Origin: Haplodiscus bocki
Taxonomy: Eukaryota
Assembly (NCBI GenBank): GCA_965655095.1
Contig: OZ296650.1
Location: 124,868,001-124,932,000, forward strand
Length of the DNA: 64,000 nt
Direction of reading: 5' to 3'
Made by a program: the position numbers and the translations under genes. Below, one piece after another: positions 1 to 64,000 of the stretch (position 1 is the first letter of the stretch; each line of letters begins with the position of its first letter). The notes below the pieces were generated by a model that worked only from the letters and a program-made list of their open reading frames with translations, was not told the DNA's origin and did not search any database.

Positions 1-3000
1 CAAAGACATTCTGGAAAAAAACTGCGATTTCAAGAAATTGACATGAAAAAAAATTCGAATTCAAACTTCCAAACGTGAATGAAATAAATTACTGCCTCGT
101 CGGTTGAGCCCGAACAACGGAGTGAGAGCAATCCAAAATTTCACGTTAGCTAAAAGCAAGATTTTCTGCTAAGGCCGTTCTGTTCCAAACTCACATCAAA
201 ATTGTGTTTCAGGTTTCCAAACTGTAATAACGTTTATTGTACAAATGTTCAGCAATCCATCAGCTAGTTTCAAAACAACAAAAAGTTCACTGCAAACTGT
301 TGAAACATCCAAGAAAACCTTTGTTTTTTCAAATCGACATCGAAAACGGTGGTTGTATACATCCTTTATCAACTGAACATTTGATGTACTAAACAAAGCG
401 AGCTGGAAACCAAAATTTCAAGCAACAAAATGAAATCCTCACTCAGCCAACCCTCGTTCAGAAATCTGTTCTCGCAAAAAATTACAACCACCGAACGAAA
501 ATAATTTAAGAAGTGATGTTTGCATCTAAACACACAAGAGTAGAAATCCTGTCCAAATCTATTCCAACCCTTCGCAAAGACTTGCATTTTTCGGCAAGTT
601 CGCATTCTGTTCATGAGAAAGTGTTCCCAGCGAAGTACCACAAAATTGGGAAAAAACCTAGAAAAGGTTGTTCACTCAGCTTCTAAAACAAAAAAAAATT
701 TGGACAAAAAACTTTTATACGAAGCATCATTTTCCAGCAGTTATGAACAATCCTACACCAAAACAGCGGCCTCCTGGAGATTTCGCTTTTACATTCCCAA
801 CACTGTTCGAGTCTGGAAATTAGGTTGCTGTAAAAAGCTTTAATACTGTTGTTAGCGATGCAAACTGCTGTTTTATTTTGATAGGTGACTTCTTTGTTGA
901 AACTGAAATGTATGATACTAATAACAAACATTCACTTCATGTCTGTGGAAACTAGAAACAGTGCTGTTTGAACTTCTAAAGGTTCGCCCACACTGTTTTA
1001 AGTTTTCTATCAAACGAAGCAATGCTTTCATTTAACTGAAGTATCCACAAGTGTATGCTCAAGACATGAAACTGTTGAGGCGTTGCAACAAAACATTCGA
1101 GTAATATTCTCCAGCAGTTGCGAACAATCAATATCCAAACGGCGGTTTTCTGGAAGTTTAGCTTCTGCTTTCTCAACACAATTTGAGTATAAAAATCAGG
1201 TGCTCAAAAATAGTCTTCAACACTGTTGCCACAAAAGCAAGCTGCTGTTCTTAAACCAATGTATTATTTGATGAAACTCAAATGTATGATACTAACAACA
1301 AATGTTCTCTCGGTCTCAGTGAAAACAAGAAAGTGCGCTGTATGAAATTCTAAAAATTCGAAACTTTGCCTACACTGTTTCAAATTTCAAATCAATCTAA
1401 TCAATTATTCAATTTATTTGAAAGATCCGCAAATGTGAGTTCAAAACTTGAAACTGTTGAAGCGTTGAAACAAAATCCCGAAAATGCTCCTAAAGAGTCA
1501 TCGCCAGCAATTCTGTTTTCAAATATCCAGCTGTTTCTCGGTCTTCTTCAAAATTCACCTCTATTCTTCCACATCAAAGCTCTTCAAAATAAGGAGCATA
1601 CTCAGAATTCTAGGTTCTGAATAGCGATTTAGGGAATGAAAATTAAAAAAGACTTGACTTCGAGAAACCATAAATCAGGGACCATGAAAATGCCCGCTCC
1701 ATTTAAAACGCTGCATTTTGATATTATGCATTAGATGTTTGTGTGAATGCTTCAATCAGCAGAAATTCAAACCTCATTTTGAAGATCGAAAACTCTGGAC
1801 GTTCCCGCTGGCTTTCTGCCTGCCAATCCCAAGGGAAGAGAGTTTCTGATTCTGTTTAGGAAGTGAAGTCTGCAGTGCTATCTAAACTGAAAAACTCCCC
1901 AAATTTTCAAAAGGTAGTGTACTTCAGAGGGTAACAAAAAGCGATGCAAACTTTGGGCAAGGCAGCGAGTGGATCCCATAAACGTTTGTTTGCGACGCTC
2001 TTTGCCAACCTCTCAACTATAGTACCTTAAAGAAATGAATGAGCAGTCTTCCTCACGAAAAATCAACTTTAGCCTAGTTCTGCTTTGCCAACTTCTTTTT
2101 GGTGGATGTCTTCTATGAAATGATGGCTTTCGTTTTGATGCAGCTGGCCATTTTTTTTGTTTTCTTTCGAAATACGTTTTCGAGCAACTTTTGAAAACCT
2201 TCTTATTTTTGCATTATAGAATCAACATTTTGAAAGTAAACCCAAATTCAGTTTGAGCGTAGTAGGTAAAATAAAGTCTGAATAGTTGAAGTTTTTCACT
2301 GCAGACACTGGATGTCTTTTTCATTAACTTTCAATTCATGTCTGAAGGTTCTACAACTGGGCAAAAGCAATGTGAGCAGATACTTTTGAAACTCGCAGAG
2401 CCAAAATTCAACACTCCAGCCATGGCCATGAGGGATCCTCTCATGCCACCTATCGAACGGGCTTCACTGCGTTTGAATCACTGCTCCTTGTTTTTAGTCC
2501 GAGATGATATCGTTGCCTTGAAACTAAGCAGCTAGTAAAGCATAGTTGCTTACGCCTACAGTGTCCCTTAGTCCAATTGATTGAGGCTCCCCAAAATCAA
2601 TTTCGTTTAATGCCGTTTTTTGTCAAAATCACGGTTTCTGTTCTGTCGGAGAAATTTTGCTAATAACTAAAGGTCGAAACCGCGATTGCTTGTTGTAAGT
2701 TTTATTATCAGGTGCATTCGCCACACTCTTTTACAGTACCCTCAAAAGATGAGTCAAATCGAGAATTGGGACTGCCATGTTTGTTTCTAACTATTGCGCA
2801 GCGAACATCATATCGTCTGGGCAAGGCTCAAGTTGAAAATTGAAGAAAATACTTTCGCTAAATCAGGTGGAGGCTCCAGCGATAAATGTAGTGGAAGCGC
2901 GGGGACAAAGTTTTTCAGCCGCTTGACTGACATAATTTATTTGATTGGATCAAACCATTGGAATGAAGATTCGCTCAATTGATGTCTGTCTGAAAACACT

Positions 3001-5401
3001 GCAAATTTATGGCAAGTGAAAAAATGCAATTTCAGGAGAAGTGTGCAAACGAAGTTTTTCAGCAATATTTCATCGTGGTTATCCCATACTGAATAAGCAC
3101 CTTCTACGTGAAAAACAAAACTTTTTTTGCCCACTGTGTATGTTCAAGGGTAGATCTTTGTTCCTGCGTTCGGTGAAGTTGGCACTTTTGGCCAGGCGAA
3201 ACTCACAGTCGGCCTTCAACAATTTCAACTATTCTCTCCGTTTTCGACCGAAGGTTCAGGATCTCCTTGAAGCCATTAAGTTTGTGGTCGCCCAAGAGTG
3301 CTGCAATCAAAATTGAGCGATTTTGATGGGTCATATTTTCAAAACATGATGCGAATTCATCAATGAGCTGACTTTCGACAACGCCTACAGCATTTGCTCC
3401 ATACAAAGTTTTGAGCAATACTTCCTCGAATGAAAAACTTTTATTTTTGAATTTCACTGGAAATCGTTAATCTATGTTTTTTGCAGTCAGCATTGCATAC
3501 TTTCGCTTCCACATTGTGCAGGTTTCAATCAAGGTCCCAATTGAGAACTTCTGGCTTGTCGCAAACTAGGTTTTTGACAAGTTACGGATATTTTCTTGCA
3601 TAACAATCCTGATAGTCCGAATATCTCAAAAAGTGTGTTTGATGTTGATTCATTTTGATATTCAAACTCATCTTTCTCCGTAAGTACCGACGTGACTTCC
3701 TTCAGCAAGGTCTCAACCGAAAGCTTCAAAAGTGTGCGAGAATCTGCTACCAAAAAATCTTCGTATTGATCCTTGCATCAGGATTCTGATGTTTTCTGAT
3801 GGTCCGAACATTCCAATTGTGCTAATAATTTTGATTGATTTCCATACTCAATCTCATATTTCTCCGTAACCACAGGCTTGTTTTTTATAACGAGGTCTCA
3901 ATCAAACGATTTACACTGTGGTGAAGAATTTAAAAAAGTCATTTCTTTCGTTCCTTGGAAACGAGTTCTGATAGGTTGAAGGTTGCAAAATGAGCTATTC
4001 ATTTTGATTCACCACGAGATTCAAACTGTTTCTCCGTAACTACCAGCTTAATTTCTGTCATCAAGTTTTCATCGGACAGACTTTCGGTTATGGAGGAGTT
4101 TTGAATTGAAATGCTTGGATTTTATATCTGCGTTGGATATATCATATTTCGAAAATGTCAAACAACTGCTATCAGTTTTGACATTTTTTCTATATTCCAA
4201 CTCATAGTTCTCCTTAACCAGTGACTTGATTTCTTCCTAGACGATCTTAATTTATTTTTTTGGTGTTGAACTTTTTCATTCGAAAGTATTGACTTTTGTC
4301 TTTTCTGTGGAATCCCGATGGACCAGAAATGCCAGAGAGTCCTGTTTGTCTCAATGCTTCGATTTTCAAACTCAAATATCTTGAGCTCTACTTGTTCCAT
4401 TTTTCCATCAAGGTGTCAATCGATCGCTTTTTACTTGAGGCTGACTAGTCGTTTCTGAAAATCATCGAATTGGTCCGTTACATCATTTTTAGAGTCCGTG
4501 ATTGACGAGAAGTGGCAAAAGTGCTTTTAGTTTCGAGATGTCTCGATATTCCAACTCTTCCTTCTTAAAAACTACAGATTTGAATTCTTCTACCAAAGTC
4601 TGAATTGATGTTGGTATGGTTTTGAATGTTTCTCAGTTGAAACAGTCTCTGATTTTGTCCCTTAGATTGGAATATTGATAGGCGGAAGATGCGAAAAAAA
4701 GTCCATTAGTATTCTTATTTTGTCGATATTCAAACTCATAGTTCTCCAAAGCTATCGGCTTGAATTCTTGGACAATGTCTCCGACGAGATGTTTTTTGTC
4801 GTTTTTGTGTTATTTGTAAAAGTGATTTGTTGTAAGTTCGATCAATTTTTTATCCGCCACCTTGACGGAAATGTCGCCGTATGACTGCGCCTCTTGTTTG
4901 CCTCATCACAGTTGAGGTGCATAAACAAATTACTTTCATTGAATGGTTCTTCTGTTGCATGACCGAAATAAAGAGATCTAAAATCTACTATAGAACAAGG
5001 TGGCCAGCTACCACTGGCATATTTTTCACCCTACAACTTGCCTAGACATTATAAAGATGCTTTTTAAAAGATTGAAAGTGTTTTTTCTGATAAATACTCT
5101 GCATCGGGAAGTTTTCTATTTTTATTTTTCTGATTTAAATTTAAAAAATTTCTGATTTGTTTGAGAAAAAAGCTCAATTTAGGTGGAAAAAAAAATTTTG
5201 AGATATAATGTCATTATATAGAAATCTGCAACAAGTTAGCAAGCTTTAGCGATTTTGATATTAAATCATTTTTTTCCTACATACCCCAACTTTCCTAAAA
5301 ACCCAAATTCCGTACGTATTTGAAAACCGTAGTCTTTCAGTCGCAATCTACGGCAAATTTGCTATAATTTGGTGGTATGAAATTTTCAAAGTCACAATGG
5401 C
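1..5401 (-). repeat. Inverted copy (left palindrome arm) of array sequence 6984-12383; runs off window start
   Basis: Position 1 CAAAGACATTCTGG is the reverse complement of sequence ending at 12383. TTCAAAGTCACAATGGC ending 5401 is the reverse complement of GCCATTGTGACTTTGAA starting 6984. ORF-track peptides are mirrored on opposite strands (3203..3457- vs 8927..9181+; 4158..4400- vs 7984..8226+). Confidence 0.95.
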
Positions 5402-6889
5402 ATTCCCTTGGAAAACTGAGGAACAGGCCAATTCGGATGCATACCAGAAATTCTACGTTGAGAGTGCTTCGCAATGCTCATAAGATGCTCCCATGCCGGA
5501 ATTTCATCATTCAGATTAACACTTTCAGAAGACGATCCAACTCTAAATTTAGAAATGCAAGTCCATTTAGGAAGCAGAAAACTGCAGCAGTGAGCCTCTG
5601 TCACTCAGAGGTGTCATAAAAAATGCGCAAAAATCGATTGAGACTCACTGGATGAACAGCTTTGATATTATGTGGGAAATTAGAACTTATCATCAACAAT
5701 GTTTCCGGGTGTTTTGTCAACAAAGAAGCAGCTTCAAGATCGATTTTAAACCGAAAGAAAATGGAACAGGTCAAGCATTAACTCAGACATTTCATCCATG
5801 GGGTTGGCTGATGAATATGCAATGAATATCAATCGAGAAGATACACTCGAGGAAAATAGATTTGGAAAAAAACCAAAAAATTTCGGAATTTAGGTTACAA
5901 GTAAAGAAATTTCTTGCAAGAGGACACAATTTTTTCCACGAAAAAAAAACGTGTCACTTAGAAAATCCTTTACGAAACTGATGCCGGTAACTGAGCAGTG
6001 GATAGTATTGATAGATGTAGCAAAGGTGAATTTCCTACCAAAAATAGATTCTCTCGGGTAATTCAGCCAAAAAAACACCTGAGGCCGATTTTCGAAACTT
6101 GGCGCTTCTTATGAAAATGTGCATGCTAAAAGGAACAAATTGACGCGAGAACATAAAGATGAAAAGTAGAGGGCAGAAACGTGCCCAGGAACAATTGCGA
6201 AATAAATTCGAGGTGTAAACTATACGACAAAAAAACGCGAGTTGACCGTAATAAGCTGGCGTTTGCCATGTAATTGTCTCCACTTTTGAACGAACGGTGG
6301 TCTAAAAACTCCGGCCGTGTAAAGGGTAGGACGGAAGGCTTGTTAGGCATAGATAAGGGTTAGAGACTAAGCAAGTCAATTTTTTTTGAGAAAGCGTCCC
6401 ATCTTTGCGTTATTTCTTGGTAGTATTGTAGAACCTTTTTATGAATGTCTCCTTATACATTTCAAGCATTACGGGCAGCGCCCACTTTGGCGTTCGGGGT
6501 GTGTCTGTTCAAGGAAAGGCCCTACTTTTCTGTATGTGGCTCAATGCCGTATTTACGGTATTTTCGGCTATGCGTAAATAATTCAATGCTACGCTGCTCT
6601 GAGGATACAATTCAGAAGTGTTCGAGAGACTTCAGACGGTAACAAATCGGGAGCCGTCTCATACGTGGTTGCCACCATTCACGGGGACCCTTTGCTGCTC
6701 ACTTTATTCATTTTTACTCGTTTGTTCGTCTGCTTAACACATAAATGGATGCTCTCCTGAAAACCTAGTTCACTGTTTCCCAGCTATGTCACAAATCTGA
6801 GATTATTCGAGCAGCCAAAAGAAATGAAACAGCCTGTGGCGAAATCTTAGCTAATTGGAACGACATTATATTTAAAGTGTAAAAGAAAT

Positions 6890-7390
6890 AAAAGTTTCCG
6901 CCCATATTTAAATATGGAAGGAAAAATCATCCACTCCACGCGAACGTTTTTTTACGTTTACTTGCCAATTGCACAAGATTTGGGCCATTGTGACTTTGAA
7001 ATTTTCATACCACCAAATTATAGCAAATTTTCCGTAGATTGCGACTGAAATACTACGGTTTTCAAATACGTACGGAATTTGGGTTTTTAGGAAAGTTGGG
7101 GTTTGTAGGAAAAAAAATGATTTAATATCAAAATCGCTAAAGCTTGCTAATTTGTTGCAGATTTCTATATAATGACATTATTTCTCAAAAAAGTTTTTTT
7201 CCACCTAAATTGAGCTTTTTTCTCAAACAGATCAGAAAATTTTTAAATTTAAATCAGAAAAATAAAAATAGAAAACTTCCCGAAGCAGAGTATTTATCAG
7301 AAAAAGCACTTTCAATCTTTTAAAAAGCATCTTTATAAGGTCTAGGCAAGTTGTAGGGTGAAAAATATGCCAGTGGTAGCTGTCCACCTT
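6890..7390 (-). mobile_element. ~0.5-kb dispersed non-autonomous repeat, family unassigned; one per array unit (~17800-18290, ~28700-29200, ~38990-39480), truncated copy at ~5010-5401
   Basis: Colinear similarity with 60995-61478: AAAGATGC..GAAAG, AGGTGGAAA, TTTAGCGATT, AAAACCCAAATT, CAGTCGCA(A/T)TCTACGGC(A/G)AATTTGCTA, TTCCATA..TTAAATA..GGCG. Confidence 0.6.
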
Positions 7391-7429
7391 GTTCTATAGT
7401 AGATTTTAGATCTCTTTATTTCGGTCATG

Positions 7430-8860
7430 CAACACAAGAACCATTCAATGAATTTAGTTTGTTTATGCACCTCAACTGTGATGAGGCAAACAAGAGGCGC
7501 AGTCGTACGCCGACATTTCCGTCAAGGTGGCGAATAAAAAATTGATCGAACTTACAACAAATCACTTTTACAAATAACACAAAAACGACAAAAATCATCT
7601 CGTCGGAGACATTGTCCAAGAATTCAAGCCAATAGCTTTGGAGAATTATGAGTTTGAATATCGACAAAATAAGAATACTAGTTGGACTTTTTTCGCATCT
7701 TCGGCCTATCAATATTCCAATCTAAGGGACAAAATCAGAGACTGTTTCATCTGAGAATCATTCAAAACCATGCCAACATCAATTCAGACTTTGGTAGAAG
7801 AATTCAAATCTGTAGTTTTTAAGAAGGAAGAGTTGGAATATCGAGACATCTCGAAACGAAAAGCACTTTTGCCACTCGTCAATCACGGACTCTAAAAATG
7901 ATGTAACGGACCAATTCGATGATTTTCAGAAACGACTAGCCAGCCTCAAGTAAAAAGCGATCGATTGACACCTTGATGGAAAAATGGAACAAGTAGAGCT
8001 CAAGATATATGAGTTTGAAAATCGAAGCATTGAGACAAACAGGACTCTCTGGCATTTCTGGTCCATCGGGATTCCACAGAAAAGACAAAAGTCAATACTT
8101 TCGAATGAAAAAGTTCAACACCAAAAAAATAAATTAAGATCGTCAAGGAAGAAATCAAGTCACTTGTTAAGAAGAACTATGAGTTGGAATATAGAAAAAA
8201 TGTCAAAACTGATAGCAGTTGTTTGACATTTTCGAACTATGATATATCCAACGCAGAAATAAAATCCAAGCATTTCAATTCAAAACTCCTCTATAGCCGA
8301 TATTCTGTCCGATGAAAACTTGATGACAGAAATTAAGCTGGTAGTTACGGAGAAACAGTTTGAATCTCGTGGTGAATCAAAATGAATAGCTCATTTTGCA
8401 ACCTTCAACCTATCAGAACTCGTTTCCAAGGAACGAAAGAAATGACTTTTTTAAATTCTTCACCACAGTGTAAATCGTTTGATTGAGACCTCGTTATAAA
8501 AAACAAGCCTGTGGTTACGGAGAAATATGAGATTGAGTATGGAAATCAATCAAAATTATTAGCACAATTGGAATGTTCGGACCATCAGAAAACATCAGAA
8601 TCCTGATGCAAGGATCAATACGAAGATTTTTTGGCAGCAGATTCTCGCACACTTTTGAAGCTTTCGGTTGAGACCTTGCTGAAGGAAGTCACGTCGGTAC
8701 TTACGGAGAAAGATGAGTTTGAATATCAAAATGAATCAACATCAAACACACTTTTTGAGATATTCGGACTATCAGGATTGTTATGCAAGAAAATATCCGT
8801 AACTTGTCAAAAACCTAGTTTGCGACAAGCCAGAAGTTCTCAATTGGGACCTTGATTGAA
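7430..8860 (+). repeat. Degenerate ~177-bp satellite-like tandem repeat inside each array unit
   Basis: Motif GTAGTTACGGAGAAA..TGAGTTTGAATATCGA recurs at ~7637, 7812, 7992, 8165, 8341, 8512 and 8697 (spacing 171-185 bp). Confidence 0.8.
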
Positions 8861-10899
8861 ACCTGCACAATGTGGAAGCGAAAGTATGCAATGCTGACTG
8901 CAAAAAACATAGATTAACGATTTCCAGTGAAATTCAAAAATAAAAGTTTTTCATTCGAGGAAGTATTGCTCAAAACTTTGTATGGAGCAAATGCTGTAGG
9001 CGTTGTCGAAAGTCAGCTCATTGATGAATTCGCATCATGTTTTGAAAATATGACCCATCAAAATCGCTCAATTTTGATTGCAGCACTCTTGGGCGACCAC
9101 AAACTTAATGGCTTCAAGGAGATCCTGAACCTTCGGTCGAAAACGGAGAGAATAGTTGAAATTGTTGAAGGCCGACTGTGACTTTCGCCTGGCCAAAAGT
9201 GCCAACTTCACCGAACGCAGGAACAAAGATCTACCCTTGAACATACACAGTGGGCAAAAAAAAGTTTTGTGTTTCACGTAGAAGGTGCTTATTCAGTATG
9301 GAATAACCACAATGAAATATTGCTGAAAAACTTCGTTTGCACACTTCTCCTGAAATTGCATTTTTTCACTTGCCATAAGTTTGCAGTGTTTTCACACAGA
9401 CATCAATTGAGCGAATCTTCAATCCAAAGGTTTGATCCAATCAAATAAATTATGTCAGTCGAGCGGCTGAAAACTTTTGTCCCCGCGCTTCCACTACATT
9501 TATCGCTGGAGCCTCCACCTGAATTAGCGAAAGTATTTTCTTCAATTTTCAACTCGGGCCTTGCCCAGAAGATATGATGTTCGCTGCGCAATAGTTAGAA
9601 ACAAACATGGCAGTCCCAATTCTCGATCTGACTCATCTTTTGAGGGTACTGTAAAAGAGTGTGGCGAATGCACCTGGTAATAAAACTTACAACAAGCAAT
9701 CGCGGTTTCGACCTTTAGTTGTTAGCGAAATTTCTCCCACAGAACAGAAACCGTGATTTTGACAAAAAACGGCATTAAAACGAAATTGATTTTGAGGAGC
9801 TCAATCAATTGGACTAATGGACACTGTAGGCGTAAGCAACTATGCTTTACTATCTGCTTAGTTTCAAGGCAACGATATCATCTCGGACTAAAAACAAGGA
9901 GCAGTGATTCAAACGCAGTGAAGCCCATTCGATAGGTGGCATGAGAGGATCCCTTATGGCTATGGCTAGAGTATTGAATTTTGGCTCTGCGAGTTTCAAA
10001 AGTATCTGCTCACATTGCTTTTGCCCAGTTGTAGAACCTTCAGACATGAATTGAAAGTTAATGAAAAAGACCACCAGTGTCTGCAGTGAAAAACTTCAAC
10101 TATTCAGACTTTGTTTTACCTACTACGCTCAAACTGAATTTGGGTTTACTTTTAAAATGTTGATTCTATAATGCAAAATTAGGAAGGTTTTCAAAAGTTG
10201 CCTGAAAACGTATTTCGAAAGAAAACAAAAAAGTTGGCCAGCTACATCAAAACGAAAACCATCATTTCATAGAGGACATCTACCAAAAAGAAGTTGGCAA
10301 AGCAGAATTAGGCTAAAGTTGATTTTTCTTGAGGAAGACTGCTCATTCGTTTCTTTAAGGTACTATAGTTGAGAGGTTGGCAAAGAGCGTCGCAAACTAA
10401 CGTTTATGCGATCCACTCGCTGCCTTGCCCAAAGTTTGCACCGCCCTTTGTTACCCTCTGAAGTACACTACCTTCTGAAAGTTTGGGGTTTTTCAGTTTA
10501 GATAGCACTGCAGACTTCACTTCCTCAACAGAATCAGAAAGTCTCTTCCCATGGGATTGGCAAGCAGAAAGCCAACGGGAACGTCCAGAGTTTTCAATCT
10601 TCAAAGTGAGGTTTGAATTTCTGCTGATTGAAGCATTCACACAAACATCTAATGCATAATATCAAAATGCAGCGTTTTAAATGGAGCGGGCATTTTCATG
10701 GTCCCTGATTTATGGTTTCTCGAAGTCAAGTCTTTTTTAATTTTCATTCCCTAAATCGCTATTCAGAACCTAGAATTCTGAGTATGCTCCTTATTTTGAA
10801 GAGCTTTGATGTGGAAGGATAGAGGTGAATTTAGAAAGAGGCCGAGAAACAGCTGGATATTTGAAAACAGAATTGCTGGCGATGACTTTTTAGGAGCAT

Positions 10900-11650
10900 T
10901 TTCGGGATTTTGTTTCAACGCTTCAACAGTTTCAAGTTTTGAACTCACATTTGTGGATCTTTCAAATAAATTGAATAATTGATTAGATTGATTTGAATTT
11001 TGAAACAGTGTAGGCAAAGTTTCGAATTTTTAGAATTTCAAACAGCGCACTTTCTTGTTTTCACTGAGACCGAGAGAACATTTGTTGTTAGTATCATACA
11101 TTTGAGTTGCATCAAATAATACATTGGTTGAAGAACAGCAGCTTGCTTTTGTGGCAACAGTGTTGAAGACTATTTTTGAGCACCTGATTTTTATACTCAA
11201 ATTGTGTTGAGAAAGCATAAACTTCCACAAAACCGCCGTTTGGATATTGATTGTTCGCAACTGCTGGAGAATAATACTCGAATGTTTTGTTGCAACGCCT
11301 CAACAGTTTCATGTCTTGAGCATACACTTGTGGATCCTTCAGTTATATGAAAGCATTGCTTCGTTTGATAGAAAACTTAGAACAGTGTGGGCGAACACTT
11401 AGAAGTTTAAACAGCGCTGTTTCTAGTTTCCACAGACATGAAGTGAATGTTTGTTATTAGTATCATACATTTCAGTTTCACCAAAGAAGTCACCTATCAA
11501 AATAAAACAGCAGTTTGCATCGCTAACAACAGTATTAAAACTTTTTTCAGCAACCTAATTTCCAGACTCGAACAGTGTTGGGAATGGAAAAGCGAAATCT
11601 CCAGAAGACCGCTGTTTTGGTGTAGGGTTGTTCATAACTGCTGGAAAATG
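10900..11650. repeat. Old ~370-bp tandem duplication within the unit
   Basis: TCAACAGTTTCA.GT.TTGA..CAC.T.GTGGATC at ~10922 and ~11300. TTTGTT.TTAGTATCATACATTT at ~11080 and ~11450. Confidence 0.65.
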
Positions 11651-12699
11651 ATGCTTCGTATAAAAGTTTTTGTCCAAATTTTTTTTGTTTTAGAAGCTGA
11701 GTGAACAACCTTTTCTAGGTTTTTTCCCACTTTTGTGGTACTTCGCTGGGAACACTTTCTCATGAACAGAATGAGAACTTGCCGAAAAGTGCAAGTATTT
11801 GCGAAGAGTTGGGATAGATTTGGACAGGATTTCTACCCTTGTGTGTTTAGATGCAAACATCACTTCTCAAATTATTTTCGTTCGGTGGTTGTAATTTTTT
11901 GCGAGAACAGAGAACAGATTTCTGAACGAGGGCTGGCTGAGTGAGGATTTCATTTTGTTGCTTGAAATTTTGTGTTCCAGCTCGCTTTGTTTTGCACATC
12001 AAATGTTCAGTTGATAAAGGATGTATACAACCACCGTTTTTGATGTCGATTTAAAAAAAACAAAGGTTTCCTTGGATGTTTCAACAGTTTGCAGTGAACT
12101 TTTTGCTGTTTTGAAACTAGCTGTTGGATTGCTGAACATTTGTACATTAAACGTTATTACAGTTTGGAAACCTGAAACACAATTTTGATGTGAGTTTGGA
12201 ACAGTATGGCCTTTGCAGAAAATCTTGCTTTTAGCTAACGTGAAATTTTGGATTGCTCTCACTCCGTTGTTCGGGCTCAACCGATGAGGCAGTATTTTAT
12301 TTCATTTACGTTTGGAAGTTTGAATTCGAATTTTTTTTCATGTCAATTTCTGGAAATTGCAGTTTTTTTCCAGAATGTCTTTGGGTTCAAGTGGATGCCT
12401 AATTTACGTCCAATTATTTTCCCGACGTAGTTTTTGCACTCGTCCAAAACTTCAATTTTGATATACAGTTGCGCTCGCTGGAAATAAAACCATATCTGTA
12501 GCGACATGCAAGAGGTGGGGCCTTTTGAGAACGACTTGGGTTTAAAGTAACGTGAAACTAAATTGAGTGTTTCATAACATGGTTTTGACCTCACCTCGAC
12601 TTGTACAACAAACGATTGATTTGACCTAAACTACGTTTTTTGATGTGCATTCGCAAAAATGCACCATTTCCAGGACTTTGATTTTGCGACTTCATGCAC

Positions 12700-13400
12700 T
12701 TGTGCTCAATGATTTTCCAATATGGCTTGCGGACTCATTTAGACTTGTGCGTCATTTGTTTAGGTATTGTCAGAGCTCTAGAACAATCTTTTGATGAGAA
12801 GTTGCAAGAGAAAAGCAGTTTCAGACAGACTTTGTGCTTTCCGTAATTCATGAGTAAACTTTCTTTGCTATCAATTCAATTTTTGGGCTTTGCAAGTCTG
12901 TACATTGAAAGTTTACTTTAGTTCAGACAACTAGAAACACCTTCTAGGTTGGGATTTTGCCAAAGCATGGCGTTTTCTGAAGGGAAACTGGTTTTATTCG
13001 ATGTGAGGTTAAAAGCGAATTGTTTTACAATATGGCTTGCTCGGGATTGCTCGGAGTTGTTGGAATTTTGCTAAATTGTTTCCCAAGATCGTTTGTGAGC
13101 TCATTCAGAATTGTAGGTCAATTGTTTACCTAAGATCAGAGCTTCAGAACACCCTTTCAACCTTTTAATGTAAAGTTGCAGAAGAAATGCGTTTTCAGAC
13201 AGACTTGTGTTCTCCACAATTCAAGAGTCACCTTTCATGTTTCATTGCTTTCAATTTACTTTTGGGCCTTTGAAAGGCTATACATCGATAGTTTAGTTTA
13301 GTTCAGACGACTAAAAACAAACACCTTCTCGCTTGGGATTTTGCCAAAGCATGGCGTTTTTGGGGGACTTTCGTTTTCTATAAAATCAAGCTAACGGTCA
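12700..13400. repeat. Old ~380-bp tandem duplication within the unit
   Basis: ACACCTTCT.G.TTGGGATTTTGCCAAAGCATGGCGTTTT at ~12937 and ~13321. TTTCAGACAGACTT at ~12819 and ~13193. Confidence 0.75.
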
Positions 13401-16400
13401 ATTGTTTTCCATTATGGTTTTGGTGTTAGCGGTATTTGTAAACCTTGTACTTGCATGTTTAGTTGGAGCCGAAGGTGTAGAATAACCCTTTTGAGAGGAA
13501 TTATCAAGACCACGGTATTTTCAGGTAAAGTTTGGGTTTATTATAATATAGAAGGAAGGTTTAATTGCTTTCAAATCGCATTGCCAAAGGCTATCCAGTA
13601 GTGTAGTACAATTTGGGGAACTGAAGCCACAATTTGTCAGTGAGTTTGAGTTTGGAAGAGAACGGTTTTTTTTAAAAAAGTGCTTTGGTTTTATGTAATG
13701 CGATACCAACGTTCAGTAGTTTTTCAATGTAGTTCTTGGCTATTTAACTCCCGTGAATGAATCGTGTAGTTGATATTTTTAACTGTCGGAAACCGCGTTC
13801 CTTGATATGAATTGGAAAGAACACTGCAATTTTCAACAAGCATTTTGCTTATCGCCATTGAGAGTTGCCTTGAATTTTCACAGAAGATGGCTTTTTTTGC
13901 TCCCCAAGACTAGTATATCAAATGTTTAGTTGCAGGTATAGCAGAACCCTTTTGACATGATTTTGTTAACCAAGGCATTTTCAGACAGAACTTTAATTTT
14001 CCCGTTTTAAATTATCAGCGTTTAATTGCTACCAATGGCATCTGGGATTTCCCGAGCCAATGCAATACAAGTTATATTGACTTCGGATTTCCAATCGTTT
14101 TCCAGTTTTTGGACTCACCCACAAACATATAAAGGAGTTCGGAGTTGTAAAAGCACCAATTTGATGTGAGTTTATGGAAGAGCGCCTTTTTGAAAGTCTT
14201 TTGGTTCGAAGTGTTGTGACACTAACCTTTCATTGTTTTTCCAATATGATTTTCTACACCCACTTATTCATGAAACGGTTAGTTTGGTTGGGTCCCTTTA
14301 ATTTCATTTCGGAATTTTCAGAGTTTTGGGTTTTGAACATTTTTAGACTGCCATTTAGTTGTTTTGCAGTACGGTTTAGGAATCGCCCACCGTTATGCAT
14401 CAAATGTTAAACCGAGTTCGGAGACCCAAAATTATCTCTTCTGATGTGAGTTTGCTAAACCACGGTTTTCCAGGATGTTTTTTGGTTTTAGGCATTGTAA
14501 GATTACCATTCAAGTGTTGACCATCGCCGTTTTTGGAGTCGCTGGCTTTTATGAATTTTCCCGCCCTTATGTAAAAATGGAAGGTAAATCATTCAGACTT
14601 ATCTGAAATTGAACGTTTTTCTTTACGTTTTGCCAATAGATAATGTCCAACTGGACGCTAGTGTCCGATTTCGAGTTGGAACGTTTTCCATCCGTACATT
14701 GCGACTGAAATATTAAGATTTCTCGAAACGCACGAAAATTGGGTTTTTGAAAAAAGATGGTTTTTGTTCTCAGAACTTGTATGATTACTGTCAATGTAAA
14801 AGCTTTTGTCATATAATGGATAGCTCGCAAACAGTTGTCCAAATTATTCAAGGGAGCGTTTGTAGAACTGCCAAATCTACGTAGAAATTTTGCAATGCCA
14901 ACGAAAATTGACAGTTGGTTTACTTACTGGGTACTTAGTCAACAAAATTCAGTTTCGGTTGAACTTGTACTTTGAATTCTTTGCTTAGAAAATTTTCGGT
15001 TTGGGAGTCAAAAATTGCATTTAACCCCCCCTTTCCTTACTACTCACAACATTCTTGTACTTCGTCAAAACATCAAGAGAGCGAGTAGTCGACGTAGTGC
15101 TAAATGTACAAAATGCAAGGGCAGTTTTTTCAAGAAAAACTAGTTTCAACGAACGACGCATGGAGAAACTTTTTTCATGGAGCATTTATTCTCGAGGGTA
15201 AAAGAACGAAGGTTATTACCTCTGCTCCATGGCAGAAATTCCAGGTACTGGGTAGTTGAATCAACACTAGATGGACACAAACCGACCGCTGGTCGTAAAA
15301 AATGAACGAAAGATGCAGGTAAAAACATTTTTAATTTTCCAATTGTAAACGTCTTTAGCCAGAAAACAAAAAGAATCCTTGTGCCACTTGAGAGAAATTC
15401 AGCCTCTGAGTGATGAAATCAGTGCTGGAAAGACAGAATCCGACCACCAGTTTCAGAAAAAATCATTACAAACGAATGAATCCCATAAAAATCTAACTGT
15501 AATTCCATTCAAAAGTTGCAATTTTTCGCAAGAAATGTGGGAAACAGGCTGTCCGTCCCAATCCAAGTTATACAATTGTTTCTAGTTGATGTATATATAA
15601 CCAACTAGCTTTCAGCGAAAATTGTCAACAAAGAAAACTTCCCGCGCATTCCAGACAAACAAGCCAGAAAGAAGTCTAACAGTTCAAGCCACTTCGTACC
15701 GGACAAAAAAAAATACATCAACCGTAAAACAATTGCTTCGCTCGTTATGCTCGACTCGCAAGTGTAAACAGAAGTGAAACGGAGCCCCTTAAAACTGGAA
15801 ACCTGAAAGAGTTCAACTCTTTGACAACTGGAAACATCAGCGTGGCAAAGAAACACAGGAAAGCTTAAACTTCTGAGAACATCCAAAAGTATGAAAACTA
15901 TTTTCGAGACTTTCTCAGAAATATTGAGCGGCGATACAAAATCATGCAGATTCGGATAAGGAAGCGATTCTTCAAAACGCCAGAACTTCCAATAGGGTAA
16001 GAATTTTGCGAAACATTGGAAAAGACAAAAAGTTTCATGAAAAACGAAATTGAAGTTCTTCTGAGTTCCAAACACTAATCTCAGATAACTGGGAAGAAAA
16101 AAGTACAAAAAAAGCGATCGCTATGCGATAACTGAGAGGAATAAAGAACAATAAAGCAATCGCTAACACTTAACACCTCAATTTGGCCACCAGCCGTGAA
16201 ATTGATTTGGTAGTTGTTGCACCATTGGTCGTATTCTGTGAGGAAGATCTCCCGATGCAAGACGCAAGTGGAATCAAAATCTACTTTCCACTCAAAAACT
16301 CAGTTACATCCGTGGAAAAATGAGGAACAGGCCAATTCGGATGCATACCAGAAATTCTACGTTGAGAGTGCTTCGCAATGCTCATAAGATGCTCCCATGC

Positions 16401-19400
16401 CGGAATTTCATCATTCAGATTAACACTTTCAGAAGACGATCCAACTCTAAATTTAGAAATGCAAGTCCATTTAGGAAGCAGAAAACTGCAGTAGTGAGCC
16501 TCTGTCACTCAGAGGTGTCATAAAATATGCAAAAAAATCGATTGAGACTCACTGGATGAACAGCTTTGATATTATGTCGAAAATTAGAACTTATCATCAA
16601 CAATGTTTCCGGGTGTTTTGTCAACAAAGAAGCAGCTTCAAGATCGATTTTAAACCCAAAGAAAATGAAACAGGTCAAGCATTAACTCAGAGATTTCATC
16701 CATGGGGTTGGCTGATGAATATGCAATGGATGTCAAACGAGAAGATACACTGGAGGAAAATAGATTTGGAAAAAAAACCAAAAAATTTCGGAATTTAGGT
16801 TACAAGTAAAGAAATTTCTTGCAAGAGGACCCAATTTTTCCACGAAAAAAAAACGTGTCACTTAGAAAATCCTTTACGAAACTGATGCCGGTAACTGAGC
16901 AGTGGAGAGTATTGATAGATGTAGCAAAGGTGAGTTTCCTACCAAAAATAGATTCTCTCGGGTATTTCAGCCAAAAAAACACCTGAGGCCGATTTTCGAA
17001 ACTTGGCGCTTCTGATGAAATTGTGCATGCTAAAAGGAACAAATTGACGCAAGAACATTAAGATGAAAAGTAGAGGGCAGAAACGTGCCCAGGAACAATT
17101 GCGCAATAAGTTCGAGGTGTAAACTATACGACAAAAAAAACGCGAGTTGACCGTAATCAGCTGGCGTTTGCCATGTAAATGTCTCCACTTTTGAACAAAC
17201 GGTGGTCTAAAAACTCCGGCCGTGTAAAGGGTAGGACGGAAGGCTTGTTAGCCATAGATAAGGGTTAGAGACTAAGCAAGTCAATTTTTTTTGAGAAAGC
17301 GTCCCATCTTTGCGTTATTTCTTGGTAGTATTGTAGAACCTGTTTATGAATGTCTCCTTATACATTTCAAGCATTACGGGCAGCGCCCACTTTGGCGTTC
17401 GGGGTGTGTCTGTTCAAGGAAAGGCCCTACTTTTCTGTATGTGGCTCAATGCCGTATTTACGGTATTTTCGGCTATGCGTAAAAAATTCAATGCTACGCT
17501 GCTCTGAGGATACAATTCAGAAGTGTTCGAGAGACTTCAGACGGTAACAAGTCGGGAGCCGTCTCATACGTGGTTGCCACCATTCGCGGGGACCCTTTGC
17601 TGTTCACTTTATTTATTTTTGCTCGTTTGTTCGTCTGCTTAACACATAAATGGATGCTCTCCTGAAAACCTAGTTCACTGTTTCCCAGCTATGTCACAAA
17701 TCTGAGATTATTCGAGCAGCCAAAAGAAATGAAACAGCCTGTGGCGAAATCTTAGCTAATTGGAACGACATTATAATTAAAGTGTAAAAGAAAAAATAGT
17801 TTCCGCCCATATTTAAATATGGAAGGAAAAATCATCCACTCCACGCGAACGTTTTTTTACGTTTACTTGCCAATTGCACAAGATTTGGGCCATTGTGACT
17901 TTGAAATTTTTATACCACCAAATTATAGCAAATTTGCCGTAGATTGCGACTGAAAGACTACGGTTTTCAAATACGTACGGAATTTGGGTTTTTAGGAAAG
18001 TTGGGGTTTGTAGGAAAAAAAATGATTTAATATCAAAATCGCTAAAGCTTGCTAATTTGTTGCAGATTTCTATATAATGACATTATTTCTCAAAAAAGGT
18101 TTTTTTCCACCTAAATTGAGCTTTTTTCTCAAACAAATCAGAAAACTTTTAAATTTAAATCAGAAAAATGAAAATAGAAATTTTCCCGAAGCAGAGTGTT
18201 TATCAGAAAAAACACTTTCAATCTTTTAAAAAGCATCTTTATAAGGTCTAGGCAAGTTGTAGGGTGAAAAATATGCTAGTGGTAGCTGTCCACCTTGTTC
18301 TATAGTAGATTTTAGATCTCTTTATTTCGGTCATGCAACACAAGAACCATTCAATGAATTTAATTTGTTTATGCACCTCAACTGTGATGAGGCAAACAAG
18401 AGGCGCAGTCGTACGGCGACATTTCCGTCAAGGTGGCGAATAAAAAATTGATCGAACTTACAACAAATCACTTTTACAAATAACACAAAAACGACAAGAA
18501 ACATCTCGTCGGAGACATTGTCCAAGAATTCAAGCCGATAGCTTTGGAGAATTATGAGTTTGAATATCGACAAAATAAGAATGCTAATTGACTTTTTTTC
18601 GCATCTTCAGCCTATCAATATTCCAATCTAAGGGACAAAATCTAAGACTGTTTCATCTGAGAAACATTCAAAACCATACCAACATCAATTCAGACTTTGG
18701 TAGAAGAATTCAAATCTGTAGTTTTTAAGAAGGAAGAGTTGGAATATCGAGACATCTCGAAACTAAAAGCACTTTTGCCACTTCTCGTCAATCACGGACT
18801 CTAAAAATGATGTAACGGACCATTTCGATGATTTTCAGAAACGACTAGTCAGCCTCAAGTGAAAAGCGATCGATTGACACCTTGATGGAAAAATGGAACA
18901 AGTAGAGCTCAAGATATATGAGTTTGAAAAACGAAGCATTGAGACAAACAGGACTCTCTGGCATTCCTGGTCCATCGGGATTCCACAGAAAAGACAAAAG
19001 TCAATACTTTCGAATGAAAAAGTTCAACACCAAAAAAAATAAATTAAGATCGTCAAGGAAGAAATCAAGTCACTGGTTAAGGAGAAATATGAGTTGGAAT
19101 ATAGAAAAAATGTCAAAACTGATAGCAGTTGTTTGACATTTTCGAACTATGATATATCCAACGCAGAAATAAAATCCAAGCATTTCAATTCAAAACTCCT
19201 CCATAACCGAAAGTCTGTCCGATGAAAACTTGATGACAGAAATTAAGCTGGTAGTTACGGAGAAACAGTTTGAATCTCGTGGTGAATCAAAATGAATAGC
19301 TCATTTTGCAACCTTCAACCTATCAGAACTCGTTTCCAAGGAACGAAAGAAACGACTTCTTTTCAAATTCTTCACCACAGTGTAAATCGTTTGATTGAGA

Positions 19401-22400
19401 CCTCGTTATAAAAAACGAACCTGTGGTTACGGAGGAATATGAGATTGAGTATGGAAATCAATCAAAATTATTAGCACAATTGGAATGTTCGGACCATCAG
19501 AAAACATCAGAATCCTGATGCAAGGATCAATACGAAGATTTTTTGGTAGCAGATTCTCGCACACTTTTGAAGCTTTCGGTTGAGAACTTGCTGAAGGAAG
19601 TCACGTCGGTATTTACGGAGAAAGATGAGTTTGAATATCAAGTTGAATCAACATCAAACACACTTTTTGAGATATTCGGACTATCAGGATTGTTATGCAA
19701 GACAAAAATCCGTAACTTGTCAAAAACATAGTTTGCAACAAGCCAGAAGTTCTCAATTGGGACCTTGATTGAAACCTGCACAATGTGGAAGCGAAAGTAT
19801 GCAATGCTGACTGCAAAAACATGGATTAACGATTTCCAGTGAAATTCAAAAATAAAAGTTTTTCATTCGAGGAAGTATTGCTCAAAACTTTGTATGGAGC
19901 AAATGCTGTAGGCGTTGACGAAAGTCAGCTCATTGATGAATTCGCATCATGTTGTGAAAATATGACCCATCAAAAACGCACAATTTTGATTGCAGCACTC
20001 TTGGGCGACCACAAACTTAATGGCTTCAAGGAGATCCTGAACCTTCGGTCGAAAACGGAGAGAATAGTTGAAATTGTTGAAGGCCGACTGTGACTTTCGT
20101 CTGGCCAAAAGTGCCAACTTCACCAAACGCAGGAACAAAGGTCTACCCTTGAACATACACAGTGAGCAAAAAAAGTTTTGTGTTTCTTGTAGAAGGTGCT
20201 TATTCAGTATGGAATAACCACGATGGAGTATTGCTGAAAAACTTCGTTTGCACACTTCTCCTGAAATTGCATTTTTTGACTTGCCATAAATTTGCAGTGT
20301 TTTCAGACAGACATCAATTGAGCGAATCTTCAATCCAAAGGTTTGATCCAATCAAATAAATTATGTCAGTCGAGCGGCTGAAAAACTTTGTCCCCGCGCT
20401 TCCACTACATTTATCGCTGGAGCCTCCACCTGATTTAGCGAAAGTATTTTCTTCAATTTTCGACTTGAGCCTTGCCCAGACGATATGATGTTCGCTGCGC
20501 AATAGTTAGAAACAAACATGGCAGTCCCAATTCTCGATCTGACTCATCTTTTGAGGGTACTGTAAAAGAGTGTGGCGAATGCACCTGATAATAAAACTTA
20601 CAACAAGCAATCGCGGTTTCGACCTTTAGTTATTAGCAAAATTTCTCCGACAGAACAGAAACCGTGATTTTGACAAAAAACGGCATTAAAACGAAATTGA
20701 TTTTGAGGAGCCTCAATCAATTGGACTAAGGGACACTGTAGGCGTAAGCAACTATGCTTTACTATCTGCTTAGTTTCAAGGCAACGATATCATCTCGGAC
20801 TAAAAACAAGGAGCAGTGATTCAAACGCAGTGAAGCCCATTCGATAGGTGGCATGAGAGGATCCCTCATGGCCATGGCTAGAGTGTTGAATTTTGGCTCT
20901 GCGAGTTTCAAAAGTATCTGCTCACATTGCTTTTGCCCAGTTGTAGAACCTTCAGACATGAATTGAAAGTTAATGAAAAAGACATCCAGTGTCTGCAGTG
21001 AAAAACTTCAACTATTCAGACTTCATTTTACCTACTACGCTCAAACTGAAATTGGGTTTACTTTCAAAATGTTGATTCTATAATGCAAAAAAAAGAAGGT
21101 TTTCAAAAGTTGCCCGAAAACGTATTTCGAAAGAAAACAAAAAAAAATGGCCAGCTGCATCAAAACGAAAGCCATCATTTCATAGAAGACATCTACCAAA
21201 AAGAAGTGGGCAAAGCAGAACTAGGCTAAAATTGGTTTTTCTTGAGGAAGACTGCTCATTCATTTCTTTAAGGTACTATAGTTGAGAGGTTGGCAAAGAG
21301 CGTCGCAAACTAACGTTTATGGGATCCACTCGCTGCCTCGCCCAAAGTTTGCATCGCCCTTTGTTACCCTCTGAAGTACACTACCTTTTGAAAGTTTGGG
21401 GTTTTTCAGTTTAGATAGCACTGCAGACTTCACTTCCTAAACAGAATCAGAAAGTCTCTTCCCTTGGGACTGGCAGGCAGAAATACAACGGGAACGTCCA
21501 GAGTTTTCAATTTTCAAAGTGAGGTTTGAATTTCTGCTGATTGAAGCATTCACACAAACATCTAATGCATAATATCAAAATGCAGCGTTTTAATTGGAGC
21601 GGGCATTTTCATGGTCCCTGATTCATGGTTTCTCGAAGTCAAGTCTTTTTTAATTTTCATTCCCTAAATCGCTATTCAGAACCTAAAAATCTGAGTATGC
21701 TCCTTATTTTGAAGAGCTTTGATGTGGAAGAATAGAGGTGAATTTAGAAGAAGACCGAGAAACAGCTGGAGATTTGAAAACAGAATTGCTGGCGATGACT
21801 TTTTAGGAGCATTTTCGGGATTTTGTTTCAACGCTTCAACAGTTTCAAGTTTTGAACTCACATTTGTGGATCTTTCAAATAAATTGAATAATTGATTAGA
21901 TTGATTTGAAATTTGAAACAGTGTGGGTAAAGTTTCGAATTTTTAGAATTTCAAACAGCGCACTTTCTTGTTTTCACTGAGACCGAGAGAACATTTGTTG
22001 TTAGTATCATACATTTGAGTTTCATCAACTAATCCATTGGTTGAAGAACAGCAGCTTGCTTTTGTGGCAACAGTGTTGAAGACTATTTTTGAGCACCTGA
22101 TTTTTATACTCAAATTGTGTTGAGAAAGCAGAAGCTAAACTTCCAGAAAACCGCCGTTTGGATATTGATTGTTCGCAACTGCCGTAGAATATTACTCGAA
22201 TGTTTTGTTGCAACGCCTCAACAGTTTCGTGTCTTGAGCATACACTTGTGGATCCTTCAGTTAAATGAAAGCATTGCTTCGTTTGATAGAAAACTTAAAA
22301 CAGTGTGGGCGAACCTTTAGAAGTTCAAACAGCGCTGTTTCTAAATTCCACAGACTTGAAGTGAATGTTTGTTATTAGTATCATACATTTCTGTTTCACC

Positions 22401-25400
22401 AAAGAAGTCACCTATCAAAATAAAACAGCAGTTTGCATCGCTAACAACAGTATTAAAACTTTTTTCAGCAACCTAATTTCCAGACTCGAACAGTGTTGGG
22501 AATGGAAAAGCGAAATCTCCAGAAGACCGCTGTTTTGGTGTAGGATTGTTCATAACTCTGGAAAATGGTGCTTCGTATAAAAGTTTTTTGTCCAAATTTT
22601 TTTTGTTGTAGAAGCTGAGTGAACAACCTTTTCTAGGTTTTTTCCCACTTTTGTGGTACTTCGCTGGGAACACTTTCTCATGAACAGAATGAGAACTTGC
22701 CGAGAAATGCAAGTCTTTGCGAAGAGTTGGAATAGATTTGGACAGGATTTCTACTCTTGTGTGTTTAGATGCAAACATCACTTCTTAAATTACTTTCGTT
22801 CGGTGGTTGTAATTTTTTGCGAGAACAGATTTCTGAACGAGGGTTGGCTGAGTGAGGATTTCATTTTGTTGCTTGAAATTTTGTTTTCCAGCTCACTTTG
22901 TTTTGTACATCAAATTTTCAGTTGATAAAGGATGTATACAACCACCGTTTTTGATGTCGTTTTAAAAAAAACAAAGGTTTCCTTGGATATTTCAACAGTT
23001 TGCAGTGAACTTTTTGCTGTTTTGAAATTAGCTGTTGGATTGCTGAACATTTGTACATTAAACGTTATTACAGTTTGGAAACCTGAAACACAATTTTGTT
23101 GTGAGTTTGGAACAGAATGGCCTTTGCAGAAAATCTTGCTTTTAGCTAACGTGAAATTTTGGATTGCTCTCACTCCGTTGTTCGGGCTCAACCGATGAGG
23201 CAGTACTTTATTTCATTTACGTTTGGAAGTTTGAATTCGAATTTTTTTTCATGTCAATTTCTGGAAATTGCAGTTTTTTTCCAGAATGTCTTTGGGTTCA
23301 AGTGGATGCCTAATTTACGTCCAATTATTTTCCCGACGTAGTTTTTGCACTCGTCCAAAACTTCAACTTTGATATACAGTTGCGCTCGCTGGAAATATAA
23401 CCATATCTGTTGCGACATGCAGGGGTGGGGCCTTGTGAGAACGACTTGGGTTTAAAGTAACGTGAGACTAAATTGAGTGTTTCATAACATGGTTTTGACC
23501 TCACCTCGACTTGTACAACAAACGTTTGATTTGACCTAAACTACGTTTTTTGATGTGCATTTGCAAAAATGCACCATTTCCAGGACTTTGATTTTCCGAC
23601 TTCATGCACTTGTGCTCAATTATTTTTCAATATGGCTTGCGGACTCATTTAGACTTGTGCGTCATTTGTTTAGGTATTGTCAGAGCTCTAGAACAATCTT
23701 TTGATGAGAAGTTGCAAGAGAAAAGCAGTTTCAGACAGACTTTGTGATTTCCGTAATTCAAGAGTAACCTTTCTTTGCTATCAATTCAATTTTTGGCCTT
23801 TGCAAGGCTGTACATTGAAAGTTTATTTTAATTCAGACAACTAAAAACACCTTCTAGGTTGGGATTTTGCCAAAGCATGGCGTTTTCTGAAGGGAAACTG
23901 GTTTTATTCGATGTGAGGTTAAAAGCGAATTGTTTTACAATATGGCTTGCTCGGGATTGCTCGGAGTTGTTGGAATTTTCCTAAATTGTTTCCCAAGATC
24001 GTTTGTGAGCTCATTCAGAATTGTAGGTCAATGGTTTACCTAAGATCAGAGCTTCAGAACAACCTTTTAATGTAAAGTTGCAGAAGAAAGGCGTTTTCAG
24101 ACAGACTTGTGTTCTCCACAATTCAAGAGTCACCTTTCATGTTTCATTGCTTTCACTTTACTTTTGGGCCTTTGAAAGGCTATACATCGATAGTTTAGTT
24201 TAGTTCAGACGACTAAAAACAAACACCTTCTCGCTTGGGATTTTGCCAAAGCATGGCGTTTTTGGGGGACTTTCGTTTTTTATAAAATCAAGCTAACGGT
24301 CAATTGTTTTCCATTACAGTTTTGGTGATAGCGGTATTTGTACACCTTGTACTTGCATGTTTAGTTGGAGCCGAAGATGTAGAATAACCCTTTTGAGAGG
24401 AATTATCAAGACCACGGCATTTTCAGGTAAAGTTTGTGTTTATTATAATATAGAAGGAATGTTTAATTGCTTTCAAATCGCATTGCCAAAGGCTATCCAG
24501 TAGTGTAGTACAATTTGGGGAACTGAAGCCACAATTTGTCAGTGAGTTTGAGTTTGGAAGAGAACGGTTTTTTTTTAAAAAAGTGCTTTGGTTTTATGTA
24601 ATGCGATACCAACGTTCAGTAGTTTTTCAATGTAGTTCTTGGCTATTTAACTCCCGTGAATGAATCGTGTAGTTGATATTTTTAACTGTCCGAAACTGCG
24701 TTCCTTGATATGAATTGGAAAGAACATTGCAATTTTCAACAAGCATTTTGCTTATCGCCATTGAGAGTTGCCTTGAATTTTCACAGAAGATGGCTTTTTT
24801 GCTCCCCAAGACTAGTATATCAAATGTTTAGTTGCAGGTATAGCAGAACCCTTTTGACATGATTTTGTTAACCAAGGCATTTTCAGACAGAACTTTAATT
24901 TTCCCGTTTTAAAGTATCAGCGTTTAATTGCTACCAATGGCATCTGGGATTTCCCGAGCCAATGCAATACAAGTTATATTGACTTCGGATTTCCAATCGT
25001 TTTCCAGTTTTTGGACTCACCCACAAACATATAAAGGAGTTCGGAGTTGTAAAAGCACGAATTTGATGTGAGTTTATGGAAGAGCGTCTTTTTCAAAGTC
25101 TTTTGGTTCGAAGTGTTGTGACACTAACCTTTCATTGTTTTTCCTATATGATTTTCGACACCCACTTATTCATGAAACGGTTAGTTTGGTTGGGTCCTTT
25201 TAATTCCAGTTCCGAATTTTCAGAGTTTTGGGTTTTGAACATTTTTAGACTGCCATTTAGTAGTTTTGCAGTACGGTTTTGGAATCGCCCACTGTTATGC
25301 ATCAAATGTTAAACCGAGTTCGGAGACCCAAAATTATTTCTTCTGATGTGAGTTTGCTAAACCACGGTTTTTGTGGGATGTTTTTTGGTTTTAGGCATTG

Positions 25401-28400
25401 TAAGATTACCATTCAAGTGTTGACCATCGCGGTTTTTGGACTCGCTGGCTTTTATTAATTTTCCCGCCCATATGTAAAAATGGAAGGTAAATCATTCACC
25501 CAAATCTGAAAATGAACGTTTTTTTTTTACGTTTTGCCAATAGATAATGTCCAACTTGACGCTAGTGTCCGATTTCGAGTTGGAACGTTTTCCATCCGTA
25601 CATTGCTACTGAAATATTAAGATTTCTCGAAACGCACGAAAATTGGGTTTTTCAAAAAAGATGGTTTTTGTTCTCAAAACTTGTATGATTACTGTCAATG
25701 TAAAAGCTTTTGTCATATAATGGACAGCTCGCAAACAGTTGTCAAAATTATTCAAGGGAGCGTTTGTAGAACTGCCAAATCTACGTAGAAATTTTGCAAT
25801 GCCAACGAATATTGACAGTTGGTTTACTTACTGTGTACTTAGTCATCAAACTTCAGTTTCGGTTGAATTTGTACTTTGAACTCTTTGCTTAGAAAATTTT
25901 CGGTTTGGGAGTCAAAAATTGCATTTAACCCCCCCTTTCCTTACTACTCCTACCATTCTTGTATTTCGTCAAAACATCAAGATATCGAGTAGTCGACGTA
26001 GTGCTAAATGTACAAAATGCAAGGGCAGTTTTTTCAAGAAAAACTAGTTTCAACGAACGACGCATGGAGAAACTTTTTTCATGGAGCCATTATTCTCGAG
26101 GGTAAAAGAACGAAGGTTATTACCTCTGCTCCATGGCAGAAATTCCAGGTACTGGGTAGTTGAATCAACACTAGATGGACGCAAACCGACCGCTGGTCGT
26201 AAAAAATGAACGAAAGGTGCAGGTAAAAACATTTTTAATTTTCCAATTGTAAACGTTTTTAGCCAGAAAACAAAAAGAATCCTTGTGCCACTTGAGAGAA
26301 ATTCAGCCTCTGAGTGATGAAATCAGTGCTGGAAAGACAGAATCCGACCACCAGTTTCAGAGAAAATCATTACAAACGAATGACTCCCATAAAAATCTAA
26401 CTGTAATTCCATTCAAAAGTTGCAATTTTTCGCAAGAAATGTGGGAAACAGACTGTCCGTCCCAATCCAAGTTATACAATTGTTTCTAGTTGATGTATAT
26501 ATAACCAACTAGCTTTCAGCGAAAATTGTCAACAAAGAAAACTTCCCGCGCATTCCAGACAAACAAGCCAGAAAGAAGTCTAACAGTTCAAGCCACTGCG
26601 TACCGGACAAAAAAAAATACATCAACCGTAAAATAATTGCTTCGCTCGTTATGCTCGACTCGCAAGTGTAAACAGAGGTGAAACGGAGCCCATTAAAACT
26701 GGAAACCTGAAAGAGTTCAACTCTTTGACAACTGGAAACATCAGCGTGGCAAAGAAACACAGGAAAGCTTAAACTTCTGAGAACATCCAAAAGTATGAAA
26801 ACTATTTTCGAGACTTTCTCAGAAATATTGAGCGGCGATACAAAATCATGCAGATTCGGATGAGGAAGCGATTCTTCAAAACGCCAGAACTTCCAATAGG
26901 GTAAGAATTTTGCGAAACATTGGAAAAGACAAAAAGTTTCATGAAAAACGAAATTGAAGTTCTTCTGAGTTCCAAACACTAATCTCAGATAACTGGGAAG
27001 AAAAAAGTACAAAAAAGCGATCGCTATGCGATAACCGAGAGGAATAAAGAACAAAAAAGCGATCGCTAACAATTAACACCTCAATTTGGCCACCAGCCGT
27101 AAAATTGATTTGGTAGTTGTTGCACCATTGGTCGTATTCTGTGAGGAAGAACTCCCGATGCAAGACGCAAGTGGAATCAAAATCTACTTTCCACTCAAAA
27201 ATTCAGTTACATCCGTGGAAAAATGAGGAACAGGCCATTTCGGATGCATACCAGAAATTCTACGTTGAGCGTGCTTCGCAATGCTCATAAGATGCTCCCA
27301 TGCCGGAATTTCATCATTCAGATTAACACTTTCAGAAGACGATCCAACTCTAAATTTAGAAATGCAAGTCCAATTAAGAAGCAGAAAACTGCAATAGTGA
27401 GCCTCTATCAATTCAGAGGTGTCATAAAATATGCGAAAAAATCGATTGACACTCAGTGGATGAACAGCTTTGATATTATGTGGGAAATTAGAACTTATCA
27501 TCAACAATGTTTCCGGGTGTTTTGTCAACAAAGAAGCAGCTTCAAGATCGATTTTAAACCCAAAGAAAATGGAACAGGTCAAGCATTAACTCAGAGATTT
27601 CATCCAGGGGGTTGGCTGATGAATATGCAATGGATATCAATCGAGAAGATACACTCGAGGAAAATAGATTTGGAAAAAAAACCAAAAATTTTCGGAATTT
27701 AGGTTACAAGTAAAGAAATTTCTTGCAAGAGGACACAATTTTTTCCACGAAAAAAAAACGTGTCACTTAGAAAATCCTTTACGAAACTCATGCCGGTAAC
27801 TGAGCAGTGGAGAGTATTGATAGATGTAGCAAAGGTGAGTTTCCTACCAAAAATAGATTCTCTCGTGTATTTCAGCCAAAAAAACACCTGAGGCCGATTT
27901 TCGAAACTTGGCGCTTCTTATGAAAGTGTGCATGCTAAAAGGAAAAAATTGACGCAAGAACATTAAGATGAAAAGTAGAGGGCAGAAACGTGCCCAGGAA
28001 CAATTGCGCAATAAATTCTAGGTGTAAACTATACGACAAAAAAACGCGAGTTGACCGTAATAAGCTGGCGTTTGCCATGTAATTGTCTCCACTTTTGAAC
28101 GAACGGTGGTCTAAAAACTCCGGCCGTGTAAAGGGTAGGACGGAAGGCTTGTTAGGCATAGATAAGGGTTAGAGACTAAGCAAGTCAATTTTTTTTGAGA
28201 AAGCGTCCCATCTTTGCGTTATTTCTTGGTAGTATTGTAGAACCTGTTTATGAATGTCTCCTTATACATTTCAAGCATTACGGGCAGCGCCCACTTTGGC
28301 GTTCGGGGTGTGTCTGTTCAAGGAAAGGCCCTACTTTTCTGTATGTGGCTCAATGCCGTATTTACGGTATTTTCGGCTATGCGTAAATAATTCAATGCTA

Positions 28401-31400
28401 CGCTGCTCTGAGGATACAATTCAGAAGTGTTCGAGAGACTTCAGACGGTAACAAATCGGGAGCCGTCTCATTCGTGGTTGCCACCATTCACGGGGACCCT
28501 TTGCTGCTCACTTTATTCATTTTTACTCGTTTGTTCGTCTGCTTAACACATAAATGGATGCTCTCCTGAAAACCTAGTTCACTGTTTCCCAGCTATGTCA
28601 CAAATCTGAGATTATTCGAGCAGCCAAAAGAAATGAAACAGCCTGTGGCGAAATCTTAGCTAATTGGAACGACATTATATTTAAAGTGTAAAAGAATTAA
28701 TAGTTTCCGCCCATATTTAAATATGGAAGGAAAAATCATCCACTCCACGCGAACGTTTTTTTACGTTTACTTGCCAATTGCACAAGATGTGGGCCATTGT
28801 GACTTTGAAAATTTCATACCACCAAATTATAGCAAACTTGCCGTAGATTGCGACTGAAAGACTACGGTTTTCATATACGTACGGAATTTGGGTTTTTAGG
28901 AAAGTTGGGGTTTGTAGGAAAAAAAATGATTTAATATCAAAATCGCTAAAGCTTGCTAATTTGTTGCAGATTTCTATATAATGACATTATTTCTCAAAAA
29001 AGGTTTTTTTCCACCTAAATTGAGCTTTTTTCTCAAACAAATCAGAAAATTTTTTAATTTAAATCAGAAAAATGAAAAAAGAAAACTTCCCGAAGCAGAG
29101 TGTTTATCAGAAAAAACACCTTCAATCCTTTAAAAAGCATCTTTATAAGGTCTAGGCAAGTTGTAGGATGAAAAATATGCCAGTGGTAGCTGTCCACCTT
29201 GTTCTATAGTAGATTTTAGATATCTTTATTTCGGTCATGCAACACAAGAACCATTCAATGAATTTAATTTGTTTATGCACCTCAACTGTGATGAGGCAAA
29301 CAAGAGGCGCAGTCGTACGGCGACATTTCCGTCAAGGTGGCGAATAAAAAATTGATCGAACTTACAACAAATCACTTTTACAAATAACACAAAAACGACA
29401 AGAAACATCTCAGACAGAAAAACTGATAGCAGTTGTTTGACATTTTCGAACTATGATATATCCAACGCAGAAATAAAATCCAAGCATTTCAATTCAAAAC
29501 TCCTCTGTAACCGAAAGTCTGTCCGATGAAAACTTGATGACAGAAATTAAGCTGGTAGTTACGGAGAAACAGTTTGAATCTCGTGGTGAATCAAAATGAA
29601 TAGCTCATTTTGCAACCTTCAACCTATCAGAACTCGTTTCCAAGGAACGAAAGAAATGACTTTTTTAAATTCTTCACCACAGTGTAAATCGTTTGATTGA
29701 GACCTCGTTATAAAAAACAAGCCTGTGGTTACGGAGAAATATGAGATTGAGTATGGAAATCAATCAAAATTATTAGCACAATTGGAATGTTCGGACCATC
29801 AGAAAACATCAGAATCCTGATGCAAGGATCAATACGAAGATTTTTTGGTGGCAGATTCTCGCACACTTTTGAAGCTTTCGGTTGAGACCTTGCTGAAGGA
29901 AGTCACGTCGGTACTTACGGAGAAAGATGAGTTTGAATATCAAGATGAATCAACATCAAACACACTTTTTGAGATATTCGGACTATCAGGATTGTTATGG
30001 AAGAAAAAATCCGTAACTTGTCAAAAACCTAGTTTGCGACAAGCCAGAAGTTCTCAATTGGGACCTTGATTGAAACCTGCACAATGTGGAAGCGAAAGTA
30101 TGCAATGCTGACTGCAAAAAACATAGATTAACGATTTCCAGTGAAATTCAAAAATAAAAGTTTTTCATTCGAGGAAGTATTGCTCAAAACTTTGTATGGA
30201 GCAAATGCTGTAGGCGTTGACGAAAGTCAGCTCATTGATGAATTCGCATCATGTTGTGAAAATATGACCCATCAAAATCGCACAATTTTGATTGCAGCAC
30301 CCTTGGGCGACCACAAACTTAATGGCTTCAAGGAGATCCTGAACCTTCGGTCGAAAACGGAGAGAATAGTTGAAATTGTTGAAGGCCGACTGTGACTTTC
30401 GTCTGGCCAAAAGTGCCAACTTCACCAAACGCAGGAACAAAGATCTACCCTTGAACATACACATTGGGCAAAAAAAAGTTTTGTGTTTCACGTAGAAGGT
30501 GCTTATTCAGTATGGAATAACCACGATGAAATATTGCTGAAAAACTTCGTTTGCACACTTCTCCTGAAATTGCATTTTTTCACTTGCCATAAATTTGCAG
30601 TGTTTTCAGACAGACATCAATTGAGCGAATCTTCATTCCAATGGTTTGATCCAATCAAATAAATTATGTCAGTCAAGTGGCTGAAAAACTTTGTCCCCGC
30701 GCTTCCACTACATTTATCGCTGGAGCCTCCACCTGATTTAGCGAAAGTATTTTCTTCAATTTTCAACTTGAGCCTTGCCCAGACGATATGATGTTCGCTG
30801 CGCAATAGTTAGAAACAAACATGGCAGTCCCAATTCTCGATCTGACTCATCTTTTGAGGGTACTGTAAAAGAGTGTGGCGAATGCACCTGATAATAAATT
30901 TACAACAAGCAATCGCGGTTTCGACCTTTAGTTATTAGCAAAATTTCTCCGACAGAACAGAAACCGTGATTTTGACAAAAAACGGCATTAAAACGAAATT
31001 GATTTTGAGGAGCCTCAATCAATTGGACTAAGGGACACTGTAGGCGTAAGCAACTATGCTTTACTATCTGCTTAGTTTCAAGGCAACGATATCATCTCGG
31101 ACTAAAAACAAGGAGCAGTGATTCAAACGCAGTGAAGCCCATTCGATAGGTGGCATGAGAGGATCCCTCATGGCCATGGCCAGAGTGTTGAATTTTGGCT
31201 CTGCGTGTTTCAAAAGTATCTGCTCACAATGCTTTTGCCCAGTTGTAGAACCTTCAGACGTGAATTGAAAGTTATTGAAAAAGACATCCAGTGTCTGCAG
31301 TGAAAAACTTCAACTATTCAGACTTCATTTTACCTACTACGCTCAAACTGAAATTGGGTTTACTTTCAAAATGTTGATTCTATAATTCAAAAATAAGAAG

Positions 31401-34400
31401 GTTTTCAAAAAATGCCCGAAAACGTATTTCGAAAGAAAACAAAAAAAATGGCCAGCTGCATCAAAACGAAAGCCATCATTTCATAGAAGACATCCACCAA
31501 AAAGAAGTTGGCAAAGCAGAACTAGGCTAAAGTTGATTTTTCGTGAGGAAGACTGCTCATTCATTTCTTTAAGGTACTATAGTTGAGAGGTTGGCAAAGG
31601 GCGTCGCAAACAAACATTTATGGGATCCACTCGCTGCCTTGCCCAAAGTTTGCACCGCCCTTTGTTACCCTCTGAAGTACACTACCTTTTGAAAGTTTGG
31701 GAATTTTCAGTTTAGATAGCACTGCAGACTTCACTTCCTCAACAGAATCAAAAAGTCTCTTCCCATGGGATTGGCAGGCAGAAAGCCAACGGGAACGTCC
31801 AGAGTTTTCAATCTTCAAAGTGAGGTTTGAATTTCTGCTGATTGAAGCGTTCACACAAACATCTAATGCATAAAATCAAAATGCAGCGTTTTAAATGGAG
31901 CGGGCTTTTTCATGGTCCCTGATTTATGGTTTCTCAAAGTCAAGTCTTTTTTAATTTTCATTCTCTAAATCGCTATTCAGAACCTAGAATTCTCAGTATG
32001 CTCCTTATTTTGAAGAGCTTTGATGTGGAAGGATAGAGGTGAATTTAGGAAAAGGCCGAGAAACAGCTGAATATTTGAAAACAGAATTGCTGGCGATGAC
32101 TCTTTAGGAGCATTTTCGGGATTTTGTTTCAACGCTTCAACAGTTTCAAGTTTTGAACTCACATTTGTGGATATTTCAAATAAATTGAATAATTGATTAG
32201 ATTGATTTGAAATTTGAAACAGTGTAGGCAAAGTTTCGAATTTTTAGAATTTCAAACAGCGCACTTTCTTGTTTTCACTGAGACCGAGAGAACATTTGTT
32301 GTTAGTATCATACATTTGAGTTTCATCAAATAATACATTGGTTGAAGAACATCAGCTTGCTTTTGTGGCAACAGTGTTGAAGACTATTTTTGAGCACCTG
32401 ATTTTTATACTCAAATTGTGTTGAGAAAGCAGAAACTAAACTTCCAGAAAACCGCCGTTTGGATATTGATTGTTCGCAACTGCTGGAGAATAATACTCGA
32501 ATGTTTTGTTGCAACGCCTCAACAGTTTCATGTCTTGAGCATACACTTGTGGATCCTTCATTTATATGAAAGCATTGCTTCGTTTGATAGAAAACTTAAA
32601 ACAGTGTGGGCGAACATTTAGAAGTTCAAACAGCGCTGTTTCTAGTTTCCACAGACATGAAGTGAATGTTTGTTATTAGTATCATATATTTCAGTTTCAC
32701 CAAAGAAGTCACCTATCAAAATAAAACAGCAGTTTGCATCGCTAACAACAGTATTAAAACTTTTTTCAGCAACCTAATTTCCAGACTCGAACAGTGTTGG
32801 GAATGGAAAAGCGAAATCTCCAGAAGACCGCTGTTTTGGTGTAGGGTTGTTCATAACTGCTGGAAAATGATGCTTCGTATAAGAGTTTTTTGTCCAAATT
32901 TTTTTTTGTTTTAGAAGCTGAGTGAACAACCTTTTCTAGGTTTTTTCCCACTTTTGTGGTACTTCGCTAGGAACACTTTCTCATGAACAGAATGAGAACT
33001 TGCCGAAAAATGCAAGTCTTTGCGAAGAGTTGGAATAGATTTGGACAGGATTTCTACTCTTGTGTGTTTAGATGCAAACATCACTTCTTAAATTACTTTC
33101 GTTCGGTGGTTGTAATTTTTTGCGAGAACAGATTTCTGAACGAGGGTTGGCTGAGTGAGGATTTCATTTTGTTGCTTGAAATTTTGTTTGCCAGCTCGCT
33201 TTGTTTTGCACATCAAATGTTCAGTTGATAAAGGATGTATACAACCACCGTTTTTGATGTCGATTTAAAAAAACAAAGGTTTCCTTGGATGTTTCAACAG
33301 TCTGCAGTGAACTCTTTGCTGTTTTGAAACTAGCTGTTGGATTGCTGAACATTTGTACATTAAACGTTATTACAGTTTGGAAACCTGAAACAAAATTTTG
33401 ATGTGAGTTTGGAACAGAATGGCCTTTGCAGAAAATCTTGCTTTCAGCTAACGTGAGATTTTGGATTGCTCTCACTCCGTTGTTCGGGCTCAACCGATGA
33501 GACAGTACTTTATTTCATTTACGTTTGGAAGTTTGACTTCGAATTTTTTTTTCATGTCATTTTCCGGAAATTGCAGTTTTTTTCCAGAATGTCTTTGGGT
33601 TCAAGTGGATGCCTAATTTACGTCGAATTATTTTCCCGACGTAGTTTTTGCACTCGTCCAAAACTTCAAATTTGATATACAGTTGCGCTCGCTGGAAATA
33701 TAACCATATCTGTTGCGACATGCAAGAGGTGGGGCCTTGTGAGAACGACTTGGGTTTAAAGTAACGTGAGACTAAATTGTGTGTTTCATAACATGGTTTT
33801 GACCTCACCTCGACTTGTACAACAAACGTTTGATTTGACCTAAACTACGTTTTTTGATGTGCATTTGCAAAAATGCACCATTTCCTGGACTTTGATTTTC
33901 CGACTTCATGCACTTGTGCTCAATTATTTTCCAATATGGCTTGTGGACTCATTTAGACTTGTGCCTCATTTGTTTAGGTATTGTCAGAGCTCTAGAACAA
34001 TCTTTTGATGAGAAGTTGCAAGAGAAAAGCAGTTTCAGACAGACTTTGTGCTTTCCGTAATTCAAGAGTAACCTTTTTTTGCAATCAATTTAATTTTTGG
34101 CCTTTGCAAGGCTGTACATTGAAAGTTAACTTTAGTTCAGACAACTAGAAACACCTTCTAGGTTGGGATTTTGCCAAAGCATGGCGTTTTCTGAAGGGAA
34201 ACTGGTTTTATTCGATGTGAGGTTAAAAGCGAATTGTTTTACAATATGGCTTGCTCGGGATTGCTCGGAGTTGTTGGAGTTTTGCTGAATTATTTCCCAA
34301 GATCGTTTGTGAGCTCATTCAGAATTGTAGGTCAATGGTTTACCTAAGATCAGAGCTTCAGAACAACCTTTTAATGTAAAGTTGCAGAAGAAAGGCGTTT

Positions 34401-37400
34401 TCAGACAGACTTGTGTTCTCCACAATTCAAGAGTCACCTTTCATGTTTCATTGCTTTCACTTTACTTTTGGGCCTTTGAAAGGCTATACATCGATAGTTT
34501 AGTTTAGTTCAGACGACTAAAAACAAACACCTTCTCGCTTGCGATTTTGCCAAAGCATGGCGTTTTTGGGGGACTTTCGTTTTTTATAAAATCAAGCTAA
34601 CGGTCAATTGTTTTCCATTACGGTTTTGGTGATAGCGGTATTTGTACACCTTGTACTTGCATGTTTAGTTGGAGCCGAAGATGTAGAATAACCCTTTTGA
34701 GAGGAATTATCAAGACCACGGCATTTTCAGGTAAAGTTTGTGTTTATTATAATATAGAAGGAATGTTTAATTGCTTTCAAATCGCATTGCCAAAGGCTAT
34801 CCAGTAGTGTAGTACAATTTGGGGAACTGAAGCCACAATTTGTCAGTGAGTTTGAGTTTGGAAGAGAACGGTTTTTTTTAAAAAAGTGCTTTGGTTTTAT
34901 GTAATGCGATACCAACGTTCAGTAGTTTTTCAATGTAGTTCTTGGCTATTTAACTCCCGTGAATGAATCGTGTAGTTGATATTTTTAACTGTCGGAAACC
35001 GCGTTCCTTGATATGAATTGGAAAGAACACTGCAATTTTCAACAAGCATTTTGCTTATCGCCATTGAGAGTTGCCTTGAATTTTCACAGAAGATGGCTTT
35101 TTTGCTCCCCAAGACTAGTATATCAAATGTTTAGTTGCAGGTATAGCAGAACCCTTTTGACATGATTTTGTTAACCAAGGCATTTTCAGACAGAACTTTA
35201 ATTTTCCCGTTTTAAATTATCAGCGTTTAATTGCTACCAATGGCATCTGGGATTTCCCGAGCCAATGCAATACAAGTTATATTGACTTCGGATTTCAATC
35301 GTTTTCCAGTTTTGGGACTCACCCACAAACATATAAAGGAGTTCGGAGTTGTAAGAGCAACAATTTGATGTGAGTTTATGGAAGAGCGTCTTTTTCAAAG
35401 TCTTTTGGTTCGAAGTGTTGTGACACTAACCTTTCATTGTTTTTCCAATATGTTTTCGACACCCACTTATTCATGAAACGGTTAGTTTGGTTGGGTCCTT
35501 TTAATTTCAGTTCGGAATTTTCAGAGTTTTGGGTTTTGAACGTTTTTAGACTGCCATTTAATTGTTTTGCAGTACGGTTTTGGAATCGCCCACCGTTTTG
35601 CATCAAATGTTAAACCGAGTTCGGAGACCCCAAATTATCTCTTCTGATGTGAGTTTGCTAAACCACGGTTTTCCAGGATGTTTTTTGGTTTTAGGCATTG
35701 TAAGATTACCATTCAAGTGTTGACCATCGCGGTTTTTGGACTCGCTGGCTTTTATTAATTTTCCCGCCCATATGTAAAAATGGAAGGTAAATCATTCACC
35801 CAAATCTGAAAATGAACGTTTTTTTTTACGTTTTGCCAATAGATAATGTCCAACTTGACGCTAGTGTCCGATTTCGAGTTGGAACGTTTTCCATCCGTAC
35901 ATTGCTACTGAAATATTAAGATTTCTCGAAACGCACGAAAATTGGGTTTTTCAAAAAAGATGGTTTTTGTTCTCAAAACTTGTATGATTACTGTCAATGT
36001 AAAAGCTTTTGTCATATAATGGACAGCTCGCAAACAGTTGTCAAAATTATTCAAGGGAGCGTTTGTAGAACTGCCAAATCTACGTAGAAATTTTGCAATG
36101 CCAACGAATATTGACAGTTGGTTTACTTACTGTGTACTTAGTCATCAAACTTCAGTTTCGGTTGAATTTGTACTTTGAACTCTTTGCTTAGAAAATTTTC
36201 GGTTTGGGAGTCAAAAATTGCATTTAACCCCCCCTTTCCTTACTACTCCTACCATTCTTGTATTTCGTCAAAACATCAAGATATCGAGTAGTCGACGTAG
36301 TGCTAAATGTACAAAATGCAAGGGCAGTTTTTTCAAGAAAAACTAGTTTCAACGAACGACGCATGGAGAAACTTTTTTCATGGAGCCATTATTCTCGAGG
36401 GTAAAAGAACGAAGGTTATTACCTCTGCTCCATGGCAGAAATTCCAGGTACTGGGTAGTTGAATCAACACTAGATGGACGCAAACCGACCGCTGGTCGTA
36501 AAAAATGAACGAAAGGTGCAGGTAAAAACATTTTTAATTTTCCAATTGTAAACGTTTTTAGCCAGAAAACAAAAAGAATCCTTGTGCCACTTGAGAGAAA
36601 TTCAGCCTCTGAGTGATGAAATCAGTGCTGGAAAGACAGAATCCGACCACCAGTTTCAGAGAAAATCATTACAAACGAATGACTCCCATAAAAATCTAAC
36701 TGTAATTCCATTCAAAAGTTGCAATTTTTCGCAAGAAATGTGGGAAACAGACTGTCCGTCCCAATCCAAGTTATACAATTGTTTCTAGTTGATGTATATA
36801 TAACCAACTAGCTTTCAGCGAAAATTGTCAACAAAGAAAACTTCCCGCGCATTCCAGACAAACAAGCCAGAAAGAAGTCTAACAGTTCAAGCCACTGCGT
36901 ACCGGACAAAAAAAAATACATCAACCGTAAAATAATTGCTTCGCTCGTTATGCTCGACTCGCAAGTGTAAACAGAGGTGAAACGGAGCCCCCAAAACTGG
37001 AAACCTGAAAGAGTTCAACTCTCTGACAACTTGAAACATCAGCGTGGCAAAGAAGCACAGGAAAGCTTAAACTTCTGAGAACATCCAAAAGTATGAAAAC
37101 TATTTTCGAGACTTTCTCAGAAATATTGAGCGGCGATACAAAATCATGCAGATTCGGATAAGGAAGCGATTCTTCAAATCGCCAGAACTTCCAATAGGAG
37201 CAGAATTTTGCGAAACATTGGAAAAGACAAAAAGCTTCATGAAAAACGAAATTGAAGTTCTTCTGAGTTCCAAACACTAATCTCAGAAAAAAGTACAAAA
37301 AAGCGATCGCTATGCGATAACTGAGAGGAATAAAGAACAAAAAAGCGATCGCTAACACTTAACACCTCAATTTGGCCACCAGCCGCTAAATTGATTTGGT

Positions 37401-39519
37401 AGTTGTTGCACCATTGGTCGTATTCTGTGAGGAAGAACTCCCGATGCAAGACGCAAGTGGAATCAAAATCTACTTTCCAGTCAAAAATTCAGTTACATCC
37501 GTGGAAAAATGAGGAACAGGCCAATTCGGATGCATACCAGAAATTCTACGTTGAGAGTGCTTCGCAATGCTCATAAGATGCTCCCATGCCGGAATTTCAT
37601 CATTCAGATTAACACTTTCAGAAGACGATCCAACTCTAAATTTAGAAATGCAAGTCCATTTAGGAAGCAGAAAACTGCAGCAGTGAGCCTCTGTCACTCA
37701 GAGGTGTCATAAAAAATGCGCAAAAATCGATTGAGACTCACTGGATGAACAGCTTTGATATTATGTGGGAAATTAGAACTTATCATCAACAATGTTTCCG
37801 GGTGTTTTGTCAACAAAGAAGCAGCTTCAAGATCGATTTTAAACCGAAAGAAAATGGAACAGGTCAAGCATTAACTCAGACATTTCATCCATGGGGTTGG
37901 CTGATGAATATGCAATGAATATCAATCGAGAAGATACACTCGAGGAAAATAGATTTGGAAAAAAACCAAAAAATTTCGGAATTTAGGTTACAAGTAAAGA
38001 AATTTCTTGCAAGAGGACACAATTTTTTCCACGAAAAAAAAACGTGTCACTTAGAAAATCCTTTACGAAACTGATGCCGGTAACTGAGCAGTGGAGTGTA
38101 TTGATAGATGTAGCAAAGGTGAGTTTCCTACCAAAAATAGATTCTCTCGGGTATTTCAGCCAAAAAAACACCTGAGGCCGATTTTCGAAACTTGGCGCTT
38201 CTTATGAAATTGTGCATACTAAAAGGAACAAATTGACGCAAGAACATTAAGATGAAAAGTAAAGGGCAGAAACGTGCCCAGGAACAATTGAGCAATAAAT
38301 TCGAGGTGTAAACTATACGACAAAAAAAACGCTAGTTGACCGTAATAAGCTGGCGTTTGCCATGTATTTGTCTCCACTTTTGAACGAACGGTGGTCTAAA
38401 AACTCCGGCCATGTAAAGGGTTGGACGAAAGGCTTGTTAGCCATAGATAAGGGTTAGAGACTAAGCAAGTCAATTTTTTTTGAGAAAGCGTCCCATCTTT
38501 GCGTTATTTCTTGGTAGTATTGTAGAACCTGTTTATGAATGTCTCCTTATACATTTCAAGCATTACGGGCAGCGCCCACTTTAGCGTTCGGGGTGTGTCT
38601 GTTCAAGGAAAGGCCCTACTTTTCTGTATGTGGCTCAATGCCGTATTTACGGTATTTTCGGCTATGCGTAAAAAATTCAATGTTACGCTGCTCTGAGGAT
38701 ACAATTCAGAAGTGTTCGAGAGACTTCAGACGGTAACAAGTCGGGAGCCGTCTCATACGTGGTTGCCACCATTCGCGGGGACCCTTTGCTGCTCACTTTA
38801 TTTATTTTTGCTCGTTTGTTCGTCTGCTTAAAACATAAATGGATGCTCTCCTGAAAACCTAGTTCACTGTTTCCCAGCTATGTCACAAATCTGAGATTAT
38901 TCGAGCAGCCAAAAGAAATGAAACAGCCTGTGGCGAAATCTTAGCTAATTGGAACGACATTATATTTAAAGTGTAAAAGAAATAATAGTTTCCGCCCATA
39001 TTTAAATATGGAAGGAAAAATCATCCACTCCACGCGAACGTTTTTTTACGTTTACTTGCCAATTGCACAAGATTTGGGCCATTGTGACTTTGAAAATTTC
39101 ATACCACCAAATTATAGCAAATTTGCCGTAGATTGCGACTGAAAGACTACGGTTTTCAAATACGTACGGAATTTGGGTTTTTAGGAAAGTTGGGGTTTGT
39201 AGGAAAAAAAATGATTTAATATCAAAAATCGCTAAAGCTTGCTAATTTGTTGCAGATTTCTATATAATGACATTATTTCTCAAAAAAGTTTTTTCCCACC
39301 TAAATTGAGCTTTTTTCTCAAACAAATCAGAAAATTTTTAAATTTAAATCAGAAAAATAAAAATAGAAAACTTCCCGATGCAGAGTATTTATCAGAAAAA
39401 ACACTTTCAATCTTTTAAAAAGCATCTTTATAAGGTCTAGGCAAGTTGTAGGGTGAAAAATATGCCAGTGGTAGCTGTCCACCTTGTTCTATAGTAGATT
39501 TTAGATCTCTTTATTTCGG

Positions 39520-41830
39520 TCATGCAACACAAGAACCATTCAATGAATTTAATTTGTTTATGCACCTCAACTGTGATGAGGCAAACAAGAGGCGCAGTCG
39601 TACGGCGACATTTCCGTCAAGGTGGCGAATAAAAAATTGATCGAACTTACAACAAATCACTTTTACAAATAACACAAAAACGACAAGAAACATCTCGTCG
39701 GAGACATTGTCCAAGAATTCAAGCCGATAGCTTTGGAGAATTATGAGTTTGAATATCGACAAAATAAGAATGCTAATTGACTTTTTTTCGCATCTTCAGC
39801 CTATCAATATTCCAATCTAAGGGACAAAATCAGAGACTGTTTCATCTGAGAAACATTCAAAACCATACCAACATCAATTCAGACTTTGGTAGAAGAATTC
39901 AAATCTGTAGTTTTTAAGAAGGAAGACTAGGAATATCGAGACATCTCGAAACTAAAAGCACTTTTGCCACTTCTCGTCAATCACGGACTCTAAAAATGAT
40001 GTAACGGACCAATTCGATGATTTTCAGAAACGACTAGTCAGCCTCAAGTAAAAAGCGATCGATTGACACCTTGATGGAAAAATGGAACAAGTAGAGCTCA
40101 AGATATATGAGTTTGAAAATCGAAGCATTGAGACGAACAGGACTCTCTGGCATTTCTGGTCCATCGGGATTCCACAGAAAAGACAAAAATCAATACTTTC
40201 GAATGAAGAAGTTCAACACCAAAAAAATAAATTAAGATCGTCAAGGAAGAAAACAAGTCACTGGTAAAGGAGAACTATGAGTTGGAATATAGAAAAAATG
40301 TCAAAACTGATAGCAGTTGTTTGACATTTTCGAACTATGATATATCCAACACAGAAATAAAATCCAAGCATTTCAATTCAAAACTCCTCCATAACCGAAA
40401 GTCTGTCCGATGAAAACTTGATGACAGAAATTAAGCTGGTAGTTAAGGAGAAACAGTTTGAATCTCGTGGTGAATCGAAATGAATAGCTCATTTTGCAAC
40501 CTTCAACCTATCAGAACTCGTTTCCAAGGAACGAAAAAATGACTTCTTTTCAAATTCTTCACCACAGTGTAAATCGTTTGATTGAGACCTCGTTATAAAA
40601 AACGAACCTGTGGTTACGGAGAAATATGAGATTGAGTATGGAAATCAATCAAAATTATTAGCACAATTGGAATGTTCGGACCATCAGAAAACATCAGAAT
40701 CCTGATGCAAGGATCAATACGAAGATTTTTTGGTAGCAGATTCTCTCACACTTTTGAAGCTTTCGGTTGAGACCTTGCTGAAGGAAGTCACGTCGGTACT
40801 TACGGAGAAAGATGAGTTTGAATATCAAGATGAATCAACATCAAACACACTTTTTGAGATATTCGGACTATCAGGATTGTTATGGAAGAAAAAATCCGTA
40901 ACTTGTCAAAAACCTAGTTTGCGACAAGCCAGAAGTTCTCAATTGGGACCTTGATTGAAGAACTCAAGCCTCCATTTACGGATAAAAATGAGCTTGAAGA
41001 GCGAGATAAATAAACAGTGAGTGCATTTTTTGGAGTTCTAGGTTTGTCAGGTTTTTGATTCAAGGATCAAAACTAATGATTCTCTCAATGAAGGGTCCTC
41101 TACAAGTGTCAAAGTTTCCATCGAGATCGTCAAACCTGTCGTTACGGAGAACTATGACTTTGAATACAGAGATGAATCAAAATTAAACGCATTTTTTGGA
41201 GCTTCCGGACCATCAGGATTCTGACAAAAGGATCAAAATCATAGTTTATTCAAAGGAATCCTTTTTTACATTTTTAGGGTAATCTATTGACACCTTGTTA
41301 GAAACGAAACCTGTAGTTACGGAGAAACATGAGGTCGAGTATCGAGATAAAACGATATTGAAAGCACTTCATGGAACTTTCGGACTCTTCTGATTCTGAC
41401 GCAAAGATCGAAACCAATTAATTCTGAATCGAATCCTACACCACAAAAGTAATGCTTTCCAAAGGGACTTTGATCGAAGAAATCAAACCTAAAGTTTCGG
41501 AGAAAGTTGAAAATTGAGAAAATCTATATTATTAGCTTTTCTGGAAATTTCAGACGATCGAGAATATGAAGCAAATATCAAAACATGTGGTTTTTAAAAC
41601 AAATCCTCCTCTACAAGTGTAAAGTTTTCGCTTCAGACCCTGATGGAAGAAGTCGAGCCGGTAGTTGATGAGAAAAGTGATTTTAAATATCGACAAGAAT
41701 CAAAACACTTCACAGAAGTCTAGCACTAACAGGATTGTGACAATAGACACAAAACAACGGAGTCAAAGAAGTACTCTTGTAAAAGTGGAACGTTTCCGAT
41801 TCAGACCTGAATGAAGGAAGTGAGACTTTT
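39520..41830 (+). repeat. ~177-bp degenerate satellite; last array copy running on into single-copy monomers
   Basis: The same monomer motif continues beyond the array end at ~40977, 41141, 41314, 41494 and 41662 (GTTACGGAGAACTATGACTTTGAATAC, GTAGTTACGGAGAAACATGAGGTCGAGTATCGA). Confidence 0.8.
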
Positions 41831-43425
41831 TGGACAACAGTTACAACACCAGGCAAGTTCAATACTAATTGTGTCTTTTAGTATTCCCTCAAGGAACGCG
41901 GGGATGCTTAATGACTGATACCTAGCCCTTCGTTTCTAGGGCGTAGGAAAGGCAACTGGATTGCCAATAGACGACGGATCAGAAATAAAACCTATTCTCC
42001 CACTTAACTTCTCCGGCTACTCCCACCCGCATATCTTCCCCAAACCCCTGTACCAAAATTGTGATATTCTCAATCTTTTTAAAATATCTTTTCCCATAGC
42101 TTGGGAAACCAACGCCGTTATCGGAATACTATCTCAGATTAGAAGTGAAACCTTTTCACCACCTGAACTTCCCGGTCATTTCCCCCTCTAGTGTTCTTCA
42201 GTCAATGCACCTTTAGAGGTGAAATTTTGTTCAATTTGCCCAATCTCACAGGCAACATGCTGACCTATTGGGTCCTCCCTTGACCCTTATTCGGTTTTTC
42301 CGCGAATTGGGATAAATGATGTCGAAATTTCCCGGGGTATACACTCTCATAATTATATTGAAAGAACCCAGAAAATTGTTGATTTGCTCGCTCGCACCGC
42401 TAACATGATGATCCGTATGGTCCCTCCTGCACCACGAAGCTTTGCTGCATTTTGAAAAAAAATCAAACTTCCAAAAATGTGCCAAAATGTTCATGCACAC
42501 ACCCGGCGAAGTCGCAAAATTCCGTACAAAAAATCGAGTTGCATCAAAATTACTTCCTAACATTGAAATTTTCCGACTTCTTGAATTACGTTTAGAAATT
42601 GGGAATGTATTATCCAGAAAGTGATAAATGTAAAGTGCCAAGTTTCAGCGTTTTGAAAATTTCTACTGAGGGATCCATTCATTTTGCAAATTTTAGCAAT
42701 CAAAGACAGCTACAGAACTTTTGACGGATCTAAGATCTATTGTACAAGCTCAGAGGCACGTTTCCAAGCGGAACCTTTCTCAAAAATTTCAAATTTAGAA
42801 TTTGTTTGGCCAGCGCGCAGCAACTTTCGACATTGTCAAAAATTTGTTCGGGATCAGACATCGGAAGAGCATTCGAAAACATAATAATTTGTTAAGTGCA
42901 GACAGCAACGTTTGAACAATCTGACGTTACGACGTCTCCCTATAATATCGAATACATAGGGCTTCGATTTTGAAAAGTAGTTCAAGAAGGTAAGTTTAAG
43001 AAATGTGCTGTATTGTCGGCATGTATTGCTACTATAAATCCAATCATATCAGCAACTCTCGAAAAATTACAAATATCTCACAATTTCAAAAGTTGTCTAA
43101 ACTTCAGAAAGCTCAAATTAAAATAGTCTGTGCAACGATCGTTCTTTCATCTCTTCAATCTTCTACTATTTTCAAAATTGTACATTACAATATTAGATTA
43201 TTAGACTACACTATTACACTACATTATTAGATGAATGCTTTCCAAAATTATCACTCGATAGGATGAGGCAAACTACAACTTAAACACTTAAGTCAAAAAA
43301 CAAAATTACATAAGTCACACATACAATTGAAACAGAAATTAACACCTTGACATTCATATTTGTGTGGATAATTATTGCAAGCACAAGCTTTACAAAACCT
43401 GAGAGAAATTCGACCACATTGGTCA

Positions 43426-44217
43426 TAGAGCGACCGTTTTAACTTTATTCTGCTCCATGGCTAAAACTAACAGGGCGTCCTTCGCGTAATCCATAAACAA
43501 CAGCTCGAGACTTGAATAGTGAGTCAATTACCCTTAATAGTTTTTGATGAAACTAAACAAAACTTCATCGTTACCTTACCAGAAAAACAATGTCTACTGA
43601 TAAAATTCAAATCATATTGTGCTAACCTTATACAGTTTACACTCACATTACTTAAACACAAAACTTTAACATTTTATAATTCGTTAGCAAAGAGTTCTTT
43701 GCCTTCACAAAATTACGTTCAAGCAGTTATAAAAATATATAACGTTCTAATCTTTCAAACATTGCACATTTCATACAAACCTTGCAAAACTACCTTTACG
43801 TTAGTTCACAATGATACCCTTGACTTGTGTGCTTGATTACTTGACCTTCGCCCCGATTATTCACTATTTATAACCTATTTAGAACGATAGAATAGACCCG
43901 AAATTGATCAAAACATAACAAGCCAAGCAGTCTAGAAGCGAGTTGCAGTAATATTCAACAATTTTAACCAGACTTTCCTGTTCTGCAGTAACCAGAACTT
44001 CTCCGCAAGTTGAAAATAATGTAAATGTTTTTTTTTATAACGAAACAGCAAACCTTGTTAATTTATATCTTCATTTATTGAAGTTTTTGCCAGAGCAATA
44101 GCAAAAAAAAGAAAAGCACAATCAAAACAACCTTTTGAAACAAGCGTCCACGCATCCGAGAGAAAAATAGAAAAAACCTCTTGTAATGGGTTTAACAGCA
44201 AAATCACGGTAGTTAAA
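43426..44217 (+). repeat. 5' LTR
   Basis: Aligns end to end with 53637-54445 (AGCGACCGTT...CAGGGCGTCC.TCGCGTAATCCATAAACAA through TTTAACAGCAAAATCACGGT.GTTAAA). About 85% identity counted by hand over the first ~105 bp. Confidence 0.9.
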
Positions 44218-44218
44218 T

Positions 44219-44236
44219 TGGTGACAGGAGTGGGAT
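44219..44236 (+). promoter_or_regulatory. Primer-binding site complementary to tRNA-Leu 3' end
   Basis: TGGTGACAGGAGTGGGAT lies 1 nt after the LTR. It matches 17/18 to the reverse complement of the typical animal tRNA-Leu(CAG) 3' end ATCCCACTCCTGACACCA (recalled). Confidence 0.85.
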
Positions 44237-45496
44237 TGCTCTAGTTGCTTAGAGTCAAACCATTATTTCAGCGTGACTTAGTTTGAACTCTTCCAAACTG
44301 CCTTAAGACTTTCTTCTCGGGACTTGTCCCGTGCTAATTCTAGTTGTGCTCCCTGGCGAAAAACCACCGTAGACGGCAGATAGGGCCCATAGGCTAAGAA
44401 AATTCACTTAGTACGGCCAAATAGGCAAATTTTTGAAATTTTGTTAAATCTTCACCACAAAACCGATAGTCTAGTTCAATGAAAACCAAATGTACATTTG
44501 CAAAAACGTTGAAACGTCGATTAATTAGAAGCATCTCGTCACTTTCGAATTCTCAGTCCATCAGCCGACTTTTTAACCCCATGAAAAATTGATTTCTTCG
44601 CAACTAGCTTTACCTTAACCCTGCCCCATGTTCCATAACCGTACTAACCAACTACCCCGTTACATTTTGAACCGTACCTCACCATGCATTCCGCCTCCCC
44701 GGTACTCAAAAACTGAACGGTTCGGTCCACGCTTGGACTCAAGTTTCGTATATTTAACGTTGATTTTCGCGCTCCCTGTAATCGTATTGATTTTCTTAGA
44801 TAGTTTTGTGCCAAGTTCTCATAATGACGCATCTCGAAAAATTTCGGAGTTGTTCCACGGAAAGACAGCCTAGCGGTGTGATGGTTTTTGGAAAAATAAG
44901 CAAACTAGCAGCTGATTTTCATTTTTCATTGCGAGCCACTATCTGACGACCACCACAAAACCTAACAATTCCTCGTTTTCTCACAAACTGGAGGTTTTGA
45001 GTTAACTCACCAATTCGACAAACCCCGAAACCCGCTCGTAATTTTACGTCTACCCAATCAGTAGGTTGATTGGCCCATTCACTCTAGTTGTGTCATCGAT
45101 ACCAAACGCGCCAAAAAGGTTATTGATTATCCCCTGTTATCACTGTCAAATAGCTCAATTTCGTATTCATGTAAAACATCAAGTCCAGAACACCCCATTG
45201 CTCACCCAACAACTCAAAACTCTTGTTGCAGCAAAAACTAGAAGACTTCCACTACAACCATCATCCAAGTGAAATAGACTCTTCCCAATCACACTTCTTC
45301 AGCTCTAAGTAGTACTTCTACAGCCGGACTCTCCACCACGTTTTTCACCAGATTGCGTGACATTTGGTTAGAAAACCTCGAAAAACATGAACACTTCTCG
45401 TACCATTCGGTACCTCAGACGTTTCAATAACCACTCTTCTTAACCTCTTGTCATCTCCAACTGCATCAGACCCTTTGAGTAGAGGTCGCAGAACGC

Positions 45497-45802
45497 TTGA
45501 TGCCACGTTATCAAGAGGACGACCGTCATTCCGTTAATTTTCTTCGGAACTCGCCAGGTAACGGCATTTTGTACATGAACAAAATTGTTTGGAACGGATA
45601 CGGAGATCCTATTAAACTTTCCGGGTACAACTCTCAACCCGTTCCGCCAAGTGACATTTGTCTTGAAGTTTTTCCCCTCAGGCCGAATTGGACGAGTCTT
45701 TATTGGCGTCTGACTGAGTACCAGCAGTTAAAAATCGGAAACCCCGTCAACGAGCACGTTTTTGGAGAATTGGTTGACTATCTTGCCATGAGCACCGATT
45801 AA
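45497..45802 (+). pseudogene. Possible extra ORF upstream of gag, unknown product; probably begins further upstream through stops
   Basis: 101-aa globular-looking frame (..GILYMNKIVWNGYGDPIKLSGY..WTSLYWRLTEY..) ending 59 nt before the gag start. No family recognised. Confidence 0.35.
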
Positions 45803-45860
45803 AACTTGAGACATTTCAAGTTTTTTTCTCACTGAATCAATTTGAAGTTTGGATAAATAA

Positions 45861-47189
45861 ATGAAGCTCAGTCCGAAAAGGAACTGGGCGCAGCTGAGCA
45901 AGCAAGCACCACAGAGGCAGCCCCACAAGGGCCTGGAAATTCCACCAAAACCACTTCAACACCTGGAGCGGCCTTCCACAGCCGGATTTTCCATCATCTA
46001 TCCGACAGTAACTTCATTTCTTCCGTTCCCTGGAATGCCTGGAGGACCTCCCAGTGCAAGAGTTACCCTACCGTCATGTCTCATGCCCGAATCGTTCAAC
46101 GCTTCCGGCGACTTCGAAAATTACCTCCAACAATTCAATACAGCAGCCGTGCTGGCCGCCTGGTTCTCCACCGAGACATGATCACCGACCACAATACTTC
46201 GCACTTCGGTTGAGAGAGAATGAGTTGCATTTCTATACATCCTTGTGCCCGGATCACCAAGCCGACTATGATCTACTCGTGGACGCATTTCGACAGAATT
46301 ACACCAAACGTTTTGGAAGCGAGTCTGAAATCTCCCAAGCAGCAACCTGAACAGGAAATCGCCAACTTTGCGATTTACGCACTTTAGCACGTCACGCTTA
46401 TCGCGCCAGCCCACACTTGATTGACCAGATAGTACTCATGAGCTTCGTCCAAGGATTAAAGAGTCCCACTCTTCACTGCGAATTGAGGAAAGCACAAGCC
46501 AGGACAGTGGAAGAAGCACTAACGCTAGCAGTAGAACTCGACTCGTTCGTCGCACTGGAAAGGACAAATTATCCAGACTCCGCCAGCCAAAAAAACTTCA
46601 GTGTGAACCAAATTGGTAGTGCAACCTGAGTCCGACACAGTCGAGGTACTGGTACGGTCCTCAAGGAACGAGGTGGATATTATAAAGCGTTCCACTCATC
46701 ACAGAAACGATTCACTTGACAAACATAGAAACCGGACCGATTCCCTGGACAAAAACAAAGAACGTAATAACACAAGGGAGCACACGCCAACCGTTTCGAG
46801 TCAACGGACCGAAATCAGCAAAAATCCAGGTATTCAGATGAAAAAAGGAAGAATTGGGATGACAGGAATTTTCGATCTTTCCGTTTCGAGCTTCATAGCT
46901 GAAATCAAAACGGCAGACGGAACAATTACTCGCGTTACGGATTCAGAGACCGGATAAGAACAGACAAAGCCTCCCTTATACGAAAACACCAAACCAGCAA
47001 CCCAATAATCACAGAAACGATCATTTACCGAACACACAACGCAACAATTCAGATAGCCGAAGTCAATCATGTCATCATTCTGGACGATCAAATCATTTTT
47101 CAAACAAATGCAAAGCATGCTTCAATTGCAAACGCATCGGACACTTCCACCACCATTGCAAGGCACCGAGAGCCAATCCGTTAACCTAA
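45861..47189 (+). pseudogene. gag: gag (frameshifted)
   Basis: Capsid-like segments PESFNASGDFENYLQQF, LRLRENELHFY..YDLLVDAFRQNY and FVQGLKSPTLHCELRK..TVEEALTLA. CCHC knuckle CFNCKRIGHFHHHC at 47118-47159, preceded by a degenerate second knuckle. Stop at 47187-47189. Confidence 0.85.
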
Positions 47190-50100
47190 AACAGTCTACG
47201 CCAGCGGGTAGACATGAATACAGAGAATGGCCCAGAACAAAGTACCATTTTAAATTCAGTGGCCGACCCTCGTAGTGTTCTTGTTGCCATTCAAGTGTGT
47301 GACAGATCAACTGAAGCAGCCTGACTGCGGGGAAAAAGTTTCTTGTGTGAGCCCAGTCATTTTTGAGGATCTGCGGAAGACAAACGAGAATCAACTGCCG
47401 GAGTGCAACATGAACTTCAAGGCTGCCAACGGCCTACCTATCGGCGTCAAACGGATTAACAGGGTCCCCCTTATGATTGGAAACAAACATTATGAACATG
47501 AATTTCATGTTTTAGAGAACACTGAAACTGACTACGTACTGGGAATAGATTTCCTGGAAAGTAATCAATGTGATCCTCCGTTTTCTCGGATGGAATTCAG
47601 ACTCGATCCAAGCCATTCCATTCGGATGAATCACAAAACTTTCGACTATCACACCAATACGGTTTTTCGAGTCGTAGCGACCGAAACAACCCTGGTACCA
47701 CCAGGCCACACCAAAATTCTTTCAGCACATATCCCATATTGGAAGAAACCACCCGTCACCCTAAACGCTGTCTGCGAGCCTCAAAGCAAACTTTCCCCCG
47801 GAAACGAATTCTCAGTTACAAATATAAAGTTCAACTACTCCAATGAAGTTATCCCAATTGCTCTAGAGAACAGAGCTGAGTCTGATGTGACAATTTATAA
47901 AAACACAGCGCTTGGCTTCTCCAAAGTCATTCCTGAAGATTGTTGAATAGTGTTAACCCCAAGCCGAAATTCGTTCCCGTCAAGCAACTTCGCAAGTACG
48001 ACCAGCGCCACGTTCCCCAATCAATTGATTCCAGCGAGCCACCAGACTTCCAAAACAAATTTAAAGACCTCGTTCAGGATTCAGGAGTAAATTCTCAAAA
48101 AGCGAATAGGACCTCAGCAAGTGCGACGTGATAACACATATAATCGAAGTTTATCCAGGTGCCTAGCCAGTGAAGCTTCCGAAGCGACGAATGCCCTTGC
48201 ACTGCAAGCAGGATTTGCACGATAAAGTGGACGATTTTTTGGAGAAAGCCTTGATAGCTTATAGTCATAGCCCCTACAACGCCCCCGCCATGTTGGTGCC
48301 GAAGAAAAATGGGAAACCACGCCTCGTCATAGATTACCGCCAGCTCAACAAACAATCACGTCAAGCTGGCTGATCCCATCTATAGAAGAAATTTTCCACA
48401 CATTAGATGGAAGCTCTTTATTTTCTACAAACGACATGTCCGCAGGTTTTTACTATGTCCCAATGGACACAACCAATCAGAACTTCACCGTTTTCAGTAT
48501 TTCTTTCGGTTCCTTCAAATGGCTTCGAATGCCAATGGGTCTGACGGAAAGTCTAAAAACTTTCCGAAATTTGATGGAGCAGAATTTGGCCGGTCTCACA
48601 TGGAAGTCATGTGCACCATTCTTGGACTATTCCAGCATCTTTTCGAGGACCCCAAAGGAACACGTTTCACAAATTCCGCAAAGTTTCCCAACGCCTTCAT
48701 GATGCTAACCTGAAAATTTTAGTTGCAAAATGTTCCTTCTTTTAAACAAAAATGCCGTTCCTGGGCCACATTAACAGTAAAGACGGCCTCCAAATTGACC
48801 CCGGAAAAGTTGATGTCGTAAGGAAGTCTTCTACAGAAATCAAACAGAAGTAAAACCCTTCCTGGGACTAGCATCCTATTACAGGCGTTATGTCTCCAAT
48901 TTCGCCGCCATTGCCAGCCCTCTACACAAGGCGAGTGCAACTTCTTCCATGTTCTTTGGACTGAAGAAGCCTAGGACGGTTTTGAGACCCTGAAATCCCG
49001 CTTAACGTCAAAAACTATTGCCTTTCCGTGTCTCCAACAGCCTTCATTCTGTATACTGATGCAAGTCAGTCTGCTATAGGAACTGTTTTCCCTCAAGTAC
49101 AGGATGGTATGGAAAACCAATTGTTACACTTCCAAAGCACTTTTGAAGTCGCAAACAAAATATCCAGCAACTCGTCGCAAACTCCTTGCCATCGTAACTT
49201 TTACAAGACACTTCCGTCACAACTTGCTGGGACGGAAGTTTACGATAGTAACTGACCATAGGGCACTACAATGGCTACACAATTTCAAAGATCCGGACGG
49301 AATGACAGCCCGTTAGTTAGAAAAAATAGCGTTTTTCGATTACACGGTTCGCCAGAAGCCCGGAACGTCAATCGGTCATGCCGATGGCCTCTCAAGAGTG
49401 CCCTCCCTTGAAGGGAATGTTGTTGCACACAAGAGCAGCCAAATCGATTTCCCACATCAAGATGAAAGCAATCAGTGGGGGCATTCCACTATGACACAAA
49501 AGGATGACGATGACCATGCATCCACCAGTTCCGAGGAATGGCGTAACCGAGAAATTCCGCGATATTCCCTAATTTCTCCAGACATTCTGAATGCGGCAAT
49601 TCGCTACCAGGATATCATTGCCGACCTTTTCCATTCAACAGACTCCCTCACACATTGTCTCCGCCGACTCCAAAAGGTCAGCCGGCATAGCCCGCAAAAT
49701 CGAGATGAATTTCTCGACGATCTATACCAACAATTTTGATCATAGATTGAATCCACTGTGGCCGCAATGGATACCCAGTCAGAAAAGATACATTTACAAT
49801 TTACTTACCAAACAAAAGCTCCACAAAAAGCCAACTCAAGGAATGTTGCACGCTTCCCCCGAAACGTATGAGGACGCATGAGGAGAACGGAGTTCATCAA
49901 ATTAGCATGCCCTGCATCGGTTCCGGTCTCGACAAACTCGAGTAGAACGTGCTTCGACAACTTTTTCAAGACATCACCAGTTGCCATCGTTGTGTACCTT
50001 AAAGAGGAACTTGGGTCAGCATCATCAGCACAAGCAACCTAGGCTGTTAATCCATTAGTCAAACACAACAAGCTAATGAAAGCTTGAGACATGTCAGAGA

Positions 50101-50311
50101 ATGGGTCAGAAGATGCACATCCCGACACAATGAGTTAGAAGGCCTACCCCGTCAATGATGTAAAAGTATAACCAATTAGCCAGCCTCTACCTCCATGAAG
50201 ACGTGCTTCGCCGAAAATTTGAACCCCCTGACGGCAGCGAACCTTACCTCCAAAAGATTATCCCTCCCGCCCCGGTCTCCGAAATTATCTTATCACTCCA
50301 TAACTCCGCCA
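47190..50311 (+). pseudogene. pol: pol: protease - RT - RNase H - macrodomain - integrase N-terminus (disrupted; integrase core deleted)
   Basis: PR: DCG at 47323, FKAANG, VLGIDFL. RT: SPYNAPAMLVPKKNGKPRLVIDYRQLNK, DMSAGF, RMPMGL, and FLDY in place of YLDD at 48619. RH: FILYTDAS, KLLAIV, FTIVTDHRALQWL, HADGLSR. IN lead-in: QKIIPP..EIILSLHNS. Confidence 0.92.
49599..50002 (+). pseudogene. TARG1/OARD1 (Poa1p/DarG-class) macrodomain within pol
   Basis: Stitched over frameshifts: IIADLFHSTDSLTHC/VSADSKRSAGIARK..RYIYNLLTKQKLHKKPT../GVHQISMPCIGSGLDKLE*NV. This parallels TARG1 GDLF..SLAHCISED..GAGIA..RYIYYLITK..KPT..GVTDLSMPRIGCGLDRLQW. Confidence 0.88.
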
Positions 50312-51228
50312 CGGAATGTGTTCTTCTGCCCGATGCACCACAAGCATTTTATTCACCCGACGGAATGTACGATAAAGTATCAAGAGATCTCAATATCCAG
50401 ATGAACGAAATGTGGCGCCGCAGGCTTCTATATTTCCACTTTATCGGGCGAGAATTGCCTTGTCCGCCCAAGCTCTAAAAGCAAAATTTCTTTCAACCAA
50501 AAGACCTAGAATTGGTTCCTGACAAGGAATTCTGTAAAATTAACCCAGAGCCATCGCTGGCTACGACCGAACTTACCCTGACCCTTGATCAAATTTTCAA
50601 ACAAGTCTCCAACGCCACACACAAATTTCACAGTTACTCTATTGCAGAGGCACGGCATTCTGTTCTGAGCACCGTCCATCTTGAATTAGCAGAACTCCCA
50701 AACGTCAAACGTATGTCTCCAGAGACACTTGCCGATCTAACTCGTCCTATTGCCAAAGATTACTAGTCCATTTCAGCAGCCACATCGGCAACACTTTCCT
50801 CATATCACCCCATTTGTACGGCCGTCCTTTTTTCTATGGTTTCTATCACGTTGTCTCTACCAACCTTCTGTATTAATTTCACACTTTAACGTCGAAAATG
50901 GAGACGTCTGTTTGCACATCCACAGCGCTTCTTCCGTGGGATATTCGGTCGTATTCTTCAGACGAAAGATTTTCAGCCTACTGCTTCTCATGAATCTTTT
51001 CTGTATTTGTCGGTAACCGAGTTTAAAGCTTTGCAAGCTCTTGCCAAGGAAGATTCTCACCGCCCTACTTTAAACACTCCACTCAATCCTCATGAAACCA
51101 TTAACATTATTACTAAACCTACTAACAACCTTCCAGCTCATTCATTCGTTTCTACCCATGCCCCTAACTTTCCACAGCGTTTTTATTCAATAATCAGCGC
51201 CCCCACATACAGTGCACCATCAACCTAA
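50312..51228 (+). pseudogene. C-terminal remnant of an env-like membrane protein
   Basis: Lies downstream of IN. Cys-containing segment (CLVRPS..DLELVPDKEFC), hydrophobic stretch AVLFSMVSITLSLPTFCINFTL (50821-50886), basic RRKWRR, then a P/T/S-rich tail. Contains internal stops. Confidence 0.5.
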
Positions 51229-51529
51229 CACTTCTGCAACCCCTTTACTGTACTTCTTCACCTATAGCAATCACCTTTTGACTGAAAGTCTTTACTTCCA
51301 ACCCCGTTGAATAGAGATGGCTTTTCCGCATCTCTAGTAAGCAGATCATCTCTGCCTCTCTACTTGGCATGTTTCCATGCCTTTCTTTTCAGTTGCTCAG
51401 TTTTGCAAACACGTTTCCGTGTTATCTATAATCACCATATGTTTCCCTATGTCTCTCTTGTGCACCCCCTTGTTTGTCATTCCCCTTAGCACCCGTTTTT
51501 CTCTGATCAGTGTGATCGAGTGGTAATGT

Positions 51530-52576
51530 TTTGTTCTTTAGGTCCTACTTCAACTTTTCCCAACAACCCCAACAGTCCTTGTCCGTCTTGACCAGCTCGA
51601 TCCGGATCCATTCTGATGCAGTCAACGACCACGTATTCTTGGTAGAAGATCTACAGTACAGGGTCACAAAGATCTTCCCTGAGGATGGCAGCAGTCGGCT
51701 CCAAAAATCAATTGCCGGATAGCCCCTTCAAGTTGCAACCCCTGTCACCTCCGAGGCTTCGGTTACGGCCGATCTGCCTACGTCAAACTGCCTTTGCCCC
51801 AAACAGACACCTCCTCAAATTCTCTGACATTTCTGACACCGCTGTTCAGGTACACGTGCCCCAAAGGGATGCGATGGATGAGTGGATTTCGCTGATGACG
51901 ATTATTCCTCCGTTGACAATCTAGAAAAGGCTGTTTCCGAGGCTCGCAAGCAGTCGCAGATACAGCTTCATACGACACAGCATACAGAAGCTTCTCTTCA
52001 ATCACAGGTTGCGTCCCTGACTGAATTGAAGCACCTCCGGTCCTGTCTCCAGGACCTTAATCACACACACAGCGAACTTATGAGCCACTCAATGGAACAA
52101 CTCGAAACGATCGGCTAGTTGCGCAGTCAACTGGCTTCCAAATCATCGAACTCCGAGGCCATATTACCCCTTCTACGAGTTACTTTTGACCCTGCCCATC
52201 GATTTCGAAGATGATCTCATACCGGATGACACCTCATATCACTTCCTCTGCTGTGCGCCAAATGCTGACGCCGCGACACTCCGGATTTGCTAACTTGTGG
52301 CTCAAATGTCTTCACCCGGACAAATCTTCGACGCCAGATGACCCTCTGGTTCAAGCCGCTAGCCGCCTGGTTACTTTCATCACATGGATCAAGCGGACCG
52401 TCACCACACCAGCCCTCCGTCAAGTCTACGATCATTGCGGCCTGGAAGGTCTGCGCCGTCTGCGAAACACTCTTCGCCGTTCGCGATGCACTCCCAGCTC
52501 ACCAGATAGGTTTCCCGCACAGCAGGTGTGCCCTGAGTATCCTCAATTGGAGCTGCCCTTCAGCTACGGCACATAG
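51530..52576 (+). pseudogene. Accessory ORF: coiled coil followed by a DnaJ-like J-domain (disrupted)
   Basis: Heptad-like LEKAVSEARKQSQIQL..LQSQVASLTELKHL (51882..52118). Frame 52211..52576 has LKCLHPDK (HPD at 52313) and PALRQVYDHCGLEGLR. Confidence 0.7.
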
Positions 52577-52752
52577 GCGCCCTCCCGCTTCCCTTGCCTT
52601 CGTACCGCCGGCTTCGCTTGTGTGGGATCTGTTCTCTTAATGCCCCCCTTTTCTGCTGAGTCTTGTGTGCCCTTCGCTGGGTTTGTCTTGTGCTGTGTCT
52701 TCAATACTGAGACAGCGTTGTTTTCAGCTCCTGGAGTAGTTGCGTCTCGGAC

Positions 52753-53410
52753 GATGCATATCTTTGGTGCCAGTTCATTAGCTGCTGCTTTAAAAACTCT
52801 CTTTGATGGTGTCTTCAAACGGCGACGTTCTTTAACTGCCATTCCTGGACTACATTTAGTACAACGCTCTGCCCGATTCCCCTAGAAAACAGTCCAATTT
52901 CAACTTAAGAAACTTCTGCGTCTCAACAAAAACAAATTAAAGTTCAAAATCTTTCTATGGCATGACACCATTAACAAATCAATTACGCCGCACTCAAACT
53001 TCTACAAACCTTTAAGTCCCCAAGATCTCGTCGAACAAATCCGTGCTCTTCCTTCTCCCGTCTCTACAATCGTATACTGTCAGTGGATTATCTCTCCTCC
53101 ATTTTTCGACCACCTACGACAATCCTTCTTGACTGTTCATGCCGTCAGACACCTCTTATTCGACCGTAAACTCAAGAATAACGCCTTACTTCGAAAACAC
53201 AGCGACCTCCATTTAGACAACCCAATAGAAATCAGCATGTTCTTCCTGATATCCAAACATATTAGTGACCTCCGCCAACTAACCAAGAAATCCAGATTCA
53301 GCAACAAGCGACGCCGGTCACTCTTCCGACAACAACAACAACTACCGGAGCAACCACCACCTCAACAACATCTTCATCACCAACGACACCAAGAAATACA
53401 TACGCGTTAA
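52753..53410 (+). pseudogene. Accessory ORF, possibly SGNH/GDSL-hydrolase-like, with basic and Q/P/H-rich tail
   Basis: MHIFGASSL...TAIPGL, then a frameshift near 52882, then IFLWHDTINKSITPHSNFYKPLSPQDLVEQIRALPSPVSTIVYC. The frame stays open to 53410 and includes NKRRR and QQQQ. Confidence 0.4.
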
Positions 53411-53625
53411 CCCAACATTACCCTCCTCTGGTGCAGTAACCGCAACACCTATTTCAACACAACTAACAGTACATCTTCTCCTTCAGCTTTACCAAAAACT
53501 TTCTTCTTGCCGGCTCTGCTGCTTTCTGGTTTCTCTTCGTTAGACCTCTTCAGTAGTGATCTTCGAGGGGTCGCTAATTGGACAGCAGTTCCTGCTCTCT
53601 CGGTGCGGGGACGCAATCTCACAGC

Positions 53626-53632
53626 AGAGGGA
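53626..53632 (+). promoter_or_regulatory. Short polypurine tract remnant
   Basis: AGAGGGA lies 4 nt upstream of the 3' LTR. Confidence 0.4.
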
Positions 53633-53636
53633 CTGC

Positions 53637-54445
53637 TATAGCGACCGTTACTACTTTATTCTGCTACTTGGCTAAAATCAACAGGGCGTCCCTCGCGTAA
53701 TCCATAAACAATAGCTCAAGACTTAACTTGTGAATCGAGTACCTTCGATGGTACTTGATAATACTTGACAAAACTTTAGCAAAACTCCATAGTTACCTTA
53801 TCGGCAAAACAATGTATAATCATAATATTCAAAACAAATCGTACTAACGTAATACAAAGTACACTCACTATATTTAAACACAAAACTTTAACATTTTATA
53901 TTTCGTTTGTAAAGAGTTCTTTGCCTATACAAAATTACGTTCAAGCAGTTCTAAAAATATATTACGTTCTCATCTTTCAAACATTGAACAATTCATACAA
54001 GCCTTCCAGAACTACCTTTAAATATTGCATTATTTGACGTTGATACCTTGATTTGTGTGCTTGATTAGGAGACCTTCGCCCCTATAATTCACTATTTTTA
54101 ACTTATTTATAACGATAGAAAAGACCGGGAATTGACCAAAACATAACAAGCCAAGCAGTCTAGAAACCAGTTGCAGTAATATCCAACAAAGTTAACCACA
54201 TTTCTTTTCTGCAGTAGCCAGAACTTTTACGCAAGTTGAAAATAATGTAAGTGTTTGTTTCTTCATAACGAAATAGCAAACCTTGTTAATTTATATCTTT
54301 AATTATTGAAGTTTTTGCCAGAGAAATTGCAAAAAAAAGAAAAGCACAATCAAAAAAACCTTTTGAAACAACCGTCCGCGCATCGGATAGAAAAATAGAA
54401 AAAAACTCTAGTCATAGTTTTAACAGCAAAATCACGGTTGTTAAA
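53637..54445 (+). repeat. 3' LTR
   Basis: Direct repeat of 43426-44217; similarity ends after CACGGTTGTTAAA. Confidence 0.9.
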
Positions 54446-56206
54446 CTCAAATGCAATTTTTCTAGCACTTGACATTTTTCAATAATGAGAATTGTTAGAT
54501 AGTGTAATAGAAAGAGTGTCTCCCTTAGTTCTCCAAAATTTCTTTCTATGACAAACTTTCGAGCGGTTCTTGTTTTAAAACAGCAAAAAAAATTGATCCT
54601 TGCATTTAACCCATGAAAACAAAAATGGGCCCCAAGTGTCCACAGAAAAATCAGAACTAAAATACCATGCAATTTGATGTATCAATCCTGGAATTTTTCG
54701 AAGGTTTAAGACAAAAACGAATTGGCTGGCTTCACAGAAATCAATAATTTTGATCAAACATCACTTTAAAAACAAGACAGAAATTCTTTCTTGAGCACTT
54801 CAAATCTTTCTTGAGCGAAAACAAAATCGATGACGCAAGAGCTGCGCGCTCACTGGTTGGTTCCCATTTTCAACTTCTTGATCATTGCATTTCTCTAAAA
54901 GGCAGTTACGCTTTTCAGTTCATTGTATAAAAACTGAAAATTGAAACAAAGAAAAAACAGACATTAAGGATGTTCGGTATAAAGCGTTCGGAAATTGGCA
55001 TCGTAAAAACAAAAAATTGAGTCAAGGGAGGATTGACTGATGATCAACAAAAATCAGAGAATAAAATGGAAATAAAATTGACAAACTTCAGAGAATTCCA
55101 ACAATTAAGACTCTTGAAAATGAACAAAAACCACAGACGCCCGTTGATTCGGTAAGAATTTGAATGGAAGTACTGCACCCCGCTGCCCAAGTTCACAACT
55201 TTATGGCTCAGACTGCCTGTCTTCAATTGCTTTGCCAAAAACAGTAAAATCAATAGGTCTTAAGCCAATCACTTAATTCCTGAAAAGCCAATTTCACTTT
55301 TCCTATCAGTGTCTATATTGCCCCTTCGTGGCTCTGATATTAAATACACACCCAGTTTATTTCATAACAAACATTATCCAATTTAAAAAAAAAGGAAGTT
55401 ACGTGTGATAAATACAACACAGAGGTGAAGCGGAACTTCGCAGCACATTCTGGTCAGTTGAGATCAGGGATAAACAGTAAAGATACCGACAGACATTTGA
55501 AACCATCGGAGACATGTAGACGTTTTCAAAAATATTACACCAGCTGTCCATCAAACGTTTGTTCGAAAAAGTCTAATCAGACAAGTACCAGTAAGAGTGT
55601 CTCCTATTCAAATAATTGACAGAGTGTCAATCATGTCTTTTTTGGTTACGCCATTTAGCTGATCAATGCTTAAGAATTTGCACATTTCACAATTCAAAAA
55701 TTAACAAGTATCTGCGACACTGTCCCAAACTCAAAATACTGATATGTCAAACATGACCTTTTAGAACGCTATTGTTTATTTTTCAGAACAGTGTTAAAAA
55801 ATAGCACTACTGAGAAAACATACATCACGTACCAGCCAGATGTCTCAGAAAAAGTCGTTTTTGGCCGTTTACACAACACCACTAGACTCCCTGGTGACGT
55901 CAAAAAATGCATTTTTTTGCACAGGATAAAAAAACTCCAAGAAAGCCGTTTCCAATGCATATTCATTCCATCAGTCAGAATGTGCAAAGAGGCAAACATG
56001 TCTTAATATAAGTGAGAAGCTTTGATCGTCTAAATTACGTTGAAAACCAATGAAATTTTTCTAAATAAATGATTGGAAGGTAAAATACATATTTTTTTCA
56101 TTGAATACTAATATTCTAGTACATTTAATTTTGGGGTATTTGTTTCCTGAGTTTTTTTAGCAATACAGGGTCCTGTTTCTTATAGACGTGTTTTTTATAA
56201 AGAGAA

Positions 56207-56625
56207 CTAGGTGTGTTTGTTTTGAGCCTTCTGAGACTGAGGCTGGTTGTAGATGACAATAGCGGCTATAACAAAAAAAGTTCCGCACATGAATTGCGCA
56301 TTAATTTGGAAGTGGAACAAAAAACAGGATCCAATGCAAGCACCAATGATAGCAGCTGCACATGCAAAGCCTTTCAAAATATTGTCAGCATATTTGACAA
56401 CCATAGACACAAGAAGACCCCCGGCTCCCTGCAACACGACCACGAAATAAACGCAAGGCGTGAAACCATGGAAGTAGCCACGGGTCACAATGTCATCTCG
56501 GTCCTTGATCAAACTGACCAAAAGTCCCATTAAGATTCCAAAAGCTGCCAGTTGAATATTAGCCAACCAAATTTCTTTTCTCTTTCCAAACTTCAGCATC
56601 CGTTCAAACCAAACGCCAGCGAAAC
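56207..56625 (-). CDS. Last coding exon of an SLC35A-family nucleotide-sugar transporter (UDP-Gal/UDP-GlcNAc, SLC35A2/A3-like)
   Basis: Acceptor TGTTTCTGTAG|GT TTC GCT GGC. Translation GFAGVWFERMLK..IWLANIQL..RGYFHGFT..QGAGGLLVSMVVKYADNILKGFA carries the family signature motifs. The frame is intact to TAG at 56207-56209. Confidence 0.93.
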
Positions 56626-57643
56626 CTACAGAAACATCAATTCTTAATGATTAACTTCCCAGACAAGGAAATCAATAATTTAATGTTTTCTTTCAAGTTA
56701 TAACTAAAAAATGAACATAAGCACCAACAGCGGTAGGCATTAAACGATAAGAACTTCGAAGTGAAAAAAATGCACTCTGTCACACCGTTTCGCCTTGAAA
56801 AAACTAATGAAATGAGCGAATTCAGCAAAGTCTCCCGTTGCGTCGAACAGCCGAAGCGCGTCGAACAGAAAAGTGTCGCAGATTTCGGAGCGTTTTAAAA
56901 TTTGAAAATTTTCGGAAGTCCAAATAATGTCATACCATGAAATAGCAAATATGTGGCTTAATTGCACAGCTTTGTTGTCGTTATGAGTGAGAATTTTCAC
57001 ATCAAAACTTACTTAATGTAATAAAAACAAAGCCAGTGAAGATCAGGCAAAAAAATGTAGCGTCCTGGATTCTGAATACGTACTGTGTCAACTGTACTTG
57101 CCTTCTTTAGTGTAGTGGTTAACAGCAAAAGACGGGAGTCCGGCGACGACGTTCCCAAATAGGATCAAATTTTTTGATCCGTATTTCGTACCAACTTCTA
57201 CTCTAAAGAAATTTGTTTTAAGACACCAAAAAGCTTAATTTTCTTTCAGTCAGTTTTTAGGTTTTTTATGCACAACTTTTTCAGATTCAAAACTTTCGGG
57301 TATTACCGCATAGTTTAACCTCATTTTCAAAAATATCCAAAAGTTCCGAAAACATGATTTATCTTTCAAAAACGTTTAAAATTACAATATTTGATTATAA
57401 TTATTGAACAAGAAAAATCATGGAAATTACTCTAAGACGAATTGAAACACAATTTCTAGCAACCTTAACCTGGTCTTTCCGGGTCCTAAAATAACAAAAA
57501 CATCTCTCCCGGAACCTCTTTTTTATTTTTCGCCGTATATGAAACATACAAGAAAAATCATTCATTCAGTACAGTGTACAGTGGGGTCAAATTTTCTTTT
57601 TTTTTCAGTGCCAAACTGCCAACTCTTTTTAATCAAAGATAAA

Positions 57644-57713
57644 TGACAGCATTAGGGTTAGGACAACAGCGTTCTCAAGCAGTAGGTTTGGGGTTCGAGT
57701 CTCTGTTGTGCCA
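57644..57713 (+). pseudogene. tRNA-Glu(CTC)-like pseudogene or SINE-like head
   Basis: TAGGGTTAGGACAACAGCGTTCTCAAGCAGTAGGTTTGGGGTTCGAGTCTCTGTTGTGCCA parallels tRNA-Glu TAGTGGTTAGGA..GCGCTCTCACCGC..GGGTTCGATTCCC. It has a B-box-like GGTTCGAGTC; stems are imperfect and the D-arm is shortened. Confidence 0.5.
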
Positions 57714-57737
57714 AATATTTTTACGATTTATCCAACA

Positions 57738-58740
57738 ATTTTCGATACCCGCAATTAGTGAAATACTAAGGGGTTCCCCCACGGCATTTTTCGGCACTGT
57801 GAGACAAAAAATTTTCGACGAAATATTTTGTTACCCCCCCCCCCCTCACCCTTCTTATCCATAAACTTTTTCGCTGCCAGAAATTTTCTGAAACACAGCA
57901 TAGAAGGGGACCTCTACGAAATGTTTCGGTACTGTGAGAAAAAAAAATTTCGACGGAAAATCGTGACATAACCCTCTGAAGTAAAAATTTTTTCGATACC
58001 CGAAATTAATGAAAGACTAAAATGTTCCCCTACGAAATTTTTCGGCACTGTGAGACAAAAAAATCGACGGAAAAATTTGATACTCCCCCCTCCAACCTTC
58101 TTACCCATAAACTTTTTCGCTACCAGAAATTTTCTGAAACACAGCACAAAAGGGTTCCTCTACGAAATGTTTCGGTACTGTGAGACAAAAAATTTTCGAC
58201 AGAAAATCGTGACATAACCCTTTGAAGCATAAATTTTTTCAATACCCGAAATTAATGAAAGACTAAAGAATTCCCCTACGGCATTTCTCGGCACTTTGAG
58301 ACATAAAATTTTTGACGAAAAAATTTGTTACCCCCCCCCCCACCCTTCTTATCCATAAACTTTTTCGCTACCAGAAATTTTCTGAAATACAGCACAGAAG
58401 GGTTCCTCTACGAAATTTTTCGGCACTGTGAGACAAAAAATTTTCGACAGAATATTGTGATACTCCTTTCCTCCTCCTCCCCTCCCCCTCCCCCCCCCCC
58501 CCCCCCCACCTCTTATCCATAAATTTTTTCAATACTAGAAATTTTGTGAAACACAAAAGGGTTCCCCTACGAAGTTTTCCGGTACTGTGAGACAAAATCG
58601 TGATACCCACCCCCTTTGTTATCCCTAGCATTTTTCGGTACCAGAAACTTTCTGAAACACAGAAGGGTTCCTCGACGAAATTTTTCGGCACTGTGAGACA
58701 AAAATTTTTCAACGGAAAATCGTGATACCCTTTTGCATAA
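57738..58740. repeat. Tandem repeat of ~8 monomers (106-159 bp) with A/B alternation and poly-C tracts
   Basis: CGG(C/T)ACT(G/T)TGAGA at ~57792, 57927, 58043, 58173, 58289, 58421, 58580 and 58686. Confidence 0.9.
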
Positions 58741-59599
58741 AGTACAGAAATCAGTGGTGGAATTGATGTTTTTAAAAACTCTTTGAAAACAAAATTCAAA
58801 ACAGTAGTTTTGTTTTGAACCGTTTGCAAAAGTTGATCAAAATATTTGTAGTTGGGCGAAAAATATTTTGGTGCTAGCCGGCCGTCTTGTGCCTAATCCT
58901 TTCAGTCCAAAAACGCCGAGAAATAGTACTGATTTGTCAGCGAAACTACCTGCTAAATCTACTGCCGTCGTCTGTCGACATTGATGGAAGACACCTAGAA
59001 GGTAATGTCGACAGCTCTCAACTTGTAGGACATTAAAAATTTGGAAGTTGTTCTTCCCATCAGAATCCCGCCACGCTAAATACGTCAGTGTTATTCATTG
59101 GCTATAAGGGAGTCTTCACTATTCTCAATTTTCAGAGTCACACGTCCCCAAGTTTCCTGGTGTGATTTCTTCCTTCACGGCCCCAGTCGACAATTTTGTA
59201 CTTGTTGACACACATTCAACACTGAAATGCCTAGTTTTGATTATGACATGGGAAGCCTGATAGGCTGAACAAGCCAAGAGTTACAATCAACCTTTTATTT
59301 TTTCGAAATTCCACATAATTATAACGTTTTGATCAGTCCACTGGAAGCCTCACACGCCGAACAAGCCAAGAATTGCAATCAGCATTGACTTCCTCAATTC
59401 TCAAACTCACTTTTCTGCAAAACATCTTGCAAGGATTCAATGAAGAGTTAGCCACTTGTCAAAGGGTATTCAACACTTGACAATTGGGATTTTATGCATT
59501 GCATTGGAATCTTCAGAGACAGCAAACGCACAAAAAATCCATTAGTATTACCTTTTTTTGGATTTTCACTCACTTTTGCCTAAGAATATCGGCTTGAAT

Positions 59600-60130
59600 T
59601 CTTATTATGTCTCAATTGACAGTTTTCAACTTATAGAAGCGTTGAACACTAAGCTTTCGCAACTCCTTCCTTGCATTACAACATTACAAATCTCAGAGAC
59701 ACAAAATGTCAAAAAACTCTGTTAGTATTGAGTTTTCTCGAAATTTCATATTCAGTTTTCTCCAAGTTTGATACCTCGATTTCTTCCATCAAATCTTTAT
59801 TCGCCAACTTTGTAAGATAATTGAAAAAAATCCTGTTTTGTTCAACGAATCGGATAATTGGTAGGTCGAAACTACAAAAAGTGCTATTTTCATGTCCTGC
59901 ACACTTCAGACTCAATACTCTCGAAGACTGGTAGCTGGATCTCTTCTAAAGACCTGAATCGAAAGCTGCGACTTTGCTGAAAGTTTTTTTCATAAACAAG
60001 CTTCTGTGCTGCAGAGGAACCATGCGCAGAAGCGCTGCTAAATGCGATAAGTAATGATATTGATTGACATTCAAATTCAAGTTTCTCCAAAACTACCGGT
60101 TTGATTTCCTCCATCCAGGCCTGAATAGAC
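59600..60130 (-). repeat. Diverged inverted monomers of the ~177-bp satellite family
   Basis: Minus-strand CCTGGATGGAGGAAATCAAACCGGTAGTTTTGGAGAAACTTGAATTTGAATGTCAA (~60120-60065) resembles 41638 CCCTGATGGAAGAAGTCGAGCCGGTAGTTGATGAGAAA. Further monomers lie near 59940 and 59790. Confidence 0.55.
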
Positions 60131-60994
60131 AGTTTTCAACTTGTTGAACGTTATACCACACCAAAATCTCCTCAAGTCGTGTTAGTTGCATCAAAATTAA
60201 GTAGCCTGATGAGTCCAAGTCCCATAAGTAACAAATTTTGATGTCATTGATTTTTATGTAGCATTACCCGCACGATTTTGTCTATCAAGGTCTACTTACC
60301 GCTTTTTAATTATAAAAAGTCATTGGACACGGAAACCTCACATTGGTCCATTCATTTGAAACTCTGCTTGCTAAGTTTGAAAAATCAAAAACTGCAACAC
60401 GTATCCTCCCCTCCTACAAGAAACTTTTCACGCCGGAACTACCCGCTGAATTCTTCGCACCAAACCGTCCTTCGACAACCCCTTCCCGTACAAAGTAAAT
60501 TCGTAAACATTTCCCCGTTTTTCAGCCTCGATCCACAACACTGATAGGCCGAAAAGTCCGAAAATTATGGCAGTTTGCAAAAATTCTATTACGGAAAGTG
60601 CAGGTATCTTAACCAAATTTTGTGAAGTTTCTCTGATCGACACTTTTCTGCTTGTTTTCCATTAAGCAATTTCGCTGGACTTAAGATTTCATTCTTCCTA
60701 TCTGCAGCGGAGATGACAATTTAATTTTTCCAAAGGCCTTTTTTTCAATTTAAAGGAAATTAGGAAGATTATAGGAATTTTCTCTTATTTGCAGAGAAAA
60801 AATTTTTCCGAAAACGCAAAATTTATTGTCTTATTTTAGCGTTATCTAAGCTATTTTCATAAAAGTTTCTCCTGACTCGTTTTGATAGTGGTGTCAAGGA
60901 CTGGTTAGATCGGTAAGTTCGTGTCGCATTGACTTGACCAGGAATTCGGATTCAAAATTGAGCATTTGGGATTAAACAGAACAAGACACCCGGC

Positions 60995-61478
60995 AACTCT
61001 GGGTTACTTTGCGCCATCCAACATTTTTAAAGATGCCTTTCAGAAGGATGAAAGCGTTTTTTTTTTCAAAATACTCCGTTTATCATAATTTCTAATTTTT
61101 CCAACTTAATTTTTTTCTGATTTTGAACCAAAAAACCTCAAAAAAAAGGTGGAAAGACATTTTTAGGAAACAATACCAGTTGAGACGCATTCCGGAAAAA
61201 TTTGTCACATTTAGCGATTGCGAAAAACTTCAAGATTTTTTCGAAAAACCCATCTATTTTTTCAAAAAAACCCAAATTTTGAACGTTTTCAGATTCTTAT
61301 AACTCCAGTCGCATTCTACGGCGAATTTGCTACAAAGTGGTTAAAAAGCAATTTCAAGTTCAGACCCGAACAAACTGCTGATGTTGGCGTGAACGCAAAT
61401 GGCAAACATCAGGTCAAAAGACGAACCCATTTGAGAGGATTTTGCTTCCATAATTTAAATACGGCGCAAAATAACAAT
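60995..61478 (+). mobile_element. Diverged copy of the ~0.5-kb dispersed repeat
   Basis: Same ordered motifs as the reverse complement of 6890-7390, e.g. CAGTCGCATTCTACGGCGAATTTGCTAC at ~61306. Confidence 0.6.
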
Positions 61479-61489
61479 TTACATTAAAA

Positions 61490-62264
61490 TAGCCTAAATT
61501 CTTCCTATAAAAACTTTAGTAACTAATAAATAAAAGGACAAACTTCTATACCGATCACATCGACTCCGCTGTATCATAACAGGGCCTTCAGAATGTGGAA
61601 AATCATATTTTCGCACCAAATTAATTTTAAATATTATTAATGAAATGACAAAATATTCATCTGTTCCCCATCTTAACATCAAGATTTATGTCAAAAATTG
61701 ATCAAATGTTTTTGTAACTACATACCGACATTTATAACCCCAAATACTTTGAATGAAGAAGATTTAGGTCCAAGAAATGGTGAAATAGTTAATGATAAAG
61801 ACTTTGAAAAATCAGAAACAGAGATAGAGACTTTTGAATCAATAGAAGATCTAAAATATCTACAAGAATACGATTCTAATCAATCAATTGTTATTATTTT
61901 AGGTAGATTAAACGAAAAAGGAAAAAAGGATGTCAGAGTTCAAGCAATTTTTATACGATCTAGACATAAAAACAGATCAGTTTTCATAATCAGTCAAGAC
62001 TATTACGAACTTCTAAAAAGAACTAACAGAGCTAATGGAAATATATATCATATACTCAAACCAAACAATTTCAGAGATGTTCAAAATCTATATCAAGACA
62101 AAGCAAGTATGGATATGACACCTGATAAATTTAAATTATTAACATCCAGTTGTTCGGATGAAAAACACCAACCTCCCACTATTGATACGACCGAAGATAA
62201 ATATGTAGGTCGCTATCGTTTAGGATTATATTCTACATTTGTTCCAAATAAAAAACCTCTTTAA
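61490..62264 (+). pseudogene. A32-like (FtsK/HerA superfamily) DNA-packaging ATPase
   Basis: RCIITGPSECGKS (Walker A, 61582-61605), a frameshift, then DKIFICSPS*HQDL. Degenerate Walker B SIVIILGRL, followed by FIRSRHKNRSVFIISQDYYELLKRTNRAN, typical of Polinton/NCLDV A32 ATPases. Confidence 0.88.
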
Positions 62265-62312
62265 AACAGTTGAGGGTGTAAAACAGTCTCTGGGTATCTT
62301 AATACCCGATAA

Positions 62313-63212
62313 ATGAGAATCCATCCTAAAGTAAATGAACAAGATATGATTAACTTAGCTACATTAGCAGAACAACAGAAAAATAGAAGAGCTAATAAAA
62401 TCAAAAAATTAGTTTCAAAACAAATTGAAGATTAAAAAAGTAGCGGAAAGCTTTGAACCTATAACAAAAAAATCAACAGAAATGAATGAATCTACTAAAA
62501 AAGAAGAGGTTTTTAAAAGGAATTCTGGAAATGAAAATAGTCAACAGTTAGTTCCTATTGAAATTAAATTAAACAATTCAGAGGATGAAATCGATAATAT
62601 TGCATCTAATATAAAAGCCCTTCCAAATATTTCTATATTAGCGACTTAATGAGAACTGTAGGTGCATTAATGCAGAGTCCCAATTCTTTAAGTATAAAAG
62701 CTACACCACCCGGAGCAAGCATTCTTGGAGTTCCCATTGAGACATTACGTACTAATAAATCAAAAATAGATGATAATGTTCACGATTTCACTCCTGAAAT
62801 ACATGAAGCTCTTTCTTCAATAGAATATACCGGTAACAAAATGGAAGAAGATAGTGATTTTTTTAATGTTAGACTTTATTTCAAAAGATGTTGGATATAC
62901 TGGTGACGGCGATAGATCTTCGAAAGGTAAAACTTTCTTTATAGGGGATCTTCCTTAAAAAGTTGCAGAAATTGAAACCAGAATTGTAAATGAAGACGAA
63001 GTGAACGATCTACCAGTTGAAGGAGTAAAATTATCCCCTCGATTATTATTGGTATTTGGACTAAATTGGAAGTATCACTAGGATTAAAACCATCAGGACT
63101 TACCAATACTCTAACGGAGGCTAGTAACCAAAGGGATGAATTATATAAGAGAGGTGAAATAAAAAACGCGCGACAATACGGAAATGCTCTTGATAAGTTT
63201 TATACCAATTAA
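62313..63212 (+). pseudogene. Uncharacterised Polinton-like ORF with N-terminal coiled coil (disrupted)
   Basis: MRIHPKVNEQDMINLATLAEQQKNRRANKIK../VAESFEPITKK. Fragments at 62425..62649 and 62649..62906. Ends TAA directly before the next ATG. Confidence 0.5.
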
Positions 63213-63987
63213 ATGGAATTACCGAGCAAACTTTCAGAGCGAATTGCTTTCAAGACAGACCTAAAATAGAGGAGCATATGTTGATTGTTATGGATAAATC
63301 CATACAAGAAGAAAAATTATCTCAACCACTACAAACTAATAATAAACAATTTAAAATAGCTGTCACATTTCTAACACCTTATAACGGTCTTTTTAATGCT
63401 ACAAACAAAAACAATAAATTCTATTTCACAACATCGATTAACCATGATGATTTCAATATAATTACCATCTTATAAGGAGCTTATGAATTGGAGAGTTCCA
63501 ACGATAAAATTAAACGAACTATCAGAAAAGAAGGTTTTTTTACAGAAGAAAATTATGCATTTGTAATCATGCCAAAATTCTCAACTTTAGCTAGTATTAT
63601 AGAAATTGAACCTAAATTGATAGATAGTCAAATCAGTTTTGTTCAAGATGATAGTATACGAGGATTTGATCCAGTTGTAATATATGAAACATATATTCTA
63701 TCACCTCATCCAGTTGATATTTCATGCTTTGATAAAATTTTCCTTGAAACATATAGTGCTCAAGGCATGATTTTTAAAGGTAAACGATCTGGAATCAATC
63801 TTAATTTTTCAATGGACGTGGATCCTGTATATATATGTATACATTGCAAAACTTTGTGGAGGCTTTCAATGGTTATATGATGGAGAGTAAAGACAATTAC
63901 AAACATCAGCTTTAAAATGAAAATGGACAATTGGTTTCTTTTAACGGTCAAACTATTATTTTCCGATTAGCAGTTGAAGAAACTTAA
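63213..63987 (+). pseudogene. Minor capsid (penton, single jelly-roll)-like protein
   Basis: YNGLFNATNKNNKFYF..IITIL*GAYELES..PKFSTLASIIEI..ISF..DDSIRGF..SPHPVDI..IFLET..GMIFKGKRSG..FSMDVDP..NGQTIIFRL follows the recalled Polinton minor-capsid motif order. Confidence 0.68.
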
Positions 63988-64000
63988 TGCATTTACATGC

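Follow-up and report, generated by a model that had tools for sequence, protein, structure and literature searches.

A macrodomain that sequence and model comparisons assign to the TARG1/OARD1 type lies within the pol polyprotein of a clade of Ty3/gypsy LTR retrotransposons, between RNase H and integrase, and a relic of it is present in the window (the whole 64-kb stretch of DNA analysed here). The window element is a decayed Ty3/gypsy LTR element of ~11 kb. Its membership follows from the PR-RT-RH-IN order between LTRs and a Ty3-like RT, and the top PDB match of the pol of an intact relative was Ty3 Gag-Pol (E 7e-110). The features of the element are as follows:

43426-44217, + strand: 5' LTR, direct repeat of 53637-54445
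44219-44230, + strand: candidate primer-binding site, with TGG directly behind the LTR
45861-46629, + strand: gag remnants in several frames, by-eye likeness to the gag ORF of the relative L004
47214-47937, + strand: protease and following spacer, decayed (tblastn against P0010, 64-80% identity; weak Pfam aspartyl protease matches)
48080-48954, + strand: RT and connection region, frame-broken (RVT_1 E 5e-7; tblastn; profile matches)
48957-49400, + strand: RNase H, frame-broken (RT_RNaseH E 2.5e-17; tblastn; profile matches)
49401-49592, + strand: linker 1, with a candidate RT/IN protease site at ~49410-49427 that is degenerate in the window copy (motif in relatives)
49593-50002, + strand: TARG1/OARD1-type macrodomain in four pieces, with three frame breaks and one stop (PDB and Pfam matches; intact relatives)
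49810-49812, + strand: codon of the Lys84 equivalent, in LLTK (alignment to 4j5r)
49931-49933, + strand: codon of the Asp125 equivalent, in GLD (alignment to 4j5r)
50003-50313, + strand: linker 2, pre-integrase segment and first residues of the integrase H2C2 region (tblastn against P0002/P0010)
50314-50950, + strand: C-terminal remnant of a probable env-like membrane protein, predicted from hydropathy (hydrophobic segment at ~50812-50880, then a basic tail)
53637-54445, + strand: 3' LTR, direct repeat of 43426-44217

The two LTRs were 83.9% identical across 812 columns, which indicates an old insertion, and a TGG just 3' of an LTR is what we take to be the primer-binding-site pattern. GC content was ~46% in the element interior compared with ~37% in the flanks. 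The L004 ORF that the gag remnants resemble matches Retrotrans_gag (E 4e-9). Remnants of protease, RT and RNase H stand in pol order, disrupted by many frame changes and stops. Similarity between the window and pol stops at 50313, which corresponds to residue 1046 of P0002/P0010 (tblastn) and the start of the integrase zinc-finger region, and no match to the integrase H2C2 region or core was found anywhere in the 64-kb window. Almost the whole integrase has been lost from the window copy after 50313. In run X4, three contigs carried different sequence before 50313, consistent with a deletion in the window copy that joined the env-like remnant to the integrase stump. The env-like remnant itself gave no Pfam match.

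Several other stretches in and around the element were noted. L004 has an ORF with a hydrophobic start 3' of pol (6451-6906, +) that matched no Pfam family, and the open frames at 45479-45802 (+, before gag) and 51882-52576 (+, after the env-like remnant) matched no Pfam family above the cut-off. Two successive ORFs with one stop between them lie upstream of the 3' LTR (52577-53410, +) and by eye show an SGNH-hydrolase-like motif order. For the ORF at 52886-53410, assignment as an SGNH hydrolase found no support (no Pfam or Atlas match, model pLDDT 52, nothing in Foldseek at E <0.001). Outside the element, 39715-41715 holds ten diverged direct repeats with a period of ~175 nt, whose frames share a short acidic-aromatic peptide and are perhaps a decayed repeat protein; 56207-56647 (-) carries part of a nucleotide-sugar transporter gene (Pfam Nuc_sug_transp, E 5e-44), which marks the host as a eukaryote, probably an animal; and 57739-58738 is a satellite-like array with spacings alternating between ~116 and ~132 nt. 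The 64-kb window contained no tRNA gene.

The macrodomain motif series, which the earlier note had placed at 49599-50002 in pol orientation, was confirmed there on the + strand, directly after RNase H. Its pieces (~49593-49656, 49657-49863, 49865-49972 with an in-frame stop, and ~49965-50002) are distributed over three frames. The description as full-length is thus correct for coverage but not for coding: the window copy, with three frame breaks and one stop, is a dead relic, unable to make a macrodomain protein. When two pieces were compared separately with the PDB, the matches were weak (E 0.024 and 0.12), with human TARG1 the sole match (5 of 5 at E <=10), and Pfam Macro matched one piece (E 0.011). 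However, the pieces share 65-87% identity with intact natural pol proteins whose own domain matches TARG1 at E 8e-27, and the resemblance in the window is therefore not due to chance. A natural sister copy, P0101, is 79-89% identical to the window pieces and keeps the domain in a single frame up to GLD. Near the break at 49862, about half of the read depth departs from the window sequence (20.3 of 41 in X1; 76.5 of 148.5 in X4), so the break seems real in reads, although X1 and X4 may be the window's own source.

The intact relatives show the arrangement that the window copy has lost. In P0002 (1302 aa, 137 cluster members) and P0008 (1593 aa), protease, RT, RNase H, macrodomain, H2C2 and integrase core are encoded in one ORF, and the TARG1 match at E 8e-27 is that of residues 804-939 of P0002. 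The placement between RNase H and integrase accordingly holds in intact relatives and, because the integrase is missing, is not fully shown by the window copy. The single ORF also implies that the macrodomain is translated with RT and integrase, with which the earlier note had expected it to be packaged. A macrodomain match, its frame with pol and its presence in intact relatives were all found. Searches with the macro region returned 22 matches among long proteins, namely 21 ENA retroelement pols and one RNA-virus replicase, and 135 among shorter proteins, with an ENA source for 118 of the 120 listed. Every one of the 26 cluster members that extend from RNase H to H2C2 contained the macrodomain; these were drawn from 68 members fetched without the macro region as query, although the sample is not independent since the cluster representatives carry the domain.

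The domain had been labelled TARG1/DarG-class, of which the TARG1 half was upheld. TARG1 was matched at E 1e-26, whereas DarG was matched only at E 2e-4 (member P0033). An AlphaFold model of P0085 (pLDDT 75) retrieved TARG1 at Foldseek ranks 1-8 (E 2e-11), with DarG next (E 5e-8). Human TARG1/OARD1/C6orf130 (PDB 4J5Q, 4J5R, 4J5S, 2L8R; ALC1-like class) was the best match in both sequence and fold, and the element domain shares its Lys84, Asp125, Gly43 and Gly123. It differs from TARG1, a stand-alone gene, in lying within a retrotransposon polyprotein, in its middle segment, and in having a mostly non-basic residue at the Arg126 position. The DarG macrodomain (PDB 5M31, 5M3E, 5M3I) has class, fold and catalytic lysine in common with the element domain, but identity was 15-18% (Foldseek), and DarG, as described in passages of published work, has the catalytic lysine without the TARG1 aspartate that the element domain keeps. 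DarG was rejected as a membership label on the grounds of this aspartate and the far weaker match. In addition, the macrodomain is encoded in frame inside pol, unlike the two-gene DarT/DarG operon; no DarT partner occurs among the identified domains of the element, and none of the 20 window ORFs scanned matched DarT. Taken together, the matches and the model indicate that the element domain is a TARG1/OARD1-type macrodomain.

Conservation of the domain was assessed across the macrodomain-bearing pols. Mean identity among 11 representatives was 61% in the macrodomain, 79% in RNase H, 62% in H2C2, and 23% and 16% in the two linkers; 40 of 136 macrodomain columns were invariant in 11 families, compared with none in the linkers. 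Tree length over eight full-length pols was 3.65 for the macrodomain, 1.15 for RT, 1.43 for the integrase core and 3.01 for the C-terminal part of integrase. By these alignments the macrodomain is constrained, yet among the faster pol domains. Its rate relative to the other folded domains, together with its absence from L004, would fit a neutral passenger in pol, but such a passenger would hardly hold its frame in all 26 spanning members or keep invariant columns that the linkers lack. On these two grounds we rejected this explanation as extremely improbable.

Equivalents of Lys84, Asp125, Gly43 and Gly123 were each kept in 19 of 20 representatives, which are related and not independent. The numbering uses one constant offset on the 4j5r alignments, which fits K50, K84, R86, D125 and R126. 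The claim that the TARG1 lysine (LLTK) and aspartate (GLD) are retained was borne out, as both are present in the window and each is kept in 19 of the 20 representatives. In passages of the literature, Gly43 and Gly123 are described as the ADP-ribose pocket glycines of TARG1, and exchange of Gly123 for glutamate is reported there to abolish ADP-ribose binding (PMC5928194). From these conserved residues, the domain is predicted to be probably enzymatic. Two families depart from this pattern yet retain the domain, which speaks against a strict requirement for catalysis: the two catalytic positions of P0050 hold arginine and glutamate, and aspartate occupies the Gly123 position of P0040. Changes at the catalytic residues, or an acidic side chain in the binding loop, were seen in the families P0050 and P0123 and in P0040 and P0085.

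A basic residue was found at the Lys50 position in 18 of 20 representatives, at Arg86 in 18 and at Arg126 in five; all three are RNA-docking positions in TARG1 according to passages of bioRxiv 10.64898/2026.03.31.715305. The two conserved basic surface positions, the binding of RNA by TARG1 with no sequence preference (as stated in passages of published work) and the persistence of the domain in two families despite pocket changes would suit a basic RNA-binding or structural module that aids packaging or integrase solubility independently of ADP-ribose. We consider such a function very unlikely, since few positions are conserved better than the pocket glycines and the catalytic pair.

The nearest relative outside the macrodomain-bearing pols is L004, whose RT is 51-74% identical to that of the macro-bearing family (66-74% for 13 of 14). 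Its RNase H is followed by a short linker and integrase in a long open pol ORF with no macrodomain, which argues that gypsy replication does not need the domain in general. In a quick tree of RT, RNase H and integrase, which included only two macro-less relatives, the 14 macro-bearing pols formed a clade (SH-aLRT 98) whose sister was the macro-less L004 (100). A single gain on the stem of the gypsy clade, between RNase H and integrase, is thus the simplest reading of this tree. Exchange of the macro cassette between families (P0040) found no support (AU p 0.21 and 0.49), so that the macrodomain tree is compatible with the pol tree. The macrodomain trees (139 columns) left 76 of 163 inner branches open and the element clade without a resolved cellular sister, and fish OARD1 proteins fell apart from the element clade. 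When metagenomes were scanned with the pol alignment, 10 loci were found, three of them with RNase H and H2C2 matches and none of these three with a macrodomain. Scans of IMG/VR returned no relative with the pol alignment and, with the macro alignment, three loci, none with a retroelement domain. Stand-alone TARG1-type ORFs were seen on three IMG/VR contigs of 39-110 kb (L001-L003, ~4953-5405).

The linkers bear on how the domain would be released from the polyprotein. A [VIL][NDEQ]x[VI] motif, of a kind found at gypsy protease sites, occurs within 14 residues behind RNase H in 13 of 14 scored rows, compared with 1 of 14 in the rest of linker 1 and 2 of 14 between macrodomain and integrase; the pattern was defined post hoc from the alignment, 6 of the 20 rows were left out of the scoring and the rows are related. 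Since the motif follows RNase H and rarely precedes integrase, the domain probably stays on integrase. The mature product is thus probably Macro-IN, travelling with the integration complex, and not a free macrodomain.

A domain held on integrase recalls the chromovirus integrases (e.g. MAGGY), which likewise carry an accessory cellular domain, as described in passages of 10.1101/2021.11.30.470311. The chromodomain is a methyl-histone reader at the integrase C-terminus, whereas the element macrodomain is a probable ADP-ribose enzyme at the N-terminus. By analogy, the macrodomain could be a reader or tether that directs the integration complex to chromatin sites by binding the poly(ADP-ribose) there. 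Its location on integrase, at either end in different elements, would suit this role, as would passages of published work in which TARG1 reaches damage sites through ADP-ribose binding and the class holds readers besides erasers; the P0050 family, moreover, keeps the domain with altered catalytic residues. A pure reader, however, need not keep the catalytic pair, which 19 of 20 representatives do over a tree length of 3.6 changes per site, and the binding loop of P0040 contains an acidic residue. We therefore regard a reader as unlikely.

Macrodomains of the same class were found in other elements. Profile searching across 1.84 billion representatives yielded 6712 matches at E <=0.001, of which the best 150 were viewed; a Pfam scan covered 61 of these 150 and two earlier matches. 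In P0199, P0252 and P0262 the TARG1-type domain follows integrase. In P0279 (Athalia rosae XP_048515211.1), which has two copies, and in P0166, where it abuts H2C2, it lies between RNase H and integrase, as in the gypsy clade. These pols belong to distant RT lineages (in the three that have an RT, it is 29-43% identical to that of L004), their macrodomains, which adjoin integrase in all five, fall outside the gypsy clade, and their database records are unnamed or 'uncharacterized'. The fragmentary P0280 and P0309 also carry a TARG1-type domain, and by eye the lysine and aspartate are kept in at least one copy of all seven. A single clade of all 19 LTR-borne domains was rejected in an AU test (p 0.033; 56 hand-picked rows of 166, 139 columns), which lends weak support to several independent captures by LTR elements. 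Not every capture adjoins integrase: P0178 has a macrodomain from the gypsy clade, but after protease. In P0178 and P0174, clade macrodomains stand in a differing element layout, which suggests movement of the domain between element lineages. A catfish protein, P0297, combines a LINE-type endonuclease domain with macrodomain pieces and may be a mis-joined gene model.

The class also extends to RNA viruses, including P0054 and P0312. A viral fold search (BFVD) placed virga-/negev-like viruses and Kadipiro virus on top, and TARG1-type macrodomains were seen in virga/negev-like, picorna-like and other RNA viruses. Alphavirus and coronavirus macrodomains, which likewise place a macro fold in a replication polyprotein, are presumably of the MacroD-like class; those of alphaviruses ranked low in the fold search, at 12-14% identity. 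Macrodomains of the alphavirus and coronavirus type have a counter-defence role. The presence of a TARG1-type domain in RNA viruses is what would be expected of a counter-defence module. Since these viruses have no DNA stage, cDNA, one of the targets named in the earlier note, would be one candidate substrate of the element domain, with RNA or protein as likely.

Among cellular proteins, the domain was fused to DNA ligase 3 parts, polynucleotide kinase, NADAR, SLOG, XPG, TatD and HMG domains (fusion proteins P0202, P0208, P0222, P0226, P0227, P0230, P0238, P0277, P0281, P0292 and P0193). The fusions to DNA ligase 3, polynucleotide kinase, XPG and TatD, and the repeated attachment to integrase, raise the possibility that the domain is an active eraser in routine repair, clearing PARP1/2 marks from the gapped integration intermediate or from cDNA ends and thereby allowing host repair to complete the insertion. 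A review passage in which TARG1 strips ADP-ribose from nucleic-acid ends and relocates to DNA damage points the same way. Against a repair function, the class is also found in RNA viruses that never pass through DNA, and the integrases of L004 and L006 look intact without the domain; we give it about one chance in five.

Capture of macrodomains by retroelements is already known. Some fish epsilon-like ERVs have additional macro domain ORFs (Basta et al. 2009, as cited in a passage of PMC4977317); these are likewise macrodomains captured by an LTR retroelement, but the elements are retroviruses and the domains additional ORFs. Basta et al. 2009 may already describe a pol-linked domain. A literature search, whose coverage excluded most subscription papers and Repbase-type reports, found no paper describing a TARG1-type domain within gypsy pol, and the arrangement is absent from main-text passages of PMC11696869, PMC4695847, PMC4402516 and two preprints. 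The present case stands out by its catalytic class, its connection with integrase and its recurrence.

These observations fit the following course of events. The ancestor of the clade would have captured a TARG1-type macrodomain once into pol, between RNase H and integrase, as the tree suggests, and the domain would be translated as part of the pol polyprotein, as the single ORFs of relatives imply. A protease cut just behind RNase H, predicted from the motif, would leave it as an N-terminal extension of integrase. The conserved residues point to TARG1-like chemistry, in which the lysine would attack ADP-ribose and the aspartate would resolve the intermediate. Passages on TARG1 itself describe a lysine adduct resolved by Asp125 and activity on acidic residues and nucleic-acid ends, and also on RNA bases (bioRxiv 10.64898/2026.03.31.715305). 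As the least certain step, the domain may act in counter-defence, erasing host PARP-type ADP-ribose from element RNA, cDNA or integrase. We give an even chance to such an eraser, which would counter host ADP-ribosylation of these targets. A captured eraser domain hints that host cells use ADP-ribose tags against mobile elements; the anti-retroelement ADP-ribosyltransferase proposed in the earlier note is accordingly a prediction and not a finding. More tentatively, and in our view with odds clearly below even, LTR retrotransposons may have captured TARG1-type hydrolases onto integrase repeatedly and independently, in response to a defence in which animal cells ADP-ribosylate the RNA, cDNA or integrase of retroelements; such domains would then parallel, in eukaryotes, the anti-DarT erasers of phages.

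Conflict over ADP-ribosylation is well established for RNA viruses and phages but, to our knowledge, little documented for LTR retrotransposons. For annotation, some 'OARD1-like' database entries may be retrotransposon fragments. The occurrence of a catalytic-looking TARG1 domain, in frame across a large and diverse gypsy clade and adjoining integrase in unrelated elements, makes a direct test possible of what is erased and which host enzyme writes the mark. If the domain is a reader, it would represent a new integration-targeting mechanism. If it is an eraser of host marks, it would reveal a new arm of transposon control, and if it was captured repeatedly in response to host defence, it would provide a handle on an undescribed PARP-based anti-transposon pathway.
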